A stretch of DNA of 64,000 bases from Candidatus Lloydbacteria bacterium RIFCSPHIGHO2_02_FULL_50_18 (GTDB lineage: Bacteria > Patescibacteriota > Minisyncoccia > Phycocordibacterales > UBA6899), in contig MHLM01000014.1 in assembly GCA_001821395.1 (NCBI GenBank), forward strand, positions 174,381 to 238,380, written 5' to 3'. The translations under genes were made by a program, and so were the position numbers. Positions 1-64,000 of the stretch are shown piece by piece. Positions within the stretch are counted from its first letter, which is position 1; every line of letters begins with the position of its first letter. The notes under the pieces were generated by a model. That model had not been told where the DNA came from. It saw only the letters and a list, made by a program, of their open reading frames with translations, and ran no database searches.

Positions 1-168
1 TAATTAGATCAATCGTCAATTATGAACACTGGTTGGCAATACAGCTGAAGCAGGGCGTTTTCAAAAAATGCTAGACATGTTGGATGCTTATTCCGGCATA
101 GGATGGTGGAGAAAGAAGAATCAAAAGACACACGACAGCATCATGATGTAGCGTATCTTATGACTCGC

Positions 169-1305
169 TTATTTATAGTAGATGCCGCCAAGTATGCGTT
201 TACCGCGCGCGCCCGTTGCCTTGGGAAGGTTCCCCGGTCGCCGTAGCAGCGTCTGTTCTGCAAGCCATGCGAATGCAAGCGCTTCGACGTCTTGGGTGCC
301 GACATTGAGCTCGTCCGTCACCGTGATCCTTGCCTCCGGAATGAGCTCGCGCAATCGATTGCGTAGGGCAGAGTTCTGCGCTCCACCTCCGCAGCAATAG
401 ACCTCTGTCGTACCGCGGCAATAGGCGTGGATGGCGCCGGCGATGGCGTGCGCCGTAACGGCAAGTAGCGTCGCCTGCACGTCGCATGCTGTATATTCAG
501 GCTTCAGCGCGTGTTCATACCACGCAGCATTGAACAGGTCGCGCCCGCTCGATCTTGGCGGCTTCTTCTTGAAATAGGGGTCGGCGAGGAGCCGTGAGAG
601 AAGAGCGGGGATGACCGTACCCGACGCTGCCCATTTCCCGTTCTTATCGAATGCCATCTTTTTGTTCTTCCGTATCCATGAATCCATGAGCATATTACCC
701 GGTCCGGCATCAAATCCGATGGTCGCTTTGACGGGGTTGAGATCGGTGATATTCGCTATGCCGCCGATGTTCAGGATCACACGATGAACTCTGGGGTGAC
801 GAAACATGACATCGTGGAATGCCGGCACAAGCGGCGCACCTTCCCCACCCGCGGCAATGTCACGGCTACGAAAGTCGGAGACAACGGTGATGCCTGTTAA
901 TTCAGCAAGGAGAGAGGGATTATTGAGTTGCAGTGTAAAACCAAGATTCGGGCAATGCAGTATCGTCTGCCCGTGACATCCGATCGCCGAAATATTTTTG
1001 GCGGGAAGGTTGGCATTCGCGAGCACGGCGGTGATGCTTTTTGCATACAAATGCGCCAACCGGTTTGCGGTTTTCGCGGCAAGCGTGAGCGAGCCCGCTT
1101 TGTCTTCGTGGAGGAGAAGCAGCGTTTCACGGAGTCGTTTGTCGAATCGGACGAACGCTGTCGCACGCACGGTAAACGGAGACTTGCTTAAGTCGGCGAG
1201 AACGGCGTCCGCGCCATCGAGGCTCGTGCCCGACATGATGCCGATGTAGTATGCTCGTTTTGCTCGACTCATCTCTTCAGTGTACCCGCGCCAAAAGGAG
1301 CTCAC
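169..1305 (-). CDS. anmK: anhydro-N-acetylmuramic acid kinase
   Basis: 378 aa. N-terminal 'YIGIMSGTSLDGADAV' and overall length match the AnmK family (ASKHA fold). Confidence 0.8.
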   Translation of the reverse strand: MSSFWRGYTEEMSRAKRAYYIGIMSGTSLDGADAVLADLSKSPFTVRATAFVRFDKRLRETLLLLHEDKAGSLTLAAKTANRLAHLYAKSITAVLANANLPAKNISAIGCHGQTILHCPNLGFTLQLNNPSLLAELTGITVVSDFRSRDIAAGGEGAPLVPAFHDVMFRHPRVHRVILNIGGIANITDLNPVKATIGFDAGPGNMLMDSWIRKNKKMAFDKNGKWAASGTVIPALLSRLLADPYFKKKPPRSSGRDLFNAAWYEHALKPEYTACDVQATLLAVTAHAIAGAIHAYCRGTTEVYCCGGGAQNSALRNRLRELIPEARITVTDELNVGTQDVEALAFAWLAEQTLLRRPGNLPKATGARGKRILGGIYYK

Positions 1306-1351
1306 AAGGAGGGGTATTTCCGTTTCTCGGCGTGTGGCGAGGAAATGAGTC

Positions 1352-1915
1352 GTGTATACTGAGCAGGTGAGATCAAATTTAGAAAATTTTCAGATCGAAA
1401 CGGCGCGATTACTCCTTGTTCCCATCACCATGGAATATGCCGAGGAGATCTTTCGCGTATTCGATGATGAGATAACAAGGTATATGTACCCTGCGACGCC
1501 CGGCTCGATCGAGGATACGCGAATATTCATCAGAAAAAGTATCGAAGGATTCTCAAGAGGAGAAGAGATCGTGGCGGCAATTCTCACAAAAGACGCCCGT
1601 GAATTTATCGGAAATGTGGGTATCCATGACATCAACACGAGCACGCCCGAGCTAGGGATATGGATCAAGAAGGATGCGCATGGCCACGGTTATGGAAAAG
1701 AGGCGGTGACCGGACTTAAGGAATGGGCGGATACAGCGCTTGGCTATGAATATATCAAATATCCCGTCGTTGAGGAGAATATTCCAAGTAGGGCGATCGC
1801 GGAATCGCTGAATGGGAAAGAGGTACTGCGATATCCCAAAACAAACTTAAGCGGAGTAACACACGCGATGGTCGAGTATTATATTCATCCGAATGTACCT
1901 CATGCGCATCAGTAG
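1352..1915 (+). CDS. GNAT family N-acetyltransferase
   Basis: 187 aa. 'ARLLLVP' and 'HGHGYGKEAV' acetyl-CoA-binding-like motifs are typical of RimJ/RimL-type GNAT enzymes. Confidence 0.7.
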   Translation: MYTEQVRSNLENFQIETARLLLVPITMEYAEEIFRVFDDEITRYMYPATPGSIEDTRIFIRKSIEGFSRGEEIVAAILTKDAREFIGNVGIHDINTSTPELGIWIKKDAHGHGYGKEAVTGLKEWADTALGYEYIKYPVVEENIPSRAIAESLNGKEVLRYPKTNLSGVTHAMVEYYIHPNVPHAHQ

Positions 1916-1961
1916 TGTGTTGCTCTTGCAAAACATGTGTAAAATGCAGTAATGTATAGTA

Positions 1962-2474
1962 ATGACCAGTGAATCACTACATGCCGTCGAAGATGAAAGT
2001 GTGGGCCTGCAAATTACCAGGAGAGATTTCTTGAAAGGGGTGTGCGGCGGGTTGGCGCTCTCAGCGATCGGGCTTGATTCCGAGGCAGTGGAGAGTAAGG
2101 AAAAAGATGAGTCCCCGTTTGACCATGAGGTACAGAGGAGGCTATTGGGCTTTGTGGCAAAAACAATGGACGTCGTACTCGACACCGACGTCATATCGCT
2201 TCCCACCGTGGTAGAGGCGGAAACGATATCAGATGCAGATTTTAATCAGATGATAGGATTTGACACAGAAGGGCATCGTAATAATTTATTTTTTCCGCCA
2301 AGCTGCATATTGTTATTGAAGAAAAGCAAGGCGCACAGCCTCGTGCATGAATACGTGCATTATATTCAGTACAACTATAAGGGGTACACTGATGGAACGA
2401 CTGACGAGGTTGAAAATCAAGCGGTACGTATTCAAAATATATTTAGAGAAACAGGGGAAGGAGTTGTTCGTTGA
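1962..2474 (+). CDS. hypothetical protein with twin-arginine-like signal (RRDFLKG) and HExxH motif (HEYVH)
   Basis: 170 aa. N-terminal 'TRRDFLKGVCGGLALSAIG' resembles a Tat signal; 'SLVHEYVHYIQ' is a zincin-like HExxH. Confidence 0.45.
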   Translation: MTSESLHAVEDESVGLQITRRDFLKGVCGGLALSAIGLDSEAVESKEKDESPFDHEVQRRLLGFVAKTMDVVLDTDVISLPTVVEAETISDADFNQMIGFDTEGHRNNLFFPPSCILLLKKSKAHSLVHEYVHYIQYNYKGYTDGTTDEVENQAVRIQNIFRETGEGVVR

Positions 2475-2619
2475 GGCGGTGTTTGCTCCAACATGTAAAT
2501 GATCGTTTTGTCCCGTTTTGACATAATGGTAGATGGTCTTCATCTGGATTGCATAAGAAACGTAGTCATGCGAGTATTGTGAAAGGTGTGTTTTTTGTTC
2601 AACACTGAGGAGGTCTGAC

Positions 2620-3009
2620 GTGACCAACATAACTGAACGACTCGTGCGCCCGGAGCATATGAATGCGGCGGGTGCGCTTTTTGGGGGAGTCATCCTTGCG
2701 TGGATCGACGAAGCGGCTGCTATCGCTGCACGAAAACTTTTTCATACAACGAACTTCGCTACGGTGGCGATAACGGGGGGTATCTATTTTCGGCGCCCTA
2801 TTTTTCTTGGAGACCTCGTGTCACTCCAAAGTACGCTCGTGCGCGTGGGGAGAACATCGATCGCGTTTCAGGTCGATATCAACGTTTTCGACTCGAAAGA
2901 CCCAGCGCCCGTTTGCTCGGTGCAGGAGATCGTCTTTGTGCGGAAGGATGCACAAGGCACACCTTATCCTCACGGACTCTCTCCGCTGCTCATCACTCAC
3001 ACGCCGTAA
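2620..3009 (+). CDS. acyl-CoA thioesterase (hotdog fold, YciA-like)
   Basis: 129 aa. 'RPEHMNAAGALFGGVILAWIDEAA' is the characteristic acyl-CoA thioester hydrolase core. Confidence 0.8.
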   Translation: MTNITERLVRPEHMNAAGALFGGVILAWIDEAAAIAARKLFHTTNFATVAITGGIYFRRPIFLGDLVSLQSTLVRVGRTSIAFQVDINVFDSKDPAPVCSVQEIVFVRKDAQGTPYPHGLSPLLITHTP

Positions 3010-3024
3010 TATGTCGCGAAAAGT

Positions 3025-3049
3025 ACACCGACCTGCTCGGTGTTTTTTG
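3025..3049 (+). terminator. intrinsic terminator after the thioesterase gene
   Basis: Stem acaccga/tcggtgt with loop cctgc, followed by a TTTTTT tract. Confidence 0.6.
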
Positions 3050-3156
3050 TTGAAAAAATATTTTACAAATAAAAGCACACGACGTGTTGCCTCCTCGCGT
3101 GTGAACAGTATCAATCATTATACTTTTAGGTAAAGTTAATTCTTTTGCATGTTGGG

Positions 3157-3189
3157 AACAATAATAAACCCCACGCATGATGCGTGGGG
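3157..3189 (-). terminator. intrinsic terminator for the minus-strand membrane protein gene
   Basis: 9-bp stem ccccacgca/tgcgtgggg with loop tga. On the minus strand the hairpin is followed by a T-rich tract (tttattattgtt). Confidence 0.55.
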
Positions 3190-3198
3190 TGCGATAAA

Positions 3199-3762
3199 CT
3201 ATATTTGCCTGCGGAGGATCAGGATGATCACTCCGCTTTGGATAAAAAAGAATGCGATCGGTGTGAGTGCGTATGCGATGGTCATCGAGGGGATCGCAAG
3301 TACACCGAGTGTTGCGGCAAGGAGTCCGTAGAGCCAGCCCCTAAGCGGTTCGTTGTGCGGGTCTTTCCAGAGGTTGATCAGCATCGGTATCGAACCAACG
3401 ATGTTCGCAACGACACTGATGGTGATCGCCACGTTTGCATTACCCGAGAAATACCACCCGACCAACGCCAGGATCACGAGTCCGAAGCAGAAGCTGTCGA
3501 GCTTCTTCCACTCGATCGTCACCTTTTTTACGCCGCAGAGGATGACGATGAGTCCGGTCCCTGCGAAGTAGACGTACATTTGCCGGACAATAGAGTCCTT
3601 CGCGATCATCCCTGCCAAAATGACTGCATCAACGATGAGCCATGAGAGCCACGTAGAGAGAGTTGGTCTCGACGTACCACTAAGGATGGAGCGAATGTAT
3701 GGGACGTATGCCCACACTACGGCGACTATCGCCAGTGCGGTAAAGAAAGAAACACGGTCCAT
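3199..3762 (-). CDS. hypothetical polytopic membrane protein
   Basis: Start chosen at internal ATG (MDRVSFF...) preceded by an AGGGAG-like RBS. At least five hydrophobic segments. The ORF-track upstream extension lacks an RBS. Confidence 0.5.
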   Translation of the reverse strand: MDRVSFFTALAIVAVVWAYVPYIRSILSGTSRPTLSTWLSWLIVDAVILAGMIAKDSIVRQMYVYFAGTGLIVILCGVKKVTIEWKKLDSFCFGLVILALVGWYFSGNANVAITISVVANIVGSIPMLINLWKDPHNEPLRGWLYGLLAATLGVLAIPSMTIAYALTPIAFFFIQSGVIILILRRQI

Positions 3763-3906
3763 AGAGATTCTCCCTAGGTGTTGTTGTGAAGGTGCGTTTG
3801 CTTGACAATGCATTATGTAAACGAAAAAGTCAAACATGAAAAAGTATCTGCAGGCGGACCCTGAAAGAAGAAACGCCCTGCGCATGAAGCGCAGGGCGAG
3901 GATCGA

Positions 3907-4161
3907 TCAATAAGACGTATCACCTTTTGAATTGAGAGAAACATATTCCGGGATGAGTCCCGTTTTGCGCAGCTCTCGCGAGAGTTCCTTGAGGGTGGCG
4001 CCGCTTGCGCGCGCGAGCTCCGTCTTCTTTCCGGCTTCGTCGATCTGATAGATGACGCCTTTTTTGCCGCTACTGCCCTTGCGTCCGCCGCCGATAGCGC
4101 CGTTGCCTTTGCGTTTTGCGGTGATGGTCACAATTCTACCCAACATTGCTCGTTCGCGCAT
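3907..4161 (-). CDS. small basic hypothetical protein (Gly/Lys-rich)
   Basis: 84 aa, 'KRKGNGAIGGGRKGSSGKKG', no family recognised. Compact ORF sitting between two terminated genes. Confidence 0.35.
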   Translation of the reverse strand: MRERAMLGRIVTITAKRKGNGAIGGGRKGSSGKKGVIYQIDEAGKKTELARASGATLKELSRELRKTGLIPEYVSLNSKGDTSY

Positions 4162-4304
4162 TGATTACTCCTTGGTTGTACAGACTTGCTAGCCCCCATG
4201 TTACGTATTTTTGATGATTTGTCGAGCATTTCCATCAGGTGAACGTGCAGCAGAGAAGCATGCCGAAGACATACGGCAAACATATTTTTAGATGCTCGTG
4301 AATG

Positions 4305-4868
4305 CTATTTTTGTTCGATCTTCATCTTTTCGGCAAGACGAACCGGCAGCATGCGTATGAGCGTTTCGTCATGAGTAACATAGTGATGATAGAGTGCCGC
4401 GAAGACATGCACGAGAACGAGTAATACGATGATCACACCGAGCAGGGAATGCATTGCTCCGAGCTGTGGCGCCGATATCCCGGGAATGATAAGCGGAGAA
4501 AAAGAATAGAGTCCAAAAAAACTGACGGCCAATGCCCGAGAGGATGCCCATGCCCACCCCAAAATAGGCATAGCTATTAGTGAAATATAAAGGGCGTAGT
4601 GCATCGCATTCGCGAGTGGTTCAGTATGTATGCTCACGTCAGACTTACTCGTTACGAATGGACGTAAGTGTATAATGGCCCACATCCCGCGCAACATGAT
4701 CACCCCGATAATAAGCAGCCCAAAAGAGAAGTGCAGATCGGTGAGCGTGCTCACGTCAGTTTCGCCGCGCATTTCAGGCATGGCCGCTGCGACGAGAAAT
4801 TCAATTGCTACAAGTAAAAAAACAAGCCAGTGAAACATCTTTGAAATTGGGTCGTATTTTTCTTTCAT
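4305..4868 (-). CDS. cytochrome b561 family protein (CybB-like)
   Basis: 187 aa. 'MFHWLVFLL', four TM segments with conserved His residues, C-terminal 'LIRMLP', as in Ni/Fe-hydrogenase b-type cytochrome / cytochrome b561. Confidence 0.7.
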   Translation of the reverse strand: MKEKYDPISKMFHWLVFLLVAIEFLVAAAMPEMRGETDVSTLTDLHFSFGLLIIGVIMLRGMWAIIHLRPFVTSKSDVSIHTEPLANAMHYALYISLIAMPILGWAWASSRALAVSFFGLYSFSPLIIPGISAPQLGAMHSLLGVIIVLLVLVHVFAALYHHYVTHDETLIRMLPVRLAEKMKIEQK

Positions 4869-4960
4869 ATTATTATAGTGTTACGCTTCATTATATCACT
4901 GATCTTCTCTTGAAGTCTCTCCTGTATTGTGAAAAATCTCGGTCGGTGTATTATGCATTC

Positions 4961-5401
4961 ATGAACAAAGAGATGCAGGGATCGGAGGTGGACGCGAATG
5001 AGCTACCAGAGGAAACGGCCGCAATTATTGAGCGCGAGCCGCCTTATTCGTATGAGGGGTATATCGCACTGGGCGGACGTATCGACGAAGAGAATTATCA
5101 GCGAGTGATGAAAAGGGCGAGCGAAGAGTCGAGTCATTTCAGAGTGAACCAACTGAGAGATCAAACTAGGTCTACTGCGGACGTCTCCGGAATTTCTCTT
5201 GATGTGGTCCGGGATGAGGCCGGTATTGATCCGAGGTGTATATACGAAATTTTAAGATATGACGTGAAGCCTGCTGACGTGAAAGACCATCATAGTCAAA
5301 TGTGCGACCAGCAACTCTTGGTAGAATCGCTCCGTATGTTGGAGCAAGGGAGTGCAGCACAGGCGATCATCGATAGGCACCCACACATTTCTTTTAACTG
5401 A
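4961..5401 (+). CDS. hypothetical protein
   Basis: Internal ATG (MNKEMQGSEV...) chosen, since the longer ORF overlaps the cytochrome b561 gene. Followed by a terminator at 5442-5470. Confidence 0.4.
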   Translation: MNKEMQGSEVDANELPEETAAIIEREPPYSYEGYIALGGRIDEENYQRVMKRASEESSHFRVNQLRDQTRSTADVSGISLDVVRDEAGIDPRCIYEILRYDVKPADVKDHHSQMCDQQLLVESLRMLEQGSAAQAIIDRHPHISFN

Positions 5402-5441
5402 TCGGGAATTCGCTCCGTACTTGTTTGGACGCAATGAGAAA

Positions 5442-5470
5442 CCCCGCAATATTGGCGGGGCTTTCTTTTG
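5442..5470 (+). terminator. intrinsic terminator
   Basis: Stem ccccgc/gcgggg with loop aatattg, then ctttcttttg. Confidence 0.6.
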
Positions 5471-5519
5471 TGCGAAAACGCACGGTTCACGGTGAGAGAA
5501 AATTCTTTGTGACAGGTGG

Positions 5520-5945
5520 CTACTTCCGTGCGAAGTGCTTTGTCTCATGGTACGTATCGTAATCGGCGGTCAGCTCTTCGCCTGCTTTCACGTCGCGCAT
5601 CGTGATGAAGGTTTCACCCTTGTCGAGGGTCGTCATGTTCGGCTTTTTTGAGTGATTGAGAAAATAGTTTTTTGTCAGCGCATCAATTCCGTAGTCCGGT
5701 ACGAAATAAACACCATCTTGCAGTGCGCAAAAATCGCGCACGAGTTCCTTTGCTTCCTCCGGCGCGTCAAATCGATCAAGGTCGCACTTGGGGATCTTGA
5801 GTACGTCGCCGCAAGGGTCCGCATTTTTGAAGGGGTCTGTTCCTTTAGGAATCATGCGAATGGCAACCACTCCGACACCGTGCTTGGTGATCCCGAGCCG
5901 GCAATACACATCACGGAGCGCAGTGAGGAACGACTTTTTATTCAT
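5520..5945 (-). CDS. SET domain protein (putative protein-lysine methyltransferase)
   Basis: 'GVGVVAIRMIPKGT' N-SET start, 'YFLNHSKKPNM' (NHSCxPN-like) and 'GEELTADY' (ELTxDY) are SET-domain signatures. Start set at the internal Met. Confidence 0.65.
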   Translation of the reverse strand: MNKKSFLTALRDVYCRLGITKHGVGVVAIRMIPKGTDPFKNADPCGDVLKIPKCDLDRFDAPEEAKELVRDFCALQDGVYFVPDYGIDALTKNYFLNHSKKPNMTTLDKGETFITMRDVKAGEELTADYDTYHETKHFARK

Positions 5946-6001
5946 GAGATAGAGTATACCGTAATTGAGAAAAGAGAGAACAGACATGATACAATCTTTT
6001 T

Positions 6002-6238
6002 ATGTACGAGCCATCAAAACATCCGAACAATCCGTTGCACGGAAAAACGCTGCAGATGGTACTTGAGTATCTCCTTGAACAGTACGGCTGGGAGGAACTG
6101 GGAAAACGCATCAGTATCAAGTGCTTTATGTTGAATCCGAGTATCAAATCGAGTCTGACATTCTTGCGCAAGACCCCATGGGCACGGGAAAAAGTTGAAG
6201 GACTCTATTTGGAGACGGTTAGCAGGAATTATCAATGA
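6002..6238 (+). CDS. DUF2132 (VF530-like) small conserved protein
   Basis: 78 aa. '[31 protein letters not shown]...[13 protein letters not shown]' matches the DUF2132 family as I recall it. Confidence 0.55.
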
Positions 6239-6292
6239 TCCTCCTGCGGCGTTTGTGCACGGTGCTTGCATAAATAAAAAAAGTAGGAAAGA

Positions 6293-6622
6293 ATGGAGCA
6301 TATGTCAAAGAACCCAGGTGAATCGGTACCCGAGGAAGTCCCCAAAGCAAAGCGTGATATGACGAGTAAGCTCGATATTCTTAATACGCAGATCAATGGA
6401 CAACTCACTGAGGGGAACCCTGATGCGGAGCTTGATGTTGAAGATTGCGTCAGAGCGGCGGAAGATATGCTCGATCTCCTCGAGGCTGAAAACGCTGAGG
6501 GTCGCAAACCTTATAAGGATGATGTTGATGCGATCTTGAAGAAACTGAATACCGCGATCGCTATTTCCAACGAACCCTACGCGCGTGAATTGCGCAAGAG
6601 GCTTTTGATGCGATTTGGCTAG
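6293..6622 (+). CDS. hypothetical acidic protein upstream of sufB
   Basis: 109 aa, Asp/Glu-rich, no recognisable family. Confidence 0.4.
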   Translation: MEHMSKNPGESVPEEVPKAKRDMTSKLDILNTQINGQLTEGNPDAELDVEDCVRAAEDMLDLLEAENAEGRKPYKDDVDAILKKLNTAIAISNEPYARELRKRLLMRFG

Positions 6623-6770
6623 CAAGAATGATGACGATATTGAGGGGGATGTCCCTTTTAGTCTGCCGTCATTTTTCATTGGCGGTTGCCAGGCCACGAT
6701 GTCGCAACCCACTTTTCGGGGTGATTTCGGTTGCAAAATTACATTAAATCCGTATACTGTCAAGCACAAT

Positions 6771-8135
6771 ATGCCTAAAACAAATGCGGCAAAGAACAAT
6801 ACACTGAGCGATGTCGGACCGACGGAGGCGCTTGTTCGGCAGATATCCGCGACAAAAAAAGAGCCCGATTGGATGCTCGAGCTGCGTCTTCGCGCTCTTG
6901 CGCTATGGCGTGAGACAGCGATGCCGAACTGGGGACCTGATCTTTCCGGGCTCGACCTCGACGGGATGACCTACTATGCGGATCCGAACGTGAAAGAGAC
7001 TGACGACTGGAAAGAACTGCCGAAAGAGATCACCGATACATTCGAAAAATTGGGTATCCCGAAAGCGGAGCGGGATTACTTGGGAGGGGTTGGTGCACAA
7101 TTCGACTCAGGAATCGTTTACCATCGTATCCAAGACTCGCTCGCAAAGAAGGGGGTGATTTTTGAGAACATGGATGTCGCACTACAAAAGTATCCCGAAA
7201 TGGTGAAGGAGCATTTTATGACGAAGTGTGTTCCGATCAATGACCACAAGTTCATCATGCTTCACGCTGCCGTTTGGAGCGGTGGGACATTCATCTATGT
7301 GCCGAAGGGCGTGTCAGTCGAGCTTCCGCTCCAAGCATATTTTCGCATGAACAAAGCGCGCTCGGCGCAGTTTGAGCATACGCTCATCATCGCCGACGAA
7401 GGTTCCGAGATCACGTATATCGAGGGGTGTTCCGCGCCGCAATACACCGAGTCGTCACTCCATGCCGGTTGTGTAGAGCTATGGGTGAAGAAGAATGCGA
7501 AGATCAAATACATCAGCGTCGAGAACTGGTCCAAGAACACCTATAATTTGAATACAAAAAAAGCGCTCGTATTCGAGCGGGGACTTGTGGAGTGGGTGAA
7601 CGGAAATATGGGTTCGCGTGCGACAATGCTCTATCCCTCATCGGTCCTATTGGAACGCGGTGCGCGCTGTGAATCGCTCGGCATCGTGATGGCCAATGCG
7701 GGGCAGGTGCAAGACACGGGGTCGAAGGCGACACACGTTGGGCCCGAGACGGTTTCCGTCATTCGTTCGAAATCAGTTTCGAAGGGTGGGGGAGTGTCCA
7801 ATTATCGAGGAATTGTAAAAATTTTACCCGGTGCGACGGACGCACAGTCGAGCGTCTCATGTGATGCGCTCATCCTGGACGATCTTTCTATTTCAAACAC
7901 CTATCCGTCGATGAAAAACCAGAACGAAACCGCCGACCTTTCTCATGAAGCGCGTGTTGGACGTATTGGTGAAGAGGAAGTATTTTATTTACGCTCTCGC
8001 GGTTATTCGGAAGATGAAGCCCTCCGCCTCATCGTCGGGGGGTTCATGGAGCCGATCGTCAAAGCCCTTCCGCTCGAATATGCGGTAGAACTCAATAAAT
8101 TAATAGAATTAGAAATGGATAACAGTGTCGGATAA
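6771..8135 (+). CDS. sufB: Fe-S cluster assembly protein SufB
   Basis: Strong SufB similarity from '...EPDWMLELRLRALALW...' through the C-terminus. Start uncertain: the ORF track begins at a TTG (6615); in-frame ATGs are at 6699 and 6771. 6771 was chosen by alignment with typical SufB N-termini. Confidence 0.85.
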   Translation: MPKTNAAKNNTLSDVGPTEALVRQISATKKEPDWMLELRLRALALWRETAMPNWGPDLSGLDLDGMTYYADPNVKETDDWKELPKEITDTFEKLGIPKAERDYLGGVGAQFDSGIVYHRIQDSLAKKGVIFENMDVALQKYPEMVKEHFMTKCVPINDHKFIMLHAAVWSGGTFIYVPKGVSVELPLQAYFRMNKARSAQFEHTLIIADEGSEITYIEGCSAPQYTESSLHAGCVELWVKKNAKIKYISVENWSKNTYNLNTKKALVFERGLVEWVNGNMGSRATMLYPSSVLLERGARCESLGIVMANAGQVQDTGSKATHVGPETVSVIRSKSVSKGGGVSNYRGIVKILPGATDAQSSVSCDALILDDLSISNTYPSMKNQNETADLSHEARVGRIGEEEVFYLRSRGYSEDEALRLIVGGFMEPIVKALPLEYAVELNKLIELEMDNSVG

Positions 8136-9324
8136 TATTTTACAGCTTACAAATATTTCAAGCGCACTCAAAGAACCTGAGTGGCTTTTGGCTTGGCGGA
8201 AAAAGCAGACGACACTTTCGTCAGTACTTCCGAAAGCCATTAAGCATGGCATTGGCATTTCCGCGCTATTTCCAGAGATCGAGCCCGACTTCAGTGCAGT
8301 TGCGGACTATCATGTCGATACGACGAAGGGTCTTGAGATCTATACATGGAGTGAGGCCGTGACTCAAGAGGAAGTCGAGCCGATACTCAAAGGTCTTTTG
8401 GAGAGTGCATTCTTTCCCGCACCGAAAGACTTTTTCCGCGCGAAAGGGCAGGCGCTCTTTGCGTCGGGGCTTGTGGTCTACGTCCAGCCCAATATGGCGG
8501 ATGACGGAACATTCATTACGGAAAAACTTACACTTGATACGATGCTTCCAACAGGCTCATCCTCGGATATCATCGTGGTTATCATAAAAGAAGGGGCGAA
8601 GTGCGATCTCACGCTCAATACGAGCGGAGGAGCATTCGGGAGTATGCATTCACGGACGCTTGTTGTGGTGACCGAGGCGGATAGTATCGTGCGTGTCACA
8701 AAGAATGATCGGCTGGAGTCCGGAGCGATGGCGATGCATTTTTCGCGCGGAGTGGTCGCGGGTAATTCGCATATCGTTTGGCGTGAAATCCTCGGTGGGG
8801 ATATGCTCGTGTCTTCCGTTACGAATAATCTCCTCATCGGAAGCGGGGCAAACGCAACAGTACTTCAGGCGCTCATTGCGCGTGACCACGGCGAGTTTGA
8901 CGTTGATGTCTCCGCGGAGCATTTGGCGGATGATACGCATTCAGCAATCTGTACCGCAGGAACGGGCGCTGATACATCGAAGATCCTTTACCGAGGACTT
9001 GTTTCCATGAAAGAGGGTGTACATAGGGTGGCGGGTGCACAAGAGGCAAAATTCCTCATGCTTACGCCGGGAGCGAAGATCGATGCGATACCTTCGCTCG
9101 ATGTGGCGTCGAATGACGTTGCGTGTGCCCATAAGCTTTCGATATCGCACGTACGCGAAGGGGATATGTTCTATCCGAAACTGCGCGGACTTGGTGACGA
9201 TGAGAGCCGCGCACTCTTTTTGGAAGCGCATTTTGCGCATGTATTCTCAGGGGAAGAAAATGCGGATATACTGAATATCATCACACCACTCTTTTTGGGA
9301 GGATCATCATCACATGCCGCTTGA
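8125..9324 (+). CDS. sufD: Fe-S cluster assembly protein SufD
   Basis: 399 aa beta-helix SufBD-family protein. Overlaps the sufB stop by 11 nt (translational coupling). Confidence 0.8.
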   Translation: MSDNILQLTNISSALKEPEWLLAWRKKQTTLSSVLPKAIKHGIGISALFPEIEPDFSAVADYHVDTTKGLEIYTWSEAVTQEEVEPILKGLLESAFFPAPKDFFRAKGQALFASGLVVYVQPNMADDGTFITEKLTLDTMLPTGSSSDIIVVIIKEGAKCDLTLNTSGGAFGSMHSRTLVVVTEADSIVRVTKNDRLESGAMAMHFSRGVVAGNSHIVWREILGGDMLVSSVTNNLLIGSGANATVLQALIARDHGEFDVDVSAEHLADDTHSAICTAGTGADTSKILYRGLVSMKEGVHRVAGAQEAKFLMLTPGAKIDAIPSLDVASNDVACAHKLSISHVREGDMFYPKLRGLGDDESRALFLEAHFAHVFSGEENADILNIITPLFLGGSSSHAA

Positions 9325-10525
9325 TACGTTGAAAATTAAAAAAGAATTTCCCCCGATACCGGACGGGGTCTATCTTGATAGTGCGGCGACATCGCTCACA
9401 CCGCTAGCGGTTATGGACGCCGAGCTCGAGTACTACACCGATTTTCGTGCCAATGTGCATCGTGGATTCTTTAAAGAAGCGGTGCGTGCTACCGAGCGGT
9501 ACGAGGAAGTACGAAAGCGAGTCGCCGCATTCATTCATGCGGATCCTGAGGAGATCATATTCACGTCCGGCGCGACCGAGTCCTCCAATATGTTCGTGCG
9601 CATGATCGATGAATCCGCCGTCGTTGCCGGTGAACGGATGGAAATCTTGAGTACGGTGATGGAGCATCATGCCGGTCTTGTGCCCCTCCAGCAATTCGCA
9701 CGGCGACGAGGACTTCCGCTCCGCCTTATCCCGATGAAGGGAGTAGCGCTCGACTATGAAGAGGGCGCGCAAATGATCACCAAGAAGACCGCACTCCTCT
9801 CCGTTATGCTCGCGTCAAACGTGTCCGGTGCCATCAATGATGTGCATCTCCTTGCCGGCCTTGCGCATCGTGAGGGAGCGATCGTGGTCGTTGATGCGAC
9901 CGCGGCGGCGGGACATATTCCCATCGATGTGCAGCAACTTGGGTGCGATGCACTTTATTTTTCCGGTCACAAGATGTTCGCACCGACCGGAGTGGGCGTG
10001 CTTTTTGTGAAGCGGGAACTTCTCGAAAAACTTTCACCATCAGTGTTCGGAGGACATATGATATCGCACGTAGGGGAACAGGTATCGGAATGGGCCGAAA
10101 TTCCATCCCGTTTTGAAGCGGGAACCAAGAACATCGCCGGAGTAATCGGGCTTGGTGCCGCGATCGACTTTCTCGAAAGGCACGATGTGAATGAGATCCA
10201 TGGGCATGTAAAAGAATTGGTTACCTATGCCGTAATCGAGCTGGAAAAGATCCCCGGTGTCACGGTGATAGCGGAGAAGGATCCTGAGAAGAATATCGGT
10301 ATCGTGAGTTTTGTATGTGCATGGGCACATCCGCACGATGTCGCTGAGATCCTTGCGCGCGACAACGTCGCAGTACGTCCCGGCCACCACTGTGCGATAT
10401 TGCTTCATGCGGCACTCCGAATTCCCGCAAGCACGCGTGCAAGTTTTCATCTTTATAATTCGAAGAACGATGTCGATATGCTTGTCGAGAGTGTAAAGAA
10501 AGCATGCGCGATATTTACTCAATGA
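9314..10525 (+). CDS. sufS: cysteine desulfurase SufS (class V aminotransferase)
   Basis: 403 aa. PLP-lysine motif 'SGHKMFAPTGVGVLF'. Start overlaps the sufD stop. Confidence 0.85.
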   Translation: MPLDTLKIKKEFPPIPDGVYLDSAATSLTPLAVMDAELEYYTDFRANVHRGFFKEAVRATERYEEVRKRVAAFIHADPEEIIFTSGATESSNMFVRMIDESAVVAGERMEILSTVMEHHAGLVPLQQFARRRGLPLRLIPMKGVALDYEEGAQMITKKTALLSVMLASNVSGAINDVHLLAGLAHREGAIVVVDATAAAGHIPIDVQQLGCDALYFSGHKMFAPTGVGVLFVKRELLEKLSPSVFGGHMISHVGEQVSEWAEIPSRFEAGTKNIAGVIGLGAAIDFLERHDVNEIHGHVKELVTYAVIELEKIPGVTVIAEKDPEKNIGIVSFVCAWAHPHDVAEILARDNVAVRPGHHCAILLHAALRIPASTRASFHLYNSKNDVDMLVESVKKACAIFTQ

Positions 10526-10535
10526 TGTTGCTTAT

Positions 10536-10829
10536 ATGAAATTCCTTTTACATGCGGTAGTGCGAATGGTCGTCCTGGGTAGTTTCATCATCTTGGTTGC
10601 TTTCGGTCTTTTTCAACATCCGACGTTCGCTCAAAAGATCGGAGCTGCAGGAGTTATTTTTGTCTTCAATAGCTTTGCGGTCTATTTAAGTATAAAGGAA
10701 GTCGATTGGAAGAATGTTCGACTTACGTCATCGTTGCCGCCCATCATTGTCATTGCAATCGTGCCGTTTTGCGTCATGATCGTATCCGGTCTCGGGTTGA
10801 TCTTTATTATCTGGAAGAATTATTTTTAA
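10536..10829 (+). CDS. small hypothetical membrane protein
   Basis: 97 aa with three hydrophobic helices, packed between sufS and sufU. Confidence 0.45.
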   Translation: MKFLLHAVVRMVVLGSFIILVAFGLFQHPTFAQKIGAAGVIFVFNSFAVYLSIKEVDWKNVRLTSSLPPIIVIAIVPFCVMIVSGLGLIFIIWKNYF

Positions 10830-10832
10830 GCT

Positions 10833-11207
10833 ATGGATCCGCTTTACCAAGAACATATTCTCGAACATTACAAACATCCGCACAACAGGGGTTTGATGGA
10901 GGGTTTTGATGTGAAGAAAAAAGGAGAGAACATTTCGTGCGGCGACGATCTTACGCTGTATCTGAAATGGAACCTGGCTGCGCAGGCAGGCGGAGATACG
11001 CTTTTAGATATTTCCTTTGAGGGTTTCGGTTGTGCGATATCGCAATCGGGCGCATCGATGCTTACGGATAAGGTGAAGGGGATGATGCGGGCTGATATCG
11101 CGAAACTCACGGAAAAGGATATGTATGAGCTCTACGGCACAGTCATTTCCCCGCAGCGTGAAAAGTGCGCACTGCTCGCTCTGTCTACGCTTCATTCGGC
11201 GCTTTAG
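10833..11207 (+). CDS. sufU: Fe-S cluster scaffold SufU (NifU N-terminal-like)
   Basis: 'LYQEHILEHYKHPHNRG', 'ISCGDD' and 'GCAISQSGASM' are IscU/SufU signatures. Confidence 0.85.
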   Translation: MDPLYQEHILEHYKHPHNRGLMEGFDVKKKGENISCGDDLTLYLKWNLAAQAGGDTLLDISFEGFGCAISQSGASMLTDKVKGMMRADIAKLTEKDMYELYGTVISPQREKCALLALSTLHSAL

Positions 11208-11210
11208 TAA

Positions 11211-11240
11211 TAAAAACCCGCCTTATGCGGCGGGTATGTG
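11211..11240. terminator. bidirectional terminator between the convergent sufU and minus-strand genes
   Basis: Stem cccgcc/ggcggg with loop ttatgc. Confidence 0.5.
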
Positions 11241-11867
11241 TCGTTGCTCAATGCGTTTGAGGAGTTGCTGGAGCACGCGCATTTCCTCGGTAATCGCACA
11301 ACCTTTTGGCCATCCGGTGAGTGTGTATGCTTGTATCTCGTCGAGAAGTACTGTTTTTGAATAGCGCTCCAATATCCATGATCGTAATTCAGCAATAGGG
11401 AAACATGCGATGATCTCGATCATGGCATTGTGATACTCTCTGTTGAGTGCAAACAACGCATGTCGGTACTCATGTTCAAAGTATGCTTTCGCGCCACGTT
11501 TGTTTCCGATGAGGTAAAATTGATCCTCATGAAATGCTCCCTGTTTTGTTAATTCATCAAAGAGCCACAACTCTTTCGCTGAGTGTCCGGTAAAGGTTTC
11601 GCAGACCGCGCGTACCGCCACCTCTGGAACATTGAATGCCGACCAATCAGATGCATAGGTGAATGCGCCGTAGGGCTTTTTTGTTTTTGAATATTCCCGC
11701 ACATACCAGTCCATATACGTTTCAAGAGAAAAGACTTTTCCTTGAAATAGCGGATTCGGACTTTCGTAATATTCTTCGATCCGCAGGAACGTCATCGCCA
11801 GATCCCATCGGTCATCAGATTCGACATGCCAAATGGGGTAGTTGGGAAGTTTTCGTATAGTGAGCAT
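11223..11867 (-). CDS. hypothetical protein with HExxH motif (HEYRH)
   Basis: Start at internal ATG (MLTIRKLPNYP...) preceded by an AGGGA RBS. 'YFEHEYRHALF' is a possible zincin-like motif. No family recognised. Confidence 0.5.
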   Translation of the reverse strand: MLTIRKLPNYPIWHVESDDRWDLAMTFLRIEEYYESPNPLFQGKVFSLETYMDWYVREYSKTKKPYGAFTYASDWSAFNVPEVAVRAVCETFTGHSAKELWLFDELTKQGAFHEDQFYLIGNKRGAKAYFEHEYRHALFALNREYHNAMIEIIACFPIAELRSWILERYSKTVLLDEIQAYTLTGWPKGCAITEEMRVLQQLLKRIEQRHIPAA

Positions 11868-12036
11868 CAGTATCCCTAAGGAAAGGAATCTGTGTCCAAT
11901 ATTGCATGGAGCAGCCGCTTCTGCAAGGAGACGATCTTTGTTTCCAGTGCGCTTCTTTTGCGTACAAAAACTCATTGTTTTTCTCGGGTTCCTGTGCTAA
12001 ACCGAAGGGAGATTCTTTGAGTATTGGAGGACAATT

Positions 12037-13650
12037 ATGGATCAAAAAAATATCGTGGTCATTGGTGGCGGGCATAACGGACTCGTCGCGGCGGCATATC
12101 TGGCGAAAGCAGGACACAACGTGACCGTGCTTGAGTCTCGACGGGTGGTCGGGGGTGCGGCATCAACAGATACAACAACATTTCCGGGATATAAAATATC
12201 GACCGCATCATATCTGAATAGTCTGTTTTTGCCGGAGGTCATCGCAGACCTTGAGCTTGAGCGCTTTGGGTACGAGATGCTTCCCCGAGAACCTTCTTCG
12301 TTCACACCTCTTCCGTGTGGTACGAAGTCGCTGCTCATGGGTAGCGACATGGAGTACAACCAGATGCAGATCGAGCAATTCTCAGCGCATGATGCGGTAG
12401 CGTATCAGCGTTACGAGCATGAGCTTGGTGAGATCGCCGCATGGATGTCACAGATGATGACGATGACCCCGCCGAATATTCCGCCGCGCAATATGCGTGA
12501 TGTGAAAAATATTCTGAAGGTCGCGCGTCATGGACTGCGTTTAACGCCCGTGCAAATGTATCGAATGGGAAAATTGCTTTTGAGCGATCCCGTCGAATAT
12601 TTGAACGAATGGTTCGAGTCGGATGTATTGAAGGCGACCTTGCTCACCGATGCCTTGATCGGTGCGACAGCATTGAACGGTTACGTTCTTTTGCATCATG
12701 TGATGGGTGAAGCCGGCAGTGCACGCGGAGTATGGGGATATATGCGTGGAGGCATGGGCGGCATATCGGAAGCGCTCGCCAAGGCCTGTACTGAATTTGG
12801 AGCGGAGGTCATACTCAATGCTGAGGCAGACCGAATAATTGCTCGGAATGGCCGTGTGATCGCTGTGTTGGCGATGGCAAAAGATCTCGAAGGACGCCAC
12901 GCCCCGATGTGGAAATACGTTTATGCGGACATTGTCATTTCCGCGGTTGATCCGACGATCACATTTGCGAAACTATTGAGGTCATCACACCTCGTGGATG
13001 GTGTCCGCAAAAAAGTCGTTGCACGTGATACAAAAAGTGCTTCGATGAAGATCAATCTGACGCTCTCCGGTCTTCCTGATTTTCGTGCGAAACCGGGCGT
13101 CACTCCCGGACCGCAGCATAAGGGGACGGTGCATATTGCTCCCTCGGTGGCGCATATCCTTGATGCATTAGAGGACCTGAAGAAGGGCTGCCCATCCTCT
13201 CGTCCGATTCTTGAGCTCACGATACCAAGTGTGGTCGATGACACATTGGCGCCACCAGGATGCCATGTGATGAACATCTTCCTGCAGTTCGTTCCATACA
13301 AACATCCGTTCGGAGACTGGCAAAAAGAGAAGGATGGATACTTTCAAAATGTCGTCCTTCCGCTCCTGCGCGAGTACATCACGAACATTGATGCGATCGT
13401 CACAGGGGTCCAGATATTCACTCCGGAGGATATCGAGCGCGAGTTCGGTATGGTTGGAGGAAATATCTTCAGCGGCGGCATGGGGCTTTCGCAATTGTTC
13501 TCCGGTCGGCCCATCAGGGGTATGGCGGATTATCGGACTCCGATCAAGGGTCTCTATCTCTCCGGTGCGGGAACGCATCCGGGTGGGGGAGTGACCGGCG
13601 CTTGCGGGTACAATGCCGCACGTGAAGTCCTTGCTGATATTGGCTTGTAG
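12037..13650 (+). CDS. FAD-dependent oxidoreductase, phytoene desaturase (CrtI)-like family
   Basis: 537 aa. N-terminal Rossmann 'IVVIGGGHNGLVAAAYLAKAGHNVTVLESRRVVGG' and a C-terminal amine-oxidase-like domain. Confidence 0.8.
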   Translation: MDQKNIVVIGGGHNGLVAAAYLAKAGHNVTVLESRRVVGGAASTDTTTFPGYKISTASYLNSLFLPEVIADLELERFGYEMLPREPSSFTPLPCGTKSLLMGSDMEYNQMQIEQFSAHDAVAYQRYEHELGEIAAWMSQMMTMTPPNIPPRNMRDVKNILKVARHGLRLTPVQMYRMGKLLLSDPVEYLNEWFESDVLKATLLTDALIGATALNGYVLLHHVMGEAGSARGVWGYMRGGMGGISEALAKACTEFGAEVILNAEADRIIARNGRVIAVLAMAKDLEGRHAPMWKYVYADIVISAVDPTITFAKLLRSSHLVDGVRKKVVARDTKSASMKINLTLSGLPDFRAKPGVTPGPQHKGTVHIAPSVAHILDALEDLKKGCPSSRPILELTIPSVVDDTLAPPGCHVMNIFLQFVPYKHPFGDWQKEKDGYFQNVVLPLLREYITNIDAIVTGVQIFTPEDIEREFGMVGGNIFSGGMGLSQLFSGRPIRGMADYRTPIKGLYLSGAGTHPGGGVTGACGYNAAREVLADIGL

Positions 13651-13658
13651 GTTTGATA

Positions 13659-13686
13659 AGATGCATCTTCCGATGCATCTTTTTTG
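13659..13686 (+). terminator. intrinsic terminator
   Basis: Perfect 9-bp stem agatgcatc/gatgcatct with loop ttcc, then TTTTTTG. Confidence 0.7.
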
Positions 13687-13729
13687 TTGCCTTTTTTCGG
13701 ATTTTAGTGTCTAATACACAAACAAATAT

Positions 13730-14464
13730 ATGAGCGAACTGACCATCAACAATGTCACGGTGCGAACGAGCGATAAGATCGTCGTTGACGGTGCATCGCT
13801 TACGATCAAAAGCGGAGAGATCCATGTGCTGATGGGGCCGAACGGATCGGGGAAATCGTCTCTCCTCAACGCCATCATGGGACATCCGAAATATGAAATT
13901 AGGGGCGGCTCGGTGATGCTCGACGGAGAAGATATCACGACACTTGCCACGGAAAAGAAGGCGCGTGCGGGGATATTCCTTTCGCTCCAGCATTTGCCCG
14001 AGATTGCGGGTGTGACGCTCACGAATTTTCTTTTCCGCGCACACAAAAGCATGAAGCCAGAAAGCGAGGTCACGCCGCTTGAATTTTTTAAACTGATGGA
14101 GGCAAAGGCAAAAGAGTTTGGGATCGATCCGTCGTATCTGCGCAAACATTTGAATGCCGGACTTTCGGGAGGTGAGAAGAAACAATCCGAAGTGCTCCAA
14201 CTCCTTGCGCTCGAACCCAAATTCGCACTCTTGGATGAGATCGACTCCGGGGTTGATATTGATGCCTTGAAGCGAGTCTTTGCGGTCATTAGCGCGCTCC
14301 GTGATCGTGGGATGGGATTTCTGCTCGTGACCCACTACAGCAAGCTTTTGGAACACATTACTCCTGATGCGGTCACCGTCATCAAGGAGGGAAGAGTTGT
14401 CGCATCGGGTAAGGGTGAGCTTGTCGAGAAGATCGCGAAAGAGGGATTTGAATCCCTCATCTGA
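13730..14464 (+). CDS. sufC: Fe-S cluster assembly ATPase SufC
   Basis: Walker A 'GPNGSGKSSL'. 'HPKYEIRGGSVMLDGEDI' and 'LSGGEKKQSEVLQL' are typical SufC. Confidence 0.9.
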   Translation: MSELTINNVTVRTSDKIVVDGASLTIKSGEIHVLMGPNGSGKSSLLNAIMGHPKYEIRGGSVMLDGEDITTLATEKKARAGIFLSLQHLPEIAGVTLTNFLFRAHKSMKPESEVTPLEFFKLMEAKAKEFGIDPSYLRKHLNAGLSGGEKKQSEVLQLLALEPKFALLDEIDSGVDIDALKRVFAVISALRDRGMGFLLVTHYSKLLEHITPDAVTVIKEGRVVASGKGELVEKIAKEGFESLI

Positions 14465-14466
14465 CC

Positions 14467-14748
14467 ATGCTTACGAAAGATGACATCATTAAGGCGCTCA
14501 AGACCGTCGAAGATCCCGAAATACATATTGATGTGTATACACTTGGACTTATCTACAATATCGACATCAATGATGCGGGGATAGACATCTTGATGACGCT
14601 CACGACGCCTTTTTGTCCGTATGGCAATCAGATCGTGCAGGCCGTCGAGAAAGCACTCAAGCCATTCGGACTTGAGGTACGCGTTGAGATCACGTTTGAG
14701 CCCGAGTGGGTTCCACCTGAGGATGTAAGAATAGCCCTGGGGATATAA
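14467..14748 (+). CDS. DUF59/MIP18-family Fe-S assembly protein (SufT-like)
   Basis: 93 aa. 'VEDPEIHIDVYTLGLIY' and 'TLTTPFCPY' are hallmarks of PF01883. Confidence 0.8.
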   Translation: MLTKDDIIKALKTVEDPEIHIDVYTLGLIYNIDINDAGIDILMTLTTPFCPYGNQIVQAVEKALKPFGLEVRVEITFEPEWVPPEDVRIALGI

Positions 14749-14821
14749 TAATTTGACAAAAGCATAAAAAGAAGTCTAACTAGTACTAGAAGTTGTACTC
14801 GTTGACGATGATGTGAATTTG

Positions 14822-14864
14822 CCATAGCCAAAAGTCCTTTGATGAGCTCAGGATTTCTGGCTGT
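14822..14864 (+). repeat. 43-nt conserved hairpin element, copy A (upstream of the 14921 gene)
   Basis: 'catagccaaaagtcctttgatgagctcaggatttctggctgtg' is identical to 15706-15748. It folds as a roughly 17-bp stem with a 13-nt loop. Confidence 0.8.
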
Positions 14865-14920
14865 GGCAAATCTCAATTCCGAGAAACCAGAGCAGTGCGA
14901 CCTCATTTGAGGGAGCAATT

Positions 14921-15529
14921 TTGAAAAGGAGACCCATCATGGGGAAACTTATCACAGAGACACCGTACTCGGAGATTACTGCAACGATGGAGTTGCTCGA
15001 TTCTTTTGGTGTGTCACGGGAAGATCTGACTCGGTTCAGGAAGGCTTCGTGGGAATTGAAGACGAGGGTGGCTGGCCTCATCATCCATGGCGTCTCTCAC
15101 AGCGCCACAATATCCGTCGACTACAATATGCCTCTCAAGGCAATGATTGTCTCCGGGCTTTACGATTGGGTGAACAAGAATATCACTGAAGAACACTTCC
15201 CGATTGCGGAAAGTGGAGTGGCAAATATCACGGTTGAGCTGGTGCAGTTTGGTCGAAAGATTTTATTCGATGATGCCGTCGCCGAATTGCGTCGTCGCGA
15301 TTTACGCCCCGCAACCCTGGCCGAGCTCCTTGCGTTCGGTAATGCGTTCCCCATGGAGCAGTGTAGGTACCCTATTGTGGCGCTTGGCTCCGATGCGATC
15401 GTCGACCGCCTTCGGTACGTCGCATTTATCAGCAAAGAGGGTTCGGATCGGGTTCTCGACCTCGAGTCTACGTTCGGTTATTTTTTTGGCAACGCTCGTT
15501 TTCTTGCCGTGTGCAACAAAGATCTATGA
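14921..15529 (+). CDS. hypothetical protein, paralog A of the tandem cassette pair
   Basis: 202 aa. Shares faint motifs with the 15820 protein ('YDWVNK' vs 'YPDWVKQ'; C-terminal 'VLDLES...ARF' vs 'RLDLHW...AARF'). Confidence 0.5.
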   Translation: MKRRPIMGKLITETPYSEITATMELLDSFGVSREDLTRFRKASWELKTRVAGLIIHGVSHSATISVDYNMPLKAMIVSGLYDWVNKNITEEHFPIAESGVANITVELVQFGRKILFDDAVAELRRRDLRPATLAELLAFGNAFPMEQCRYPIVALGSDAIVDRLRYVAFISKEGSDRVLDLESTFGYFFGNARFLAVCNKDL

Positions 15530-15569
15530 TCCTCGTTTCTCGGGTCTACTTTGTAACCTATTGACCGTC

Positions 15570-15612
15570 AATATCGTCCCGCGCATGTATGCAAATACAG
15601 CGCGGGACTTTT
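15570..15612 (+). terminator. conserved GNRA-tetraloop terminator, copy 1
   Basis: 'cccgcgc a tgtat GCAA ataca gcgcggg' then acttttaaatt; about 40 nt nearly identical to 16468-16511. Confidence 0.65.
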
Positions 15613-15705
15613 AAATTGACAAAAGTGCCACTTGGATTAGGTTGAAGGTATTGTTCTTGGTTTTTTAATGCAGGCGTGCATTCCTGTATGGGGTAGGTCG
15701 GTGGT

Positions 15706-15748
15706 CATAGCCAAAAGTCCTTTGATGAGCTCAGGATTTCTGGCTGTG
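15706..15748 (+). repeat. 43-nt conserved hairpin element, copy B (upstream of the 15820 gene)
   Basis: Identical 43-mer. Flanking bases extend the stem with a compensatory change relative to copy A (C-G in A, T-A in B). Confidence 0.8.
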
Positions 15749-15819
15749 ACCAACGTAGGCCACAGCTCCACCTCGGATGAGAGGAAAATCTACGCACAAT
15801 TGAGTGCAAGGAGAATGAT

Positions 15820-16419
15820 ATGATTAGAGAAAGATTGGCGATCGCTGATGTCACTGGTGGGCAATTGAATGCCATCGTCAAAAAGATCAAAAAAGCTGGC
15901 GGAGTTGATGGCGTCCAACGCTTCTTGTCCGACGAACTCATCGTCACCGCAAAGGAAGACACCATCATCCGCATCACGCGTCCGGTCAAACCGACCTACC
16001 CCGACTGGGTGAAACAGGTGATGCACCCAGAACTAGAAGACGTGGGTCCAGGCGAGTACGATCTCGCTTCCATCGACCTATGGCTCGATGAGCGACAGAT
16101 GAAGAGTAGTGACTACATGAGACAGATGGGGCGGGTCTACGGAAGCGTTATCTACGAAGATTTCAAACACAACGACAGACTTAAAACCTGTCTCGGCCTC
16201 CGAGATGCCGAGGAGATCCAAAAGAAGGGCCCCGCCGTTTTCCGCCGATGCTTCGGCAAGAAAGCGTTGTGCTTTTGGAAGTCGGTTGTCTGCAGCACGG
16301 ATCTTAATCTCCACGTCCCGTGTATCTACGTGTTAAATGATGATGTGGTGATAAGTTGGTACCGGCTCGACCTTCACTGGTCGAGCGACGACAACCTTGC
16401 GGCGCGTTTCACAAGTTAG
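15820..16419 (+). CDS. hypothetical protein, paralog B of the tandem cassette pair
   Basis: 199 aa. Good RBS (AAGGAGAAtgat-ATG). Confidence 0.5.
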   Translation: MIRERLAIADVTGGQLNAIVKKIKKAGGVDGVQRFLSDELIVTAKEDTIIRITRPVKPTYPDWVKQVMHPELEDVGPGEYDLASIDLWLDERQMKSSDYMRQMGRVYGSVIYEDFKHNDRLKTCLGLRDAEEIQKKGPAVFRRCFGKKALCFWKSVVCSTDLNLHVPCIYVLNDDVVISWYRLDLHWSSDDNLAARFTS

Positions 16420-16467
16420 TTCTTTGGGTTCGGTCACTATGTCTTTGTGATATTCTGACCCTCGATA

Positions 16468-16511
16468 TCGCCCCGCGCATGTATGCAAATACACCGCGGG
16501 GCTTTTTGTTT
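16468..16511 (+). terminator. conserved GNRA-tetraloop terminator, copy 2
   Basis: 'ccccgcgc a tgtat GCAA ataca ccgcgggg' then ctttttgttttt. Confidence 0.65.
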
Positions 16512-16537
16512 TTACCCCCCATGATTCATTTTTGGGA

Positions 16538-16572
16538 TAAAAAATCTCCGCGATCGCGGAGATATTTTAATT
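16538..16572. terminator. bidirectional terminator
   Basis: Perfect palindrome atctccgcg-atc-gcggagat, flanked by A-runs and T-runs on both strands. Confidence 0.6.
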
Positions 16573-16586
16573 TATAGAATTCCTTG

Positions 16587-17369
16587 CTACTTCGCCGAAG
16601 GGGCGGCGATAATACCATCAAGCAAAGATTTCACATTTTCGAACGGATAGGCTCCGTTCATTGATACCTGCTTTCCGGTCTTCCTGTTCCAGATGATCGA
16701 GTAGGGGGTTCCGCGAACGCCGACGCTCGCGCCGTTCTCAAAATCACGCTGTACGCGAGGAGCATATTTCCCGCTACTCAAACAGGTGGTGAACTTTGCA
16801 ACATCGACTCCGACCATGCCGGCGATCTGTGGAAGCATTGTAGCGTCAAGTCCATTGTTACCAGGGGTGATCTCGAATATCTTATCAGCGTATTTCCAGA
16901 ATGCATCATTACCGCCGAGTTCATTTGCGCATTCAAGCGCCTCAGCTTCTTTGCGAGCTTTCGGATGCATATCGAGCGGGAAGTGACGATACACCCATGC
17001 GACCTGTCCTGATGTACCATATTCCCCGGCGACGAGAAGCATCGTCTCATGGAGTCGCTTGCAGAATGGGCATTCGGTATCCGAATATTCGATGACCACA
17101 ACATCAGCATCGGGGTTTCCAAGAATGTGGTCGTCGTTCGTGAGCTTAAGCAGGTTGACGTCGACATTGGCGACCGGGGCGTCTGCTGCGGGTGGGGGTA
17201 CCCCGCCGGCGGCTAGTGTTGGTGTTCCTACTGCGGTCTTATTCGAAAAAATGATCGAACCCGCAATGAGTATTCCGGCAAAAACGATCGCGATAGGTAT
17301 GTTGAGACTGTCATCTCTCTTGGTGTGGGTAACATGATGCGTGGCCGGCGTTTGATTTTCTTTTTCCAT
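16587..17369 (-). CDS. DsbA-family thiol:disulfide oxidoreductase, membrane-anchored
   Basis: 260 aa with N-terminal TM, 'CPFC' active site and 'GVRGTPYSII' cis-Pro region. Confidence 0.8.
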   Translation of the reverse strand: MEKENQTPATHHVTHTKRDDSLNIPIAIVFAGILIAGSIIFSNKTAVGTPTLAAGGVPPPAADAPVANVDVNLLKLTNDDHILGNPDADVVVIEYSDTECPFCKRLHETMLLVAGEYGTSGQVAWVYRHFPLDMHPKARKEAEALECANELGGNDAFWKYADKIFEITPGNNGLDATMLPQIAGMVGVDVAKFTTCLSSGKYAPRVQRDFENGASVGVRGTPYSIIWNRKTGKQVSMNGAYPFENVKSLLDGIIAAPSAK

Positions 17370-17499
17370 AAATTTGGCGTATGTGAATAAGCGCTTAAGG
17401 TTTGTATTGCGAGTATAACATGACAGGGTTATTCACATGAGTTGACAAAAGTGTCTTATCGTGAATAATTATTGCAGGTCTACCAAAAGGAGCATCGTT

Positions 17500-17709
17500 G
17501 TGAGCATTCTTACGTTCATCGAAGAGGCTGTCCGTCGTATGGAGCAAACGGGAGAAGAGTTTTGCGTATCATGCGGGCGTGGCATGGGATTTTCCGCAAT
17601 GAATACACATGTCGACCATCCCGTACGATATGAGAATGGCGCCCGCTATGTTGAGGGTAGTGGCCAAGTTTGTGGCGATTGCGCTGCAAAAGAAGACGCA
17701 AAGAAGTAA
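17500..17709 (+). CDS. small zinc-ribbon protein (two CxxC pairs)
   Basis: GTG start 7 nt after an AAAGGAG RBS. 'CVSCGRG...CGDC'. Followed by a terminator. Confidence 0.45.
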   Translation: MSILTFIEEAVRRMEQTGEEFCVSCGRGMGFSAMNTHVDHPVRYENGARYVEGSGQVCGDCAAKEDAKK

Positions 17710-17721
17710 TCGGCTCGAGAA

Positions 17722-17746
17722 AACCGCATTGATGCGGTTTTTTTAT
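17722..17746 (+). terminator. intrinsic terminator
   Basis: Stem aaccgcat/atgcggtt then TTTTTTT. Confidence 0.7.
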
Positions 17747-17834
17747 ACGGAAGTATTGCCGTTGGGCTGTCCAGTAAAATGTGTTCAGTCGACGAGTAGT
17801 TGATTTTATGTCGTAATGGTATTAGTATGCAGGA

Positions 17835-18503
17835 ATGCAACGCAACTCAAAACCAAAGAAAAAGCCGTCAGCCAAGCTGCTGCTTCCGCCGAAGACGACG
17901 AAGCACTTTAAACCCCAGACGGCCTCCGGTGTGCAGGTAAAGTTCAGCCGCGGGATAAGGGGCACGGATAGCATTCTCTTGGACTCAAAGCCTCAGATCG
18001 CTTTTGTCGGACGCTCAAATGTGGGGAAATCCTCCACTATCAATGCGATATTAGGAGCGGTCGTCGCACGCACGAGTTCGACCCCGGGGAAGACGCAAGA
18101 GATCAATTTCTTTGAGGTAGGAGGAAAGGGGTATTTTGTCGATCTTCCGGGCTACGGCTACGCACGGATGACCGATGACGCTAAGGATAAGATCAGGAAG
18201 CACATCGCGTGGTATATCACGAGTGGCGAGGCAAAGCCGAAGCTCCTCGTGCTTATTTTGGATGCGCGCGTCGGCGCGACCGAACACGACTATGAGCTTG
18301 TTTCACTTGCGCGGCAGGAAGGACACCCATTGCTCATTATTGCCAACAAGATTGATAAACTTTCCGGTAACGATCGTCCGAAGGTCATGGCAAAGCTCGT
18401 CGAAGAATTTCCCGATGCCGACATCATCCAATTCTCGGCATCAAAGAAAGAGAATGTCACACTCGTGCGTAAAATACTTTTTGGTCTCCTTGGGATCAAG
18501 TGA
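17835..18503 (+). CDS. engB: ribosome biogenesis GTPase EngB (YsxC/YihA)
   Basis: 'IAFVGRSNVGKSSTINAIL' (G1), 'DLPGYGYA' (G3), 'NKIDKL' (G4), with a basic N-terminal extension. Confidence 0.85.
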   Translation: MQRNSKPKKKPSAKLLLPPKTTKHFKPQTASGVQVKFSRGIRGTDSILLDSKPQIAFVGRSNVGKSSTINAILGAVVARTSSTPGKTQEINFFEVGGKGYFVDLPGYGYARMTDDAKDKIRKHIAWYITSGEAKPKLLVLILDARVGATEHDYELVSLARQEGHPLLIIANKIDKLSGNDRPKVMAKLVEEFPDADIIQFSASKKENVTLVRKILFGLLGIK

Positions 18504-18677
18504 GCACTTGCTCCCTTCGCCCTACGTCGTTCGCGTCGAAAACTTTTTGCTATTTTCTGACAAATAGCTCAATAGGGTTTCTTTTTGCGAAGCTGTCAAG
18601 CTAGGCATTTATCCAATCGCGCTTAGAATGGGGGGAGTTATAGTTCATTGAGAACAACTCTCTAAAGGAGAAATGGT

Positions 18678-20318
18678 ATGAGCACGAAAAAAACTGATGC
18701 TCCGCACACTGATGCGAAGCCTGAGTCAAGTGGTCATGGTTTTTGCCCGAAGTGTGGGAATGGCTGGCTCGTAAAGGACGGTCAGACCACGAACACTGGT
18801 AGTGAAAAACAGCGCTACCGATGCAGTGCATGTGCGCATAAGACAACTGCACCTTCCGCAGAACATCCTGCCGACGTAGTGACGATGCGCAGTAGTTTGC
18901 CGACGGCAAAACGCTACATCATCACCGCTGCACAAAATGCGACGCCAATTCATAGGCCGACGTGGCTATCACTTCTTTGTGCGGCAAAGTATTACGATGC
19001 CGAACTCGTTGTGATCCCCGGTCGGTATAAGAATCCGACCAGTCAGTGGACGCAAAACAATAAGGACCATGAATGGTGGGATGAGGCGGTTGTGCCATAT
19101 TTGTGCAACGGATGGATCGCGCTCAATGACCGACTGTTGATCCTTGGTGACGTGAAGGTACAGTGGGCGGCACGTCAGCCGCTTGTTGGACTGGACGCAC
19201 TCACCAAAGACAAGAGCGGCATTGTTGGCCACGGCTCTCGCGGAATGCGATCCGTTGCAACTCCGCAACACAAGCATCCCAAGATCATGATGACGACGGG
19301 AGCATGTACGGTGCGCAATTACACCGATACGAAGCAAGGCAAGCTCGGAAAGTTCGCTCACTGCCTCGGTGCTTTGATCGTTGAAGTGGACATCGATGAT
19401 GTATTTCACATCCGTCAGTTGAATGCGACCAAGCAGGGGAGTTTCATTGATCTTGATATGGAATTCACTCCCGAAGGAGCCCGTCCCGCGAAGCCCGCCC
19501 TGTCGATCTCGATGGGTGATATTCACCAGCGATGGATCTTACCTGATGTGGTCAAGGCAACCTTTACTGCACCGGATAGTCTGGTGAAGATGATCAATCC
19601 GCGTTATCTCTTTTGGCATGACACGGTTGATTTTCATTCGCGCAACCATCATCATCAAGATGATTGGATCACCAAATTCGCAAAGTGGAAATATGGGATC
19701 GAGTGTGTGCGCACTGAGGTTGAGGATGCGATACGTTTTGTGAATAAGCACACGACGCAAGGGCGCAAGTCGGTTGTCGTATCGAGCAATCATGATCGTG
19801 CGATCGCGCGGTGGTTGAAGGATGCTGATTTCCGAAATGATCCGGTGAATGCGCAGTTCTATCTCGAATGTGCGTATCGCGCAACGGAGAGTGCGCGACT
19901 GACCGAGGGCGGCGTCGCGTTTGATGACCCCTATGTGTCCTATGCACAAATGTTTGCGAAACCAAACGTGCAGTTCTTAAAGCCCGGGGAAAGCAAGGTG
20001 CTTGCTCAGGTCGAGTATGGATTCCACGGTGACATTGGTCCCAATGGTTCGCGCGGGACGACCAAGAATCTCTCCAAGCTTGGAGTGAAGGTCACGAAGG
20101 GGCACAGCCACACGGCCGAGATCATCGACGGATGCTACAGTGCCGGCAAATCGACCGGCATGCTCGAGTATGAGCATGGCGGACCGAGTAGCCACACCAA
20201 CTCCCACGTTGTGCAGTATGCCAACGGTAAGCGAGCAATTATCATCATCATCAATGGACGGTATTGCTTGAAGCGTCCAAAGAGGGTAATGGTGAAATTA
20301 TCTACGAAGCCTGTTTGA
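18678..20318 (+). CDS. zinc-ribbon / calcineurin-like metallophosphoesterase fusion protein
   Basis: 546 aa. N-terminal 'CPKCGNG...RYRCSACAHK' is a transposase-type (IS1/IS1595-like) Zn ribbon. The C-terminal roughly 270 aa carry ordered MPE motifs: 'GDIH', 'HDTVDFH', 'SNHD' (GNHD), 'GFHGD', 'GHSH' (GHxH). Strong RBS AAAGGAG. Confidence 0.6.
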   Translation: MSTKKTDAPHTDAKPESSGHGFCPKCGNGWLVKDGQTTNTGSEKQRYRCSACAHKTTAPSAEHPADVVTMRSSLPTAKRYIITAAQNATPIHRPTWLSLLCAAKYYDAELVVIPGRYKNPTSQWTQNNKDHEWWDEAVVPYLCNGWIALNDRLLILGDVKVQWAARQPLVGLDALTKDKSGIVGHGSRGMRSVATPQHKHPKIMMTTGACTVRNYTDTKQGKLGKFAHCLGALIVEVDIDDVFHIRQLNATKQGSFIDLDMEFTPEGARPAKPALSISMGDIHQRWILPDVVKATFTAPDSLVKMINPRYLFWHDTVDFHSRNHHHQDDWITKFAKWKYGIECVRTEVEDAIRFVNKHTTQGRKSVVVSSNHDRAIARWLKDADFRNDPVNAQFYLECAYRATESARLTEGGVAFDDPYVSYAQMFAKPNVQFLKPGESKVLAQVEYGFHGDIGPNGSRGTTKNLSKLGVKVTKGHSHTAEIIDGCYSAGKSTGMLEYEHGGPSSHTNSHVVQYANGKRAIIIIINGRYCLKRPKRVMVKLSTKPV

Positions 20319-20325
20319 AAGTAAT

Positions 20326-20354
20326 CCCGCGTCAATGACGCGGGGTTTTTGTTT
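20326..20354 (+). terminator. intrinsic terminator
   Basis: Stem cccgcgt/acgcggg with loop caatg, then gtttttgttt. Confidence 0.65.
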
Positions 20355-20385
20355 CACGGTGTTTAAAAACATGATATTGGGAAAT

Positions 20386-20415
20386 TTTGTAAAAAAACAC
20401 CCGCACGGGGGTGTT
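20386..20415 (-). terminator. intrinsic terminator for the ClpP-like gene
   Basis: Stem aacaccc/gggtgtt; on the minus strand it is followed by TTTTTTT. Confidence 0.6.
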
Positions 20416-21083
20416 TATTGGTATTGCGCGACTTCGTCAGCGAGTCCGATCTCAACCGCTTCTTCCGGGGTGATGAACCAGTCGAACTTCATTTTTTCTT
20501 TGAGTCGGCTACGTGACCATGGTTTTTTCCCGAGGGCTTTAGCTTTCTCATTGATCTTATAAAGGTAGATGTCCTCCATGCTCGTGTTGATACGGTCAGA
20601 TTCCTGTGCGTGTTTCTGAAAATCTTTTGAGTGTCCGTAGAAGCCGTCGTTTCCATAGTGGAGGAGCATCGTCGTGTTCGGTGCGATCACGCGCTTGTCC
20701 CCAGCTTGATAAATGACGGTTGCCGCACTCATGAGGTAGCCGTACGCTTCGATGGTGATGTGGTGTCCAGATCGTCTGATGCGGTCATAAATACCAAACA
20801 TGTGATATGCATCACCTCCCGGATTGTTGATCTCAATGGTGATGCCAGGGTCCTGTCCTTCTAGGACCGGCCATCGTTCAAGTACCGAGAGTCCGGTTGC
20901 GAGTCGTTTCCACATGTCCGCATCGACGCCGGATTCACCGGAGTCAATGTCTACGGTGGCGCTTGCGAGAATGATCCGCCTTGTCGCGGGATTCACTCCA
21001 TATTCAAAAAAGAGTTTCAGCTCATCATCTTTTGTGAGCGGCTTATTAAGAGACTTAGCGAGCGGTTTGCGTCGTTCTGTCAT
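20415..21083 (-). CDS. ClpP-family serine protease (S14), stand-alone
   Basis: 222 aa. 'INNPGGD', 'GYLMSAATVIY' (catalytic Ser), 'MLLHYGN' (His), C-terminal 'ITPEEAVEIGLADEV'. N-terminal extension is atypical. No clpX adjacent. Confidence 0.7.
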   Translation of the reverse strand: MTERRKPLAKSLNKPLTKDDELKLFFEYGVNPATRRIILASATVDIDSGESGVDADMWKRLATGLSVLERWPVLEGQDPGITIEINNPGGDAYHMFGIYDRIRRSGHHITIEAYGYLMSAATVIYQAGDKRVIAPNTTMLLHYGNDGFYGHSKDFQKHAQESDRINTSMEDIYLYKINEKAKALGKKPWSRSRLKEKMKFDWFITPEEAVEIGLADEVAQYQ

Positions 21084-21221
21084 TTTTTGCTCCCGTTATT
21101 TCAGTTATTACATCTCATATCACTATACGTACCTTTGTGTAGTTTGCAAACGAATCTGTTGTTCACATGATCAGGGGATACACATTCGTTCGAACGCGCA
21201 TTGGGCTATATAATGGTGGGA

Positions 21222-21485
21222 ATGAAGCAGGTTACACTTGAAGTCCTCACCTCACCCGGCTGCGCGCCCTGTCATGATTTTTTGGACTATTGGAAAACAA
21301 TTGCCGGCGAGTGGACGAATGTCAGCATGGAAGAGTGCTCACTCTCGACATCAGAAGGAATGACGCTCGCAGCGAAGCATCGGGTCTTTGCGGTACCGGC
21401 GGTCATTCTGAACGGAACACTCTTTGCGTCGGGAGCGATTGACACGAGATCGTTCGTCGCTTCACTCAGCGATCTCTCCGAGTAA
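21222..21485 (+). CDS. thioredoxin/glutaredoxin-like small protein (CxxC)
   Basis: 'LTSPGCAPCHDF' active site and a cis-Pro-like 'VPAV'. Start uncertain (TTG 21201, ATG 21213 or 21222). A TATAAT at 21209-21214 suggests a short or absent leader. Confidence 0.6.
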   Translation: MKQVTLEVLTSPGCAPCHDFLDYWKTIAGEWTNVSMEECSLSTSEGMTLAAKHRVFAVPAVILNGTLFASGAIDTRSFVASLSDLSE

Positions 21486-21500
21486 AATAATTATTAGGTA

Positions 21501-22862
21501 TTGAGCACACATATGGCACAACGATCAACGGGGCTTTTAAGAAAGATCATTATTTTATCGGTTGCAGCCGTCACCATGGTGATCGCGGTCGACGTGCTGC
21601 GTGCACTCTTCCCACTACCCCAATCGTTCGCATCGGGAAGTCTCGGGTGGTATCTTTTCTCGTTCATATCGGGACTCTCTATGATCGTGCTTCCGTGCTC
21701 GCTTCCGCTCTTGTTCATCATCTTGCCGCTCTCCCAGGGGAAGAGGCCAATGGCGGGTCTTTCGCTCGCACTTGCTTTCGGACTCGGTGTTGCGGTCATG
21801 CTCTCTTTGTATGGTGTGTTCGTCGCACTCTTGGGTGAAACGATCTTTTCGTTCGCGCACATTGAGGCCGATGATATCAAGAATGGTGTCTATTTTATTT
21901 CGGGATTTTTTGCGTACCTGTTTGCGCTCGGAGAGATCGGTCTCATCAACTTTCGCATGCCCTCCTACGTCGGTGTGACGCCCCGCGCTTTTCAAAAACA
22001 CAACGGCCTCGCACGTGCATTTTTTCTCGGTTTATTCCTTGGAAATATCGGTATCGGAAGTCCGCATCCCGCAATGCCGCTCCTCTTGATCGAGAGTGCG
22101 TCCTCCGCCGACCTGTTCTACGGATGGTCTCTTTTTCTTACTCATGCGATTGGGCGTGTTCTCCCGCTCGTCTTACTCTCTCTTCTCGCGATGTACGGGA
22201 TGAATAGTGCAGAATGGCTCCTCACTCGCAAGGAGAGGATCGTGAGCGCAAGCGGGTGGGCAATGGTCTTTGTTGCGGGATTCATTCTCACGCTTGGTCT
22301 TTTTTCGCATGATTGGTTCACGAACTCAGGGCAGCCGTACGTACTTGAACGAATCACCGGCGGGGAGGTTTCCGGGCTCTCCCTGCATGGTGAGGTTGGG
22401 CTGCAGACCATAGGGCGACCGAATGCCGTTGCGAATGCGGTAGGAATTTTTGGGCAGCCTGCCGCGTGGGGGAACTGGTTCCTTGTTTTTCTTTGGATCA
22501 TGCCGCTCGTCGCATATTATCGTCGTGAAAAACTTCGGGTTTTCCGAACTCCCGCATTTCAAATACAAAAACTCGAACGAGAACTACTTCGCATTGAAGA
22601 AGAGCGAAGAGGGATCGAAGCGGTACTCCATATTCCTCATGGTGTGCAGGGCGCGCGGGTAAAGGAGCTTGAACATCAAATGGATGGTCTCATGAAAGAA
22701 CGAACCGTGCTTGAGGAAGCGATGCGCTTCGGAACAAAAAGCGGGATCCGCGATACGGCGTCACAGCGTTATGAAGAGCAGCTCCTTCGTATGCGCCGTA
22801 ACTGGTACATCACGCTCGCACTCTTGCTTGTTCTTACCTTCGCAATATTCTTGCCGCTTTGA
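21501..22862 (+). CDS. CcdA/DsbD-family thiol-disulfide transporter with C-terminal coiled-coil extension
   Basis: 453 aa. 'IVLPCSLPLLFIIL' matches the CcdA 'PC(V/I)LPL' TM motif. Multiple TM segments. C-terminal roughly 120 aa is charged coiled-coil plus a final TM. Confidence 0.65.
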   Translation: MSTHMAQRSTGLLRKIIILSVAAVTMVIAVDVLRALFPLPQSFASGSLGWYLFSFISGLSMIVLPCSLPLLFIILPLSQGKRPMAGLSLALAFGLGVAVMLSLYGVFVALLGETIFSFAHIEADDIKNGVYFISGFFAYLFALGEIGLINFRMPSYVGVTPRAFQKHNGLARAFFLGLFLGNIGIGSPHPAMPLLLIESASSADLFYGWSLFLTHAIGRVLPLVLLSLLAMYGMNSAEWLLTRKERIVSASGWAMVFVAGFILTLGLFSHDWFTNSGQPYVLERITGGEVSGLSLHGEVGLQTIGRPNAVANAVGIFGQPAAWGNWFLVFLWIMPLVAYYRREKLRVFRTPAFQIQKLERELLRIEEERRGIEAVLHIPHGVQGARVKELEHQMDGLMKERTVLEEAMRFGTKSGIRDTASQRYEEQLLRMRRNWYITLALLLVLTFAIFLPL

Positions 22863-22950
22863 TCCACAAAGAGGGTGTTTCGGTAAGTGATAAAAAAACC
22901 ACCCAAGTCATCCGCTCATACGGATCACTCGGGTGGTATTTTGCCTTGCA

Positions 22951-23307
22951 TTAAATTTGCCCTCGCGTTTGTTTCCAATTCGACCATTCGTGGATGAGAC
23001 TGATGTCATTCTGTGCATCTCCGTCACTCGCGGCAGTTCGCCAGGCCACCAACTTGTGCGCATCATCCCGTTTGATCTGCTCGAAAAAAAGGTCAAATTG
23101 TTTTCCATTCTTTTCTATCCAGTCGAAAATGGCCTCATCCGGGAATGCCGGTTGGTCCTCGTTTTCTTTTTGGCAGAGAAATGTCTGGAGGTCATTTTTC
23201 AGACTCACCCATTTCTCTCGCTCTTCTGCACTGGGGATCTCTTCCTCTCCGGTGGGTGTTGCTCTCACCTCCACCTGGTCGGTGTCGTAGACAGTCTCAG
23301 CATTCAT
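22951..23307 (-). CDS. hypothetical acidic protein
   Basis: 118 aa. An overlapping plus-strand ORF (22933-23328) is equally unproven. Chosen by co-orientation with the downstream NUDIX gene. Confidence 0.3.
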   Translation of the reverse strand: MNAETVYDTDQVEVRATPTGEEEIPSAEEREKWVSLKNDLQTFLCQKENEDQPAFPDEAIFDWIEKNGKQFDLFFEQIKRDDAHKLVAWRTAASDGDAQNDISLIHEWSNWKQTRGQI

Positions 23308-23324
23308 GATGTTTGCCCTATAGC

Positions 23325-23744
23325 TTAGCGGTTAAAAACTCCCGTAGCTATGATACGCCCAAATTCTTTTTTATCAATGACATTTGTGAGAAGGTCGGGG
23401 ACAGCGTCGGGAGGGATCCAGAGCGCTTCAGGATTCATCGGGTCTTCCGGTTGGAGATTGTCCCATTCCGTCGCAAAAAGGTATAGCGTAATATCGCGGA
23501 CCTCATCGGTGTCCCACTCGCGGACCTTGATGCGCTGGCGGGTGTAGTGTGCGATCTCGCCAACAAGCTTGAGCGACGTCTCAGGAATACCCGATTCTTC
23601 GCGTATCTCTCGCATCGCGGCGGGGAGTGTTTTTTCTCCCTCTTCAACGTGTCCTTTTGGCAGCGACCAAGAGTTGTGGTTCTGGTTGACCACGACAACC
23701 CCTTTATTCCTGTTCCAAACGACTCCTCCTGCGATCTGGATCAT
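23325..23744 (-). CDS. NUDIX hydrolase
   Basis: Nudix box 'GHVEEGEKTLPAAMREIREESGI'. Confidence 0.8.
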   Translation of the reverse strand: MIQIAGGVVWNRNKGVVVVNQNHNSWSLPKGHVEEGEKTLPAAMREIREESGIPETSLKLVGEIAHYTRQRIKVREWDTDEVRDITLYLFATEWDNLQPEDPMNPEALWIPPDAVPDLLTNVIDKKEFGRIIATGVFNR

Positions 23745-24066
23745 GTGTACATTATATCAGTGACATGTTCTTATTCGCGTGGTGCCCTTTATGCAACTGA
23801 GGATTCAGGGTGGATAACTTTCTTCGAAAGCAGAAAACACTGTAAACAAAAGACCTTTCGAACATCGTTGTCCACAGGGGTATTGTCATCTGTACCGATG
23901 TCTCGTACAATACATGTAGTTCATCGTTCTTGTTGGTTTTGTTTCCGTTTCTTGGGCATAAAAGAAGACGACCCGTGGTACTAGCTTGCGCTATACCATG
24001 GGTTTATTCATTTACCGTTTTCTTACGGTGTGCAAATTGAGCGCATTGCATTGTCGCCATCGGGAA

Positions 24067-24092
24067 ACAAAGCAAATGGAGTTATTTTGCAG
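24067..24092 (+). repeat. 26-nt direct repeat copy 1 (acaaagcaaatggagttattttgcag)
   Basis: Identical copy at 24249-24274, 182 bp away, within a 520-bp noncoding gap. Confidence 0.7.
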
Positions 24093-24152
24093 ATATTCAT
24101 TCCTGCCAGAAATAGCTCCAGTTGCGCGGCGTGGAGAAAGCAACGAGCGACT

Positions 24153-24207
24153 AATTTTTCTTAACGGTAACCCGTTTTAGAAAAATGAAGTACTCTCTGT
24201 GGTGGAA
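24153..24207 (+). repeat. roughly 55-nt intergenic repeat, copy 1 (aatttttctt...tttagaaaaatgaagtactc...gtggtg)
   Basis: About 80% identical to 61479-61531, including an exact 20-mer 'tttagaaaaatgaagtactc'. Confidence 0.6.
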
Positions 24208-24248
24208 AGCATATTCCCATATGTTGACTGAGTTGCAGAGGCTCCACA

Positions 24249-24274
24249 ACAAAGCAAATGGAGTTATTTTGCAG
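24249..24274 (+). repeat. 26-nt direct repeat copy 2
   Basis: Overlaps the stop codon of the 24264-24653 response regulator gene. Confidence 0.7.
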
Positions 24275-24653
24275 GAATGAGTTTTTCGCGGATGCGGGCG
24301 ACTAGTGCCTCAAGGCTCCACTCAGCCTTGATAAGAAAATCCGTATCTCCAAAACTCGAAACACGAGCGATAGTTTGTGCGTCGGTTGAATTCGTGAGCA
24401 CGATGACATGCACGTGCTTGCCCCATGCGTCCTCGCTGCGCAGTTTAGAAAGCATGGTAATGCCATCCATGCGCGGCATAAAGATATCGAGCAGAATGAT
24501 CGCCGGATGTTTCTCCAGTGCGACCTTGAGTCCCTCCAGTCCATCGACTGCCTCAAGAGCGACGAATCCCTCGTCAGTGAGTTTGTCGACGAGCACCTTG
24601 CGAAGGGCGATGTCGTCTTCAACGATAAGAACAGATTTATTTTCTATATCCAT
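24264..24653 (-). CDS. response regulator receiver domain protein (CheY-like, stand-alone)
   Basis: 129 aa. 'VLIVEDD', a phospho-acceptor Asp in 'ILLDIFMP', and a conserved Thr/Lys downstream. Confidence 0.85.
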   Translation of the reverse strand: MDIENKSVLIVEDDIALRKVLVDKLTDEGFVALEAVDGLEGLKVALEKHPAIILLDIFMPRMDGITMLSKLRSEDAWGKHVHVIVLTNSTDAQTIARVSSFGDTDFLIKAEWSLEALVARIREKLIPAK

Positions 24654-24662
24654 ATTTTTTGA

Positions 24663-25046
24663 TTATTTCTTTTTTTTGAGTACTTCCTTAACGCGCGTGA
24701 CGACGTCATTGAGTCCTGTCTCGGCCTTCACGAGATATGCGGTGAGGTTGAGATCATTGAGTCGCCCTTCTTCCTCGTTGCTGTTCTGGTTGGTAAGCGC
24801 AATGATGTTGACCTTTTCACCCCATTCACCGGATTGGCGGATCTGTTTTGCCATTTCGAGGCCGTCGACAGGGAACATCACGATGTCCGTGATGATCATG
24901 TCGGGTTTTTGATCGAGGGCGATCTTCGCGCCTTCTCCTCCTCCGTTCGCTTCAAGGACGGTGAATTTTTCATTGCGCAGCATTTCTGCAAGGACTTTTC
25001 TGAGCGGCTCGCTGTCTTCGACCACGAGTATCTTGTGTTCTGTCAT
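24663..25046 (-). CDS. response regulator receiver domain protein (CheY-like, stand-alone)
   Basis: Start at MTEHKILVVED. 'IITDIVMF' acceptor Asp. Tandem with the previous gene. Confidence 0.85.
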   Translation of the reverse strand: MTEHKILVVEDSEPLRKVLAEMLRNEKFTVLEANGGGEGAKIALDQKPDMIITDIVMFPVDGLEMAKQIRQSGEWGEKVNIIALTNQNSNEEEGRLNDLNLTAYLVKAETGLNDVVTRVKEVLKKKK

Positions 25047-25163
25047 ATGGGAAAAGTATAACATGTTCCTGTTTTTTGTGTACGGGTACAATATCGTCCA
25101 TTTTTGTTCCTTACGTTATGCCGTATTTTTGACCGACATCCTCCTTTGGTATACGATGGGGAC

Positions 25164-26210
25164 ATGGCCAAAGTCATTATTTGTACGGGGATTTCGGGAT
25201 CTCGTCGAAAAGAATATCTCGATCGATTTGTGGAATATTCGATGAGACTTGGGAAGAGGGTCAAGGTCTATCATGTGGGGCAGCTCATGCTCGAGCGCGC
25301 AAAACGCGACGGATTGAACATCTCGTCGAAGAATATTTTAAATACGAATAAACACACGATGCAGGCGCTCCGCGGCGGAGTGTACGAGAGTATCTTGCGC
25401 AGTTTCAAGGAAGACCATAAGAATTATGACGTGATCATCGTTTCGATCCACGGATTTTTCTATTGGAAGAAGACGTTCCATCACTCATTTGACCATCATT
25501 ACATCAGCCGATTCAAGCCGGAGATGTTCATCACGATCATGCGCGACCCGGTAGATATCACTGAAACGCTGAAGGAGCGCGAGCAGTGGAAGAGGGAACG
25601 CCTGAACGAACAGGAAATATCGCTGTGGCAGAATGTCGAGACGGAAGTGATCGCAACGTGGGCGGAATTGCTTAAGTGCCCCTACTTTGCGTTCTATGAC
25701 CTGCAGCGCATGTGTACGCTCTATAAGCTGGCGTTCATCCCGGAAATGGAGACAACGTATATTTCGATGCCCATGACGCACGTGATGGATGGACCCAATC
25801 GCAGGAAGATCGATAATTTCATCAAAAAGCTCGAGGAGTATTTCGTCGTATTTGTGCCGATGATCACCAAAGGAAAATTGCCGGAGGTCAGTCAGGCACT
25901 TTCCAAGAAAAATCACACCGAATACACTAACTCCTATCAGCTCGTGAAGATCGATCTTGATATCCTCCTGCACCAGTCGAAACGCATCATCGTCTTTTTC
26001 CCCAAGCCTGCAGCAAGTCCCGGCGTGGTCAATGAACTTCGCGAGGCGCACGAAACGAATAAAGAGGCGTGGCTCATTTACCCCTCAAAGCTTGCGAGCC
26101 CTTTCCTTATCTATTACTATGACCGTTCATTCTTAAATGAAAAACAGTTCTTCGCATTTCTTGCGAACGAAAAGAAGGGAACGCCACGGTTCACACAAAA
26201 ACTGGATTAA
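25164..26210 (+). CDS. hypothetical protein (possible degenerate P-loop 'CTGISGSRRKE')
   Basis: Start at MAKVIICTG. No family confidently recognised. Divergent from the CheY operon. Confidence 0.45.
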   Translation: MAKVIICTGISGSRRKEYLDRFVEYSMRLGKRVKVYHVGQLMLERAKRDGLNISSKNILNTNKHTMQALRGGVYESILRSFKEDHKNYDVIIVSIHGFFYWKKTFHHSFDHHYISRFKPEMFITIMRDPVDITETLKEREQWKRERLNEQEISLWQNVETEVIATWAELLKCPYFAFYDLQRMCTLYKLAFIPEMETTYISMPMTHVMDGPNRRKIDNFIKKLEEYFVVFVPMITKGKLPEVSQALSKKNHTEYTNSYQLVKIDLDILLHQSKRIIVFFPKPAASPGVVNELREAHETNKEAWLIYPSKLASPFLIYYYDRSFLNEKQFFAFLANEKKGTPRFTQKLD

Positions 26211-26225
26211 CAACTATTTATTTCT

Positions 26226-26714
26226 ATGAACGACAAAAGTATCATCGGCGGGGTCATCATTATCATTTTGGCGGTCGGAGGAATTCTCTTTGCCACGAGT
26301 AAAGGGGGGGATAGTGGAAGCAGTACGGTGACCACACCCGGGGGAGAGGTCGTGTTGGGCGATGCCCCCAAGGGTGCGCTTGAGTTGGCGCAATGTCTGA
26401 GTGCGAAAGGCGCCACCTTTTACGGTGCTTTTTGGTGTTCTCATTGTCGAACACAAAAGGCACTTTTCGGCACGGCTGCTTCGGCGTTGCCGTATGTCGA
26501 GTGTTCGACTCCGGATGGCAACAATCAAACACCTGCATGTAAAGACAAAAAGATCATCAGCTATCCGACTTGGGTATTTGAGGGAGGGGATGAGCTGACC
26601 GGCGAACAGTCATTCACCGTTCTTGCGAATAAGACCGGCTGTATCGATCCTACGCTTGGTGAGACCAAGGTATCGGGGACGGAGGCTACTGCGACAACCC
26701 AACTTCCCAAGTGA
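26226..26714 (+). CDS. membrane-anchored thioredoxin-like protein (BdbA / VKOR-associated Trx-like)
   Basis: N-terminal TM then 'GATFYGAFWCSHCRTQKALFG' CxxC thioredoxin fold. Confidence 0.7.
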   Translation: MNDKSIIGGVIIIILAVGGILFATSKGGDSGSSTVTTPGGEVVLGDAPKGALELAQCLSAKGATFYGAFWCSHCRTQKALFGTAASALPYVECSTPDGNNQTPACKDKKIISYPTWVFEGGDELTGEQSFTVLANKTGCIDPTLGETKVSGTEATATTQLPK

Positions 26715-26736
26715 TCAATTAGCGAAAAATATTTTT

Positions 26737-27288
26737 ATGGACCTCGGAACACTTTTCACCAAAGCGATCGCACTCTGCACGCTATTCGGTAACGCATTCA
26801 TTCTTGCGCTTTTGCTCGCATTTATCATCGCGAGGCCGATACAGGTGCTCATCATGCGGTTTGCGGCTCGCAATGCACTCTGCCTTGGACTTCTTGTTTC
26901 CGCCGCCTCGACAATCGGCAGTCTGCTCTATTCGGAAGTCGTGGGTTTTCCCGCCTGCATCCTTTGCTGGACGCAGCGCATCTTCATGTACCCGCTGATG
27001 TTCCTGTTCGCCTTGGCGCTTGTGCGAAAAGAAAAACACATCATTCCTTACGCGTTCATGCTCTCGGTCATTGGTGCTCTTGTTGCCGCCTATCAATGGG
27101 TGAAGGACATGCTGCTCGTCTATAGTCACGTGACCATCCCGTGTCCTGCGGTCACCTCGCTTCCGTCATGTGACAAGATCTACGTGCTCGAGTACGGGTA
27201 CATCACCATCCCGATGTTCTCATTGAACGCGTTTGTCCTGATCGCAATCCTCACATACGCAGCAATGCGCATACAGAAAGAAGCATAG
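26737..27288 (+). CDS. disulfide bond formation protein B (DsbB/BdbC family)
   Basis: 'FPACILCWTQRIFMYP' matches the BdbC 'CxLCWYQRIxMYP' motif. Four TM segments. Second Cys pair 'PCPAV...SCD'. Confidence 0.75.
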   Translation: MDLGTLFTKAIALCTLFGNAFILALLLAFIIARPIQVLIMRFAARNALCLGLLVSAASTIGSLLYSEVVGFPACILCWTQRIFMYPLMFLFALALVRKEKHIIPYAFMLSVIGALVAAYQWVKDMLLVYSHVTIPCPAVTSLPSCDKIYVLEYGYITIPMFSLNAFVLIAILTYAAMRIQKEA

Positions 27289-27408
27289 TCGCGCAATAAG
27301 AATAACAATCGAAGAACTCTAATGCGGAGAGGTGATTTAATGATCACTTGCATTTTGTGTAGTTGCTGATAGTTTGAAAATATTACCAAGTATTTTTGAA
27401 ACTACTTT

Positions 27409-30183
27409 ATGCGCCCACTCTCCGCAATCGCGCTACTTCTCTTCATGTTCGTATTTGTTCCCACCACCTCCTCAGCGATGATGATCTTCTATTTCCCTGT
27501 CCTGACGCCAAGTGAAGAGCTTGGATATGCGGGTGATGTGGTGAGTGATGGTGTCGAACCGAATACGAGTTCTGGCACACCATTCACATTTAAAATCATT
27601 TCTACCTCACATTACAATACGGCAAATGAGGTTGACCTCCTCGTCAGTGACGGAACGACAACTACTACATACATCATGCAGCGTGATCTCACCACCGCAT
27701 CAACGACACTTATCGATGGTGACTACATAAATGGGGAACAGTATTTCTATACCGGCACATTTCCCACAGGAAACTATACCTATCACTTCGAAACATTCGG
27801 TACCCAGTATCCTGAGATGGGGGAGGAGACATTTAGTGTGAGTGCCGGACCAGTGGATATTTGCGCGGGAGTCGAGAATTGCAACTCCAATGTGCTGTTT
27901 CTCCCCGGAATCATGGGCTCACGCCTGTTTGAAAATTCATTCGTCTGCGGAATACTTACCAATGAAAAAGAACGATGGGTTTCAACTTTGGATTGTGACC
28001 AGGCGCGCCTTGCACTTCGCGTAAATGGAACAAGTGTAAACCAAATATATACGAAAGAAGGGGAGGTTGGAGTCATCAATGAGGCCTATTCGTTCAACCT
28101 CTATAAATCATTTATGAGTGATTTGAAAAAGTGGAAGGAGACAGACAAGATCATCGCAGACTACGCCCTTATCCCCTATGACTGGCGCCTTTCACTTGAG
28201 GATGTTCTTCAAAATGGTGCGACTTCAACCGACGGAACATTTTCCTATGGCGCAAGCCAAGGATTTGCCAATTCCCATATCTACAGAAAGCTGACTGAGA
28301 TGGTCGCGTCGTCACGGACAAAGAAAGTTACCATTATCGCACACTCCAATGGCGGACTGGTGACCAAGGCTTTAATTCAGAAACTCAAAGAAACCCATGA
28401 CCCGCTTTATGACAAAATAGACAAGATCATATTCGTTGCAGTCCCTCAGACAGGAACACCTGAGGCAATAAGTAATATCCTCCATGGCGATCAGATCGGC
28501 CCCATGGGTTCGATTATGAGTGCCAATCGCCTTCGTGACCTTACACAAAACATGCCGGGAGCATACCACCTCCTACCCTCCGCAGCATATTTCGCAGGAG
28601 AAGGCGCAACTGTCCCTACGCCCATTGTCACGTTTGAGGATGGTACTGCAACGCAGCCGTTCATCAATCTGTATGGACATTCAATCGCGAATGCGTCTGA
28701 CTTGAAACGCTTCTTGCTTGGTGAAGATGGGAGACCAACTCCGACATATGATGATCTCGAAGATCCCACAAAGCTTAATTTCGCCCTTCTTTCCTACGCC
28801 GAAAATCTGCATCAGCAACTCGACGATAACTGGGAAGTATCTTCGTCAACCAATATATATCAGATCGCGGGATGGGGTGTGGGAACACTCGCGAATATCA
28901 ACTATCGCACAGTGCCGCACTGTGACCGCGTGGATTCAGTGATTATTCAAGGTGCACGAAATATCTATTGTGGTCTCTGGGGGAGTCGTCTCACCTTTGA
29001 CCCCAACAAAGTGATTGATGGAGATGGTACCGTGGTGATGCCAAGTGCGCTTGCGATGAGTACGAGTTCGGATAAGGTGACGAGGTATTGGGTGGATTTG
29101 GATAGGTATGGGAAAAGTGGACTTTTTAACTCAACAATCAATCGTGTTCATAAAGATATTCTTGAGGTTCCACAGCTGTGTGATTTTATTCATAATATCA
29201 TTTCGTTTTCTCTGGACACACTTCCTGTATATATTTCAACCTCAACACCACCATCAACCAACTACACAGATCGCCTCACCTTCACGCTCCACTCCCCGCT
29301 CACCCTCGAATTCACCGACACCGAAGGTCGCCATGTTGGACCATCAACGAGCACTCCGGACACATTCGACTCAAATGTCCCAGGAGCAACATATGAGCGC
29401 TATGGAGAAGTGCGGCTTCTCTCAATCCCAAAGACTGCCACAGGTACCCTTACGCTTCATGGTGTTGCGTCCGGCTCCTTCACGCTCGATCTCGCAGAAG
29501 AGAACGGAAACATCACCATTGCAACAACATCATTTGAAGGAATCACCTCTGCGACAAGTACGGTGGTGACGATGACCATTGATCCCATATCATCTCCAAT
29601 CACAAACGGCATACTTACGGTAGACACGAATGGTGATGGTACCACCATCGAAATCCTCCACGCGCACGAAGGTGAAACAGTGTTTTCTGACACCACTCCT
29701 CCCGAGGCACGGATTGGCTTCAGTACCTCTACCCAGCAACTGCGAACAATTGGTCTCGATGTATCGCCGACCAATGCGTATAAAACCGCCACCACAACCA
29801 CGGTCATCGATAGTGTGGGAAATGTCACCATCATTCATTTTTCCTCATACAAAGCAGGAAATCACAGTATTAAGGCAAAAATAGACTCCATCAGTTATAA
29901 TGGGGTAGCAACCGTAGTGAGTGCTGAGCTTTCCTATAAGTGGAGCATGAACAAGAAGGGGGAATATACGATGTTTGCCGCATATATAAAAACAGCAACA
30001 GGAATAGTCGAATCTCATTACCGCCCCAAGAAGAATCAAACGATCATCATGACAAAGGCACAGGACTTCGACGATGAGGATAATGATGACGAGTGCGACA
30101 AAAGAGCGACAAGCTCAAAAGTATCTGGTATGGTCATCCCTGGATTGGTGACCAATCAGGGGAAGATTAACGTTAATTATTAG
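27409..30183 (+). CDS. large secreted LCAT/PGAP1-like alpha/beta-hydrolase (lipase/acyltransferase) with long Thr-rich C-terminal region
   Basis: 924 aa. Signal peptide 'MRPLSAIALLLFMFVFVPTTSSA', 'IPYDWRLS' (LCAT-family motif), 'IIAHSNGG' (GxSxG nucleophile). The C-terminal roughly 450 aa are Thr/Ser-rich beta-like repeats. Confidence 0.7.
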   Translation: MRPLSAIALLLFMFVFVPTTSSAMMIFYFPVLTPSEELGYAGDVVSDGVEPNTSSGTPFTFKIISTSHYNTANEVDLLVSDGTTTTTYIMQRDLTTASTTLIDGDYINGEQYFYTGTFPTGNYTYHFETFGTQYPEMGEETFSVSAGPVDICAGVENCNSNVLFLPGIMGSRLFENSFVCGILTNEKERWVSTLDCDQARLALRVNGTSVNQIYTKEGEVGVINEAYSFNLYKSFMSDLKKWKETDKIIADYALIPYDWRLSLEDVLQNGATSTDGTFSYGASQGFANSHIYRKLTEMVASSRTKKVTIIAHSNGGLVTKALIQKLKETHDPLYDKIDKIIFVAVPQTGTPEAISNILHGDQIGPMGSIMSANRLRDLTQNMPGAYHLLPSAAYFAGEGATVPTPIVTFEDGTATQPFINLYGHSIANASDLKRFLLGEDGRPTPTYDDLEDPTKLNFALLSYAENLHQQLDDNWEVSSSTNIYQIAGWGVGTLANINYRTVPHCDRVDSVIIQGARNIYCGLWGSRLTFDPNKVIDGDGTVVMPSALAMSTSSDKVTRYWVDLDRYGKSGLFNSTINRVHKDILEVPQLCDFIHNIISFSLDTLPVYISTSTPPSTNYTDRLTFTLHSPLTLEFTDTEGRHVGPSTSTPDTFDSNVPGATYERYGEVRLLSIPKTATGTLTLHGVASGSFTLDLAEENGNITIATTSFEGITSATSTVVTMTIDPISSPITNGILTVDTNGDGTTIEILHAHEGETVFSDTTPPEARIGFSTSTQQLRTIGLDVSPTNAYKTATTTTVIDSVGNVTIIHFSSYKAGNHSIKAKIDSISYNGVATVVSAELSYKWSMNKKGEYTMFAAYIKTATGIVESHYRPKKNQTIIMTKAQDFDDEDNDDECDKRATSSKVSGMVIPGLVTNQGKINVNY

Positions 30184-30201
30184 TTCTTTAATTTAGGGAA
30201 T

Positions 30202-30639
30202 ATGGGGACAAAAAAAAACATTATCATTGTTTCAGCCCTAGCTCTCGTTGCGGTGTTTGTCGTGACAAATCCTCTCATTTTTGGTTTTTGTCGTGGCGTG
30301 TCGTCATGGAGTGATGGCACAAAATATTGTTATTCTAGCATTACAGATGACATTCCAGAGACATTCATATTATCAACAGGATTGATCGCGACCTTACTAC
30401 TGATATTTACATTTCTCACCTACCGCATGCGCGACGAAGTCTTCCGTGCATGGTGGAACTTCGCAAGATGGATGGTGCCGGTCATTATTCTTGCCACCCT
30501 CGCGGTCAACGCCATACCCTCCAATGGTGGATTCTTCAACATGGATGCCCTCGCATACCCCTTATTCCTCGGACCCCTATATATTATCCTTATTTTCGCT
30601 TCACTCTGGAAAATTGTGCGAGCGTATAGGAAGAAGTAA
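30202..30639 (+). CDS. hypothetical membrane protein
   Basis: 145 aa, four hydrophobic segments. Confidence 0.45.
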   Translation: MGTKKNIIIVSALALVAVFVVTNPLIFGFCRGVSSWSDGTKYCYSSITDDIPETFILSTGLIATLLLIFTFLTYRMRDEVFRAWWNFARWMVPVIILATLAVNAIPSNGGFFNMDALAYPLFLGPLYIILIFASLWKIVRAYRKK

Positions 30640-31022
30640 TTTGTATTCCCACTGCAAAGGTCTGAACTTTGTAGTCTACGAGTGGAGCATCAACAAGAGA
30701 TTCGTAGCGGTTGCGATGTCCATCCTTTTTGCAATCCTGAGCACGGTAATCATTCTCACGGCATTCGTTGCGTTGAGGAAGAAAAAATAGACTCCATCAA
30801 GTTATAGTGGGCTACCTGTCAATTACGTAGTGGGTCACTCGTTCCTATCGACAAGAGTCGTGTCTCACTCTTTATGAACAGCCTCTTCCTTATTGTTTCC
30901 CTGATAATCGTCGCTTGGAAATGGTTTTCGCTGCGGGAGAAGAAATAAGTTGTATCGTTCTGGTTCATAAGTAGCTTCGAATGATATGCTTGATATCAAG
31001 TATAAATATACAATTAACGATC

Positions 31023-31796
31023 ATGCAAAAAAGACTTATTCAATCAGGGCGGACGCGTTTTGCCAACGATATCATCGCGGAGTTTTGGATGCCGAAAAAA
31101 GCATCGGGGCGGGCGATCATCCTGTGTGACGGGTGTCCGACGGTTCCATCGAAGCGGAGACTGGGAGAATTTCTGGCGCGAAAGGGCTATTGGGTCTTCC
31201 ATCTGCGCTATCGCGGGTCCTGGGAGTCAGGCGGTGAGTTCTTGAAGTACGCTCCACGGGAGGACGTGCTGCTTGTTGCCGAAGGACTGAATAAGGGATT
31301 CATTGAAATATGGAGCGGGGTGACATATTTTCTTGATATATCGGATATCACCGTTGTCGGGGCGTCATTCGGAGGGGCAGCCGCACTGCTCTCATCGCTC
31401 GACCCGCGCATCTCGCGCGCTGTCACACTTGCCCCTGCCGTAGATTTTTGCTACGGGAAAAGCGGCGAGTCATTTGCTGAATTCGAGCGTCAGGTGAAGG
31501 AAGGATTCGCCGGCGCATACCGCGGACCAACAAAGAATTATGCCAAATTGAAGACCGGAAAATTCTACAATCCTATCGCGCACGCCAAGGCATTTGATCC
31601 GACAAAGATATTCATTGTGCATGCGAAGGATGACAAGGTGGTCCCGCTTGCTTCCGTGCGTATGTTTGCCGGAGCTACGAAACTTCCTAAGAAAAATTTT
31701 CAGGTCTTGAAAGAAGGCGGGCATTTGTCGACAAATATCGCTACAGAGCAGAATGTCTGGAAAAATATCGCACGATTCATCGCAACGAGTAAGTAG
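31023..31796 (+). CDS. alpha/beta-hydrolase (dienelactone hydrolase / S9-like)
   Basis: 'VVGASFGGAAAL' GxSxG nucleophile elbow, 'VHAKDDKVVP' and 'GGH' catalytic region. Confidence 0.65.
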   Translation: MQKRLIQSGRTRFANDIIAEFWMPKKASGRAIILCDGCPTVPSKRRLGEFLARKGYWVFHLRYRGSWESGGEFLKYAPREDVLLVAEGLNKGFIEIWSGVTYFLDISDITVVGASFGGAAALLSSLDPRISRAVTLAPAVDFCYGKSGESFAEFERQVKEGFAGAYRGPTKNYAKLKTGKFYNPIAHAKAFDPTKIFIVHAKDDKVVPLASVRMFAGATKLPKKNFQVLKEGGHLSTNIATEQNVWKNIARFIATSK

Positions 31797-31866
31797 ATGG
31801 AAGAGGGAACAGATAAGCGGTCACTATTCACAGCACCGCTTTTTTGTTGTCTTGAAACGTGAGATA

Positions 31867-33420
31867 ATGTCCGCAATGACCACTCTTCTTCAATACACGA
31901 AAGCGCATAAGTTTTTGATGATCTTGCTCGTACTTGCCATCGCCGGTGTTGGGTATTATTTTACGCGTCCTCCTGCCGCGCCGAATTACGAGACAACCCT
32001 TGTAAAAAAAGGGAACGTGATACAGGAAGTTTCGATCACAGGAAAAGTAGAGTCCGATAGCGTCGTCTCGCTGGCATTTGAGCGCGGCGGGCGTGTGGTG
32101 AGCGAGCCTATTCCCGTCGGTGCGCACGTAAGGCGCGGGGATCCATTGGTTCGGCTGGATACAAAAGAATTGGATGCACTTCGTTTGCAGGCACAAGCGA
32201 ACCTCGATGTCGAGCTGGCAAATCTGGCACAACTCAAAAGCGGGACCAGAAGCGAAGATATTGCGGTATCCGAAGCACAAGTGAGAAGCGCGCAGTCCGC
32301 CGTCACCGATGCGCACGCCTCATTGCAAGACAAGCTTGCCTCTGCAGGTACGACCGCTGATGATGCTATCTTTAACAAGACTGATTATCTCTTTGAGAAT
32401 CCCCGTACGGCAAATCCGCGTTCAATCTTCCCGGTCGCTGATCAACAGCTGGTGGCCAGAATTGAGCAGGAGCGCGAGCAGCTGACGCAAGCATTGAAGC
32501 AGCTAACGCCCTCGGGTGGTGATTTTGAGGCGGATCTCTCTCTGCATAAGACCTATTTCAATGATGTGAAGGTCTATCTTGATGACCTTGCCTCGGCGAT
32601 CAACGCGGTCACCCCTTCCTCACTGTTTTCTCAGACAACCATCGACGGATGGAAGGCGAATGTATCGATCGCTCGGACAAATATGAATACGGTGATGTCC
32701 GCATTGCTTTCCTCCGAACAGGCTTATCGCGCAGCAGACGCGGCGCTTGTCATCGCGAACAATCAGCTGGCGCTTAAAAAAGCGGGAGCGACACCGGAGG
32801 CAGTGAGTGCGGAAGAGGCAAAGATAAGGTCGGTCAGTGCAACGATCGCAAACTACGATGCACAGATGACAAAGTCGGTCATCAGCGCACCGTTCTCGGG
32901 GACGGTGACGACTCAGAATGCAAAGCTTGGGGAAACTGTCGCGCCAAATGTTCCTGTCGTTGCGCTCATGAGTGACGGCGTATTCAAGATCACTGCGAAC
33001 ATTCCCGAAGTGGATGTTGCGAAGCTTACGGTGGGTGATAGTGCGAGGGTCACACTCGATGCATACGGTGCGGACGTGCTTTTTAAGGCAACGGTTTCAA
33101 GTATCGACCCAGCGGAGACGGTCATTGAGGGCGTCTCAACCTATAAGGCGACATTACGATTTGAAGGCAGAGACGCGCGTATTCGCTCGGGCATGACGGC
33201 CAATATCGACATCTCAACCGACAAACGTGAAAATGTACTCTATGTTCCGGCGCGATCTGTTTTTAACAAGGATGGTAAAAAATACGTGAGAGTTCCCGAT
33301 GGTCAGACGCTTACTGTCGATACGGAGGTCACAACCGGTCTTCGGGGTTCTGATGGGTCGATCGAGGTCCTCAGTGGGCTTAGCGAGGGGCAGACCATCG
33401 TGACATTCCAGGCGAAATAG
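31867..33420 (+). CDS. HlyD-family periplasmic adaptor (membrane fusion protein, MacA-like)
   Basis: N-terminal TM, long coiled-coil (LDAL...ANLD...), C-terminal beta-barrel. Start at MSAMTT; the upstream extension overlaps the previous gene. Confidence 0.8.
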   Translation: MSAMTTLLQYTKAHKFLMILLVLAIAGVGYYFTRPPAAPNYETTLVKKGNVIQEVSITGKVESDSVVSLAFERGGRVVSEPIPVGAHVRRGDPLVRLDTKELDALRLQAQANLDVELANLAQLKSGTRSEDIAVSEAQVRSAQSAVTDAHASLQDKLASAGTTADDAIFNKTDYLFENPRTANPRSIFPVADQQLVARIEQEREQLTQALKQLTPSGGDFEADLSLHKTYFNDVKVYLDDLASAINAVTPSSLFSQTTIDGWKANVSIARTNMNTVMSALLSSEQAYRAADAALVIANNQLALKKAGATPEAVSAEEAKIRSVSATIANYDAQMTKSVISAPFSGTVTTQNAKLGETVAPNVPVVALMSDGVFKITANIPEVDVAKLTVGDSARVTLDAYGADVLFKATVSSIDPAETVIEGVSTYKATLRFEGRDARIRSGMTANIDISTDKRENVLYVPARSVFNKDGKKYVRVPDGQTLTVDTEVTTGLRGSDGSIEVLSGLSEGQTIVTFQAK

Positions 33421-33427
33421 ACGGAGA

Positions 33428-34135
33428 TTGATCGTCATGGCACTTATCGAAACAAAGGGTATTGAGAAGGTCTTCGGGGGAGAAACGCCCACGGTGGCAT
33501 TGCGTAACATAAATTTTATCGTTGATCGGGGTGAATTTGTTTCGATCGTCGGGCCGTCCGGTTCGGGTAAGTCAACCTTGCTGCAGATCCTCGGGCTTCT
33601 TGATTCTCCGACGGCCGGAAGTTATTTTCTTGATGGGAAAGATACTTCAACGCTCTCTGATGAAGAGTTGGCAAAGTTGCGCAATCGCACACTTGGTTTT
33701 GTGTTTCAATCATTCAACCTACTGGCGCGGACGTCGGTGCTTGAGAACGTGAAACTTCCGCTTGCTTACTCAAATTTTCCCTCACGTTCGTGGGATAAAA
33801 TGGCAATGGCGCAGATCGAGGCGGTTGGGTTGTTGAAGCGTGTGTATCATGAACCATCGCAGCTTTCCGGAGGAGAGCGTCAGCGTGTGGCAATAGCGCG
33901 CGCGCTTGTTACAAACCCTGAGATCATCTTTGCTGATGAGCCGACGGGGAACCTTGATTCTGCGTCCGGCAAGGTAGTGATGGACACATTGACACGACTG
34001 CATCACGAAGGGAAAACCGTTATCCTCATCACACATGATCGCAATGTTGCGCGACGTGCCCACCGTGCAGTTTTGTGCAGAGATGGTGCGATCGTATGGG
34101 AAGGAGACGTTAATGATATTCCGGAAATTTCATAA
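33428..34135 (+). CDS. ABC transporter ATP-binding protein (MacB/LolD-like)
   Basis: Walker A 'GPSGSGKST', 'LSGGERQRVAIARAL', Walker B 'IFADEPTGNLD'. Confidence 0.9.
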   Translation: MIVMALIETKGIEKVFGGETPTVALRNINFIVDRGEFVSIVGPSGSGKSTLLQILGLLDSPTAGSYFLDGKDTSTLSDEELAKLRNRTLGFVFQSFNLLARTSVLENVKLPLAYSNFPSRSWDKMAMAQIEAVGLLKRVYHEPSQLSGGERQRVAIARALVTNPEIIFADEPTGNLDSASGKVVMDTLTRLHHEGKTVILITHDRNVARRAHRAVLCRDGAIVWEGDVNDIPEIS

Positions 34136-34137
34136 TT

Positions 34138-35382
34138 ATGTCTTCATTTTTTTACACAGCAAGATCAGCAAGTCGCGCCGTCGGTGCCAACCGGGTCCGT
34201 TCCGGTCTTACGGTCCTCGGTATCGTGATCGGTGTCACGTCGATCATCCTTATCGTCTCGATCGGTGAGGGTGCGCAGTCGCTCATCCTGGGGCAAATTC
34301 AAGGCTTGGGAGCTGAGACCATCGTGATACGCCCGGGGAGAAAGCCGTCCGGTCCGACGGATATGGCGCAGACATTATTTGCGGACTCCATCAAGCAGCG
34401 AGAGGTTGACGCATTGAAACGTAAGGAAAACGTACCCGACTATGTCTCCTCAGCACCGCTGCTCATGGTGTCGGATTCAGTGACCTACGGTTCCAACATT
34501 GAGCATCCTACGATCTACGGTTGGTCTGCAGAGTTCATGGTAAGCATGATAAAAGCAAAGATAAGAGTCGGAACTATTTTTGATGAGGAGGATATAAAAC
34601 AGGAAGCGGCGGTTGCGGTGCTTGGGAGTCAGATTTCCGATGATCTGTTCGCGGGTGATGATCCTATCGGGAAGTCTATTCGCATTGGGACGAAAAATTT
34701 TCGCGTTGTCGCAGTGCTTCAAGGGGGTGGGGGAGGGCTTTTGAACACAGACAAGATGGTGGTGATCCCGTACTCTACTGCGCTTACGTACCTCTCGTCA
34801 GGGAAACATTACAATGAGGTCATGTTGAAGGTCTCTTCGCCGGAAGCTGTGGCGCGTTCCGTTGAGGACATCAAAGCGACGCTTCGGGAACTGCACAGCA
34901 TTACCGATCCTGCGAAAGATGATTTTTATGTCGAGACACAGCAGGCGGCGATAGATCAGATCGGTACCATACTTTCGGTGCTCACTGCATTTCTTTCCGC
35001 GGTGGTCGCGATATCGCTCGTCGTCGGCGGCATCGGCGTGATGAATGTCATGCTCGTATCGGTCACCGAGCGTACAAAAGAGATTGGTCTGCGAAAGGCG
35101 CTCGGTGCGACCAATAGTGATATTTTGACGCAATTCTTGCTCGAGGCGGTGCTCCTCACTATGGTGGGAGGTGCGATCGGCATTGTCCTCGGGGTCCTGT
35201 TCGGTTATGGCGCATCTATTGCCTTATCGCAAAATCTTAATGTCGATTGGGCGTTCGCATTCCCATGGAGAGCGGCGCTCATCGGTCTTGGTGTTTCCGG
35301 CGGCGTGGGTATCGTCTTTGGGATCTATCCTGCACGGCAGGCTTCACAGAAGAGTCCGATCGAGGCGCTCCGTTACGAGTAA
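34138..35382 (+). CDS. ABC transporter permease (FtsX/MacB-like)
   Basis: 414 aa with an N-terminal TM, a periplasmic MacB_PCD-like domain and C-terminal 4-TM FtsX domain. Confidence 0.85.
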   Translation: MSSFFYTARSASRAVGANRVRSGLTVLGIVIGVTSIILIVSIGEGAQSLILGQIQGLGAETIVIRPGRKPSGPTDMAQTLFADSIKQREVDALKRKENVPDYVSSAPLLMVSDSVTYGSNIEHPTIYGWSAEFMVSMIKAKIRVGTIFDEEDIKQEAAVAVLGSQISDDLFAGDDPIGKSIRIGTKNFRVVAVLQGGGGGLLNTDKMVVIPYSTALTYLSSGKHYNEVMLKVSSPEAVARSVEDIKATLRELHSITDPAKDDFYVETQQAAIDQIGTILSVLTAFLSAVVAISLVVGGIGVMNVMLVSVTERTKEIGLRKALGATNSDILTQFLLEAVLLTMVGGAIGIVLGVLFGYGASIALSQNLNVDWAFAFPWRAALIGLGVSGGVGIVFGIYPARQASQKSPIEALRYE

Positions 35383-35392
35383 GTCCCGCTCG

Positions 35393-35522
35393 GGTTTTCT
35401 TCTTTTGAAAGGCACACAGTCGGCCCCTCCTGCGGGGGCCGCTGTCACTCTCGGCCAATTGCCCCATCAGAATGGGGACCAAGCCAATTGTCCTCCGAGA
35501 GGCCTTTCAAAAGAAGAAAACC
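35393..35522. repeat. 130-nt element with perfect 21-bp terminal inverted repeats (MITE-like or structured RNA)
   Basis: ggttttcttcttttgaaaggc (35393-35413) and its exact reverse complement (35502-35522). The interior has three GC hairpins (ggcccc/ggggcc; cccca/tgggg; ctcgg/ccgag). 'ctcg' flanks both ends. Confidence 0.7.
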
Positions 35523-35765
35523 CTCGCCTCAGAGGAGCGGCGTTTGAGTTTGGTGCCCGCAGGTGGAGAAGAAACACTTGGCAGAATAGCTAGTTAGTGC
35601 GAGTATGTTTAGTAACTCGTGACCGAGTTCTCGGGAGGAAACGAGCGAAATTAGAATACGCAAAACATGAATATAGTGTATTTATCCCCATTCTCAGAGA
35701 CTTGGGTTGCAAAGGGCTTGCAGGCTGAGTATTTTCAACTCCTAAACGAGTTTAAAAAATAAAAT

Positions 35766-36125
35766 ATGAATATAAATATAAAAGCATTACATTTTTTGGG
35801 ATTACCGATTAAAAGAGAAATCTATACAAAAGCAATTTGCTCACTCTTCGGAATACTCATTTTATTTTTTGTTGTACTGGTCGTCGTGCCTTCGGTGGTT
35901 TGGCAGGCAGTACCATATTTGCTTTGGGCAATTATAATTATGTATGTTTTCTATATCGGAATTGCTCTCATTGTCTCTTTTTATCTCATAAGTCGAAGAC
36001 TTAAAACCTTGGGATATTCCACGCTGTGGATGATACTGATGTTCTTTCCAATCTTTTTTGTTTTTGTGGTGCTCGGTCTTATGGCACCAAGTGATGAAAA
36101 AATAGTTTACAAAATTTCAGCCTAG
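35766..36125 (+). CDS. DUF805-family small inner-membrane protein
   Basis: 119 aa. 'ISRRLKTLGYSTLWMIL' resembles the DUF805 'RRLHDxGxSGWW' motif. AT-rich coding region. Confidence 0.55.
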   Translation: MNINIKALHFLGLPIKREIYTKAICSLFGILILFFVVLVVVPSVVWQAVPYLLWAIIIMYVFYIGIALIVSFYLISRRLKTLGYSTLWMILMFFPIFFVFVVLGLMAPSDEKIVYKISA

Positions 36126-36166
36126 TTTGGGGCAATCACACTGACCCCAGTGGACCAAAGTTGGGA

Positions 36167-36838
36167 ATGTGGATTATTGCATTATTTGGAGGAAACAAAA
36201 TCCTCACCCATATGAAATCAAAGAAGAAGCCCGTAATAGAGCACAAAAGAAAGATACGAAACATAAGTGACTATGTTTATGACTGCCTCAACCGCCTGCG
36301 TGACCACGCTGACCTCATTTTATATCTTGGTAAACACAAGGACGACTTTGCCGGGGGTACACCAAAACAAAGCCTCTCTATAATTATTTCAATGATCGAC
36401 GTCTATTCAAGGGATGCCATTGTTATTTTCGGCACAATTTTTGATAAGAATAGGCAGACATCATCACTTTATACGATGGTTGACCACATAAAAGATGAGA
36501 AGAAGCGGAAGCGTTATCAGAAGAGGCTAGATAATATAAAAACATCTATAAATCAAATAGTCCGTGCCAGAGGAAATCAGGTTGGTCATTTCAATACAAA
36601 ACTGAATATCCACGACAACCACGACAATGGCTTTATTCATATCAACGGTGTTTTTCAGGTGGACCCACGCTTTACAAAAAAGATAGCAAATAGAATAGAG
36701 CGATTTTACTGGGATATTAGAGAAGAGCTTGGGGTTGAAGGAACTTTTGTTTTTCACAAAGGAGAACCAACCGCAAAGTCATTTGCCAGATTGGTCGGCA
36801 AGGCACCCAAGCGCTTGAGTGGTGGTATAAAAACTTAA
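36167..36838 (+). CDS. hypothetical protein, possible HEPN-like (Rx4-6H 'RGNQVGH')
   Basis: Start ambiguous (TTG 36161, ATG 36167 or ATG 36212). Low-GC. Helical, Lys-rich. Confidence 0.4.
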   Translation: MWIIALFGGNKILTHMKSKKKPVIEHKRKIRNISDYVYDCLNRLRDHADLILYLGKHKDDFAGGTPKQSLSIIISMIDVYSRDAIVIFGTIFDKNRQTSSLYTMVDHIKDEKKRKRYQKRLDNIKTSINQIVRARGNQVGHFNTKLNIHDNHDNGFIHINGVFQVDPRFTKKIANRIERFYWDIREELGVEGTFVFHKGEPTAKSFARLVGKAPKRLSGGIKT

Positions 36839-37015
36839 ACCTTGATACCCAATGTAGTGGGGTAGGGTGTGGGAATATAGATTGTCGCATCATTTAATCG
36901 TTCAAACACAGTTCTAACGTCCTCTACGACGCGACGGCTGGTCTTGGGCGAGTAAATAGACAGACGATATGCAAATTGCTAGGGTGGAGGCAGTTGTTCA
37001 ATACAAGGAGTTTTT

Positions 37016-37789
37016 ATGAGGCCATATATTGGTATTTGCGACTTTACCGCACCGGAACAAGCGCATCGCCTGCTCCAGTTGATCCCTCACGGATTTTCTC
37101 ATGACCTTATGGTCGGCGTGATGATGAGCTATAAAACGCTCAATAATCTTCCGACAAAATGGGCAAGGGTGTTTCCTGCGAAAAAGAATATTCGATCGAT
37201 CTTCGTCGATGATCCGCGCGTCTTGAATACCATTCATTATGCCGATTATGCCACAGGGGTTGATGCCGATCGACAGCTCGCGTATACGCTGGCCAAGGTG
37301 GAGATCTACGGCGGAGCGTGTCTTGGGGCGATCCAGCTCGATATGATCTGGCCGGATCCGGATGAGCTCAAGAAGTTTCGCGAGCACTGTAATATCCCCA
37401 TCATCCTGCAGGTTGGTGCGAATGCGATGCGCGAATGCGGCGATGACCCCATTGCAACCTGTGAGCGATTGAAGACGTATGGCACTACGATCAATGCCGT
37501 ACTTTTTGATAAAAGCATGGGTCGCGGGGTGGGGATGGATGCCGCGCTCTTGGCGAAGTATGCGGGAGTGCTTTCGTTCGACTGCCCGCATCTTGCACCC
37601 GCAGTGGCCGGGGGGCTTGGTCCGTCATCAATGGACCTCGTGGCACCGCTCATTCGAGCGTTTCCCGATCTTTCGATCGACGCACAGGGGCGGCTGCGTA
37701 AGAGCGGCAACATGAAAGACCCGATCGATTGGTCGATGGCGGAAGATTATTTCACGCAAGCGGTGGCACTGTTTTCCAAACAACCGTAA
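37016..37789 (+). CDS. TIM-barrel protein, phosphoribosylanthranilate isomerase (TrpF)-like
   Basis: 257 aa. 'GICDFT', 'IQLDM', 'VAGGLGPSS' resemble PRAI motifs. Good RBS (AAGGAG) and a downstream terminator. The overlapping minus-strand ORF was rejected. Confidence 0.5.
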   Translation: MRPYIGICDFTAPEQAHRLLQLIPHGFSHDLMVGVMMSYKTLNNLPTKWARVFPAKKNIRSIFVDDPRVLNTIHYADYATGVDADRQLAYTLAKVEIYGGACLGAIQLDMIWPDPDELKKFREHCNIPIILQVGANAMRECGDDPIATCERLKTYGTTINAVLFDKSMGRGVGMDAALLAKYAGVLSFDCPHLAPAVAGGLGPSSMDLVAPLIRAFPDLSIDAQGRLRKSGNMKDPIDWSMAEDYFTQAVALFSKQP

Positions 37790-37797
37790 TGACCCGA

Positions 37798-37828
37798 GGC
37801 CCCGCAGAAGCGGGGCCTTTCTTTTTTG
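37798..37828 (+). terminator. intrinsic terminator
   Basis: Stem ggccccgc/gcggggcc with loop agaa, then tttcttttttg. Confidence 0.7.
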
Positions 37829-37885
37829 AATAATGATCGATGAATGGTATACTCTTTCCGTATTATTGACGGTAATTTTTTAATC

Positions 37886-38599
37886 ATGAATCAAACAACG
37901 TGGATCATTGGGGGTGGAGTTGTCATCGTGGCAATCGCCGCATTGCTCTATTTATCAAGCGGAAGCGGTACACCAAAGACTGAGCCGACAACCATTCCCG
38001 CAGCGGAAATAACGGTAGACGATAAACCTATCGCAACCTCAACTTCGGTTGAAGCCCCAACGGATATTACTCGAACATCACAAGGAAATATGGAACAAAA
38101 AACAAATGAATCAAGCAGTGCGACACTGCACACAAGCATGGGCGACATCACGCTTAAATTTTACGCGAGTGATGCGCCAAAGACGGTCGAAAACTTTCTC
38201 AAACTTGCACAGTCGGGTTTTTATGACGGCGTGAAGTTTCACCGCGTGATTAAAGGATTCATGATCCAGACCGGTGACCCGCTTTCAAAGGATGACACGA
38301 TGATGTCACGATGGGGCACCGGTGGACCGGGGTACCAGTTTGCCGATGAAATCGTGCCCGCGAGTGCGCTCTATCAGAAAGGGTACAAGCATGGTGTTCT
38401 TGCCATGGCGAACTCCGGAGCAAATACGAACGGAAGCCAGTTCTTCATTATGGCTGCCGATTATCCGCTTCCACCGCTCTACACGATCTTCGGGGAGGTG
38501 ACGAGTGGGCTACCCGTTGTTGATGCGATAGACGCGGTGCCGACGTCACAGGACCGACCGCTTACTTCCGTGGTTATCAAGTCAGTCGAAGTCAAATAG
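37886..38599 (+). CDS. peptidyl-prolyl cis-trans isomerase, cyclophilin type, membrane-anchored
   Basis: N-terminal TM and linker, then 'FHRVIKGFMIQTGDP', 'GTGGPGYQFADE', 'LAMANSGANTNGSQFFI'. Confidence 0.85.
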   Translation: MNQTTWIIGGGVVIVAIAALLYLSSGSGTPKTEPTTIPAAEITVDDKPIATSTSVEAPTDITRTSQGNMEQKTNESSSATLHTSMGDITLKFYASDAPKTVENFLKLAQSGFYDGVKFHRVIKGFMIQTGDPLSKDDTMMSRWGTGGPGYQFADEIVPASALYQKGYKHGVLAMANSGANTNGSQFFIMAADYPLPPLYTIFGEVTSGLPVVDAIDAVPTSQDRPLTSVVIKSVEVK

Positions 38600-38729
38600 T
38601 TGGATTCCACGCAAATGGTGAACTTCTTTGTTGCGGGGCCCCTATGATTCGGTCACCATATAAGAATATGCCTTCCTCGTCACTTTCCCCGCGTCTCGAA
38701 TTTCATCCATTTGTATGAAATCCAGTCGA

Positions 38730-38761
38730 TAAAAAAAGACCCTGCAAAGGGTCTTTTTTTA
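38730..38761. terminator. bidirectional terminator
   Basis: Stem agaccct/agggtct with GCAA loop, A-run before and T-run after. Confidence 0.65.
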
Positions 38762-38768
38762 TATGATG

Positions 38769-38957
38769 TTATCGTTTCTTTGAAATGAGAAAGTGTGCCG
38801 CAAAATAGAGCAAGAGTCCCGGGAGTATCCCCGTAAGGACCATAAGGACGATGTAGCCGACACGGAGTATGCCGGGGCTGACTTCCATCCATTCACCTAA
38901 ACCTCCGAATATGCCGCTGGCAACCTTGGAGTCATCACTTTTATGCAGTTTTTTCAT
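38769..38957 (-). CDS. PspC-domain small membrane protein
   Basis: 'KVASGIFGGLGEWMEVSPGILRVGYIVL' matches PspC domain consensus. Confidence 0.7.
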   Translation of the reverse strand: MKKLHKSDDSKVASGIFGGLGEWMEVSPGILRVGYIVLMVLTGILPGLLLYFAAHFLISKKR

Positions 38958-38980
38958 ATGAGCTATTGTATCGCAGACGA

Positions 38981-39814
38981 TCAGCGAAATGCAAACTTCT
39001 TTTGCAGGCTTTTGAGAAAATAATTATCTTCAAACTCCGCAAAAGTGATGATATGTTTTGACTTCGTGACCTCGACGCGGTCTTTTTCGTGAAGAGGGAA
39101 GAGGTCCATATCATCGGCGGTAAGCACCGCATCAATGGGTTCATTGGTTTGTGTGATTGCGAGAATTCCTCTTTTGCGCACTTCGGTGATGTCGATGTAC
39201 ACGGTCTTTGTGTTTTTGAGGACAAGAGACGGTGTCGGAATATTGTGATCAAGCAACTCCGTGACAATCATGCAGTGCATGTCCGGAGTGACGATCGGCC
39301 CGTGCGCCGAGAGATTGTATGCGGTAGAACCGGTCGGAGTCGCGATGATCACCCCCGAGCCGTGTACATATTGGAGCGGATGCCCATCAACGGATATCGT
39401 CATTCTGATCGTACCCATGATGCCTTGCGCGGTGACTTCATTCAGGCAGTCGGTGGTGTGGACGAGGGCTCCGCCGCGAAATACTTTTGCGGTAAGCATC
39501 ATGCGATGTGTCGTGACGAACGATCCTGAAAGGAGGGCGTCAACTGCACCGATGAATTGATCCGGTCTTCGAGCGGATGCTAAAAAACCGACATGACCAA
39601 GATTAAGACCGAGGAATATCGGTGCGTTTTTTTGAAAGTATCGTGCGCTTTCCAGTATCGTTCCGTCACCGCCGAGGGTGATCACAAAATTGGGTTTTTC
39701 CGTTACGATCAGAACACGCGGATGGTGTGCGGCGATGTGTGCGATGATCTTCTTTTTCCAGTTCAGTGCGCGCCGGTTGTCGGCTCGGCAAAATAGTGCG
39801 ACTCGTGTTTTCAT
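38981..39814 (-). CDS. nadK: NAD(+) kinase
   Basis: 'FVITLGGDGTILESARYF' GGDG motif, 'DGHPLQYVHGSGVIIATPTGSTAY' NADK motif. Confidence 0.85.
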   Translation of the reverse strand: MKTRVALFCRADNRRALNWKKKIIAHIAAHHPRVLIVTEKPNFVITLGGDGTILESARYFQKNAPIFLGLNLGHVGFLASARRPDQFIGAVDALLSGSFVTTHRMMLTAKVFRGGALVHTTDCLNEVTAQGIMGTIRMTISVDGHPLQYVHGSGVIIATPTGSTAYNLSAHGPIVTPDMHCMIVTELLDHNIPTPSLVLKNTKTVYIDITEVRKRGILAITQTNEPIDAVLTADDMDLFPLHEKDRVEVTKSKHIITFAEFEDNYFLKSLQKKFAFR

Positions 39815-39911
39815 GGTCTGGTCATTTTTGTTGCAAGAATAATGTTGAAGAGCGACATGAAGCGATCATGTGGTCTTAGACGGATCGCATCAAACGATAA
39901 TGGATACAGGA

Positions 39912-41204
39912 TTAGTCGCCACGGTCAGTATCTGCGTCATGTTCGTTTTCCAGTACGTACGCAGTGATGGGCTTCTTGCCTCTTTCACTCAACTGTTCAT
40001 GATGTGTGTTGCTACGCAGTGCGGAATAGATCCCGCCGGTCAGTCGTTGAAAATCGATCGCCAGTGCCTGCAGCTGTTGCGCAGCTGCAGCGACCTGTTG
40101 ATTCGCGGCACTTTGTTGTTGTGCCGATGCGGAAAGCTGCTCGGAGCTTTCGGAATTTTGGACGGCAACGCTCGCGATCGCGTCCATGCTTTCCGCAATA
40201 TGCTTCACAAGCGTCGTTTGCTTCTCTGTTCGCTCGGAGATCTCTTTGATGCGCGCAGAGAGTTTCTGGATCGCGCCGGACATGTTTTGCAGATCGACGA
40301 GCGATTCGTTCACTACTTTTGCATTTTCGTCGGCGTGTTCGAGCCCCTTTTCTGCTGCGAGCACGGTGTCGCCTATTTGCAGTAGCATGATCTCAACTTG
40401 CCCCTTTATTTCTTCTGCTGCGCCGGCTGATTGCTCTGCAAGCTTTCGGATCTCGTCAGCGACGACGGAGAAACCTCGTCCCGCGTCTCCTGCACGTGCC
40501 GCTTCGATCGCGGCATTCAATGAAAGAAGGTTTGTTTGCTCGGCGATCTTTGTGATCGTATCAACAATGGTACGGATCTCACGAGAGCGGTTGCCTGTCG
40601 TACGTGCGATCACCGCGGTGTCGGTGGTCATTTTTCTGATCTGGTCGAGACTTTTTTGCGATTGCTCTCCCTTCGCACCTGCTTGTTGTGTGACCTGAGA
40701 GACTTCTTTCGCCATGAGTGATGCCTCCTCTGCGGTAACGAGCATTTCATGCGCTCCACCCGCCAGCTCAGCGATCGAGCGTGCGATAGACTCCGCTTGG
40801 GTCGATTGGGTCACGGCCCCTTGGGCAACTTGTTCTGCAATACCCGCATTGTTTTGCGCTGCTGCGGCGACCTGCTGGGATGTTGCGGCGAGCGATGATC
40901 CCGCTTGAGATATCTGGTCGCCTGCATTACGAAGCGGAATAAAAAGCCAGCGGAGGTTCATCGTTGCCAAAAAAAGCGAGAATGCCATGAGTCCGAGGAA
41001 AAGAATGAGCGCAATGCCAAAATTGAGTGCATGAGTGCCGTAGAGGTATCCTGTGAATGCGACCAAGATGATCGGCACAACGATGCCGAATAGGAGTTGT
41101 ATCGTCACCTTGCGCGCACCGGTTGCACTGGTGAAAAATGAGCTTACTGTTGCCATTTGTTCATCATAGCAGATAGCGCGATTGTCTGCTTTCTGTTTAT
41201 GCAC
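39912..41204 (-). CDS. methyl-accepting chemotaxis protein (short, 2 TM)
   Basis: Highly conserved MCP signalling region '[34 protein letters not shown]'. Start ambiguous (GTG at 41204 or ATG at 41156). Confidence 0.8.
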
Positions 41205-41245
41205 AAAAAACCCGCCGGAAGTGGCGGGGTGAGCTGTTGCTTTTC

Positions 41246-41806
41246 TTATGCGTTTGACGCTCTCCAGACGTCGATATGGTGCACGATCTTTTCCAGAGTA
41301 TTCGCGAGATCGATGTTTTGCACATAGAGTGCAAATTCATGCCGAAGGCGAATTTCCGAATTTCGCGTTTTCATGCGTTTGGCGATCATCATCTTATCAT
41401 CACCTCGTGCAACGAGCCGCCGCAACAGCTCCTTTTTCGGTGCATCGACGAAAATCGTTCGTGCGTCCGGGTATTGCTGAAGGATTGCATGTGCGCCGAA
41501 CGGGTCCATGATGGAAATGACGAGATCGTGGCGGTTTCGTGCGTCGGCGAGGTCGAGATGTCGCGTGCCGTAAAGAAATCCATGCACGTTCATGTGTTCG
41601 ATGAATTCGCCAAGCGCGAGTCGTTGTTCGAATTCTTCCGTTGAGAAAAAATGATAGGCGATACCGTCCACCTCACCCGGCCGCGGTGGTCGGGTCGTTG
41701 AGGTCACGACCTTTCCTGAATCGGGAAAATGCGCGCGTATGCCTTTTGTCAGAACATCTTTTCCGGCACCCGATGCACCGGTGATGATCACCCATGTATG
41801 GAACAT
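41246..41806 (-). CDS. gmk: guanylate kinase
   Basis: '[10 protein letters not shown]' P-loop and '[17 protein letters not shown]' GMP-binding signature. RBS AGGAGG. Confidence 0.8.
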
Positions 41807-42075
41807 TTTTGACCTCCTAGGGTACAGATACTTCTGCCTCCGTTATAGCGTGAGGGCACACTGGCCGCTACTTGCAAAGTTGCGCTTAGTGTTCCATAAT
41901 TATGTCAGTAGGCAATAAGGAACAGTCGTTCATTGCCAGTCCGAGAAATAACAGACTTCAGCCTCCCCGCATGCGTGAGAGCGGTTCTTTCATATCCGGG
42001 GAGGGTCGGGATACGCTTAGTGATCCCAGGTCTTGTTGTCGAACAAGATATCTCTCCCTTAAACGAACAAAAGCT

Positions 42076-42231
42076 ATGGGTATCTTTCGCGCAATAGGCT
42101 TGGGTCTCACGATCGTCATTCTGAAGCTTCTTCTCCCGGACGTGATGTCCGGATTTGAGGGAACCCTCGCTCAGTTCTTTGGACTCACCGAGACGATATT
42201 GTCGAACGTGCAGTCGAACATCGCCGGGTGA
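42076..42231 (+). CDS. possible small hydrophobic protein (51 aa)
   Basis: ORF MGIFRAIGLGLTIVILKLLLPD..., followed by a hairpin terminator at 42253-42289. Weak RBS. Antisense to flanking genes. Confidence 0.2.
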   Translation: MGIFRAIGLGLTIVILKLLLPDVMSGFEGTLAQFFGLTETILSNVQSNIAG

Positions 42232-42252
42232 GCAGCAGTTCTTTCTCAATTC

Positions 42253-42289
42253 AAAACCCGCCACTCTTAGGAGTATGGCGGGTTTTTTG
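42253..42289. terminator. terminator hairpin (bidirectional)
   Basis: Stem aacccgcca/tggcgggtt with 12-nt loop, TTTTTTG after. On the minus strand it lies just downstream of the 42314-42844 gene. Confidence 0.55.
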
Positions 42290-42313
42290 CTCCCGCTTAC
42301 GCATTCCCGCGCA

Positions 42314-42844
42314 TCAGAATTCAAAGATATGCTTTGAAGCCGGAACGATGTTTGCCCCGATGACGTTGTTGGGGTAGAGGTCATAGAGAATACGGATCAC
42401 TCCGCGATGGGTGACGAGCATGACGCTGGACTCTTTCTTTGTTTTGAGCGATTCGACGAATTCCCGCACCCGCTTCGTGACCTCCTCGACCGATTCACCC
42501 CCGTAGGGTCGGTAATCGTAGTGACCCTCAAGGTCGTCCAAGATGATCTGCTGGTCAACCTCACAGCGTGGTTTATCAGACAATGTACCGAAGTTGCGCT
42601 CCCGAATTTCCGGAACAGTGACGATGGGTACCTGAAAACGCTTATTTAATATTTGTGCTGTTTCCTGTGTACGTACGAGGGGGGATGCATAGATGACCTC
42701 AGGAGATATCAATAGGTCCTTGCTGAGTTGCTCTACCATCGTTTGCCCCGCAGCGTTCAGCGGGAGGTTCACGCCCTCCGACCCCTGCAGCCTGTTCTCT
42801 TTATTGAGATCGGTCTCTCCGTGACGTATGACGATGAGTTTCAT
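42314..42844 (-). CDS. histidine phosphatase family protein (phosphoglycerate mutase-like)
   Basis: 'KLIVIRHGETDLN' RHG motif and a C-terminal His region 'LVTHRGVIR'. Confidence 0.8.
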   Translation of the reverse strand: MKLIVIRHGETDLNKENRLQGSEGVNLPLNAAGQTMVEQLSKDLLISPEVIYASPLVRTQETAQILNKRFQVPIVTVPEIRERNFGTLSDKPRCEVDQQIILDDLEGHYDYRPYGGESVEEVTKRVREFVESLKTKKESSVMLVTHRGVIRILYDLYPNNVIGANIVPASKHIFEF

Positions 42845-42910
42845 GAGATCAGTATAGCATCTTGAAAAACAAAAAACGCGGGGCTAGCCGCGCTTAGTTC
42901 ATTCGGGTTT

Positions 42911-43063
42911 TTAGTCCCAAATTGCTCCCGTGACAAGAAGTGCGCCAATAACCATCCCTCCAGCGCCTCCTCCGCTCAGTATGTCGAACGAATGAAACAT
43001 GTAGCAGAGTACTACGGTTCCCGCCCAAATCGCTACGGTAGCCAGCCCCTTCCCATTGCTCAT
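42911..43063 (-). CDS. tiny 2-TM membrane protein (50 aa), not in the ORF track
   Basis: MSNGKGLATVAIWAGTVVLCYMFHSFDILSGGGAGGMVIGALLVTGAIWD. GAGGG RBS 8 nt upstream. Below the 60-aa track cutoff. Confidence 0.35.
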   Translation of the reverse strand: MSNGKGLATVAIWAGTVVLCYMFHSFDILSGGGAGGMVIGALLVTGAIWD

Positions 43064-43142
43064 TGTAATCGCCCTCGAAGAAGAATCCGAATATTATTCT
43101 CTATCTATTTGCAAAAATGTCAAGTTCGCGTAGTCTTACTGC

Positions 43143-44435
43143 ATGCAAAAAGTATTCACGATGAAGGCGGAACGGATCGCGCACGACGGCGCGGCAGAAG
43201 GACTCTATGAAGGTGGTGCAGTGCGCGTGCACGGTATGCTTCCCGGCGAAGAGGCGATCATTGAGGCGACAAAGAAACATGGCATATACATTGGGGTCAT
43301 AAAGGAGATCATTTCGGGCTCACCGTCCCGCAAGAATCCCGAGGAGACGCATTATCTTTCCTGCAGTCCGTGGCAGATCGCAGACTATGCGCTGCAGATC
43401 GCGCTCAAGCATGAGATACTCGTATCGCTGTGGGGCTATTATGACAATGCGCCAAAGCCGACATTCGTTCCCGCGGATAAATTTTACGGTTACCGCACCA
43501 AAGTTGAGTTCAGTTTTACCGACAGGGACGGGGACAGAGAACTCCCTCTTTCGTTAGCTTTCCATGAGCGTGGAGGGGGAAGCAGGAGACTTGCCCTCGA
43601 GAAGGGTTGTGCGCTCGTATCCGACGGAATGAATCGTGTCGCTCTTGCTCTCTGTGAAAAGTTGAGAGCAGAGGAGTATACGACAAAAGAGCTAAAGACG
43701 CTCGTGGTGCGCGAAAGTAAGTCAACCGGAAAACTCCTCGCGATACTCTATGCCAAGGCTGAGAAGCTCCCGAAATTTCCCGTGGACGATATACCGGGGC
43801 TCACCGGATTCCTTGTTTTTCATTCGACGGAAAAATCTCCCGCATCGGTGCCGACCAAAGAGTTGTGGCGAACGGGAGAGGACTTTCTGCATGAATCGAT
43901 CCTAGGAACGGAGATCACATATTCGTGGGACTCTTTTTTTCAAAATAATATCCCGGTTTTTGAGACTGCAATGAAAGTAATGCAGGATGCCATACCTCCG
44001 AATGCGAATATTCTCGAACTGTATTCGGGTGTCGGGACGATCGGACTGTTGCTGGCTAAAGTGGCGAAGCACGTGCACGGAGTGGAAATCGTCCAAGGTG
44101 CGGTGGATTCGGCAGGGCGCAATGCGGAGCGGGCGAAGCTTGCGAATTATGTCGCTGAATGTATCCCCGCAGAGAAGATGGATGCGCGTCTCCTTGATAA
44201 GCGCGACGTGCTCGTACTTGATCCGCCACGTTCCGGACTTCATCCGAAGGTGATCGGTATGATCATTGAAAAGAGGCCGCCAACGATCGTCTATTTGTCC
44301 TGTAATCCCGAGACGCAGGCGCGTGATTATTCGTCCCTTAAAGAGTACTACACCGTAGAGCGGATTACGGGTTTTGACTTTTATCCTGAAACGCCACACT
44401 TGGAAGCGTTGGCGATATTGAAATTAAGAGCGTAA
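43143..44435 (+). CDS. 23S rRNA (uracil-5-)-methyltransferase RumA/RlmD family (TRAM plus class I SAM MTase)
   Basis: N-terminal TRAM-like region. 'LELYSGVGTIGL' SAM motif I, 'VLDPPRSGLHP', 'VYLSCNPETQARD' catalytic Cys region. Confidence 0.85.
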   Translation: MQKVFTMKAERIAHDGAAEGLYEGGAVRVHGMLPGEEAIIEATKKHGIYIGVIKEIISGSPSRKNPEETHYLSCSPWQIADYALQIALKHEILVSLWGYYDNAPKPTFVPADKFYGYRTKVEFSFTDRDGDRELPLSLAFHERGGGSRRLALEKGCALVSDGMNRVALALCEKLRAEEYTTKELKTLVVRESKSTGKLLAILYAKAEKLPKFPVDDIPGLTGFLVFHSTEKSPASVPTKELWRTGEDFLHESILGTEITYSWDSFFQNNIPVFETAMKVMQDAIPPNANILELYSGVGTIGLLLAKVAKHVHGVEIVQGAVDSAGRNAERAKLANYVAECIPAEKMDARLLDKRDVLVLDPPRSGLHPKVIGMIIEKRPPTIVYLSCNPETQARDYSSLKEYYTVERITGFDFYPETPHLEALAILKLRA

Positions 44436-44452
44436 TAAGGTAGATTGTCCCC

Positions 44453-44533
44453 ATGGCAAATAAAAAAGAAAAAGCATCTCAGCGCAAGAAGTCACATCGC
44501 GCAGGGAAGGAGGTCAGCGCCCGACATCGCTAA
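44453..44533 (+). CDS. possible small basic peptide (26 aa)
   Basis: MANKKEKASQRKKSHRAGKEVSARHR, between the methyltransferase stop and a strong terminator. Could be noise. Confidence 0.15.
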   Translation: MANKKEKASQRKKSHRAGKEVSARHR

Positions 44534-44542
44534 GCATCAGAC

Positions 44543-44576
44543 TAAAAAAAGACCCGCTTAGGCGGGTCTTTTTTGT
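44543..44576. terminator. bidirectional terminator
   Basis: Stem agacccgc/gcgggtct with loop ttag, A-run before and T-run after. Confidence 0.7.
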
Positions 44577-44582
44577 TTTGGT

Positions 44583-45182
44583 CTATTCGAGTACTTGATC
44601 CGGCTTGCGCTCTTTTTTGAATACGATCGGTGCGTCAAGAAATCGCTCCCATTCTTTTATTGCGTAGACAAGCTCGAGATTCTTGAAAGCGAGGAGTGAA
44701 AGGGCCTCCCACAGGAAGACCCAGCCGCCAATGAAGAGGCCCTGGCCAAAAATACCAAAAAGCACGTTAGCTTCGAGTGCGCGTTCGAACGTTACTGCAA
44801 TCGCGAGGAAGGCTGCGCCGAACATGAAGTATTTTAATGCGCTCTTACGTGAGGCTTTGAGTTCTTTCTCCGCAAGGTAGTGGTTGAATTGAAAAAAATT
44901 GCGCAAACCCTCCTCGCATTTTAGCTGTTTCTCCGGATCGATCTCCGCTTTGGGGATGAAAAAAGCGATCGCGATCTTGTGTCGGATCGATATCTCCTCG
45001 GAGCATTCTTCGAGAAATGTGCGCAGGTCCGGATCGATCGCACGACGCTTGAATGGAGCGGGGTCCCATTCACTGAACATATCCTCATAGTTATCGAGAG
45101 CAACCTCTATCATGAGTCTGTTTGTGTCTTCGAATTTACGATATATTTGAGCGGTTTTCGTCTTTTTTGTATTGCCTGCCAT
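44583..45182 (-). CDS. hypothetical protein with C-terminal hydrophobic region
   Basis: 199 aa, no family recognised. Confidence 0.45.
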   Translation of the reverse strand: MAGNTKKTKTAQIYRKFEDTNRLMIEVALDNYEDMFSEWDPAPFKRRAIDPDLRTFLEECSEEISIRHKIAIAFFIPKAEIDPEKQLKCEEGLRNFFQFNHYLAEKELKASRKSALKYFMFGAAFLAIAVTFERALEANVLFGIFGQGLFIGGWVFLWEALSLLAFKNLELVYAIKEWERFLDAPIVFKKERKPDQVLE

Positions 45183-45234
45183 TCGCGCATTTTACCACAC
45201 GTGCGGTGATTGGCGACAGGTTTCAGAAGCCCCG

Positions 45235-45993
45235 CTATTTTCTGAGTATGAGAAATCGGATCTGATCGTATTGGTCGAGCCAGAACTCATGTTTCCAGGG
45301 GGTGCCCACCAGGAGCTCTTCGATCCATTCGCGCTGGTGCGCGTCGCATTCGACGTAGAATGTACCGCCCTCGTTCAGGAATTTCCTGCCTTCATTGATG
45401 ATGATCTTGACATAGTCGAGACCGCGGTCGCCGGCAAAGAGCGAGAGGTGGGGTTCGAAGTTGATGACGCTTTCGTCCATTTCAGGAATCGCCTTCGGGT
45501 CGATGTACGGGGGATTCGCGAAAATGGCGTCGTAGGTACCCGTGAGCCCCTCCAGAGCATTTCCGGCCCAGCATTTCGCGCGCGATTCATCGATGCCGTT
45601 CAGTCGGACGTTGATGCGCAGTTGCTCCGTCAATTTCGGATCGAATTCACTGATGTCGACCGTGGCATTCGGGAGGTGCTTCAGGAGCGCGACGCCGATG
45701 CATCCGGAGCCGGAAAAGGTGTCTGCGAGGCGAAGCATCGGCTTTCCGAGCGCCGTGAGTTCCGCGACCGCGCGTTCGACCCAGAATTCCGTTTCCGGGC
45801 GGGGGATCATGGGATGCAGCGAGACGTCAATCTTGCAGTCGTAAAAAGGTATCCAGCCGATGACGTAAGCAAGCGGTTCGCCCTTCTTGAGACGCAGGAC
45901 ATCCGCCTCGAATTCAGGGGTTTCTTTGCCGTTGTATTTTTCCCTGAGCAGCCATTCAACTTCCTTTGAATCAAGCGGTGGTATCATCGCCAC
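45235..45993 (-). CDS. prmC: release factor glutamine N5-methyltransferase PrmC (HemK)
   Basis: 'FANPPYI' NPPY motif, 'VLDLFSGSGCIG'-like SAM motif ('ADTFSGSGCIGV'). Confidence 0.85.
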   Translation of the reverse strand: MAMIPPLDSKEVEWLLREKYNGKETPEFEADVLRLKKGEPLAYVIGWIPFYDCKIDVSLHPMIPRPETEFWVERAVAELTALGKPMLRLADTFSGSGCIGVALLKHLPNATVDISEFDPKLTEQLRINVRLNGIDESRAKCWAGNALEGLTGTYDAIFANPPYIDPKAIPEMDESVINFEPHLSLFAGDRGLDYVKIIINEGRKFLNEGGTFYVECDAHQREWIEELLVGTPWKHEFWLDQYDQIRFLILRK

Positions 45994-46052
45994 AGTCTAG
46001 CGATTTATCACACTTTTGCAAACGCGCGGCGTATGGCTATACTGCTGTGTAC

Positions 46053-46124
46053 GTCCTTGTCGTTCAATGGATAGGATATCTCCCTCCGAAGGAGATGATG
46101 CTGGTTCGATTCCAGCCAAGGGCA
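46053..46124 (+). tRNA. tRNA-Arg (anticodon CCG)
   Basis: Manual cloverleaf: acceptor gtccttg/caagggc (one G-U), D-arm gttc-aatggata-ggat, anticodon stem tctcc/ggaga with loop cTCCGaa (U33, CCG, A37), T-arm gctgg-ttcgatt-ccagc, discriminator A. CCA not encoded. Confidence 0.85.
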
Positions 46125-46201
46125 CTATTGTTGCGTTGCATTTTTGTATAGCTTCGCTTAGTATCGGGTAAGCTTGTACAAAGAACACTCAGGAGTGGGA
46201 C

Positions 46202-46807
46202 GTGAAAAGAACGAAACCGGTATTTGGAGTTGACGTTGATGACACGCTCATCCATTGCGCTGCGGCGATGTGTGCCTATTTGAACAGGGTGCATGGCTAT
46301 ACGATCGAGAAGAGTGACATGACAACTTTTTATTTCGGTGACCTACTTGGATTAAGCCGTCAGGAAGCACGCGCCATGATCTACCCGTTCCACTTTTCGA
46401 AAGAGCACGAGAACATCAGTCCGATCAGCGGCGCACATGAGGCGCTCTCCACGTTGTCGTTGCGTTACACGCCAATTGCGATCACTGCGCGATCCCCAAC
46501 TACGCGTATTCCGACCGTTACGCTTGTCGAGCGGCACTTTCCCGGGATCTTCAAAGAAGTGCTTTTTACCGGCTATGTTCCGGGGCAACCGTATCGCTCA
46601 AAGGGTGATGTCTGTGCAGATCTCGGGGTAGCATTCATGGTTGAAGACGCCTTGCACAATGCCGTGTCTGTCGGCGAAAGGGGAATCACTGTTTATCTTC
46701 TTGATACCCCGTGGAATCAGGGGGCACTTCCTCCGAATACGATCCGCGTCGCTTGCTGGGATGATATCGTGAGGCATGTGACGGACGGTGCTCTGTGCAG
46801 AAAATAA
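46202..46807 (+). CDS. HAD-superfamily hydrolase (5'(3')-deoxyribonucleotidase-like)
   Basis: GTG start after a GGAGTGGG RBS. 'FGVDVDDTL' DxDxT motif. Confidence 0.6.
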   Translation: MKRTKPVFGVDVDDTLIHCAAAMCAYLNRVHGYTIEKSDMTTFYFGDLLGLSRQEARAMIYPFHFSKEHENISPISGAHEALSTLSLRYTPIAITARSPTTRIPTVTLVERHFPGIFKEVLFTGYVPGQPYRSKGDVCADLGVAFMVEDALHNAVSVGERGITVYLLDTPWNQGALPPNTIRVACWDDIVRHVTDGALCRK

Positions 46808-46847
46808 AAAAGAAATAGCCGCGTGAGACACGCGGCTTTTTATTTCT
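46808..46847. terminator. bidirectional terminator
   Basis: Stem agccgcgtg/cacgcggct with loop aga, A-run before and T-run after. Confidence 0.7.
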
Positions 46848-46867
46848 TGTTCTCTTTCGGGTGAGCA

Positions 46868-47332
46868 TCACCGCGTCTGTTCGGTGACGTATTTCCACAT
46901 CACGATGTCTCCGGGTTTGAGGTAGTACTTACTCGCAATGCGCGGCTCGTAGGTATTATTGATCCAGTACTGCCATCGTACGGTCGAGGTGCCCTTGGTC
47001 GTATTTGCAAAGCCGTCGATCGATGCGACGTAACGATCGTTGTTCATATTATTCTTTGTGAGCAGGACGATCTCTTTTGCCGATGCAACTGTCTCGAGAA
47101 GATTTAATACGGACATCGATTCATGCCACGAGATCGTGTTCCACGTTCTGATGGTACCGTCGCCATGGTCAATCATCAGGTTGACCGAGCTCATTGCCGC
47201 GGGCGTATCTGGGGTGCCTTCACGGACGACGACTGTTTCTTTGTGAAAAAATGCTCCAATCAAGACACCGGAAAGTATCGAGAGGATCGTAACGGCAATG
47301 ATCAATTTTGAACGGAGTAATCGCTGTTTCAT
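46868..47332 (-). CDS. DUF4430-domain protein (transcobalamin-like fold), membrane-anchored
   Basis: Start at MKQRLLRSKLII (TM). C-terminal 'WQYWINNTYEPRIASKYYLKPGDIVMWKY' resembles the DUF4430 signature. Confidence 0.55.
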   Translation of the reverse strand: MKQRLLRSKLIIAVTILSILSGVLIGAFFHKETVVVREGTPDTPAAMSSVNLMIDHGDGTIRTWNTISWHESMSVLNLLETVASAKEIVLLTKNNMNNDRYVASIDGFANTTKGTSTVRWQYWINNTYEPRIASKYYLKPGDIVMWKYVTEQTR

Positions 47333-47406
47333 ATATGTCGGTAAGTTGATTCTATCCCGTACACAAGTAGTGATGCAAGGAGTATAATATCGGAAACGAC
47401 AGCACC

Positions 47407-48114
47407 ATGAGACGTATTGAACGAAATGATGAACGCGGAACAAGTGACCTCGGATGGCTGCTTTCGCGCTTCTCCTATAGTTTTGCGGAGTACGAAAATT
47501 CCTCTCGTATGGGTTTCGGAGCATTGCGCGTGGTGAATGATGACACGATAGCGCCGCAAAAAGGTTTTCCATTGCATCATCATGAACAGATGGAGATCGT
47601 GACGATCATGCTTGAGGGAACCCTCACGCATCACGATACATTAGGGAATACTAAAGACCTGAAAGAGGGAGAAGTGCAAACCATGACTGCCGGTACCGGG
47701 GTAAGCCATGGTGAATGGAATAATGACAAAACAACTCCGGCAAAGTTGCTTCAGGTGTGGATATACCCCAAAGAGCGCTCTTTGGTGCCCCGCTATACGC
47801 AGATGAAATTTGATGAGACTGGTCGACATAATATTTTTCAAATATTGGCGTGTGGAGAACACCGGGATGGGATGCTTTTTGTGCATCAAGACGTGACCTT
47901 AGCTCGTGTGCTCATCGAGGGTGGGAGGTCGGCTTCCTATACGCTTGCAAACCCCATGCACGGAGTATTTGTCTTTGTCGTCAGTGGAAAGGTGGAGGTC
48001 GGTACCGATATGCTTTCGAGCAGGGATTCAATGGAGGTCACCCAAGAAGAAAAACTGACCTTCAATGCACAAGAACGATCTGACGTCATCGTGATCGAGG
48101 TCTCAATGGGGTGA
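47407..48114 (+). CDS. pirin family protein (cupin)
   Basis: 'GFPLHHHEQMEIVTIMLEGTLTHHD' metal-binding His cluster typical of pirin. Confidence 0.85.
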   Translation: MRRIERNDERGTSDLGWLLSRFSYSFAEYENSSRMGFGALRVVNDDTIAPQKGFPLHHHEQMEIVTIMLEGTLTHHDTLGNTKDLKEGEVQTMTAGTGVSHGEWNNDKTTPAKLLQVWIYPKERSLVPRYTQMKFDETGRHNIFQILACGEHRDGMLFVHQDVTLARVLIEGGRSASYTLANPMHGVFVFVVSGKVEVGTDMLSSRDSMEVTQEEKLTFNAQERSDVIVIEVSMG

Positions 48115-48160
48115 TCTAAAAAAGAACCCCCGCATTACTGCGAGGGTGTCAATTGTTGAT

Positions 48161-48613
48161 CTATAGATGTGTTGCGACTTGCGCTACGAGAGTTCTTTTT
48201 TGATCAAAAAAATATTTGAATACGTCCACGAGGCCGACAAGATCCTCGTTGACGCTTATGGCTCGGCGCAATTCCTGGAATTCCGTGTCGCTTAAGGAGT
48301 GCTGTCCGATCTGTGCAACGCAGGCGCGAAACACGAATGTTTCGACGAGGCCCTTGTCGAACAATTTCTTGAGGAGCAGATAACGTTCATGCTGAGTCTT
48401 TGCGTGCAAGAGCGCGTCGTTATATTCATGGCGATATCCCAGTGCTTCTGCGCGCTCGATGTACTGCAATTCACTAAACCCTAGGACCGCGCAATTGTGG
48501 CGTACGCTTGCGAGGGATTTTTCCTTTTTGCAGTAGCGCGTCGGGTCAAAATGATGCGCTGCATCTACAGAGGCAAGAAATGAAGGTCGCTTTACAGCGA
48601 GCGTGGTTTGCAT
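48161..48613 (-). CDS. hypothetical protein
   Basis: 150 aa, no confident family. Confidence 0.4.
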   Translation of the reverse strand: MQTTLAVKRPSFLASVDAAHHFDPTRYCKKEKSLASVRHNCAVLGFSELQYIERAEALGYRHEYNDALLHAKTQHERYLLLKKLFDKGLVETFVFRACVAQIGQHSLSDTEFQELRRAISVNEDLVGLVDVFKYFFDQKRTLVAQVATHL

Positions 48614-48689
48614 ATTTTCTCCTTGATTGGAACAGTTTTTCCTTCTGCAAACTACACTATATTTTTATTTTGTCAAAGGCAGCTCCGGC

Positions 48690-49205
48690 CTATTGGAGTA
48701 AAACGGGGATTGCGATCGAGTCGTCATACTCTGGTAGACCGGAGGGATTGTCGCGTTTCAGGATGAGTACTCCGCTTGTTGCGACGGTGCTCGTGCTCGA
48801 CCAAGTGAGGATAGTGTTGAAGGGAACGAAGTCGTCGGTCATCCAGTCTCCTTGTGCTTGTGCGGGGACCTGTGCAAGCGTGACACCATTCGCATCAACA
48901 AGCATGATTGGAAATGATGCTTCAAAATACCAATTGCCGCGCGCATTACCCGAGACAGTCAGCGGACTTCGTGCGATAGTTTCCGGAAGCGGAGTATCGA
49001 CAGTGATCCGCGTCGCAGCAGTTTCCGACGTGACGGGCAAAACGGGTGCGACGGAAGCCACCTCGGTCGTCGTTGTAAGCGGTATATCACTTATGGTCGG
49101 TGCCAATACGATCGGAGCATTCACGGTCGTATAAAGTAGATATCCTAGTGCGGAGAGTACCAGTGTGAGTATTATTCCGCTAAAGATGTATATGCGGTTA
49201 TTCAT
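48690..49205 (-). CDS. Gmad2 immunoglobulin-like domain protein, membrane-anchored
   Basis: Start at MNNRIYIFSGIIL (TM). 'SGNARGNWYFEASFPIMLVDANG...KRDNPSGLPEYDDS' matches the Gmad2/GerM-like Ig domain. Confidence 0.6.
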   Translation of the reverse strand: MNNRIYIFSGIILTLVLSALGYLLYTTVNAPIVLAPTISDIPLTTTTEVASVAPVLPVTSETAATRITVDTPLPETIARSPLTVSGNARGNWYFEASFPIMLVDANGVTLAQVPAQAQGDWMTDDFVPFNTILTWSSTSTVATSGVLILKRDNPSGLPEYDDSIAIPVLLQ

Positions 49206-49309
49206 AGTGGAAGTATAGCAGACAGTCGACCGATAAAAAAATAGGGGAATAGAGATGTTTGTACGGGAATAAAAAGCACCCTCCATGGGAAGGCGCATTT
49301 ATCGAATGA

Positions 49310-49804
49310 TCAGTTTGGTTGGATCTCCCAATCCCCAGTGCGGGGATTTCTACACGCAACACCGCGAGTTGTCGCAACTTCAGAGCGTCCGTCCATCTTC
49401 ACAATAACTTCTTGCGTGAATGACTTGCAGTTTCGATCGTACCCCCTTGGCGCGGGTGCTGGATACACGTTGCTTTCGTATTGTCGCGCATCGTGCTCCC
49501 ATTGGTGCGATTGATAGCCGTTGGTCGGACCATTGAGTCCAGAGCGCAGCGTTTCCTCGGTTTGACGATGGTCTTCTGCATCCATCGATCTCCCGACGGA
49601 CGATCCTGCCCATGCGCCCGCAAGCGCGCCCGCAATAGTGAAGATCGTTTTACCGTTTCCACCGCCGAATTGACTACCGACAACTCCACCGACGACCGCA
49701 CCAAGGACGGTGCCAACATCCTGTTTAGAGGGATTGGTGACGCAACCGGTAGTTGCAAATAGCAGTGCCGATACGGAAAGTGCGGCGCACAAAGTCTTTT
49801 TCAT
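49310..49804 (-). CDS. lipoprotein with glycine-zipper (17-kDa-antigen/SlyB-like) domain
   Basis: Lipobox 'LFATTGC', 'GAVVGGVVGSQFGGGNG...AGALAGAWAGSSVG' glycine zipper, and a C-terminal Cys-containing domain. Confidence 0.6.
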   Translation of the reverse strand: MKKTLCAALSVSALLFATTGCVTNPSKQDVGTVLGAVVGGVVGSQFGGGNGKTIFTIAGALAGAWAGSSVGRSMDAEDHRQTEETLRSGLNGPTNGYQSHQWEHDARQYESNVYPAPAPRGYDRNCKSFTQEVIVKMDGRSEVATTRGVACRNPRTGDWEIQPN

Positions 49805-49959
49805 GAGTTCTCCTTTTGGTGATGCAAGGTATTTTCCGAAGATACTATATCATTTTTTTGCGTGGAGGCAAGCTTTTATCATTAGTATGTTTTTGTGTTT
49901 GTGGGGCGTCAGTATTATCGGTATACTTGGAGTATTACTTTGAGTAATTAATTTTTTTT

Positions 49960-50322
49960 ATGAGATATACCATCAAAGCGACGAACATCGAGCACACTAA
50001 CGCCATCGATTCTTATATTGGGAAAAGCATGCTTGAACTCGAGCGAACCCTTGAACCAAAAGAAAAGAGTGAGATCGCTCGCCTTGATGTTGGCATGACG
50101 TCAAAGCATCACAAAGAGGGAAAAGAAATTTATTACGCGGAGATAACTTTTCACGTCAAGAAAAAGGATTTTCGCGCCGAGGCAAAGGCGGGAAATCTTT
50201 ATGCTGCGATTGATAAGATAAAAACAATGATCATTCGCGACGTGAAGCGCCACCATACGCAAATGCGTGCCTTACAGAAAAAAGGTGCACGTGAATATAA
50301 GAGCCGTATCAGTAAGGTATAG
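49960..50322 (+). CDS. hpf: ribosome hibernation promoting factor (HPF/RaiA family)
   Basis: 120 aa. 'IKATNIEHTNAIDSYI' and the beta-alpha-beta-beta-beta-alpha pattern are typical of the sigma-54 modulation protein family. Confidence 0.7.
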   Translation: MRYTIKATNIEHTNAIDSYIGKSMLELERTLEPKEKSEIARLDVGMTSKHHKEGKEIYYAEITFHVKKKDFRAEAKAGNLYAAIDKIKTMIIRDVKRHHTQMRALQKKGAREYKSRISKV

Positions 50323-50328
50323 ACTGCC

Positions 50329-50961
50329 ATGTTCATCCGAAAGCTTACGCTCGATGAGGTTGTGTATTGGGGTATACTCTTTTTCGCCTCTATCGCGGCA
50401 GGGTACACGCTCATTACGCTCATTCATATATCCTTGCGCGAGGAAACTGCTTTTTCGCAAACGACATACATGAAAAGTATGGCAAAGTTCGTGATCGTTG
50501 AAACATCATTCGGGGAGATCCGCATTGCACTGCTTCGTTCGCAGGCACCGGTCACATCGAATAATTTCGTTTCCTTAGTACAGGCGGGGTTCTATGACAA
50601 CATAAAGTTTCACCGCGTCGTGAAAGGAATGCTTGTACAGGGTGGAGATCCGCTTTCTCGCGAAAATGACCGCGATCTTTACGGCACCGGAGGACCGGGT
50701 TATGTTTTTGATGACGAGATACGTGGTCAACAAATGGAGCGTGGTGTCGTGGCGATGGCGAATCTCGGAAGGCCAAAAACGAACGGAAGCCAGTTCTTTA
50801 TTCTTGTCGCGCCCGATGCTCCGCTTATGGCCGGCAAGTATACGATTTTTGGGAAAGTCGTTTCAGGTATGGATGTTGTTGATCGTATCAATAGTGTTAC
50901 CGTCGACGCACGCAATATTCCCATTGACCCGGTAGTCATCCATTCAATGGATGCCGAATAA
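50329..50961 (+). CDS. peptidyl-prolyl cis-trans isomerase, cyclophilin type (second copy), membrane-anchored
   Basis: 'FHRVVKGMLVQGGDP', 'GTGGPGYVFDDE', 'VAMANLGRPKTNGSQFFI'. Confidence 0.85.
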   Translation: MFIRKLTLDEVVYWGILFFASIAAGYTLITLIHISLREETAFSQTTYMKSMAKFVIVETSFGEIRIALLRSQAPVTSNNFVSLVQAGFYDNIKFHRVVKGMLVQGGDPLSRENDRDLYGTGGPGYVFDDEIRGQQMERGVVAMANLGRPKTNGSQFFILVAPDAPLMAGKYTIFGKVVSGMDVVDRINSVTVDARNIPIDPVVIHSMDAE

Positions 50962-51002
50962 AAGTGTTGAGGGTCCCGCATACTTCATTACATCAGGGTC
51001 GT

Positions 51003-51908
51003 TCAGTGAATGCGAGATATTTTTTGTTGGTCACCCCTCCGAAAATCTTCGTATGACATTTCTTTTTTACCCTCCGGTGTGACGCGTGTGATCGTGAGCA
51101 CTCCGTTCTCGATGGTGGCGTCATTGATACGGACGCGAATATTCTTTCCGTTCCGGACGGTAGTGAAAAAGGCGCCCGGCCATTCATCAAAGGCGCGGAT
51201 CTTTTTATAATTCTTGAGCGGATCTTCAGTAAGATCGATAAGGCCGTCTTCTTTTTTTATCTTCGCGGTGAATGTTGCTTGCGCATGGTCCTGCTCGTGC
51301 GCCCTAGGTTCATTCATCCATTCGGGGATGGTTTTCGCGAGGAGTGCCCCGCCAAAATGGGCGAGGTCGCGCGTGAGCATACTTCCTCTTGGCGGCCAAT
51401 CTGTGACGATCCGTTCTCGTTGCGCCACGATCGGGCCGTGGTCCATTTCGGGGTCGAGTTGCATGATCGTGACTCCGGTGTGCCCACCTGAATGCGTACA
51501 CGCGTGGGCAGGAGTTTCATCGGAGAGGATGACAGACTCGATCGGGGATGGTCCGCGAAATTTCGGCAGGAGCGACGGGTGGACATTGAGCACGCCATGG
51601 GCGGGGATGTCGAGGATCGTCTTTGGGATCAATTTTCCGTATGCCGCAACAATAAAAAGGTCAGAGTGATACCACTCCATGATCTCCTTGAATGCCTCGT
51701 CGCGTAATGTTTTTGGTGTGAGTACTGGAATTTCGCGTGTTTCTCCCCATACTTTTGCTTCGCTTGACGTAAGAATCAGCTTGCGGCCCCTGGGTGCATC
51801 GGGAGAGGTGACGATCACGGTCGGTAAAAAACCCTTCTCGGCGAGTTCCTCGAGAATGATCACTGCAAACTCTGGCGTTCCAAAGAATGCAAAGCGCGGT
51901 TTCATCAT
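51003..51908 (-). CDS. fmt: methionyl-tRNA formyltransferase
   Basis: 'FFGTPEFAV', 'NVHPSLLPKFRGPSPI' SLLP motif, C-terminal Fmt domain. Confidence 0.9.
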   Translation of the reverse strand: MMKPRFAFFGTPEFAVIILEELAEKGFLPTVIVTSPDAPRGRKLILTSSEAKVWGETREIPVLTPKTLRDEAFKEIMEWYHSDLFIVAAYGKLIPKTILDIPAHGVLNVHPSLLPKFRGPSPIESVILSDETPAHACTHSGGHTGVTIMQLDPEMDHGPIVAQRERIVTDWPPRGSMLTRDLAHFGGALLAKTIPEWMNEPRAHEQDHAQATFTAKIKKEDGLIDLTEDPLKNYKKIRAFDEWPGAFFTTVRNGKNIRVRINDATIENGVLTITRVTPEGKKEMSYEDFRRGDQQKISRIH

Positions 51909-51909
51909 G

Positions 51910-52512
51910 TTATCGCTTACCGCTTTTTGCTTGTATCTCGGCGATCTCTTTTGGGGTCAGCTCTTCGATCTCGGTGGCATGGTCGACAAAGAGGGTACCA
52001 TTGAGGTGGTCCGTCTCATGCTGGAATATTTGCGCGACCAGTCCGGAGCCTCCATAGGTAAAGACCTTGCCGTATTCATCGTACGCGCGGATCATCGCTT
52101 TTTCATGACGTAGCGTGTTGCCATAATACCAACGCACCGAAAGGCATCCCTCAGGGACTTTTACTTTTTTACGGGATACTTTGATGATCTCCGGATTGAT
52201 GCAGACCATGTTCTTTTCCGGCATCACGGGTGCATCCACTTCCGTATCTTCCGCCTTTATCTTTCCATCTTCGTTTATCGCAAAGGCTTTTCGTGAAACG
52301 ATGAAAATGCGCAGCGACACCCCGATCTGTGGGGCAGCAATGGCAACACCGTCAAATTCCGCCTCAAGCGCGGAATTCATCGCATCAAGAATGTTGTTTA
52401 GCTGTTTCGTTCCGAATTCACTCTTCGCGACAGACGCCGCATGTGCACGAAGCACGGGGTCTCCCTGCTGAACGATATCACTTGCAACATTTTTATTGTT
52501 ACTTTCTTTCAT
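51910..52512 (-). CDS. def: peptide deformylase
   Basis: 'GVAIAAPQIG' (motif 1), 'EGCLS' (motif 2), 'HETDHLNG' (motif 3). Stop abuts the fmt start. Confidence 0.9.
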   Translation of the reverse strand: MKESNNKNVASDIVQQGDPVLRAHAASVAKSEFGTKQLNNILDAMNSALEAEFDGVAIAAPQIGVSLRIFIVSRKAFAINEDGKIKAEDTEVDAPVMPEKNMVCINPEIIKVSRKKVKVPEGCLSVRWYYGNTLRHEKAMIRAYDEYGKVFTYGGSGLVAQIFQHETDHLNGTLFVDHATEIEELTPKEIAEIQAKSGKR

Positions 52513-52708
52513 GGCCTTATTTTACTCGTTTTTTACTCTTCCGCCAGCACCATTTTGGCATATCTCGGCTTTAGGAAAATTGGATACAGCGTGAGGCCGC
52601 AGACTTTGCAATGCCCAGAAGGCGTACATGCAGTACGTTGAAGAGGGCTTGCAGGGTCGAGAACGAAGCGATGTGCCAAATTTACAAAGCCCGTTAAGGT
52701 CACGGCTC

Positions 52709-54640
52709 CTAAATCACTGATTCGGGATTGACCCTAACCTCGATCTCGGTCGGAAGCGCTCGAATGAGACCGAGCAGTTCTTCATCAGGCCATCCGCCTG
52801 CCTGCCCTGGCAGGCCTCGCGGGATCTTAAGGAGCGCATTCATTCGGAACTTGCCTTTTACGCGCGCGATGAAAGAAGGAAAAGTGACCGGGTGGTACGC
52901 ACCGAATATTTTTTCGATCTCCTGCATAGCCACTTCCCCCTCACCCTTTTTGCCTTCATGGGTAAATTTGATCAGGGTCGAAAATGGCGGATAGTGCAAT
53001 TGGTTGCGCGCATCGAGCTCTGTGCGAAGAAATTCACCGATATTTCCCGATGTCGCAAGTTCGAACAGCGGCACATCGGTATCGCGTGTTTGAATGAGAA
53101 AATGCTCGCTCGCTTTTTCGCGCAGAAGGAGGAGTAATCTGAAGACGCGTTCGCCCATGCGAAAGTCGGGAATAGTGAGCAGGGAATTGACCGAGAGAAC
53201 GGCGACGGTCGCGACGGGTTCCGTAAGATAGGGGATAGCCATCTCAGTGCCGATGAGAATACTCCCCGGAGTTTGGTAGAACTCGCGCATGATGCGTAGT
53301 GCATCAGCGTGTTTTTTGACGACGTCTTTGTCTATGCGAAAGATGTGCGCATCGGGGAATCGGTTGCGAATGGATTCCTCCGCTTGTGCAACGCCGATGC
53401 CGAGCGGCGTGAGTCTCCACCCGCCGCAGTGCGTACACACACGATCCGTATCTCGTTCGTATCCACAGCGATGGCAGAGAAAGATATTGTGTTCGCCATC
53501 GCCGTCTTTTTGAGAACCGTTCTTTTTATGGAGCACCATCGGTGCCGAGCAGCGTTCACAGGAAACCACCGTCGCACAATCGCCGCATACGGTCATCGGC
53601 GCGAATCCGCGTCGCACACCCATGACGAAACAGTGCTTACCCTTCTTCTGCACGTCTTCAATGAGATCGACGAGTTCCGGAGAGGCGATAGCGATGCGAC
53701 CGGTCGCGGGCTGCTCACCGAGCGTGCGCATGTCGACGATGTGCTGCGCGGCGGTCGATGGGAGTCGATATTTGGGACGCACGAATTCCTCGAGCTCGCC
53801 CCGTTCCTTCCTATAGAGCGTTTCCGTGCGCAGAAAGAGGTCGCCATAGATAATATCCGCTCCGATCGCCTTTGCGAATTCCTCGGCAAACACACGTAAG
53901 TCGAGAAATGGTCTCGACTGAAGCGTATATGCGCCCGCACTTTCCCGGTCAAGGATGATGCTTTCGATATCATAACGCGGTATCGACAGAAAAAGCGGTG
54001 TCCCTATGATGAGCACGGGGTGGGTCATCGTGGTGATCTTTTCCCATCGTGACTCGAGCTCTTTCTTTGTCAGTCCTCCGTGCAGGATGAATGTATATTC
54101 TTTGATGCCTTTTTCGAGTGAGGCATAGGTGTGTTCAATGTCCTGAATTGACGGTAGCACAAAATAACATGATGCTCCGCGCGCGAACACTTCGCGGATA
54201 TGACTTTTGTATGTGGTGTACCGTTCATGTTCGTCCGCCTGAAAGATCATTCGTTCGCTTCTGCGTTTTGGTCTCTCTGTTGCTGGAACGTTCGCACCTG
54301 CTTTTTTTGAAAGGACCAGCGCGCTCGGGAACGCCGAGTGGATCACGGCGCCTGTCGATGCGGCGAAATATCTTCCGGTCTTCTCGCACGCCTCGATGAA
54401 CTCCTTGCGAAAGAAATTCTTGGCATGCACGCTGTCGAGTTTTTTGATGGCGAATTGTGCGCGCTTGATGTCGGCCTTCATCTCATGTGCGGGGGCACAG
54501 CGGATCACGAGTGCCGGAGTGAGTCTGCCGCGCATCGGCACCGTGACGAGTGCACCTGGCAACACTTCATCTTTTGTGAAGTAGGAAAGCTCATCAATGG
54601 GTATTCCTCGCTTTATTGGTGCAACCGTAATGATATACAT
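52709..54640 (-). CDS. priA: primosomal protein N' (PriA) homolog lacking canonical Walker A/B
   Basis: N-terminal 3'-DNA-binding and winged-helix region, and the Cys-rich Zn-binding region (CGDC...CERC...CHRCG...CTHCGG), are conserved. The position expected for GxGKT reads 'QADEHERYTTY', and the DExH position reads 'ILDRES'. Confidence 0.8.
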   Translation of the reverse strand: MYIITVAPIKRGIPIDELSYFTKDEVLPGALVTVPMRGRLTPALVIRCAPAHEMKADIKRAQFAIKKLDSVHAKNFFRKEFIEACEKTGRYFAASTGAVIHSAFPSALVLSKKAGANVPATERPKRRSERMIFQADEHERYTTYKSHIREVFARGASCYFVLPSIQDIEHTYASLEKGIKEYTFILHGGLTKKELESRWEKITTMTHPVLIIGTPLFLSIPRYDIESIILDRESAGAYTLQSRPFLDLRVFAEEFAKAIGADIIYGDLFLRTETLYRKERGELEEFVRPKYRLPSTAAQHIVDMRTLGEQPATGRIAIASPELVDLIEDVQKKGKHCFVMGVRRGFAPMTVCGDCATVVSCERCSAPMVLHKKNGSQKDGDGEHNIFLCHRCGYERDTDRVCTHCGGWRLTPLGIGVAQAEESIRNRFPDAHIFRIDKDVVKKHADALRIMREFYQTPGSILIGTEMAIPYLTEPVATVAVLSVNSLLTIPDFRMGERVFRLLLLLREKASEHFLIQTRDTDVPLFELATSGNIGEFLRTELDARNQLHYPPFSTLIKFTHEGKKGEGEVAMQEIEKIFGAYHPVTFPSFIARVKGKFRMNALLKIPRGLPGQAGGWPDEELLGLIRALPTEIEVRVNPESVI

Positions 54641-54778
54641 TCCATTATTCTAACACGGATGTCGCAGGCTACCCCTGCAATAACTTGCAAAAACCTTCTA
54701 AGCGTGTTATGGTGCGACGGGTTATACAGCCAAGTCCCCGGGCTTCATTACGGGAATATTCTTTGAAAGGAACAGATC

Positions 54779-55519
54779 ATGCAAACGCATGAGACAGACC
54801 ATACTCCGGCTACACCGGAACAGCTTGCGATCCTCACGGGTGAGATCGCTCTTGCAGTTGCGAAAGCAAAGCCATCATTTGCTCGCATTCAGAAACTGCT
54901 TGGGAGTAAGAGTGCAACGCGGAAGAGTATTTCCACTGCCGTACTTTCCGCGCTCGAGATTGACAGTGCCCCAGACCCTCGCCTTGTGAAGAGCCAAAGG
55001 CTTTGGGCGAAGCTTGGGTTACCACTTGATTGCCTCGACGACCTCGTTATGCCGGACATTCCGACCGATTGGGATGGTGTCGCCATCATTCCGGAGGTTT
55101 CGTGCGAAAGGCTCTTCGCTCTTTGCGTGAAGCACTTCCCATCGTGGAAGTACGGCAACAACCTCGATAACTTCAAGGAAGAGCAGAATCGCCCGAGTCG
55201 CGCCTACGCCCTCGGTCATCGTGGTGGCGTCGAGCCTGACGTCCTGCATCGCGGCAAGAGCTACAACCAATGCATCGAGGAAGGACTCATCTTCCTGACG
55301 CAGAAGGAGCGCATCTGTATCGAGCTCCTCCGCTTTGCCGAAACGGGAGAGCATCTCGATGTGGTGGGTCTCACCATCACGTCTTCGCTTGCGGAGGTCG
55401 GCCATGCGTATTACGCGCACTTGGACTCGAGCTTTCGGACGCAAGTGTTTCGCATGGGCTTTTGCCGTCGCATGTGCGCCGATTCGGCGGGCGGACCTCG
55501 TCAAGCAGTTTTTGCTTAA
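54779..55519 (+). CDS. hypothetical protein
   Basis: 246 aa, followed by a strong plus-strand terminator; the overlapping minus-strand ORF was rejected. Confidence 0.45.
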   Translation: MQTHETDHTPATPEQLAILTGEIALAVAKAKPSFARIQKLLGSKSATRKSISTAVLSALEIDSAPDPRLVKSQRLWAKLGLPLDCLDDLVMPDIPTDWDGVAIIPEVSCERLFALCVKHFPSWKYGNNLDNFKEEQNRPSRAYALGHRGGVEPDVLHRGKSYNQCIEEGLIFLTQKERICIELLRFAETGEHLDVVGLTITSSLAEVGHAYYAHLDSSFRTQVFRMGFCRRMCADSAGGPRQAVFA

Positions 55520-55537
55520 GCCTTCTTCCTTTTTTTC

Positions 55538-55568
55538 ACCAGAACAGTCCGCTGTTCTGGTTTTTTTG
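55538..55568 (+). terminator. intrinsic terminator
   Basis: 10-bp stem accagaacag/ctgttctggt with loop tccg, then TTTTTTTG. Confidence 0.75.
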
Positions 55569-55629
55569 TTATACGGCAAACAGGAGTTAGCAATGTGTCT
55601 TTTTCTTCTTTTTATATTAAGATACTCGC

Positions 55630-56913
55630 ATGTCATATCTTTCTATCAAAGGCCTTTCGGGAAAGGCGACCATTGGAGGCACAGTAAAAATAGTCGGAGC
55701 AAAGAATGCTGCGCTGAAAGCGATTGCGGCGAGCATCCTTTTTCGTTCACCGCTTTTGCTTGATAACGTTCCCGATATCGAGGATGTGTCACGCATGCTT
55801 GAGATCATTCGCACGATGGGCGGAAGTGTGTCGGTTGCATCGCATAAGGCGACGATCGATGCGAGCACGCTCTCCTCGACGACGCTCACTCCAGAGATAT
55901 CCAAACGCCTCCGTTCGTCAATCGTACTGACCGGCCCGATGCTCGCGCGACACGGACTCGTCCGTTTTCCTCATCCCGGAGGATGCGTCATTGGTGAGCG
56001 ACCGATAGACCTTTTTGTCGAAGGTTTCATCAAGATGGGAGCGAAGGTCAAAAAGGTCGGAAAATTCTACCATGTCGCGGCTCCGAAGGGGGGACTCCGT
56101 GGCGGCGAACTTTTCTTTCGCACGCAAAGCGTGACGGGTACTGAGACATTCATGATGGCCGCAGTGCTTTCAAGGGGTGTAACGACGATCAAGAATGCCG
56201 CCATGGAGCCGGAGATCGTATGGCTCGCGGATCTATTGAATGCGAGTGGGGCAAAAATTGCGGGTGCCGGAACTCCGACGGTCACAATCACCGGTGTGCA
56301 GCTTCTTGATGCAAAGAAAAAAGTATTTACCGTAATACCCGATCGTATCGAAGCCGGAAGCTTTCTTATTTTAGGTGCACTTGCAGCAAAAAAACTTACC
56401 GTAACAAATGTTATTCCCGAGCATCTTGAATCGCTCACAGAGCTGTTGACCTATACCGGAACAAAAATTTCTACAACAAAGAATAGTATTACCGTTTCGG
56501 CCAATAAGAAGAAGGGGGGACTTTGCGCGGTCAATATTCGTACGCACGAATATCCGGGATTCCCGACTGACCTTCAGGCGCCAATGGTCGTGTATCTTAC
56601 TCAGGCGGAGGGGGAGAGCTTGATGTTCGAAACGATCTTTGAAGGAAGATTGAATTTCACCGAGTCATTGAATCGCATGGGCGCAAATATCTCCATGATG
56701 GATCCGCATCGCGTTATTATCCGCGGAAGTACGACCATAAAGGGTTCTCATCTTGAAAGCCCTGACCTGCGCGCCGGACTCGCGTTCGTGATTGCGGCAA
56801 TCATCGCAAAAGGTGAATCGAAGATCTACAACGTGTACAATATTGACCGCGGTTATGAGCGTATTGAAGAGCGCCTCCGAAGCATCGGCGTTTGTATCGA
56901 GCGCAAGGAATAA
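55630..56913 (+). CDS. murA: UDP-N-acetylglucosamine 1-carboxyvinyltransferase
   Basis: 427 aa EPSP-synthase fold. 'KIVGAKNAALKAIAA' and 'PGFPTDLQAPM' are typical MurA. Confidence 0.9.
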   Translation: MSYLSIKGLSGKATIGGTVKIVGAKNAALKAIAASILFRSPLLLDNVPDIEDVSRMLEIIRTMGGSVSVASHKATIDASTLSSTTLTPEISKRLRSSIVLTGPMLARHGLVRFPHPGGCVIGERPIDLFVEGFIKMGAKVKKVGKFYHVAAPKGGLRGGELFFRTQSVTGTETFMMAAVLSRGVTTIKNAAMEPEIVWLADLLNASGAKIAGAGTPTVTITGVQLLDAKKKVFTVIPDRIEAGSFLILGALAAKKLTVTNVIPEHLESLTELLTYTGTKISTTKNSITVSANKKKGGLCAVNIRTHEYPGFPTDLQAPMVVYLTQAEGESLMFETIFEGRLNFTESLNRMGANISMMDPHRVIIRGSTTIKGSHLESPDLRAGLAFVIAAIIAKGESKIYNVYNIDRGYERIEERLRSIGVCIERKE

Positions 56914-56923
56914 TGTGCCAATA

Positions 56924-56960
56924 CAAAAAACCACCCGAATGATTTCGGGTGGTGCTGTCA
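56924..56960. terminator. bidirectional terminator
   Basis: Stem ccacccgaa/ttcgggtgg with loop tgat, A-run before; on the minus strand followed by TTTTTTG. Confidence 0.65.
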
Positions 56961-57365
56961 TTTGTCTTCTTTTTTGACTTTCTTTTTGACACCAAGTTTG
57001 TTGAACATCATATTGGTATGAACAATCGCCTCGATACGGGAGGGGAGAAATGTATCCATCTCGGGGTCTTCCATGAGTATCGTTGCTACCTGCCTTGCTC
57101 CTCCTTCAACCGCCGCGAGCTCCAGCAGTCGGAATGCCAATAGACATGTGTCGGTGATGAGCTTCTCCAGCTCCTCGGCTCCGATCGTCCCCTTTTTTGC
57201 TAGTCGCGCCTTACTGTTCCTTGAGATCGTATTGATGAGCAGGGCGTAGAGCGGGTCTTCCGTGCGTACACGTGCAAGGAGTTTTTTGAAGTACTCACGC
57301 TGGTCGCCAATCGATTCCTGTTTGAGTCGATCAATGTTCTTTGGTGTGACCGGATTGAGAAACAT
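56958..57365 (-). CDS. hypothetical helical protein
   Basis: 135 aa, no family recognised. Confidence 0.4.
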   Translation of the reverse strand: MFLNPVTPKNIDRLKQESIGDQREYFKKLLARVRTEDPLYALLINTISRNSKARLAKKGTIGAEELEKLITDTCLLAFRLLELAAVEGGARQVATILMEDPEMDTFLPSRIEAIVHTNMMFNKLGVKKKVKKEDK

Positions 57366-57450
57366 GATGATTTCCCATAAGCAAATTCTTTCCTTACGTT
57401 ACTCATCTTGGCCCCCTTCGTCAAACCGCGTTCTTATACACTGAACATCA

Positions 57451-57479
57451 TTGTCAAAAGTGCCAATGCTTCATACAAT
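57451..57479 (+). promoter_or_regulatory. sigma-70-like promoter TTGTCA-17-TACAAT, apparently leaderless
   Basis: The -10 ends 3 nt before ATG 57483 (second ATG at 57489), so the predicted TSS is at or next to the start codon. Confidence 0.5.
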
Positions 57480-57482
57480 GAT

Positions 57483-60272
57483 ATGCATATGCTCACCCCA
57501 GAACTTTTGGAATTCATTCGCGCGCAACAGGAAGCAGGAATGTCGAGAGAAGAGGTCGAACGGTTACTTCTTACAGAGGGGGGGTGGACAAAATCAGACG
57601 TAGATCAGGCCTTTCGCTCACTTGCTCAGGCTAAAGAGCCACCCGCTTTATCCTCAGTCGCTCTGCCCGAAGAGCCTGTGATGTCTCAGCCTTCGTCGGT
57701 CACTATCACACCGCTCATCGAAGGAGTGACGCCGACTTCGGCTGTTAGCGTGGAAGCTTTTCCTGCTATGGCCCCAGTGATTCAGACTCCCGCAGTCCCG
57801 GTCGAAGCGACGGTGGCACTCGCCAAACAAGAGGAGTTTACACCTTTTGTTCCCGTGATGATCACCACCCCCACGCCCGGCATTCCTCAAGAAGCTCCCG
57901 CAGTGGTTACGATCGAGCAGCAAGTCCCGTCTCTTCTCGTCGTGCAAGAACCATTCCTTGCTTCACCGATAATAGCGAAAGAGGAACCTTATATATTTGT
58001 TGGATCGGAAAATCCTACCCCTGCTCCTCTGGTGTCGGCAGTGTCTCCGGTAGAGGAGGCTCCGATCACCGTCGATGATGAAAGTCACGTTGTTTCTGTT
58101 CCTCCGGCAGATGATTTTCTTGGGTTATTCGGTTCGCTCAAGTCGTCATCCTGGCAGAATCATTCAGCAGAACATGCGCCGGTCATCTCTCCTTCGCCAT
58201 TGCCCTTCCGAGAGGTTGAGACTCCTGCATCAAAGCCGCAGGGGAGTTCGATCAGCGACATTCTTCTCGGTGGTGTTGCCCCCAAAGTTGAGAGTGCTGA
58301 AGTCCAACCCACTTCACCTTTTGTGCTTGCACCCGTTGTGCCGAGCGTTCCCTCGGAGCCCGACGTTCTTCGGAATGCGCCGTCCCCGTTTGCACCGCTG
58401 TATCAGACAAAAGCGGGAGAGGAGCCCGCCTCGGTGTTCAAATTTGATTTTGCAAAGATGCGGAGTGTTCCCCTCGAGCAAACGGGGACTCCGGCCGCGG
58501 CGGGACTGACGACGGAAGCTAGTCCGCTCGATGTTTCTCAGTTGTTAAAGACTGAGTCTAAGGACGAGTCTATGAGCATGCCAATCCCCGGAACCCCGAG
58601 CGCTCACGAGACCGGCAGTGAACTGAGTGCACCAGCCGGACGGCGTACGATGGCGGGTGATCTTCTTTTGCAGGGACTTGTTCCTCCATCACCGTCCGGA
58701 TCAACGCCGGTCATTCCATCGCCCATCACCCCTGTTTCCGTTCCTGCGGTACCGTCTATTGAGGGTCATGAGGAAAAGTCTCAAATAACAAGCATGCCGG
58801 TCAATGTTTTTGGTGCTCCGCTCGCGGAAGAGATTAAAAGAAAGAATACCGTCAAGCGCTTGCTCGGGCTTGCGATCGGCGGCATCGTGTTACTCACGGT
58901 GATCGGTGGTGCAATCTTCTTGGTGCTCAAGTTTCGCGCTCCCGATATTCAGATGATTGCATCGGGCGCGTTTGGGAAGTTCTTTGATGCAACGTCTTTT
59001 TCCTATAAAGGGAAAGGATCGGCTGACCTGCTCTTATCAACTGCAACCGGTGGAGCAGAGCAGACTGGTATTGTTAAGTTTGATATCGATTATGAAGGAT
59101 CACTCGACAATGGCCCCTTAGGATATGGTAATGGTGCACACCGCATCAAGCTCGCCGGCGGACTTCAGTCCGGTGATTTTTCATGGCCGGCATACCTCGA
59201 TGCAGATATGCGTATCTTTGATTCATCACTCTATTTCCATCTTCTCTCTTTGCCTCCCGACACAAATCTTGATCCGGAATTGGTCAGGTCATACTGGATA
59301 AAGGTCAATCTTTCCGAGATCGCAAAGGAGCTTGCGTTGTCAGGCATGGCGGCTGCACAGGAAGGATACGGTGATTTTGGCGGACAGATCAAAGACAACA
59401 ATTTTAATGCCATGTTAAAAAAACATGCCCCGTTTGAGGTATCCGAGCAGTTACCTGACGATGTGATCAATGGGGTTGCAGTTGAACACTTTAAAATGAA
59501 AGCGAACGGAGAAGCGATGTTGCAGTTCACTACGGATGTGTACAAAAGATCCTTCGGTAAAGACCTCGTGCTCACTGACGACAAACATATTCGCCTCCGA
59601 GACGGATTGGCGAAGATGGTTGGGGAAATATGGACCAATAAAGATACCGGGGAGCTCATTCAAGTGAGTATCTCAGGAGATCTTGATGATGATATGTTCG
59701 ATGTCCACGTGAGGGGAAGAGTGAGCCTATTCTTCGGATTTTTCGATCTCAATAAACCGGTCGCAGTTGATGTTCCGTCACCTACGCTTACGCTCGAAGA
59801 ACTTAAAGCGCAGATGGATCAGTATCAACGATTGAAAGAAGTTCGCTCGCGCGATGCGGAGAAGGTCGCTCGACTGAGTGGGATCCTGCGTTCACTCGAC
59901 GCCTATAAGGAAGCAAAGGGGAGATTCCCGACTGCATTAAATGAAATGTACGGAGCAGGGATAATTGCCTCTTCATCAATACCAACACAGATATTAAGTC
60001 AGTATGAGTATGAGTCCTATGTCGGCAAGTCTGTTTTACTAAAGGCGAATCGTTGTTCACTAAAGGGAAAAGTCTGTGCGTTTTATCATATCGGAACAAA
60101 CCTCGAAGAAGTGGAGAACGCGTTGCTCTCGACCGACGCCGATATCATTGGCGACGTGCGGGGTGCCGATACTGCAGGCTGTATCGGTGAAAAAGGTTTT
60201 GCGTGTTATGACGTGGTCACACCCGTTACCGGAACGTCCACTCCAGAGACCCCCGTTAGCCAGATCAAGTAG
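57483..60272 (+). CDS. large Pro/Thr/Ser-rich single-pass membrane protein with extracytoplasmic C-terminal domain
   Basis: About 930 aa: small N-terminal helical domain, roughly 450 aa low-complexity P/S/T/V-rich linker, TM 'LLGLAIGGIVLLTVIGGAIFLVL', roughly 450 aa C-terminal domain with Cys pairs. Start per the leaderless promoter; the ORF-track start at 57408 lies upstream of the promoter. Confidence 0.6.
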   Translation: MHMLTPELLEFIRAQQEAGMSREEVERLLLTEGGWTKSDVDQAFRSLAQAKEPPALSSVALPEEPVMSQPSSVTITPLIEGVTPTSAVSVEAFPAMAPVIQTPAVPVEATVALAKQEEFTPFVPVMITTPTPGIPQEAPAVVTIEQQVPSLLVVQEPFLASPIIAKEEPYIFVGSENPTPAPLVSAVSPVEEAPITVDDESHVVSVPPADDFLGLFGSLKSSSWQNHSAEHAPVISPSPLPFREVETPASKPQGSSISDILLGGVAPKVESAEVQPTSPFVLAPVVPSVPSEPDVLRNAPSPFAPLYQTKAGEEPASVFKFDFAKMRSVPLEQTGTPAAAGLTTEASPLDVSQLLKTESKDESMSMPIPGTPSAHETGSELSAPAGRRTMAGDLLLQGLVPPSPSGSTPVIPSPITPVSVPAVPSIEGHEEKSQITSMPVNVFGAPLAEEIKRKNTVKRLLGLAIGGIVLLTVIGGAIFLVLKFRAPDIQMIASGAFGKFFDATSFSYKGKGSADLLLSTATGGAEQTGIVKFDIDYEGSLDNGPLGYGNGAHRIKLAGGLQSGDFSWPAYLDADMRIFDSSLYFHLLSLPPDTNLDPELVRSYWIKVNLSEIAKELALSGMAAAQEGYGDFGGQIKDNNFNAMLKKHAPFEVSEQLPDDVINGVAVEHFKMKANGEAMLQFTTDVYKRSFGKDLVLTDDKHIRLRDGLAKMVGEIWTNKDTGELIQVSISGDLDDDMFDVHVRGRVSLFFGFFDLNKPVAVDVPSPTLTLEELKAQMDQYQRLKEVRSRDAEKVARLSGILRSLDAYKEAKGRFPTALNEMYGAGIIASSSIPTQILSQYEYESYVGKSVLLKANRCSLKGKVCAFYHIGTNLEEVENALLSTDADIIGDVRGADTAGCIGEKGFACYDVVTPVTGTSTPETPVSQIK

Positions 60273-60364
60273 TTATCGCAATTCCGTTGTCTTTAATATT
60301 GGATTGGAAAGAAAGATTTTTTCCTATTTGCACTCCCACTCACTTTCGTGTTAAATGAGCGTCA

Positions 60365-61378
60365 ATGGGATTATTTTCTGCAAAACTGGGAATCGACCTT
60401 GGGACCGCAAATACACTCGTATACGTACCGGGCCGCGGCATTGTGCTCAATGAGCCTTCAGTAGTTGCGGTTTCGGAGCGGGATAACCGTATCCTTGCCG
60501 TCGGTATTGAAGCAAAAGAAATGATCGGCCGCACGCCGGACGATATCATTGCATACCGACCGATGCGCGACGGGGTCATCGCCGACTATCGTGTGACCGA
60601 AGCAATGCTTCGCTATTTCATCGGCAAAGCAATGGGGCGTTGGAATCTTCTCAAGCCAGAAGTCATGGTCTCCGTTCCTGCGGGCGTCACCTCGACCGAA
60701 CGACGCGCGGTGATCGAAGCCGCGATGCGTGCCGGAGCCAAGAATGCGTTCGTCGTGAAGGAGCCGATCCTCGCCGCTATCGGTGCAGGCATCCCTATCT
60801 ATGAAGCGCGCGGACACATGGTCGTCGACATCGGAGGAGGAACGACCGACGTCGCGGTGATCTCACTCGGAGGCATCGTTGCGTCCACGTCGGTGAAGTG
60901 TGCGGGCAACCGTATCGATCAGGCGATCGCGGACTACATCAAAAAAACCTTCAATCTTGCGATCGGTGACAAGACTGCGGAAGACATCAAGATCAAGATC
61001 GGCTCAGCGGTGCCGCTTGAGGAAGAACTCACACTTGTCATCAAGGGCCGTGACTTTATCGCGGGACTCCCACGCTCCGTGACCGTCTCTTCGAACGAAG
61101 TAGTAAAGGCGATCGATAAGGAGCTGCGCGAAATGGTGAAAGCCATAAAGGACGTGCTTCAGGAGACTCCGCCGGAGCTTTCCGCGGATATCATCGACCA
61201 GGGGATCATCATGACCGGCGGCTCATCAATGCTGCGCAATCTCCCCGAGCTCGTTTTTCGCCGTACTGGCGTCAAGGCCATTCTCGCGGAGGATGCACTG
61301 TATTGTGTGGTGAAGGGGACCGGAGTTGCCCTCGAACATCTCGACACCTACAAGCGCTCGATAATCGCGAAGCGTTAA
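60365..61378 (+). CDS. mreB: rod shape-determining protein MreB
   Basis: 'LGIDLGTANTLVYV', 'VVDIGGGTTDVAVISLGGIV', actin-fold phosphate motifs. Confidence 0.9.
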   Translation: MGLFSAKLGIDLGTANTLVYVPGRGIVLNEPSVVAVSERDNRILAVGIEAKEMIGRTPDDIIAYRPMRDGVIADYRVTEAMLRYFIGKAMGRWNLLKPEVMVSVPAGVTSTERRAVIEAAMRAGAKNAFVVKEPILAAIGAGIPIYEARGHMVVDIGGGTTDVAVISLGGIVASTSVKCAGNRIDQAIADYIKKTFNLAIGDKTAEDIKIKIGSAVPLEEELTLVIKGRDFIAGLPRSVTVSSNEVVKAIDKELREMVKAIKDVLQETPPELSADIIDQGIIMTGGSSMLRNLPELVFRRTGVKAILAEDALYCVVKGTGVALEHLDTYKRSIIAKR

Positions 61379-61478
61379 ATTGGCGCCCTACTTGTCCTTC
61401 CTTCGTCGGGTTCGAAGGACGTATGAGGAATACGCCCTCTCGAACACCGACTCAGTCCAAGACTTTGTATTGCGACCA

Positions 61479-61531
61479 ATTTTTCTTGGCCGTATTCAGC
61501 TTTAGAAAAATGAAGTACTCCCGTGGTGCAT
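61479..61531 (+). repeat. roughly 55-nt intergenic repeat, copy 2
   Basis: Matches 24153-24207 (exact 20-mer tttagaaaaatgaagtactc plus flanking similarity). Confidence 0.6.
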
Positions 61532-61699
61532 CCAATTGTAAACGCTTCTTTCTGCAGACTTTTCACCATGTCGTATTATTGTCACGCTTGAACTTCATCC
61601 AAATTTCCTCCACGCCGTGAAGTTTTACGCATTTTGGTGCATCTCAATTAACAATATTACCTTATTGCGTCCTCATGCGTTCTTTTTTGCAATTATTAA

Positions 61700-61736
61700 C
61701 TAAAAATGAAATGAAAGGGACCGCCATTGGCGGTCC
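61700..61736 (-). terminator. intrinsic terminator for the small minus-strand gene
   Basis: Stem ggaccgcc/ggcggtcc; on the minus strand followed by ctttcatttcattttt. Confidence 0.6.
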
Positions 61737-61755
61737 GATTTTGAAAGAACGTTGG

Positions 61756-61968
61756 TTAGAAAATTTTGTTCAACGTGAGTAGTAATCCAACGAACCCGAT
61801 AATAATAAGCAAGAACCCCATTTTTACTCGGAATCTTGGTTTTACTGTATCACCAGTGTCCCAGCCAAGGTTATCAGTCTCGCATAGGTCCAAATACCAA
61901 AAGACAGTTGCAATGCCGCTCGAAAAACATAGTACAAAGATCAAGGCAAGAATCATGTTAATATCCAT
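61756..61968 (-). CDS. small 2-TM membrane protein
   Basis: 70 aa. AGGAG RBS. Has its own TTGACA promoter element copy upstream. Confidence 0.45.
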   Translation of the reverse strand: MDINMILALIFVLCFSSGIATVFWYLDLCETDNLGWDTGDTVKPRFRVKMGFLLIIIGFVGLLLTLNKIF

Positions 61969-61989
61969 TTCGGAGCTCCTGTAGTGTGT

Positions 61990-62035
61990 GATGAATTCCC
62001 AAAATCATGCTCACACGGTTAATTACTTTTGTCAA
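61990..62035 (-). promoter_or_regulatory. conserved promoter/operator element copy 1 (TTGACA...gattttgggaat)
   Basis: On the minus strand: TTGACAaaagtaattaaccgtgtgagcatgattttgggaat; about 85% identical to the copy at 62385-62430. Confidence 0.5.
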
Positions 62036-62037
62036 GA

Positions 62038-62066
62038 ATAAAAAAGCGCCAAATGGCGCTTTTTGG
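62038..62066. terminator. bidirectional terminator
   Basis: Stem agcgcc/ggcgct with loop aaat, flanked by A-run and T-run. Confidence 0.6.
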
Positions 62067-62080
62067 GTATGGTGTGAGCG

Positions 62081-62362
62081 CTAGCTCAATCCCATTTTCT
62101 CGTATATCTCGGCAATAACACGGTCCCGTTTCTCCTCATCATTTTTGCAAGAGTAGTACTCCGGGTCGCGAATGTTTTTGTAGCACACCCTAATAAAATA
62201 CTCGAAACTCTCAGGGTCCGGTTTTTTTCCGCCATTCTTGCGTTGTTCGTCAAGATCCTTTTGGTTGAAAATGGGTTCCGGTGCCATGGCGATGATTTCG
62301 CGTATCTCCGAGACATTAATTACGATGCTTGGTCCTAGTTTTACAAAGACGTTTTCCATCAA
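62081..62362 (-). CDS. hypothetical small soluble protein
   Basis: 93 aa. AAGGAGAAG RBS. Confidence 0.45.
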   Translation of the reverse strand: MMENVFVKLGPSIVINVSEIREIIAMAPEPIFNQKDLDEQRKNGGKKPDPESFEYFIRVCYKNIRDPEYYSCKNDEEKRDRVIAEIYEKMGLS

Positions 62363-62384
62363 ACTTCTCCTTCGTGGGTGGGGG

Positions 62385-62430
62385 GATTCCCAAAATCATA
62401 TTTACACAGTGAATCGCTTTTGTCAACTTT
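62385..62430 (-). promoter_or_regulatory. conserved promoter/operator element copy 2
   Basis: On the minus strand: TTGACAaaagcgattcactgtgtaaatatgattttgggaat, i.e. TTGACA-17-AAATAT followed by the shared 'gattttgggaat'. Confidence 0.5.
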
Positions 62431-62473
62431 TTTGAAAGATCTGAGAGAGAAAAAACCACACATGTCGTGTGGC

Positions 62474-62908
62474 TTATTGTTTTGTTTCGCTGGCGCGTGT
62501 TGATGCGCGGATGTCCTGAAGCACTGACAATATCTCGGTCACTTCCTCGAGGTCCCGACGGAGCTCAGTGAGGCTGTCGTATGATCGCGTAAATTCACGT
62601 CTATTGCGTAGTCCAAAATAGATACAATCTCCTAGCTGCGGAGTCTTTCTTTGTTCTACGGTCTCAAGACTCTCTGCGCGAAACATGACGCTGTGGTAGC
62701 GGACAAAATCCTCATTTGGCAGTGCTGCTTCAATTGCTGCCCACATGGCATCACACTCAGCATCCGTTCCCGAAACGCTGAGCACTGTTCCACCGTCTTT
62801 AAGTAAAAAAAGAATACCCGGTTCATCCGCCTCATGCGGACGCAGGAGGAGCGCATCAATTGAATCGACCGGAACTTGTACTAATTCACTATCACCGATC
62901 GTACACAT
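62474..62908 (-). CDS. hypothetical protein
   Basis: 144 aa, acidic, no family recognised. Confidence 0.4.
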   Translation of the reverse strand: MCTIGDSELVQVPVDSIDALLLRPHEADEPGILFLLKDGGTVLSVSGTDAECDAMWAAIEAALPNEDFVRYHSVMFRAESLETVEQRKTPQLGDCIYFGLRNRREFTRSYDSLTELRRDLEEVTEILSVLQDIRASTRASETKQ

Positions 62909-63006
62909 ATCGTCTCCAGTTCATTTTTATCCTTCTCATTACAGACTGCCACGTACGAAATATCTGTCAAACTGCAGGGTCCACGAAATGACGCTATACT
63001 ACGCTT

Positions 63007-63702
63007 ATGGACCTCCGCCCACACATCGCCCTCTCGAGTCTATCCCATGCATACGTCATTGAAGGTGCTCGTGCATCGGGGCTTTCCGCACTTCGTGACC
63101 TCATGGAGTCTTTTGGTATCGCGATCAAAGCAAATCCCGACTACCACGAGTATCAATACGAGACATTGCTCATCGAGCATGCACGAGAACTTCGCCGCGA
63201 GCAGGGGATGCGCGGAGCCGAAGGCGCAAAGAAGATATTCGTCGTTGCATTCAATGCCATCCACCATGAGTCTCAGAATGCGCTCCTGAAGACCCTTGAA
63301 GAGCCGACCGACAACACACATTTTTTCTTTCTCGTGCGCACGAGTGAGATCCTCCTTCCGACCGTGCGTTCACGCATGCAAGTAGTAAGAGGAGAAGAAT
63401 CGAAAGGGGATGCGCTTCCGCTCGCCGCAGAATTTTTGAAAAGCAGCATCTCCGCCCGCATGAAAATGATCGAACCGATGACCAAAGCAAAGACTGACGA
63501 TAAGCCGAGGGCAAAAGAAGAAGCGCGCCTCTTTGTCGAAGCACTCGAGCCGCTGCTGTATGAAAAGATCACTCAGGAAGAGCCGCGCATTACCCGTGCG
63601 CTCGAGGATGTGCTCATTGCAAAACGTGAGCTCTCAGGTCGTTCGCCCTCAGTGAAGCTGCTGCTTGAGCATTTGGTGCTTACGGTGCCACGTGGTAGCT
63701 AG
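63007..63702 (+). CDS. holB: DNA polymerase III delta' subunit-like clamp-loader protein
   Basis: 'QNALLKTLEEP' and 'ILLPTVRSRMQ' (SRC-like) are clamp-loader box motifs. There is no intact Walker A, consistent with delta-prime. Confidence 0.65.
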   Translation: MDLRPHIALSSLSHAYVIEGARASGLSALRDLMESFGIAIKANPDYHEYQYETLLIEHARELRREQGMRGAEGAKKIFVVAFNAIHHESQNALLKTLEEPTDNTHFFFLVRTSEILLPTVRSRMQVVRGEESKGDALPLAAEFLKSSISARMKMIEPMTKAKTDDKPRAKEEARLFVEALEPLLYEKITQEEPRITRALEDVLIAKRELSGRSPSVKLLLEHLVLTVPRGS

Positions 63703-63734
63703 GAATAAGCCACACCACGCTCATTTGTTAAAAA

Positions 63735-63763
63735 CTTGCGTACTATTGAAAAATATGATATAA
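63735..63763 (+). promoter_or_regulatory. sigma-70-like promoter TTGCGT-17-TATAAT
   Basis: Good consensus hexamers and spacing. Drives the structured leader at 63771-63957. Confidence 0.55.
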
Positions 63764-63795
63764 TGTCGTTATAAGTTCGTTGAACGTTTTAACGT

Positions 63796-63912
63796 TCGCC
63801 AGAGCAGAAAGTGCCCCATCTAAAGACGGATTAAGGTCTCTCCTTGGCTTTGAAAGGTGAGAACTTAGAGAGGTTGTCCGTCTTTTGTGGATGAGATCTT
63901 TTCTGCTCTGGC
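63796..63912 (+). ncRNA. structured 5' leader or small RNA candidate (15-bp closing stem enclosing roughly 85 nt)
   Basis: cgccagagcagaaag pairs with cttttctgctctggcg. There is an inner 8-bp stem aaagacgg/ccgtcttt and a preceding small hairpin gaacgt-ttta-acgttc. It lies between the promoter and the RBS (AAAGGA) of the gene starting at 63958. Confidence 0.4.
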
Positions 63913-63957
63913 GTAACCATTTCGGTAAGGCTCGGGCAAATTTGAAAGGAATTGTCA

Positions 63958-64000
63958 TGACACAACGTGTCGCCGACAGTGAAATCGATCGCGCGATGAA
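63958..64000 (+). CDS. 5' end of an unidentified gene (MTQRVADSEIDRAM...)
   Basis: ATG after an AAAGGAATTGTC spacer. Truncated by the window edge. Confidence 0.3.

Follow-up and report, generated by a model that had tools for sequence, protein, structure and literature searches.

Two tandem genes for probable CPR DGR-class variable proteins behind a shared leader hairpin in Candidatus Lloydbacteria

Introduction

The closest described systems to the locus reported here are the target ("variable protein") genes of diversity-generating retroelements (DGRs) in ultra-small CPR bacteria; Roux et al. 2021 (PMC8144416) place the cellular Patescibacteria/CPR DGRs in their clade 2. Most CPR DGRs reportedly have a single adjacent target, and remote targets are also documented for DGRs (PMC5758913). 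The published target hairpin of DGRs has a GRNA loop and lies 4–34 bp after the VR (Guo et al. 2011, PMC3240598), and in the Bordetella phage DGR the sequences upstream of the VR are dispensable (PMC3240598). A conserved 5' leader hairpin is no part of this published anatomy.

The locus described here lies in a 64-kb stretch of Candidatus Lloydbacteria DNA, all of which was analysed (hereafter, the window). In contrast to the usual single adjacent CPR target, it holds two dissimilar genes of probable target type in tandem, each between a leader hairpin and a 3' hairpin that are far more alike than the proteins they flank.

Results

Two units of the same architecture

The 43-mer CATAGCCAAAAGTCCTTTGATGAGCTCAGGATTTCTGGCTGTG occurs exactly twice in the window (14823–14865 and 15706–15748); 100 shuffles gave no match to it, even with three mismatches tolerated. 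The preliminary description of this DNA had proposed two units of like architecture, each with an identical 43-nt hairpin, a ~200-aa ORF and a near-identical GCAA-loop hairpin, and all of these components are confirmed, with unit boundaries in error by at most one base (Table 1). A third common block, which that description lacked, is TAAwTTGACAAAAG at 14749 and 15612 (direct repeat D4), which holds a −35-like hexamer. The unit 1 box aligns with the TTGACA–16 nt–TATAAT promoter of the ortholog locus L004. Both boxes are putative promoters on the basis of their sequence; because a generic promoter scan did not call the box of unit 1, we infer its promoter function rather than assign it.

Table 1. 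Features of the two units in the window
Feature	Positions	Strand	Description
Promoter-like box, unit 1 (TAATTTGACAAAAG)	14749..14762	+	Repeat D4 with 15612–15625; −35-like TTGACA at 14753–14758
5' leader hairpin, unit 1	14815..14873	+	Core 14823–14865 invariant; helix extended by TTTGC/GCAAA
ORF1, 196 aa, OGZ04717.1 (NCBI hypothetical protein)	14939..15529	+	ATG at 14939; N-terminal helical module and C-type-lectin-fold body (predicted)
VR-equivalent of ORF1	15392..15520	+	By protein alignment to the variable repeat of the L035 target
3' element, unit 1	15549..15612	+	Conserved spacer, GC-rich GCAA-loop hairpin 15576–15608 and T-run
Promoter-like box, unit 2 (TAAATTGACAAAAG)	15612..15625	+	Repeat D4
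5' leader hairpin, unit 2	15698..15756	+	Core 15706–15748; helix extended by TGGT/ACCA
ORF2, 199 aa, OGZ04716.1 (NCBI hypothetical protein)	15820..16419	+	N-terminal module unlike that of ORF1 and C-type-lectin-fold body (predicted)
VR-equivalent of ORF2	16285..16416	+	Mapped from the L009 VR
3' element, unit 2	16443..16506	+	Spacer, GC-rich GCAA-loop hairpin 16470–16502 and T-run

The proteins belong to two old sub-families of one fold

The similarity between the two proteins had been called barely recognisable, and BLASTP of ORF1 against ORF2 indeed gives no significant match. The two are linked at the level of profile and fold only: profile–profile comparison of their families gave a probability of 88% (E = 3e-6, 172 columns), and the AF2 models (pLDDT 83 and 81) both match C-type lectin/FGE folds as well as the DGR variable proteins TvpA, Mtd and TaqVP. 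The equivalent of the variable segment lies at the C-terminus in both ORFs, as in DGR targets. Individually, ORF1 is 78% identical to its ortholog at L004 and 38% identical to the L035 target (E = 8e-19), and ORF2 is 49% identical to the L009 target (E = 3e-43). Their N-terminal modules come from separately conserved families, that of ORF1 being found in P0008–P0015 and P0024 and that of ORF2 in L010; P0024 joins an ORF1-type N-terminus to an ORF2-type body. Judged from profiles and predicted structures, ORF1 and ORF2 are therefore related proteins of two old sub-families rather than recent duplicates. Each lacks residues that its family otherwise keeps invariant, and the tryptophans of the W..W motif are replaced, so that, from their sequences, the two may have drifted away from DGR service.

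The ORF1 family comprises ~7,700 clusters at 50% identity and lacks a Pfam model. Neither ORF1 nor ORF2 had a match in Pfam, PHROGs or PADLOC, and Pfam gave nothing for verified DGR targets of the same family either, which indicates that these libraries are blind to it. A toxin–antitoxin or immunity pair was also considered and set aside, no library lending it support.

Homologs are DGR targets

At L001, the target, TR, bAvd and RVT_1 stand together, and VR and TR are 87% identical with every mismatch at a TR adenine. Mismatches fall at TR adenines in 20 of 20 cases at L006, 16 of 16 at L009 and 20 of 22 at L035, and the VR/TR pairs of L012, L024, L035 and L046 behave like those of L006 and L009. 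Between two assemblies (L011 and L024) one and the same gene shows 14 differences, of which 13 lie within the VR. Both window proteins are homologous to proteins with a verified VR/TR pair (ORF1 through L035, ORF2 through L009), encoded beside Avd and RT with adenine-only VR/TR mismatches, and are therefore classed as Patescibacteria-type DGR target genes; as the searches brought up no TR, RT or Avd from this genome, it is homology that ties the pair to DGRs. This agrees with the earlier proposal that the proteins are of a class built for variation.

The leader hairpin in the window

Both leader copies fold into a hairpin of 20–22 bp (z about −6.6). The values are a dG of −31.5 kcal/mol, z of −6.7 and a score of 69.6 bits (E = 6e-17) with the covariance model R1 for unit 1, and −30.5 kcal/mol, −6.5 and 71.2 bits (E = 2e-17) for unit 2. 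Beyond the identical core, each unit extends the helix with flanking bases of its own (Table 1). R1 found these two copies only in the window, the next best match having an E of 0.5. The R1 class is defined by a ~20-bp helix with the core CATAGCC-AAAAG-N-CCT ... AGG-N'-TTTCT-GGCTRTG and a conserved A·C mismatch, and also by where it lies, downstream of a promoter and ahead of the Shine-Dalgarno sequence of a lectin-fold gene of ~200 aa; both window copies have these properties, and their placement relative to the promoter-like box and the Shine-Dalgarno sequence is as in other loci. The lower stem of unit 2 (GGTGGTCATAGCC...) recurs almost unchanged in the leader that precedes the DGR-linked L009 target.

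No Rfam family matches the leader hairpins, the best hits being chance matches to miRNA precursors far below threshold; Rfam found a tRNA only in the 64-kb window, and nothing besides rRNA, tRNA and tmRNA in seven related loci. The leader hairpin appears to be a previously undescribed element and is possibly a new RNA motif. A hammerhead ribozyme core suggested by the loop GAUGAG was dropped, given the lack of an Rfam match and a loop that is unconserved between genomes.

The leader hairpin at other CPR loci

The preliminary description had suggested looking for more copies beyond the window, and pattern scans placed the hairpin at 32 other CPR loci (7 genome and 25 metagenome), the window's own genome being absent from the returns of both the genome-collection and the metagenome scans. 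All seven genome records are named Patescibacteria-group MAGs. At every locus with downstream sequence available, the hairpin is followed by an ORF of ~200 aa whose C-terminus is VR-like, except at the degraded L027 and L045, so that what it fronts is one gene class or its remnants; at least seven protein sub-families stand behind it, and a sigma-70-like promoter lies ~50 nt upstream in most loci with enough upstream sequence. The leader hairpin is a conserved leader element of CPR variable-protein genes.

An alignment of 25 distinct hairpins has 98.6% of its cells paired and compensatory changes at six pairs (40 cells); the observed values were reached in none of 500 shuffles. Because the hairpins were gathered by a sequence pattern, the search itself accounts for part of the core's conservation. 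An unbiased test of covariation comes from the outer four pairs, which the search pattern did not include: three covary (UA/CG; AU/GU/GC/UA/CG; UA/CG) and one is invariant. Variable pairs include 16 G·U against 2 A·C by hand count from the alignment table, an excess that favours a sense-strand RNA. The earlier view of the flanks as functional cis-elements rather than neutral DNA holds up. The loci found strongly conserve the stem sequence as well as its pairing, and this suggests a partner that recognises a specific sequence.

Leaders can be very similar within a genome. Those of L011 and L016, which precede different proteins in one MAG, are ~97% identical over ~140 nt, and those of L012 and L014 are ~97% identical over ~160 nt. 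The tandem pair at L005 has its own common hairpin, different in sequence from the R1 type; R1 detects this variant and that of L001/L008 weakly or not at all, and L006 has no leader hairpin. An alternative A:B / B:C pairing is present in most other leader copies. A phage origin of the hairpin was rejected as unsupported, since it was absent from the viral contigs searched.

The 3' element

The two 64-nt 3' elements (repeat D1) are 84% identical. Each holds the hairpin CCCGCGC-ATGTAT-GCAA-ATACA-GCGCGGG followed by a T-run, at a distance of 46–50 nt from the stop codon; the unit 1 copy has a dG of −25.9 kcal/mol and z of −5.4. This hairpin would act as an intrinsic terminator. Homologous hairpins are found downstream of DGR-linked homologs, where they presumably also serve as the target-site hairpin that promotes retrohoming, and its placement is where a DGR target hairpin would stand. 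GNRA/GRNA loops occur in only ~8 of some 20 related loci, and the hairpin may be a terminator and nothing more.

Present-day status of the pair

With three CPR DGR RTs and two Avds as queries, tblastn found no match in the 64-kb window, and a blastn search of the window (word size 7) with the 3' ends of the two ORFs matched only the two 3' elements to each other and revealed no TR. The VR-equivalents share no DNA similarity. The window also lacks the motif GGTAnTAGGYGAAT, which at 10 related loci comes after the terminator of the target gene, and a scan of 20 neighbouring ORFs found no RT/RVT_1, integrase or transposase. A protein search for RTs returned more than 8000 from CPR, and none of the best 120 was named Lloydbacteria. 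The exact ORF2 protein is present on 14 contigs, the five shown being five separate records (one NCBI, one ENA and three SRA runs), and the 90% clusters of a 15-billion-protein collection hold no variant of ORF1 or ORF2. With a window free of RT, Avd and TR and with proteins invariant in their public copies, the pair are therefore probably orphaned or remote DGR targets. Most likely they are no longer diversified, either orphaned after loss of the DGR or served by a distant, rarely active element.

Among related loci there is evidence that such targets can persist after their retroelement is gone, and that leaders and N-terminal modules are swapped among them. Two loci show decay towards an orphan: at L040 the RT is reduced to a C-terminal stub, and L016 has no match to the TR of its own genome. 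At L045 leader and terminator are kept around a gutted ORF.

Discussion

We consider it probable that the window holds two independently transcribed genes for C-type-lectin-fold variable proteins of the CPR DGR class, from two old sub-families, in a standard cassette whose leader and terminator have the roles proposed below, and that the pair is now likely undiversified. The cassette would run from a sigma-70-like promoter through a leader with a 20–22-bp hairpin, a Shine-Dalgarno sequence, the ~200-aa ORF and a ~50-nt 3' UTR to a GC-rich tetraloop hairpin with its T-run, and the same cassette is found at the related loci examined; the last ~43 codons of the ORF would be the counterpart of the DGR variable repeat. 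The leader hairpin would act as RNA within the mRNA, most likely in stability, processing or translation, for example as a site for a double-strand-specific RNase or a protein. The flanks would be constrained cis-elements whose copies are homogenised within a genome by recombination or gene conversion, and we infer that it is for these reasons that they are more alike than the ORFs. If so, the paradox of flanks more conserved than genes is explained without a new mechanism, and two "hypothetical proteins" of Candidatus Lloydbacteria become members of a recognisable DGR variable-protein class.

The pair could still be active. A DGR whose RT, Avd and one or two TRs lie elsewhere in the genome may rewrite both C-terminal segments, the shared 3' (perhaps also 5') hairpin marking the targets. 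Remote targets have precedent, and other CPR MAGs have hairpin-led genes distant from the RT (L010, L014, L015, L016, L042 and L044). Also in favour, identity between ORF1 and its L004 ortholog falls to 73% in the last 86 nt, against ~97% over the preceding ~340 nt (hand count on the alignment); a second comparison gave 88% for 15062–15391 and 92% for 15392–15440, with neighbouring genes at 83–88%. These differences, however, show no enrichment of adenines, and many are synonymous changes at third positions; an adenine signature sought in the C-terminal ones was discarded, 8 of 24 sites involving A against about half expected by chance, with many of the changes synonymous. Two different TRs would be needed, as the VR-equivalents lack DNA similarity, and CPR targets are mostly reported as single and adjacent. 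No variant of either protein appears in the 15-billion-protein collection, even though ORF2 is on 14 contigs. We hold an active remote DGR to be unlikely. Nor can DGR activity account for the contrast between the two genes, since adenine mutagenesis, the mechanism known to hypermutate this family, is confined to the last ~43 codons and cannot explain how ORF1 and ORF2 differ. The preliminary description had suggested, as its main reading, strong diversifying selection on the proteins; a recent local duplicate driven apart in this way, its flanks unchanged, is what adjacent units of like architecture with a 100% identical hairpin core might suggest. But each ORF is far closer to genes of other CPR lineages than to its neighbour, the N-terminal modules come from different, separately conserved families, and the same leader precedes at least seven protein sub-families elsewhere; tandem duplication is already contradicted by this phylogenetic distribution, as read from sequence comparison, and we think it very improbable.

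A cassette-like behaviour of the units, also put forward earlier, is partly borne out: the close relative L004 lacks exactly one unit between repeated flanks, and leaders are homogenised within genomes. An integron or other site-specific recombination system that would make the hairpins recombination sites and the units mobile cassettes is improbable. The unit missing at L004, the gutted ORF between leader and terminator at L045, within-genome leaders that are identical while the ORFs differ, and the hybrid P0024 would all suit it. The window ORFs scanned encode no integrase, transposase or RT, however; attC R/L core boxes are missing as judged by eye; two copies do not make an array; and the hairpin stands between promoter and Shine-Dalgarno sequence with sense-strand G·U pairs. 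Ordinary homologous recombination between the repeats of 43–64 nt would account just as well for a unit gained or lost. Least credible is a chance placement of generic genome repeats, whether REP-like hairpins or common terminators, beside two unrelated genes. Both elements are hairpins and the 3' one resembles an ordinary intrinsic terminator, but each occurs only twice in 64 kb, and 32 other loci have the 5' hairpin before the same gene class or a remnant where downstream sequence is available. The preliminary description had itself named unrelated predicted structures, together with flanks at many unrelated genes, as evidence for this; what is found instead is a shared fold, two R1 copies in 64 kb and, elsewhere, a hairpin that fronts one gene class or its remnants wherever downstream sequence is available.

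The reading of the pair as DGR-class variable-protein genes, likely undiversified now, leaves room for a further, tentative and rather doubtful idea, namely that the leader hairpin, with the A:B / B:C pairing and a CTTGG-repeat 3' UTR, is a cis-acting RNA module of CPR DGR variable-protein genes that couples target expression to the retroelement or helps to mark the DGR target. If true, this would add an upstream determinant to a system with only downstream determinants known, and the identity of leaders within genomes would reflect co-evolution with, or gene conversion driven by, the DGR machinery. As it stands, the leader hairpin is supported by covariation, is absent from Rfam and marks a gene class at the CPR loci recovered in this analysis. 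Searches could use it as a handle on DGR targets, among them the orphaned or remote ones that RT-centred surveys overlook.

Comparison with known systems

The window pair resembles CPR DGR targets in being small C-type-lectin-fold proteins (as modelled) whose variable segment would be the last ~43 codons, in the GC-rich tetraloop hairpin downstream and in the CPR host, and its homologs adjoin TR, bAvd and RVT_1 with adenine-only VR/TR mismatches. Unlike such targets, it has no RT, Avd or TR within 64 kb and no variants in public data.

The 3' hairpin is like the DGR target-site hairpin/cruciform in its GC-rich stem (CCCGCGC/GCGCGGG), its 4-nt loop starting with G and ending with A, its location downstream of the VR-equivalent and past the expected end of TR homology, and a stem sequence that varies between loci while the structure is kept. 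It differs in its GCAA (GNRA, not GRNA) loop, in lying 46–50 nt after the stop codon rather than 4–34 bp after the VR, in an extra A/T-rich inner helix in the stem, and in the T-run that follows, by which it would also, or only, be an intrinsic terminator.

Integron attC cassettes likewise have repeated imperfect hairpins bracketing dissimilar-looking ORFs, with a unit present or absent between close relatives. By contrast, the locus has no integrase (20 ORFs scanned), no attC core sites (by eye) and no array, and its hairpin lies 5' of the ORF, inside a leader with its own predicted promoter.

In structured mRNA leaders, 5' stem-loops protect mRNAs, and RNase III sites occur in phage T7 and bacterial leaders. 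The window helix is similar in its 20–22 bp, near-perfect but for one conserved mismatch, in its place between promoter and Shine-Dalgarno sequence, and in its covariation and sense-strand G·U bias. It is set apart by the strong conservation of the stem sequence itself and by matching no Rfam family, and is known here from sequence.

Architecture of the two units

The tandem look-alike units described from the sequence are real: each consists of a 5′ hairpin, an ORF of about 200 codons and a closely similar 3′ element (see table), and BLASTP found no similarity between ORF1 and ORF2. The 43-mer CATAGCCAAAAGTCCTTTGATGAGCTCAGGATTTCTGGCTGTG occurs exactly twice in the window, and shuffled sequence yielded zero matches with 3 mismatches allowed. 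A long hairpin is built around each copy (ΔG −31.5 and −30.5 kcal/mol; z about −6.6), and its helix is prolonged past the identical core by unlike bases, TTTGC/GCAAA in unit 1 and TGGT/ACCA in unit 2, a first hint that the conserved feature would be the pairing. Three independent Logan assemblies of this locus (L019, L020 and L021; further L numbers denote related loci in other genomes or metagenomes) all break off at the repeated 43-mer, ~100 nt before ORF2 begins, and the duplicated hairpin appears to break up short-read assemblies.

Nearby, a protein of 546 aa, which has a zinc-ribbon-like CxxC...CxxC motif at its N-terminus, matches PHROG 1745 ‘DNA transfer protein’ very strongly (E 8e-147) and has no Pfam match; the adjoining ClpP-like protease matches phage head-maturation protease families. 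These genes (18678-21083) may be left over from a prophage or represent a phage gene domesticated amid housekeeping genes.

Features of the two units, their neighbours and related loci. Positions are window coordinates unless another locus is named; those for L027, L040 and L045 are oriented coordinates of the locus.
Feature	Position or loci	Strand	Remark
Common block TAAwTTGACAAAAG	14749 and 15612	+	with −35-like hexamer
43-mer	14823-14865 and 15706-15748		
ORF1	14939-15529	+	196 aa, downstream of first hairpin
VR-equivalent of ORF1	15392-15520	+	by alignment
3′ element, unit 1	15549-15612	+	64 nt, 84% identity to unit 2 element
ORF2	15820-16419	+	199 aa, downstream of second hairpin
VR-equivalent of ORF2	16285-16416	+	by alignment
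3′ element, unit 2	16443-16506	+	64 nt, 84% identity to unit 1 element
Core of 3′ element	15576-15608 and 16470-16502	+	GC-rich hairpin, GCAA loop, then T-run
Degenerate CTTGG-type copies	CTTTGG 16423-16428; CTTTGT 15549-15554 and 16443-16448		
546-aa protein	18678-20318	+	
ClpP-like protease	20415-21083	−	
Tandem pair of ORF1-family genes	L005 2598-4080		
GGTAnTAGGYGAAT motif	L006 8821-8834, L009 8741-8754, L011 3041-3054, L023 2438-2451, L024 2640-2653, L043 4508-4521, others		
CTTGG-type repeat array	L009, L012, L015, L023, L024, L030, L035, L040, L042, L046, others		in 3′ UTRs
Alternative pairing	L011, L012, L015, L023, L025, L029, L031, L034, L036, L043, L045, others		24 nt after hairpin
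Broken target	L027 about 3089-3770		in-frame TGA
Target, then RT remnant	L040 about 3956-4195		last ~50 RT residues only
Gutted cassette	L045 126-330		39-aa ORF

A modular family linked to DGRs

Both ORFs are annotated as hypothetical proteins at NCBI, ORF2 being identical to one of Candidatus Lloydbacteria, a CPR/Patescibacteria bacterium, and searches of Pfam, PHROGs and PADLOC with either gave no match. The ORF1 family comprises 7,722 representatives of 50%-identity clusters (full HMM search, E ≤ 1e-3) and has no Pfam model; its verified targets of diversity-generating retroelements (DGRs) are also without a Pfam match. Within the homolog sets, an N-terminal module of ~45 residues (MGxLITETPYSEITAT...) is common to proteins with unlike bodies, and a C-terminal pattern of the type W..W....(R/P)(F/A)A.R is found in all homologs of both sets; given this modularity and common C-terminal pattern, ORF1 and ORF2 are distant homologs sharing one fold. 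One homologous protein, P0024, is a hybrid with an N-terminus of ORF1 type and a body of ORF2 type, and in the N-terminus ORF2 shares 39% identity with the L010 protein, whose body differs, so that exchange of N-terminal modules among family proteins is visible at the sequence level.

Several homologs lie within DGRs. In L001, the gene for the homolog P0012 adjoins bAvd (an accessory protein) and an RVT_1 reverse transcriptase (RT), and its final 123 nt recur 330 nt downstream at 87% identity, with all differences at adenines of the downstream copy, which is a DGR signature. Mismatches between variable and template repeats (VR and TR) fall at template adenines in 20 of 20 and 16 of 16 cases for the ORF2-family homologs of L006 and L009, both with Avd and RT adjacent, and in 20 of 22 for the ORF1-family homolog of L035; ORF1 matches the L035 target with E 8e-19 and ORF2 the L009 target with E 3e-43. 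The suspicion of proteins made for variation was right in that both come from a variation-prone class. A TR, Avd or RT also lies beside the hairpin-led gene in L009, L012, L024, L035, L046 and L027. The motif GGTAnTAGGYGAAT, present shortly 3′ of the target gene's terminator in ten loci and without an Rfam family, seems to be a hallmark of the 5′ portion of the transcript that contains the TR in CPR DGRs.

A conserved leader hairpin

A search of other genomes for the 5′ hairpin, suggested in the preliminary description, retrieved copies with differing ORFs downstream: a two-arm pattern found 7 loci in species-representative genomes, all seven in records whose names are those of Patescibacteria-group MAGs (Staskawiczbacteria, bins carrying a Saccharibacteria label and an unclassified Patescibacteria bin), and a looser version found 25 metagenome loci and none in viral contigs. 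L001, L008 and L009 have a hairpin in the matching place whose base is the same (TTTGCCrTAGC... or GGTGGTCATAGCC...) and whose apex differs. Among loci whose sequence reaches far enough on the relevant side, a promoter lies ~50 nt upstream of the hairpin (recognisably of TTGACA/TATAAT type in most), a Shine-Dalgarno sequence follows 35–75 nt downstream, and next comes an ORF of ~200 aa whose C-terminus is VR-like. These ORFs represent at least seven sub-families; the degraded L027 and L045 depart from the layout.

When 25 distinct hairpins were aligned, 98.6% of cells were paired and 6 of 20 pairs carried compensatory changes (40 cells); 0 of 500 shuffles attained the observed pairing and covariation values, and the signal was lost when the partner was slid. 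The four outermost pairs fall outside the search pattern and so provide an unbiased test: three show covariation, and the remaining one is the same throughout (UA 15/CG 7; AU 11/GU 7/GC 4/UA 2/CG 1; GC 25; UA 19/CG 6). One inner pair left free by the pattern was found as U-A, C-G, A-U and G-C. Among the variable pairs, a manual count gave 16 G·U and 2 A·C, an excess that, together with the site downstream of the promoter, points to a hairpin that would act as sense-strand RNA. R1, the covariance model built from this alignment, recovered just the two copies when run on the window (E about 1e-17; next match E 0.5), and Rfam holds no family for the hairpin in the window or related loci. The proposal that the flanks are cis-elements holds up.

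In a number of loci, the 5–6 nt that directly follow the hairpin are able to pair either with the 5 nt directly preceding it, giving a longer helix, or with a downstream copy of that preceding segment, closing a 5-nt loop. Only one of these helices can form at a time, and both vary in step between loci, making a conformational switch possible; the alternative pairing is absent from the two window leaders.

At the 3′ end of related loci, a GC-rich hairpin and then a T-run lie 45–70 nt past the stop codon, with loops that are often, though not everywhere, GNRA: GAAA (L001, L023), GCGA (L008) or GCAA (L009, L043). At the least, it is an intrinsic terminator. Between stop codon and terminator hairpin, most hairpin-led genes carry 3–5 spaced copies of CTTGG, CTTTGG, CTTTGA or CTTAG (TTGG in these 3′ UTRs: 35 observed, 7.5 expected, z 11). 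We found no earlier description of such an array, which may serve protein binding or DGR recognition.

Origin and present state of the pair

Flanks resembling each other more than the genes are also seen elsewhere. In one MAG (L011/L016), unrelated-looking proteins are preceded by leaders with ~97% identity across ~140 nt, a stretch that runs from the −10 box to slightly beyond the hairpin and includes the otherwise variable loop; in another (L012/L014), identity is ~97% over ~160 nt and reaches the first codons; the tandem pair of L005 has a common hairpin of its own, of different sequence. As hairpin loops are identical inside a genome and freely different between genomes, the leaders would seem to be homogenised by recombination or gene conversion, in addition to functional constraint. 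The difference between the ORFs is that of old paralogs from separate sub-families, each with homologs in other CPR loci (L035 and L009); the idea of a recently diverged duplicate was wrong. A cassette-like nature gains some ground from the likeness of leaders within genomes and from the close relative L004, in which the ORF1 ortholog has a matching neighbourhood (DsbA-like gene, GTPase) and precisely the second unit is missing, consistent with a unit that may have been gained or lost via recombination between repeated flanks. For the L005 pair, the neighbours are a type I restriction-modification system and a CBASS-like pair (CD-NTase with Cap15), a defence-island-like setting, whereas the context in the window is housekeeping.

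That a DGR still diversifies the pair is unlikely. Over its final 86 nt, ORF1 has only 73% identity to the L004 ortholog, against about 97% (manual count) for the preceding ~340 nt (15100-15440, the central body) and 83–88% for the neighbouring DsbA-like and GTPase genes, as such diversification might produce; yet these terminal substitutions have no adenine link and many are synonymous. With the N-terminal module at 70%, this mosaic points to either a recent recombination affecting the body or a constraint of unusual strength. Moreover, no RT, Avd, TR or GGTAnTAGGYGAAT motif was found in the 64 kb, and the 20 neighbouring ORFs, housekeeping genes (AnmK, SUF system, DsbA-like protein, EngB), include no RT, integrase or transposase. 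The VR-equivalents of ORF1 and ORF2 are unrelated in DNA, and a single TR could therefore not serve both. The 90% clusters of ORF1 and ORF2 hold no variants, and the exact ORF2 sequence recurs on 14 contigs, and the five locations listed come from as many separate records; by contrast, two assemblies, L011 and L024, show 13 VR differences.

The pair is thus probably orphaned, for which related loci offer precedents (L040, L045, L016). Downstream of the L040 target stands an RT remnant, L045 keeps leader and terminator around a short ORF, and the interrupted L027 target could be a pseudogene or contain a recoded stop; these are three decay states of the cassette. The L016 gene has no match to the TR of its own genome.

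Comparison with known DGRs

The pair consists of DGR-type variable-protein genes of CPR bacteria, a known kind. In DGR targets, retrohoming is promoted by a hairpin/cruciform with a 7–10-bp GC-rich stem and a 4-nt GRNA loop, 4–34 bp after the VR (PMC3240598); the 3′ hairpin of the units occupies the corresponding place and may be its counterpart, but its loop consensus and distance do not fit. Sequences upstream of the VR are dispensable in the Bordetella phage DGR (PMC3240598), and no description of such a leader was found in the DGR literature, as far as searchable. What may be new in the pair is a single feature, the conserved leader hairpin, which is supported by covariation.

Follow-up and report, generated by a model that had tools for sequence, protein, structure and literature searches.

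Upstream of three genes in the 64,000-nt stretch of DNA analysed here (hereafter the window) lies a long stem-loop which is very probably a conserved RNA element in the leaders of genes that diversity-generating retroelements (DGRs) target. We consider it best read as a cis-acting stem-loop RNA in the 5′ leader of DGR-type variable-protein genes of the Patescibacteria (CPR). Exact protein matches assign the window to a Candidatus Lloydbacteria MAG from Rifle groundwater (GCA_001818945.1). DGRs are, to our knowledge, the only prokaryotic system for targeted protein hypermutation; they are especially abundant in CPR bacteria, and we know of essentially no study on the expression and regulation of their target genes and template RNA. 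A covarying leader hairpin which, together with a boxA-like motif, is common to several target-protein architectures offers a testable regulatory handle on these genes. In addition it represents a candidate new RNA family for Rfam, and could serve as a sequence tag for DGR-type variable-protein genes, including orphans without a nearby reverse transcriptase.

The + strand of the window contains the 43-mer CATAGCCAAAAGTCCTTTGATGAGCTCAGGATTTCTGGCTGTG in exactly two places, 14823-14865 and 15706-15748, while none of 100 shuffles contained any match at all. A preliminary description of this DNA had recognised the two copies but set the start of the first one base too low, at 14822. Together with their flanks the copies each fold into one hairpin of about 20 bp. 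Copy A extends from 14818 to 14870 (5′ arm 14818-14838, loop 14839-14849, 3′ arm 14850-14870) and copy B from 15702 to 15752, both on the + strand. The fold with GAGCUC in the loop had been seen correctly; however, instead of a stem of about 17 bp and a 13-nt loop the core consists of 8 bp, an A.C mismatch and another 7 bp, closed by the 11-nt loop UUGAUGAGCUC. Beyond the core the stem is extended by 5 bp in copy A (UUUGC/GCAAA) and by 4 bp in copy B (UGGU/ACCA), so that the flanks indeed differ and are nevertheless complementary, as had been pointed out. RNA folding of the + strand gives -34.0 kcal/mol for copy A (z = -7.7) and -34.6 kcal/mol for copy B (z = -5.4). The - strand reaches -28 kcal/mol at best, about 6 kcal/mol poorer than the + strand, because several of the pairs are G-U. 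From the 3′ end of the core it is 73 nt to the ATG in A and 71 nt in B, and not 55-70 nt as given before; a distance of 55 nt is obtained for copy A only if TTG at 14921 is taken as the start, and the conserved N-termini of the protein family (MGK/NL.TETPYSE) argue for the ATG at 14939.

A hairpin with a 43-nt core is found at the same position upstream of the ORF A homologues of two other loci (L014, 78% identity, and L015) and upstream of the ORF B homologues of two more (L016 and L017). These four hairpins share the base CATAG..CTRTG, and their upper stems and loops differ in a compensated manner. A covariance model of the six copies (R1; A, B and L014-L017) was searched against 58 metagenomic loci with ORF B relatives, and in nearly all of those with upstream sequence it matched on the + strand directly before the gene. 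Copy A scores 81.3 bits with this model and copy B 75.4 bits; with a second model built from 38 distinct copies (R2) the scores are 62.5 and 52.1 bits, respectively. R2 adds three copies, namely those of L021 and L078 and a third one in the window, copy C (63795-63915, + strand; 27.4 bits, E 1.7e-4). The lower and middle stem of copy C are those of the family (CGCCAGAGCAGAAAG / CUUUUCUGCUCUGGCG) and its apical part carries a structured insertion of about 76 nt, with a folding energy of -62.6 kcal/mol (z -6.2) for the whole. The existence of copy C rules out the idea that all hairpins of one genome are identical. Altogether about 40 metagenomic loci, with GC contents from 0.25 to 0.57, have the hairpin ahead of a homologous gene. 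The matched loci have near-perfect helices of 20-26 bp with -24 to -38 kcal/mol, and the end of the hairpin is 21-144 nt away from the first possible start codon. About 8-10 family loci which do have upstream sequence gave no model match, and the distant ORF A relatives of L079 and L080 have different leader structures and yield no model match.

In a MAFFT alignment of the 38 distinct copies, in which the structure was not used for fitting, 91.1% of the stem cells are paired, compared to 37-46% when the 3′ partners are slid. Double-sided changes are present in 15 of the 21 stem pairs (163 compensatory cells), the observed score was reached by none of 500 shuffles, and RNAalifold independently predicts the same helix. 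Cells with G-U outnumber those with A-C (76 vs 40 overall, 35 vs 11 outside the mid-stem); therefore the sense-strand RNA is the folded and selected species. Two parts of the hairpin hardly vary in sequence over genomes of 25-57% GC, the lower stem (..GCCAYAGC / GCURUGGC..) and a patch in the mid-stem. In the lower stem this applies to positions G16, C17, A22, U56 and G61-C62-U63, and the patch comprises the A.C mismatch (20 of 38 copies), an invariant A-U pair and a G.U pair (32 of 38). The apical stem is free to vary in sequence, and the loops, of 3-11 nt or more, are not conserved. The preliminary description had claimed that selection acts on the hairpin itself and had pointed to further covarying copies in other genomes as the observation on which this would depend. 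Such copies with compensatory changes exist in about 40 loci and the claim is strongly supported, while among the roles that had been suggested along with it the attenuator and the attC-like site are not supported; an RNase III or other processing site and a protein-bound operator are still viable.

A recent local duplication without function, with a fold that is merely incidental, would be another source of two identical cores. Only two exact copies exist in the window, 883 bp apart, and the -35 boxes of the promoters and the 3′ elements are duplicated as well. However, the same structure is found with compensatory changes on about 40 unrelated contigs, where RNAalifold arrives at the same helix. 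A simple duplication without function is thus excluded, and we count this explanation, whose probability is practically nil, as already refuted. Throughout the subfamily there are no or almost no differences in the lower 12 nt of each arm (L035, L045, L029 and L063 compared with copy B, L014 compared with copy A), and to judge from these alignments the identity of the lower arm parts reflects purifying selection which acts family-wide on the lower and middle stem. Only A and B have the 19-nt apical segment UCCUUUGAUGAGCUCAGGA in common: in L014, the orthologue of A, it differs at two positions, and in the B relatives L016 and L017 it is unrelated. We infer that the identity of this segment results from a recent short-patch gene conversion or copying between the neighbouring leaders. 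The stem extensions of A and B have each retained their own family-specific sequences.

Cassettes A and B are built in the same order, consisting of a TAAwTTGACAAAAG box, the hairpin, a short second hairpin, an AAGGAG RBS, an ORF of about 200 codons and a 64-nt 3′ element. ORF A (14939-15529, + strand) encodes a protein of 196 aa from a DGR variable-protein family with the N-terminal module MGKLITETPYSEITAT. The 199 aa protein of ORF B (15820-16419, + strand) also belongs to a DGR variable-protein family; its C-terminus is hypervariable and has a PA[AL]R[FH]AS-like end motif, and it shows a weak C-type-lectin-like fold. The start of ORF C (MTQRVADSEIDRAM...) lies at 63957-64000 on the + strand, where the gene leaves the window; in its body it is similar to the ORF A family, and all assemblies break 300-390 nt inside this gene. 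BLASTP detects no similarity between ORF A and ORF B, neither of the two contains a Pfam domain, and the ORF C fragment has no match in the protein collection searched.

That these genes belong to families of DGR targets becomes apparent from their homologues. In both protein families the C-terminal ~45 residues consist of fixed scaffold residues with hypervariable positions scattered among them, and the C-terminal ~45 aa of ORF A are the counterpart of this hypervariable region (VR). At least ten loci possess a template repeat (TR) of about 125 nt of the gene 3′ end, located 400-600 nt downstream, and TR and VR mismatch only, or almost only, where the TR has an adenine (12/12 mismatches in L047, 17/17 in L036, 18/18 in L026). 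The TR is followed by an RVT_1 reverse transcriptase (RT), and a bAvd-like ORF lies between TR and RT on the opposite strand. A TR-VR pair with adenine-specific mismatches is the defining signature of a DGR, and the homologues in at least ten loci combine such a pair with RVT_1. TR and RT are also located downstream of the ORF A homologue of L015. The N-terminal module of ORF A is found fused to at least three bodies, among them that of ORF B; L078 contains such a chimera together with both the hairpin and a DGR. In complete elements about 1 kb, mostly untranslated, separates the stop codon of the target from the start of the RT, often with a terminator-like GC hairpin in between; in several loci no such hairpin is present between gene and TR. 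Three loci (L047, L022, L020) have an extended -10-like TGnTAtAnT behind the post-VR hairpin, so that the TR may have a promoter of its own. In the window neither a TR nor an RT was found within the 64 kb, and 12 contigs with ORF A and 14 with ORF B, from at least five samples, show no sequence difference in these genes. Because of the missing TR and RT and this invariance across samples, both look like orphan targets which are currently not diversifying.

About 30 of 35 loci possess a near-consensus TTGACA-N16-18-TATAAT promoter whose end lies 29-45 nt ahead of the stem. The promoter-like regions of the window are all located on the + strand: that of cassette A (14753-14780) has a perfect -35 TTGACA at 14753-14758, separated by 16 nt from a weak -10 TCTAAC at 14775-14780, that of cassette B (15616-15643) an equally perfect -35 TTGACA at 15616-15621 and a weak -10 TAGGTT at 15638-15643, and that of cassette C (63736-63764) TTGCGT, 17 nt and the extended -10 TGaTATAAT. 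A strict consensus promoter scan called neither A nor B, nor C, whose -35 agrees in only 3 of 6 positions.

Between promoter and stem a second conserved leader element can be recognised, aGTTCTTTGAta, whose start is some 20-23 nt ahead of the first paired base; the spacer between this boxA-like motif and the stem measures 9-12 nt. The form GTTCTTTGA is present exactly in 12 of 30 loci and with at most two mismatches in 24 of 30. About 19 loci have an exact GYTCTTTRA on the + strand no more than 40 nt ahead of the hairpin, and have it at that position only, with a chance expectation of about 6e-4 per locus. In L029 and L050 the motif GTTCTTTAAAA perfectly matches GYTCTTTAANA, the boxA consensus of gamma-proteobacteria (PMC5725501); the boxA of rrn operons is UGCUCUUUA (PMC2724277). 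Position 8 of the motif is a G in most loci. The sole rRNA leader in the CPR DNA compared, that of L030, has GTTTTTTGACAA after its promoter, and 8 of the first 11 positions of this rRNA motif are identical to GATCTTTGATA in the DGR leader of the same locus; judged from this one leader, a G at position 8 seems to be normal for the lineage. In the window, again on the + strand, cassette C has GTTCGTTGA (63775-63783) with one mismatch to GTTCTTTGA, while the motifs of cassette A (ACTCGTTGA, 14797-14805, three mismatches) and cassette B (GTTCTTGGT, 15653-15661, two mismatches) are degenerate. We propose that the -10 boxes and the boxA of the orphan cassettes A and B have decayed and that their hairpin has been maintained. 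In three loci motif and hairpin follow within about 10 nt after a tRNA gene with no promoter in between, which argues for a role at the RNA level rather than as promoter DNA. Two other ideas on the leader were rejected: pairing of the motif with the RBS yields -6.0 kcal/mol compared to -5.4 kcal/mol for shuffled RBS regions, and if TTGATA in the leader is regarded as a second -35, only about 9 nt are left to any -10-like hexamer.

The boxA-like motif and the hairpin could together constitute a nut-like leader signal by which elongation is controlled. This mechanism is drawn by analogy, and we regard it as a tentative one whose chances are somewhat less than even. The boxA-like motif, which would be situated at the very 5′ end of the transcript, would load elongation factors of the NusB/S10 type. 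The long stem with its invariant CCAYAGC/GCURUGG base and its mid-stem irregularity (A.C, A-U, G.U) would be held by a second factor, encoded either by the host or by the element, or alternatively would itself be the double-stranded partner in processing, in the manner of rRNA leaders. In this way elongation or read-through, and the fate of the transcript, would be controlled over the variable-protein gene, and in complete elements this control would extend into the ~1 kb of untranslated template-repeat region. Besides rRNA operons, boxA leaders are known for suhB and for CRISPR arrays. As in rRNA leaders and in lambda nut the element is a promoter-proximal leader RNA, with GYUCUUURA here compared to the consensus GYUCUUUAANA, and the order of boxA, short spacer and stem-loop just after the promoter is that of lambda nut (PMC2724277). 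Moreover, boxA leaders protect long untranslated transcripts of rRNA and CRISPR arrays (PMC7665894), and the complete elements likewise have a long untranslated stretch downstream, about 1 kb from stop to RT.

Several observations, however, do not fit easily to a nut-like signal. While lambda boxB has a 5-bp stem with a GNRA-like or purine-rich pentaloop and is served by the N protein, the stem here is 21-26 bp long, with a conserved lower half and a variable loop, and an N-like protein was not identified. In position 8 the motif usually deviates from the boxA consensus by its G, the boxA consensus of the lineage comes from a single rRNA leader, and antitermination is assumed in analogy to the known systems. 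Action of rrn-type boxA is known solely against Rho-dependent termination (PMC2724277), which also counts against a nut-like function. The transcription start site, the processing and the read-through are all deduced from the DNA, the TR possibly has its own extended -10 promoter (in the three loci named above), some loci have no terminator between gene and TR, and about 8-10 family loci with upstream sequence are devoid of a hairpin match. Finally, copies A and B keep the hairpin despite a weak -10 and a degenerate boxA, and a hairpin which is kept in orphan cassettes while boxA decays favours an RNase III-type site or a protein-bound operator. Read in this way, the leader RNA has a nut-like organisation, with a much longer stem-loop partner and the host element as what is new. 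If the nut-like reading is true, elongation control of the Nus/boxA type extends to a retroelement in a minimal-genome lineage.

The hairpin as an attenuator, which had been among the roles first suggested, gains no support, since no copy has a U-tract after the stem; a terminator scan likewise calls none at the hairpins, and in this they differ from intrinsic terminators. A long hairpin in a 5′ UTR with no U-tract behind it would be in keeping with a site for RNase III or another double-strand-specific enzyme, whose cleavage would remove the 5′ leader and set the half-life or translatability of the mRNA. RNase III-processed leaders are known from rnc, pnp and the early mRNAs of T7. Substrates of RNase III need about 20 bp or more of mostly regular double-stranded RNA, and 20-26 bp, that is at least two helical turns, are present. 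Like the leader hairpins of rnc and pnp, T7 R1.1 and the 16S-flanking stems, the helix contains a single irregularity; it is conserved (A.C and G.U), and in known substrates such irregularities restrict the cleavage. In rRNA operons boxA adjoins long processing stems, the same arrangement as here, and the hairpin persists in orphan cassettes lacking boxA, TR and RT. Nevertheless, we consider a processing site of this kind unlikely, although it is the main rival of the nut-like reading. Unlike the RNase III leader hairpins, those described here show a strong conservation of the stem sequence and always belong to one gene superfamily. RNase III needs little sequence specificity, yet the lower stem is nearly invariant over genomes of very different GC content (25-57%), and this points to a sequence-specific reader. 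Cleavage is, furthermore, predicted from the helix alone.

Such a reader could be a dedicated protein for which the hairpin is an operator of translation or mRNA stability, so that the variable-protein genes of a genome would be under feedback or coordinated control. Candidates for the binding partner are the variable protein itself, the conserved N-terminal module, or a DGR protein (Avd or RT). The sequence-conserved double-stranded base and mid-stem resemble a recognition surface for a protein, and one genome contains three hairpin-led genes. In addition, A and B share an identical apical part which their orthologues do not have, as is expected for one trans-acting reader. But in copy C of the same genome the top is very different and the lower stem is not the same either, thus there is no single genome-specific hairpin. 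Neither does the hairpin subtype track with the N-terminal module of the downstream protein. With respect to translation, the hairpin is located 20-140 nt from the RBS, which is not sequestered, and the pairing between leader and RBS is no better than in the shuffled controls mentioned above. Taken as an operator, the hairpin therefore would be a rather unlikely candidate in our opinion.

We also regard it as improbable that the hairpin, instead of being a generic element of gene expression, is a dedicated DGR signal, that is a 5′ tag on variable-protein transcripts or loci which would be read by RT/Avd or a partner of these. Such a tag might mark the legitimate target genes or couple their transcription to mutagenic homing, and the identical cores of A and B would then reflect their matching to one trans-acting reader. 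If so, it would represent a second target-definition element beside the IMH and the 3′ cruciform.

To find out whether the element is already known, an Rfam 15 scan of the window at gathering thresholds was evaluated, which reports a single tRNA and no family on the hairpin. An E-value scan of 14700-16600 assigns to the hairpin only sub-threshold miRNA and snoRNA noise (at most 21 bits, with thresholds of 85-100), and on ten complete DGR loci Rfam finds tRNA and tmRNA only. An exact scan with a 20-mer of the core over 185,579 species genomes, a set which evidently does not include the source genome, gave one match in a Motiliproteus MAG. Because the flanks of this match are not complementary we took it as chance and not as a member of the family. 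Viral contigs yielded 0 matches, both with the core 20-mer and with a gapped consensus of the lower stem. The DGR surveys PMC5758913 and PMC8144416 mention no 5′ hairpin or promoter, and the main paper on DGRs in CPR (Paul et al. 2017) was outside this comparison; in the literature searched, the matches for boxA with GTTCTTTGA were primer noise only. We therefore regard the hairpin as probably undescribed so far.

A last group of explanations places the hairpin at the DNA level, where a cruciform or single-strand hairpin would act as an attC-like recombination site or as a second homing signal of the DGR. Guo et al. 2011 reportedly located the DGR IMH and a GC-rich inverted repeat, forming a hairpin or cruciform, downstream of the variable region. 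In the window a corresponding 3′ element follows each of the two complete ORFs on the + strand: that of cassette A (15549-15612) contains a conserved post-stop sequence, a GC-rich hairpin at 15576-15608 with the loop ATGTATGCAAATACA, and TTTT, and that of cassette B (16443-16506, hairpin 16470-16502) is a direct repeat of it with the same loop and compensated changes in the stem. Both are 64 nt long and share 84% identity, a conserved 15-nt loop and a T-run at the end. They match the GC-rich inverted repeat located after DGR variable regions, where DGRs use a DNA hairpin or cruciform (PMC5758913); IMH and GC-rich repeat have been described as 3′ elements of DGRs in surveys (PMC5758913, PMC8144416). 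The leader hairpin is similar to these elements in that it belongs to the same genetic element and is conserved with the target gene. It differs from them by its 5′-terminal position, some 600 nt ahead of the VR and outside the TR-VR homology, and by being long, AU-rich and marked by the signature of a sense-strand RNA.

With integron attC sites the leader hairpin has in common that an imperfect inverted repeat is associated with small cassette-like genes of unassigned function, and some of the cassettes adjoin tRNA genes. The attC-like site considered in the preliminary description is not borne out, however: the hairpin lies 5′ of the ORF behind TTGACA boxes, the R″/R′ cores (RYYYAAC/GTTRRRY) are missing from the stem base (UUUGCCAUAGC/GCUGUGGCAAA), no integrase adjoins the cassettes, and the excess of G-U over A-C cells is that expected of mRNA. 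Since the hairpin is, moreover, always found on the sense strand, after the promoter and before the RBS, a function at the DNA level appears very improbable to us. The cassettes are surrounded by genes for suf Fe-S assembly, a DsbA-like thioredoxin and a GTPase (engB-like), and the close relative L014 has cassette A at the same site but lacks cassette B. On either side of cassette B it is the 3′ elements, and not the hairpin, that form 64-nt direct repeats, and the presence or absence of this cassette fits a gain or loss between these repeats.

ORF A opens with a module of ~45 aa (14939-15080; MG(K/N)LITETPYSEITAT...RFRK), which is joined to at least three unrelated variable-protein bodies in the proteins P0008-P0015 and P0024. 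These fusions indicate domain shuffling among DGR targets.

On the 3' side, a 64-nt direct repeat with 84% identity between its copies follows both ORF A (15549-15612) and ORF B (16443-16506). This repeat terminates in a GC-rich hairpin, in which the 15-nt loop ATGTATGCAAATACA is kept and changes in the stem are compensated. The two copies bracket cassette B, and the close relative L014, which carries cassette A, is without cassette B. Further downstream, a bidirectional terminator (16544-16563; ATCTCCGCGATCGCGGAGAT), consisting of a perfect 8-bp palindrome with T-runs on both strands, separates ORF B from a convergent dsbA-like gene. A 546-aa ORF at 18678-20318 is kept in every assembly of the source genome; a weak N-terminal zinc-ribbon signal was found in it, and other Pfam domains are absent.

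A third copy of the family's hairpin, longer than the other two, lies at the window end (63795-63915; also L076 and L077), and an ORF A-like gene starts downstream of it (63957-64000). Every public assembly stops 300-390 nt inside this gene. An active DGR immediately past the window may cause these breaks, through VR/TR repeats or heterogeneous reads.

In L053, L041 and L038 a tRNA gene terminates (3' end) within ~10 nt of the boxA-like motif and hairpin that come after it, with no promoter between; the region concerned is some 70-130 nt ahead of the hairpins. This adjacency suggests either co-transcription with the tRNA or insertion beside it. The 5.6-kb CPR contig L030 (features at 1306-2864, 3734-4067 and 4873-4941) comprises a 16S rRNA gene, whose leader contains the boxA-like sequence GTTTTTTGACAA, a group I intron match with no LSU rRNA call surrounding it, and a DGR target gene preceded by the hairpin.

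In two DGR loci a bAvd-like ORF is encoded between TR and RT on the opposite, minus strand (L047, 5370-5729; L078, 7064-7288), and a TR transcript would therefore read antisense into avd. In L047, as well as in L022 and L020, the hairpin behind the VR is followed by an extended -10-like TGnTAtAnT.

Two other repeats occur in the window. One is a 49-nt direct repeat (24147-24195 and 61472-61520; 84% identity, 37 kb between the copies), which includes the inverted repeat TTTTTCT...AGAAAAA. The other, a 41-nt repeat on the minus strand (61995-62035 and 62386-62426; 83% identity), is located upstream of small minus-strand ORFs, and its terminus is the -35 box TTGACAAAAG, as found ahead of cassettes A and B.

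What the first reader, a model, noticed from the sequence alone, without database searches (positions are those of the whole stretch)
18678..20318. Unusual fusion of a transposase-type zinc ribbon with a calcineurin-like metallophosphoesterase
The 546-aa protein starts with 'CPKCGNGWLVKDGQTTNTGSEKQRYRCSACAHK', a C4 ribbon of the kind found at the N-terminus of IS1/IS1595 transposases and some phage proteins. The C-terminal roughly 270 aa carry the ordered MPE motifs GD-I-H, (H)D-T-V-D, S-N-H-D (GNHD), G-F-H-G-D and G-H-S-H (GHxH), consistent with an Mre11/SbcD-like or phosphodiesterase nuclease. A roughly 230-aa middle region has no recognisable family. It has its own RBS and terminator and sits next to a stand-alone ClpP-like protease on the opposite strand. 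I do not recognise this architecture as a described family. It could be a nucleic-acid-targeting effector (defense or mobile-element derived) or a repair nuclease.
Basis: partly seen in the sequence, partly recalled or inferred. Interest (0 to 1): 0.6.

Follow-up and report, generated by a model that had tools for sequence, protein, structure and literature searches.

The report
Phage T5 A1-type nuclease kept by bacterium
This gene is a zinc-ribbon-bearing relative of phage T5's A1 protein (needed for T5 to destroy its host's DNA) that an ultra-small CPR bacterium keeps intact in its own chromosome, often next to a protease gene.

Summary

Two points are new. First, the window is a CPR (Parcubacteria-type) chromosome. 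The gene sits alone among housekeeping genes, holds the same slot in related genomes, and is under strong purifying selection (dN/dS about 0.08). It is a domesticated phage nuclease, mis-named "IS1 family transposase" in databases. Second, in 26 of 123 sampled loci the A1-like gene has a ClpP-like or HslV-family peptidase within 1.5 kb. In one syntenic CPR genome an HslV-family gene replaces the ClpP-like one.

Nuclease activity, cellular role and the protease link are inferred, not shown.

The parts
18602..18629 (+). Sigma-70-like promoter candidate (TAGGCA-16-TAGAAT) upstream of the A1-like gene
   Evidence: Consensus scan. It is a weak match (9 of 12), and CPR promoters are not well defined.
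18665..18670 (+). Shine-Dalgarno AAGGAG, 7 nt before the ATG
   Evidence: Read directly from the sequence.
18678..20318 (+). A1-like gene, 546 aa: a T5 A1-family tandem metallophosphoesterase with an N-terminal zinc ribbon
   Evidence: ORF. PHROG 1745 E 7.7e-147. tblastn to 1132 phage records. T5-like A1 matches it reciprocally at 33% over 461 aa, E 2e-63. AF2 pLDDT 91.3.
18738..18845 (+). C4 zinc ribbon (aa 21-56; C23, C26, C49, C52), the variable N-terminal module of the family
   Evidence: pLDDT is 92-96. Other family members have an HTH-like module, a short 'HDP' module or nothing here.
18900..19502 (+). N-terminal non-canonical MPE-fold domain (aa ~75-275). It holds the family's most conserved motifs, TAAQNATP and RYKNPTS, at the topological positions of MPE motifs I and II, and lacks the canonical Asp ligands.
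19503..20267 (+). C-terminal catalytic MPE domain (aa ~276-530) with motifs I-V intact
20323..20357 (+). Intrinsic terminator-like hairpin plus T-run ending the A1-like transcription unit
   Evidence: (11-bp stem, 7 GC pairs, TTTTGTTT tail).
20385..20416 (-). Hairpin plus T-run on the minus strand that ends the ClpP-like gene
   Evidence: Read directly. The reverse complement is ACACCCCCGTGCGGGTGT followed by TTTTTTT. The scan lists only the plus-strand form of this hairpin.
20415..21083 (-). Divergent ClpP-family serine peptidase (222 aa), the recurrent partner of A1-like genes
   Evidence: Pfam CLP_protease 3e-22. It falls far below the NCBIfam ClpP equivalog cutoffs. Ser119 and His142 are invariant. 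It aligns over its full length with the virus-encoded A1-adjacent copy at 77 bits, against at most 50 bits to any solved ClpP.

Best explanation
The gene encodes a member of the phage T5 A1 family. It is a cytoplasmic protein of four parts: (1) a C4 zinc ribbon; (2) a short linker; (3) a non-canonical MPE-fold domain that lacks the usual Asp ligands but has an invariant polar pocket; (4) a canonical two-metal MPE domain of the DP1/Mre11/SbcD nuclease type.

By homology to T5 A1, the most likely activity is metal-dependent hydrolysis of DNA phosphodiester bonds by the C-terminal domain. The two MPE folds would form an intramolecular pseudo-dimer. The N-terminal ribbon, which in other members is an HTH or is absent, and in T5 may be supplied in trans by A2, would act as a nucleic-acid or partner-binding module.

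This copy is not in a phage. It is a phage-derived gene fixed in the chromosome of a Parcubacteria-type CPR bacterium, transcribed on its own and kept under strong purifying selection. It is frequently accompanied by a dedicated ClpP-like (elsewhere HslV-like) peptidase.

Shown here: family membership, fold, conserved active site, chromosomal synteny, purifying selection and protease linkage. Inferred: the DNase activity, which has not been shown in vitro even for T5 A1; the ribbon's role; and the cellular function. I favour breakdown of foreign or imported DNA, with the peptidase controlling the nuclease.
For: Family: PHROG 1745 at E 7.7e-147 over aa 66-529. There are 1132 phage records, 1084 of them covering at least 80% of the query and many annotated A1 / DNA transfer protein. 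The reciprocal hit from T5-like A1 has E 2e-63.

Known function of the family: T5 A1 is a predicted metallophosphatase, essential, toxic, and necessary and sufficient for chromosome degradation in vivo (bioRxiv 10.64898/2026.04.02.716235).

Chromosomal and vertical: the identical gene lies on CPR contigs up to 0.2-1 Mb between EngB and Trx/DsbD, with no phage genes within 10 kb either side. The same slot is used in L007, L008, L010, L014 and L132. Other copies sit among UvrB, LysRS, Pth and MreB.

Selection: dN/dS is 0.081 against L132 (dS 0.58), 0.083 against L007 and 0.071 against L010, comparable to SufC, EngB and DsbA.

Phage origin: the CPR copies cluster together, and their nearest relatives are viral contigs L051-L055. 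One of these is a genuine phage contig with terminase, portal, major capsid protein (MCP) and lysozyme.

Protease partner.
Against: No nuclease activity has been demonstrated in vitro for any A1-family protein, and A1 might instead activate a host nuclease. Pfam Metallophos (PF00149) does not match the sequence at E <= 0.1, and no PDB sequence relative exists, so the fold assignment rests on AF2 models. A DNase that degrades chromosomes should be toxic to its owner, and nothing here shows how the CPR cell tolerates it. The protease partner is absent next to the closest relative (L132). T5's partners A2 and Dmp have no counterpart in the window or the loci. The tree is an unbootstrapped NJ tree, and L050 (52% identical, taxon not established) may be a separate acquisition.
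Confidence: 0.7

Rival explanations
1. Anti-phage defence or abortive-infection module. The nuclease is a toxin held in check, or activated, by the adjacent ClpP-like/HslV-like peptidase. On infection it destroys phage DNA, cell DNA or both.
For: The T5 homolog is toxic and degrades chromosomes. The nuclease is recurrently paired with a peptidase. It is patchy and lineage-restricted in CPR: 39 loci in 185,579 species genomes by motif scan. MPE domains do occur in defence effectors such as Metis MisA.
Against: There are no PADLOC hits for either gene. No defence genes lie in any inspected neighbourhood, only housekeeping genes. The syntenic, slowly evolving, single-copy behaviour is unlike typical defence-island cargo. 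The same gene pair occurs inside lytic-looking phage contigs next to a dNMP kinase and an endolysin, which points to an offensive role there.
Confidence: 0.2
2. Not a DNase. The MPE domain acts as a phosphatase or phosphodiesterase on nucleotides or another small molecule, or the protein only recruits or activates another nuclease.
Against: The best structural matches are nucleases: DP1 3'-5' exonuclease, SbcD and Mre11. A1 alone suffices for chromosome loss in E. coli. The N-terminal modules are of nucleic-acid-binding types, zinc ribbon or HTH.
Confidence: 0.15
3. DNA-repair nuclease: a functional analogue of Mre11/SbcD or a proofreading exonuclease recruited to the CPR replication and repair machinery.
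For: Fold similarity to DP1, SbcD, Mre11 and polymerase B-subunits. One copy lies near uvrA/uvrB (L048). The gene is chromosomal and conserved.
Against: No SbcC/Rad50 or polymerase partner gene is adjacent in any locus. There is no Mre11 capping domain or DP1 OB domain, because the second domain is another MPE fold. The family is overwhelmingly viral and rare among bacterial genomes.
Confidence: 0.08
4. Decaying prophage remnant with no current function.
For: The gene is of phage origin. It is isolated from any other phage gene except possibly the ClpP-like one.
Against: dN/dS is about 0.08 with unsaturated dS against L132. The ORF is intact and the catalytic residues are invariant across the CPR clade. 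It holds a conserved position across genomes whose housekeeping neighbours have diverged to 61-87% identity. It has its own RBS and terminator.
Confidence: 0.03
5. IS1-family transposase, as several database records name close homologs.
For: NCBI names P0033, P0038, P0043 and P0059 'IS1 family transposase'. The N-terminal ribbon resembles the InsA / IS1-IS1595 ribbon.
Against: NCBIfam transpos_IS1 scores 17.5 bits against a cutoff of 100 and covers only aa 23-58. There is no DDE domain, and the rest of the protein is two MPE folds. No terminal inverted repeats or target duplications flank the gene. It is single-copy in the window and syntenic across genomes.
Confidence: 0.01

Closest known systems
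Bacteriophage T5 A1 protein (PHROG 1745, 'DNA transfer protein'; pre-early gene A1)
   Same: Homologous over aa ~74-529: 33% identity to T5-like A1 and 40% to Xanthomonas phage Xoo-sp13 A1. It has the same two-domain body, the same invariant MPE ligands and the same invariant N-domain residues.
   Different: T5 A1 has a ~95-aa N-terminus without a zinc ribbon. It lies in the first-step-transfer region beside A2 and dmp and acts during lytic infection. The window protein has a C4 ribbon and no A2/Dmp partner. It is a chromosomal, vertically inherited gene of a CPR bacterium.
Archaeal PolD small subunit DP1 and the eukaryotic polymerase B-subunits
   Different: DP1 and the B-subunits pair the PDE domain with an OB fold and a polymerase partner. 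Here the second domain is another MPE fold and no polymerase partner is nearby. Sequence identity is only about 14%.
Mre11 / SbcD nucleases
   Different: There is no capping domain and no Rad50/SbcC gene adjacent. One of the two MPE folds lacks the canonical ligands.
Vps29 and small YfcE/MJ0936-type phosphodiesterases
   Different: The A1 N-domain has its own invariant polar constellation (Q86, N87, H92, Y117, N119, H185, H228, E236, R246). It is fused to an active MPE domain.
InsA / IS1-IS1595 N-terminal zinc ribbon
   Same: CxxC-x22-CxxC ribbon with sub-threshold profile matches. PF03811 is precomputed for 8 homologs.
   Different: No transposase domain follows it. Here it is one of several interchangeable N-terminal modules of a nuclease family.
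ClpP and ClpP-like phage prohead proteases (for the neighbouring gene)
   Same: ClpP fold family with the Ser-His catalytic residues conserved. The best PHROG hits are head-maturation proteases.
   Different: It falls far below the ClpP equivalog cutoffs and has an extra N-terminal segment shared only with A1-adjacent copies. In viral contig L099 it lies between the A1-like gene and a dNMP kinase, not in a head module.

Membership tests
Phage T5 A1 family (PHROG 1745) | Significant, near full-length match to the family profile | tested here: met
   E 7.7e-147, protein aa 66-529 against profile positions 79-539 of 542.
Phage T5 A1 family (PHROG 1745) | Reciprocal similarity to A1 of T5-like phages | tested here: met
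   AKFV33 A1 hits only this ORF in the window: 32.8% over 461 aa, E 2e-63. tblastn from the window protein gives E 5e-59.
Phage T5 A1 family (PHROG 1745) | Family-wide invariant residues in both domains | tested here: met
   Alignment with six cultured-phage A1s: Q86, N87, H92, Y117, N119, H185, H228, E236, R246, D281, H283, D315, N371, H372, H450, H476 and H478 are invariant.
Phage T5 A1 family (PHROG 1745) | Phage genomic context (pre-early region with A2 and dmp in Demerecviridae) | tested here: not met
   Housekeeping CPR context. No A2 or Dmp homolog in the window or in any locus. This feature describes T5-like phages only; other phages also lack it.
Phage T5 A1 family (PHROG 1745) | Causes degradation of cellular DNA when expressed | not testable with these tools
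   Shown for T5 A1 only.
Calcineurin-like metallophosphoesterase superfamily | Match to Pfam Metallophos (PF00149) or related HMMs | tested here: not met
   No MPE family at E <= 0.1 in Pfam or NCBIfam.
Calcineurin-like metallophosphoesterase superfamily | Ordered motifs DxH / GDxxD / GNH[DE] / H / GHxH | tested here: met
   GD281IH283, HD315TVD318, SN371H372D, H450, GH476SH478, all invariant across 94 homologs.
Calcineurin-like metallophosphoesterase superfamily | Four-layer alpha/beta MPE fold | tested here: met
Mre11/SbcD | MPE nuclease domain plus capping domain, with a Rad50/SbcC partner | tested here: not met
PolD DP1 / polymerase B-subunit | OB-fold domain N-terminal to the PDE domain, and association with a polymerase catalytic subunit | tested here: not met
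   The N-terminal domain matches MPE folds, not OB folds. No polymerase gene is nearby.
IS1 / IS1595 transposase | Zinc ribbon followed by HTH and a DDE transposase domain, with terminal inverted repeats | tested here: not met
   Only the ribbon matches: transpos_IS1 scores 17.5 bits against a cutoff of 100, covering aa 23-58. The body is two MPE folds. No flanking IRs.
InsA-type zinc ribbon domain | CxxC...CxxC ribbon matching PF03811 / NF050000 | tested here: inconclusive
   Sub-threshold for this protein: 23.7 bits against a cutoff of 28, and 16.3 against 26.1. The cysteines are conserved, and PF03811 is on record for 8 homologs.
Known anti-phage defence systems (PADLOC-DB 2.0) | Match to any defence-protein model, or a defence-island context | tested here: not met
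   No hits for the gene or its neighbours. Neighbourhoods are housekeeping.
Housekeeping ClpP (for the neighbour at 20415-21083) | Reaches the NCBIfam ClpP equivalog cutoffs | tested here: not met
   Best ClpP models score 39-63 bits against cutoffs of 228-361. It does reach the Pfam CLP_protease domain cutoff, 79.8 against 20.2.

The most novel reading that the evidence does not exclude
A1-family nucleases and a dedicated chambered-protease homolog form a conserved two-gene module. The protease is ClpP-like in some lineages and HslV-like in others. The module arose in phages and was captured and kept by CPR bacteria. The peptidase would activate, time-limit or remove the nuclease. That could be the missing explanation for how A1-type enzymes destroy one genome while sparing another. 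In CPR cells, which are generally held to lack nucleotide biosynthesis (my own knowledge, not tested here), the module may digest imported or invading DNA.
Probability: 0.3. Interest if true: 0.75.

Novelty: new variant of a known kind. Interest (0 to 1): 0.55.

Why it matters
T5 A1 has been a puzzle for decades. It is required for host-DNA destruction and for second-step DNA transfer, yet its biochemistry, and the way T5 DNA escapes it, remain unknown. This analysis gives three concrete handles.

1. A predicted tandem-MPE architecture with an invariant second pocket.
2. Interchangeable N-terminal DNA-binding-type modules: zinc ribbon, HTH or none.
3. A recurrent peptidase partner from two unrelated folds.

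It also shows that a gene whose T5 homolog is toxic and degrades the E. coli chromosome has been domesticated and conserved in a lineage of ultra-small CPR bacteria. That is a possible clue to how these organisms process foreign DNA. Finally, it corrects a database annotation ("IS1 family transposase") that is propagating through CPR genomes.

Tried and rejected
- PDB sequence search of the protein found no relative. The only hit was at E 0.73 to a ClpC N-domain, which is noise.
- Pfam and NCBIfam gave no MPE hit. PADLOC gave nothing.
- I searched for T5 A2, Dmp and the small pre-early proteins in the window and all loci and found none.
- I looked for transposon or integration signatures. There are no meaningful flanking repeats, and the only tRNA is 26 kb away.
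- I checked whether cultured phages pair A1 with a peptidase. T5-like, Xoo-sp13, Atu_ph03, BL57, phiST and R5C do not.
- The apparent A1-HslV fusion ORF in L083 comes from a 17-nt deletion relative to L073 and may be an artefact, so I did not use it as evidence.
- My first ClpP-like HMM scores above 200 bits are partly circular, because the hits were in the training alignment. I therefore relied on pairwise BLASTP and on positional statistics.
- Literature searches found no paper that links the A1 family to CPR bacteria or to ClpP/HslV-type peptidases.
- An early mis-numbering of the second cysteine pair (48/51) was corrected to 49/52.
Full report
**Observation.** It has an AAGGAG Shine-Dalgarno at 18665-18670 and a hairpin with a T-run at 20323-20357. 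A 222-aa ClpP-family gene lies convergent to it at 20415-21083 (Pfam CLP_protease 3e-22). The N-terminal CxxC-x22-CxxC (C23, C26, C49, C52) is conserved: 73 of the 84 aligned homologs that have an N-terminal region keep all four cysteines. AF2 models the segment as beta-hairpins with pLDDT 92-96. Its matches to IS1/IS1595/InsA ribbons are sub-threshold.

**What family it is.** Pfam, NCBIfam, PADLOC and a PDB sequence search give nothing for the body of the protein. PHROGs, however, matches residues 66-529 to phrog_1745, 'DNA transfer protein', at E 7.7e-147. tblastn finds 1132 phage records, 1084 of them covering at least 80% of the query, and many are annotated A1 or DNA transfer protein. This is the A1 protein of phage T5. 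A T5-like A1 (AKFV33) hits only this ORF in the window, at 33% identity over 461 aa, E 2e-63. [quoted passage not shown] In-vitro nuclease activity remains untested (10.64898/2026.04.02.716235). Older work links A1 to second-step DNA transfer, to the DNA-binding protein A2 and to membranes (10.1101/866236), and the 2026 preprint adds an interaction with the host RNA polymerase. An exhaustive profile search finds 2,460 family representatives at 50% identity among 1.84 billion proteins. The family is mid-sized and virus-dominated. It is neither undescribed nor a ubiquitous housekeeping family.

**Architecture.** A full-length AF2 model built on 94 homologs is confident (pLDDT 91.3, pTM 0.88).
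- Foldseek's best PDB hit is the PolD small subunit DP1, followed by other MPEs.

A1 proteins are therefore predicted tandem MPEs. The first copy lacks the canonical Asp ligands. By secondary-structure order, its motif I and II positions carry the family's two most conserved motifs, TAAQN87ATP and R116-Y-K-N-P-T-S. The residues Q86, N87, H92, Y117, N119, H185, H228, E236 and R246 are invariant even in T5-like, Xoo-sp13, Atu_ph03, phiST and R5C A1s. What this pocket does is unknown. A phosphate-binding, DNA-binding or regulatory site is plausible (inference).

**The zinc ribbon is a variable module, not a unique fusion.** T5-like A1 and Xoo-sp13 A1 have ~95-105-aa N-termini without a ribbon, and the Xoo-sp13 one looks HTH-like. 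In IMG/VR, 368 relatives were found. Of the 103 non-redundant sequences I classified, 66 carry a ribbon (46 of the 64 viral ones), 11 have a short 'HDP' N-terminus, 10 have none and 16 have other, often HTH-like, N-termini. One ribbon-bearing relative (P0090, 53% identical) lies on a clear phage contig with a terminase, SU10-type portal and major capsid protein (MCP), a lysozyme and a primase-polymerase. Because the alternatives are nucleic-acid-binding types, and T5 uses a separate DNA-binding partner (A2), I infer that the ribbon is a DNA-binding or partner-binding module.

**Where this copy lives.** The identical protein is on record from CPR contigs, including NCBI GCA_001818945.1. Close homologs come from Lloydbacteria, Kaiserbacteria, Paceibacterota and Parcubacteria MAGs, and several are named 'IS1 family transposase'. 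Within 10 kb on each side there are only housekeeping-type genes and genes without a family match: Suf Fe-S assembly, DsbA, EngB, thioredoxin, DsbD-like, Nudix and response regulators. None is a recognisable phage gene.
- The order EngB, then A1-like, then (peptidase), then Trx-DsbD recurs in L007, L010 and L014; L008 and L132 share only the part up to the A1-like gene. The A1-like identity (69-93%) is similar to that of the neighbours.
- More distant copies sit alone among UvrB/TGT, LysRS/Pth/GreA/MreB or peptidase/PAS-kinase genes.
- dN/dS is 0.081 against L132 (dS 0.58, unsaturated), 0.083 against L007 and 0.071 against L010, within the range of SufC, EngB and DsbA.
- No repeats or tRNA mark an insertion.
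- In an NJ tree the CPR copies cluster together, and their nearest relatives are viral contigs L051-L055. The tree has no bootstrap, and L050 may be a separate event.

This is a domesticated phage gene. It is not a prophage remnant, a transposase or a defence-island gene.

**The protease partner (unexpected).** The window's ClpP-like protein keeps the catalytic Ser119 and His142. It falls far below the ClpP equivalog cutoffs. It aligns over its full length, including an N-terminal extension that canonical ClpP lacks, with copies encoded next to A1-like genes in CPR locus L046 (91 bits) and viral contig L099 (77 bits). It scores at most 50 bits against any solved ClpP. In L099 the gene order is tail genes, endolysin, A1-like, ClpP-like (overlapping), dNMP kinase, spanin and then a helicase, so the ClpP-like gene there is not in a head-assembly module.

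Clustering the genes within three positions of A1-like genes revealed a second recurrent neighbour, the HslV-family peptidase phrog_1040 (E 5.9e-38). In L007, which is syntenic with the window, the slot and strand that hold the ClpP-like gene hold a phrog_1040 gene instead (E 4.5e-16).

Across 123 unique loci, 17 have an HslV-family gene and 9 a ClpP-like gene within 1.5 kb of the A1-like gene. Of all such genes found anywhere in the 8-10 kb flanks, 26 of 28 lie in that 1.5 kb. In the viral loci they are almost always on the same strand and abutting or overlapping the A1-like gene, for example the GTGA stop/start overlap in L073; the CPR copies lie on the opposite strand. The six cultured phages I sampled lack the pairing, as does L132, so the partner is frequent but not obligatory. 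Two unrelated peptidase folds in the same position argue for a functional coupling, but its nature is unknown. Other recurrent viral neighbours are a dNMP kinase, a dATP/dGTP pyrophosphohydrolase, a DarB-like giant protein and an endolysin. These fit a host-takeover and nucleotide-pool context.

**Mechanism and rivals.** The best-supported reading is a metal-dependent DNase of the T5 A1 type whose catalytic MPE domain cuts DNA. The non-canonical MPE domain and the ribbon would contribute substrate or partner binding, and a dedicated peptidase would often accompany it. In this CPR genome it is a conserved cellular gene. I favour a role in degrading foreign or imported DNA, but that is inference. 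The rivals are a defence or abortive-infection module (0.2), a non-nuclease phosphodiesterase or activator (0.15), a repair nuclease (0.08), a dead remnant (0.03) and a transposase (0.01). The main unresolved problem is how the cell tolerates the enzyme. The same question is open for T5 itself.

**Verdict.** The protein is a new variant of a known kind: the T5 A1 family, here with a zinc ribbon and chromosomally domesticated in CPR bacteria. Two by-products deserve follow-up, the tandem-MPE prediction and the nuclease-peptidase linkage.

Noticed in passing
L007:12060-12659 (-): In a Lloydbacteria genome syntenic with the window, the position and strand that hold the ClpP-like gene hold an HslV-family peptidase gene instead. 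It matches phrog_1040 at E 4.5e-16 and starts MTCIAAV..., which fits a Thr1 nucleophile. This is a non-orthologous protease replacement next to the A1-like gene.
   Followed up: partly
Viral loci L022, L027, L031, L061, L064, L065, L071, L073, L083, L093, L103, L107, L113, L116, L121, L129: An HslV-family peptidase gene (phrog_1040) lies immediately next to the A1-like gene on the same strand, upstream or downstream, often with overlapping stop and start codons.
   Followed up: partly
L083:8007-10016 compared with L073:9440-9640: The A1-like and HslV-like genes read as one 669-aa ORF in L083 because of a 17-nt deletion relative to the near-identical L073. This could be a natural fusion or an assembly artefact.
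   Followed up: partly
Proteins P0033, P0038, P0043, P0059: NCBI names these close CPR homologs 'IS1 family transposase', evidently from the N-terminal ribbon alone. JGI names others DUF1610, TFIIB or SprT. All of these are mis-annotations of A1-family proteins.
   Followed up: yes
window 14921-15529 and 15820-16419 (+): Two ORFs of 202 and 199 aa lie between the Suf cluster and DsbA. They have no Pfam, PHROG, NCBIfam or PADLOC match and no counterpart in any related locus. L132 has an unrelated 628-aa gene there. This is a variable slot in an otherwise syntenic region.
   Followed up: partly
window 17461-17709 (+): A small 82-aa cysteine-rich ORF (CxxC...CxxC) lies upstream of EngB. It is conserved at 48-55% identity in L007, L008 and L010 and is probably a small zinc-binding protein of unknown function.
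   Followed up: no
Proteins P0122, P0125, P0142, P0163: These A1-family representatives are 828-898 aa long and match the profile in two stretches, with roughly 300 extra residues near the C-terminal motifs. This could be an inserted domain or an intein.
   Followed up: no
L136:2369-2749 (Cellulophaga phage phiST): A gene annotated as a DNA-binding protein (Pfam PF00216 in the record's note) ends exactly where the A1-like gene starts. This is reminiscent of T5's separate DNA-binding partner A2 and fits the idea that ribbon or HTH fusions supply that function in cis.
   Followed up: no
L099:10178-10735, L032:8826-9557 and 8 further loci; L075:10125-10754 and 11 further loci: A dNMP kinase (phrog_139) and a dATP/dGTP pyrophosphohydrolase (PF18909) recur within one to three genes of viral A1-like genes. 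A DarB-like giant protein lies directly upstream in 12 loci.
   Followed up: partly
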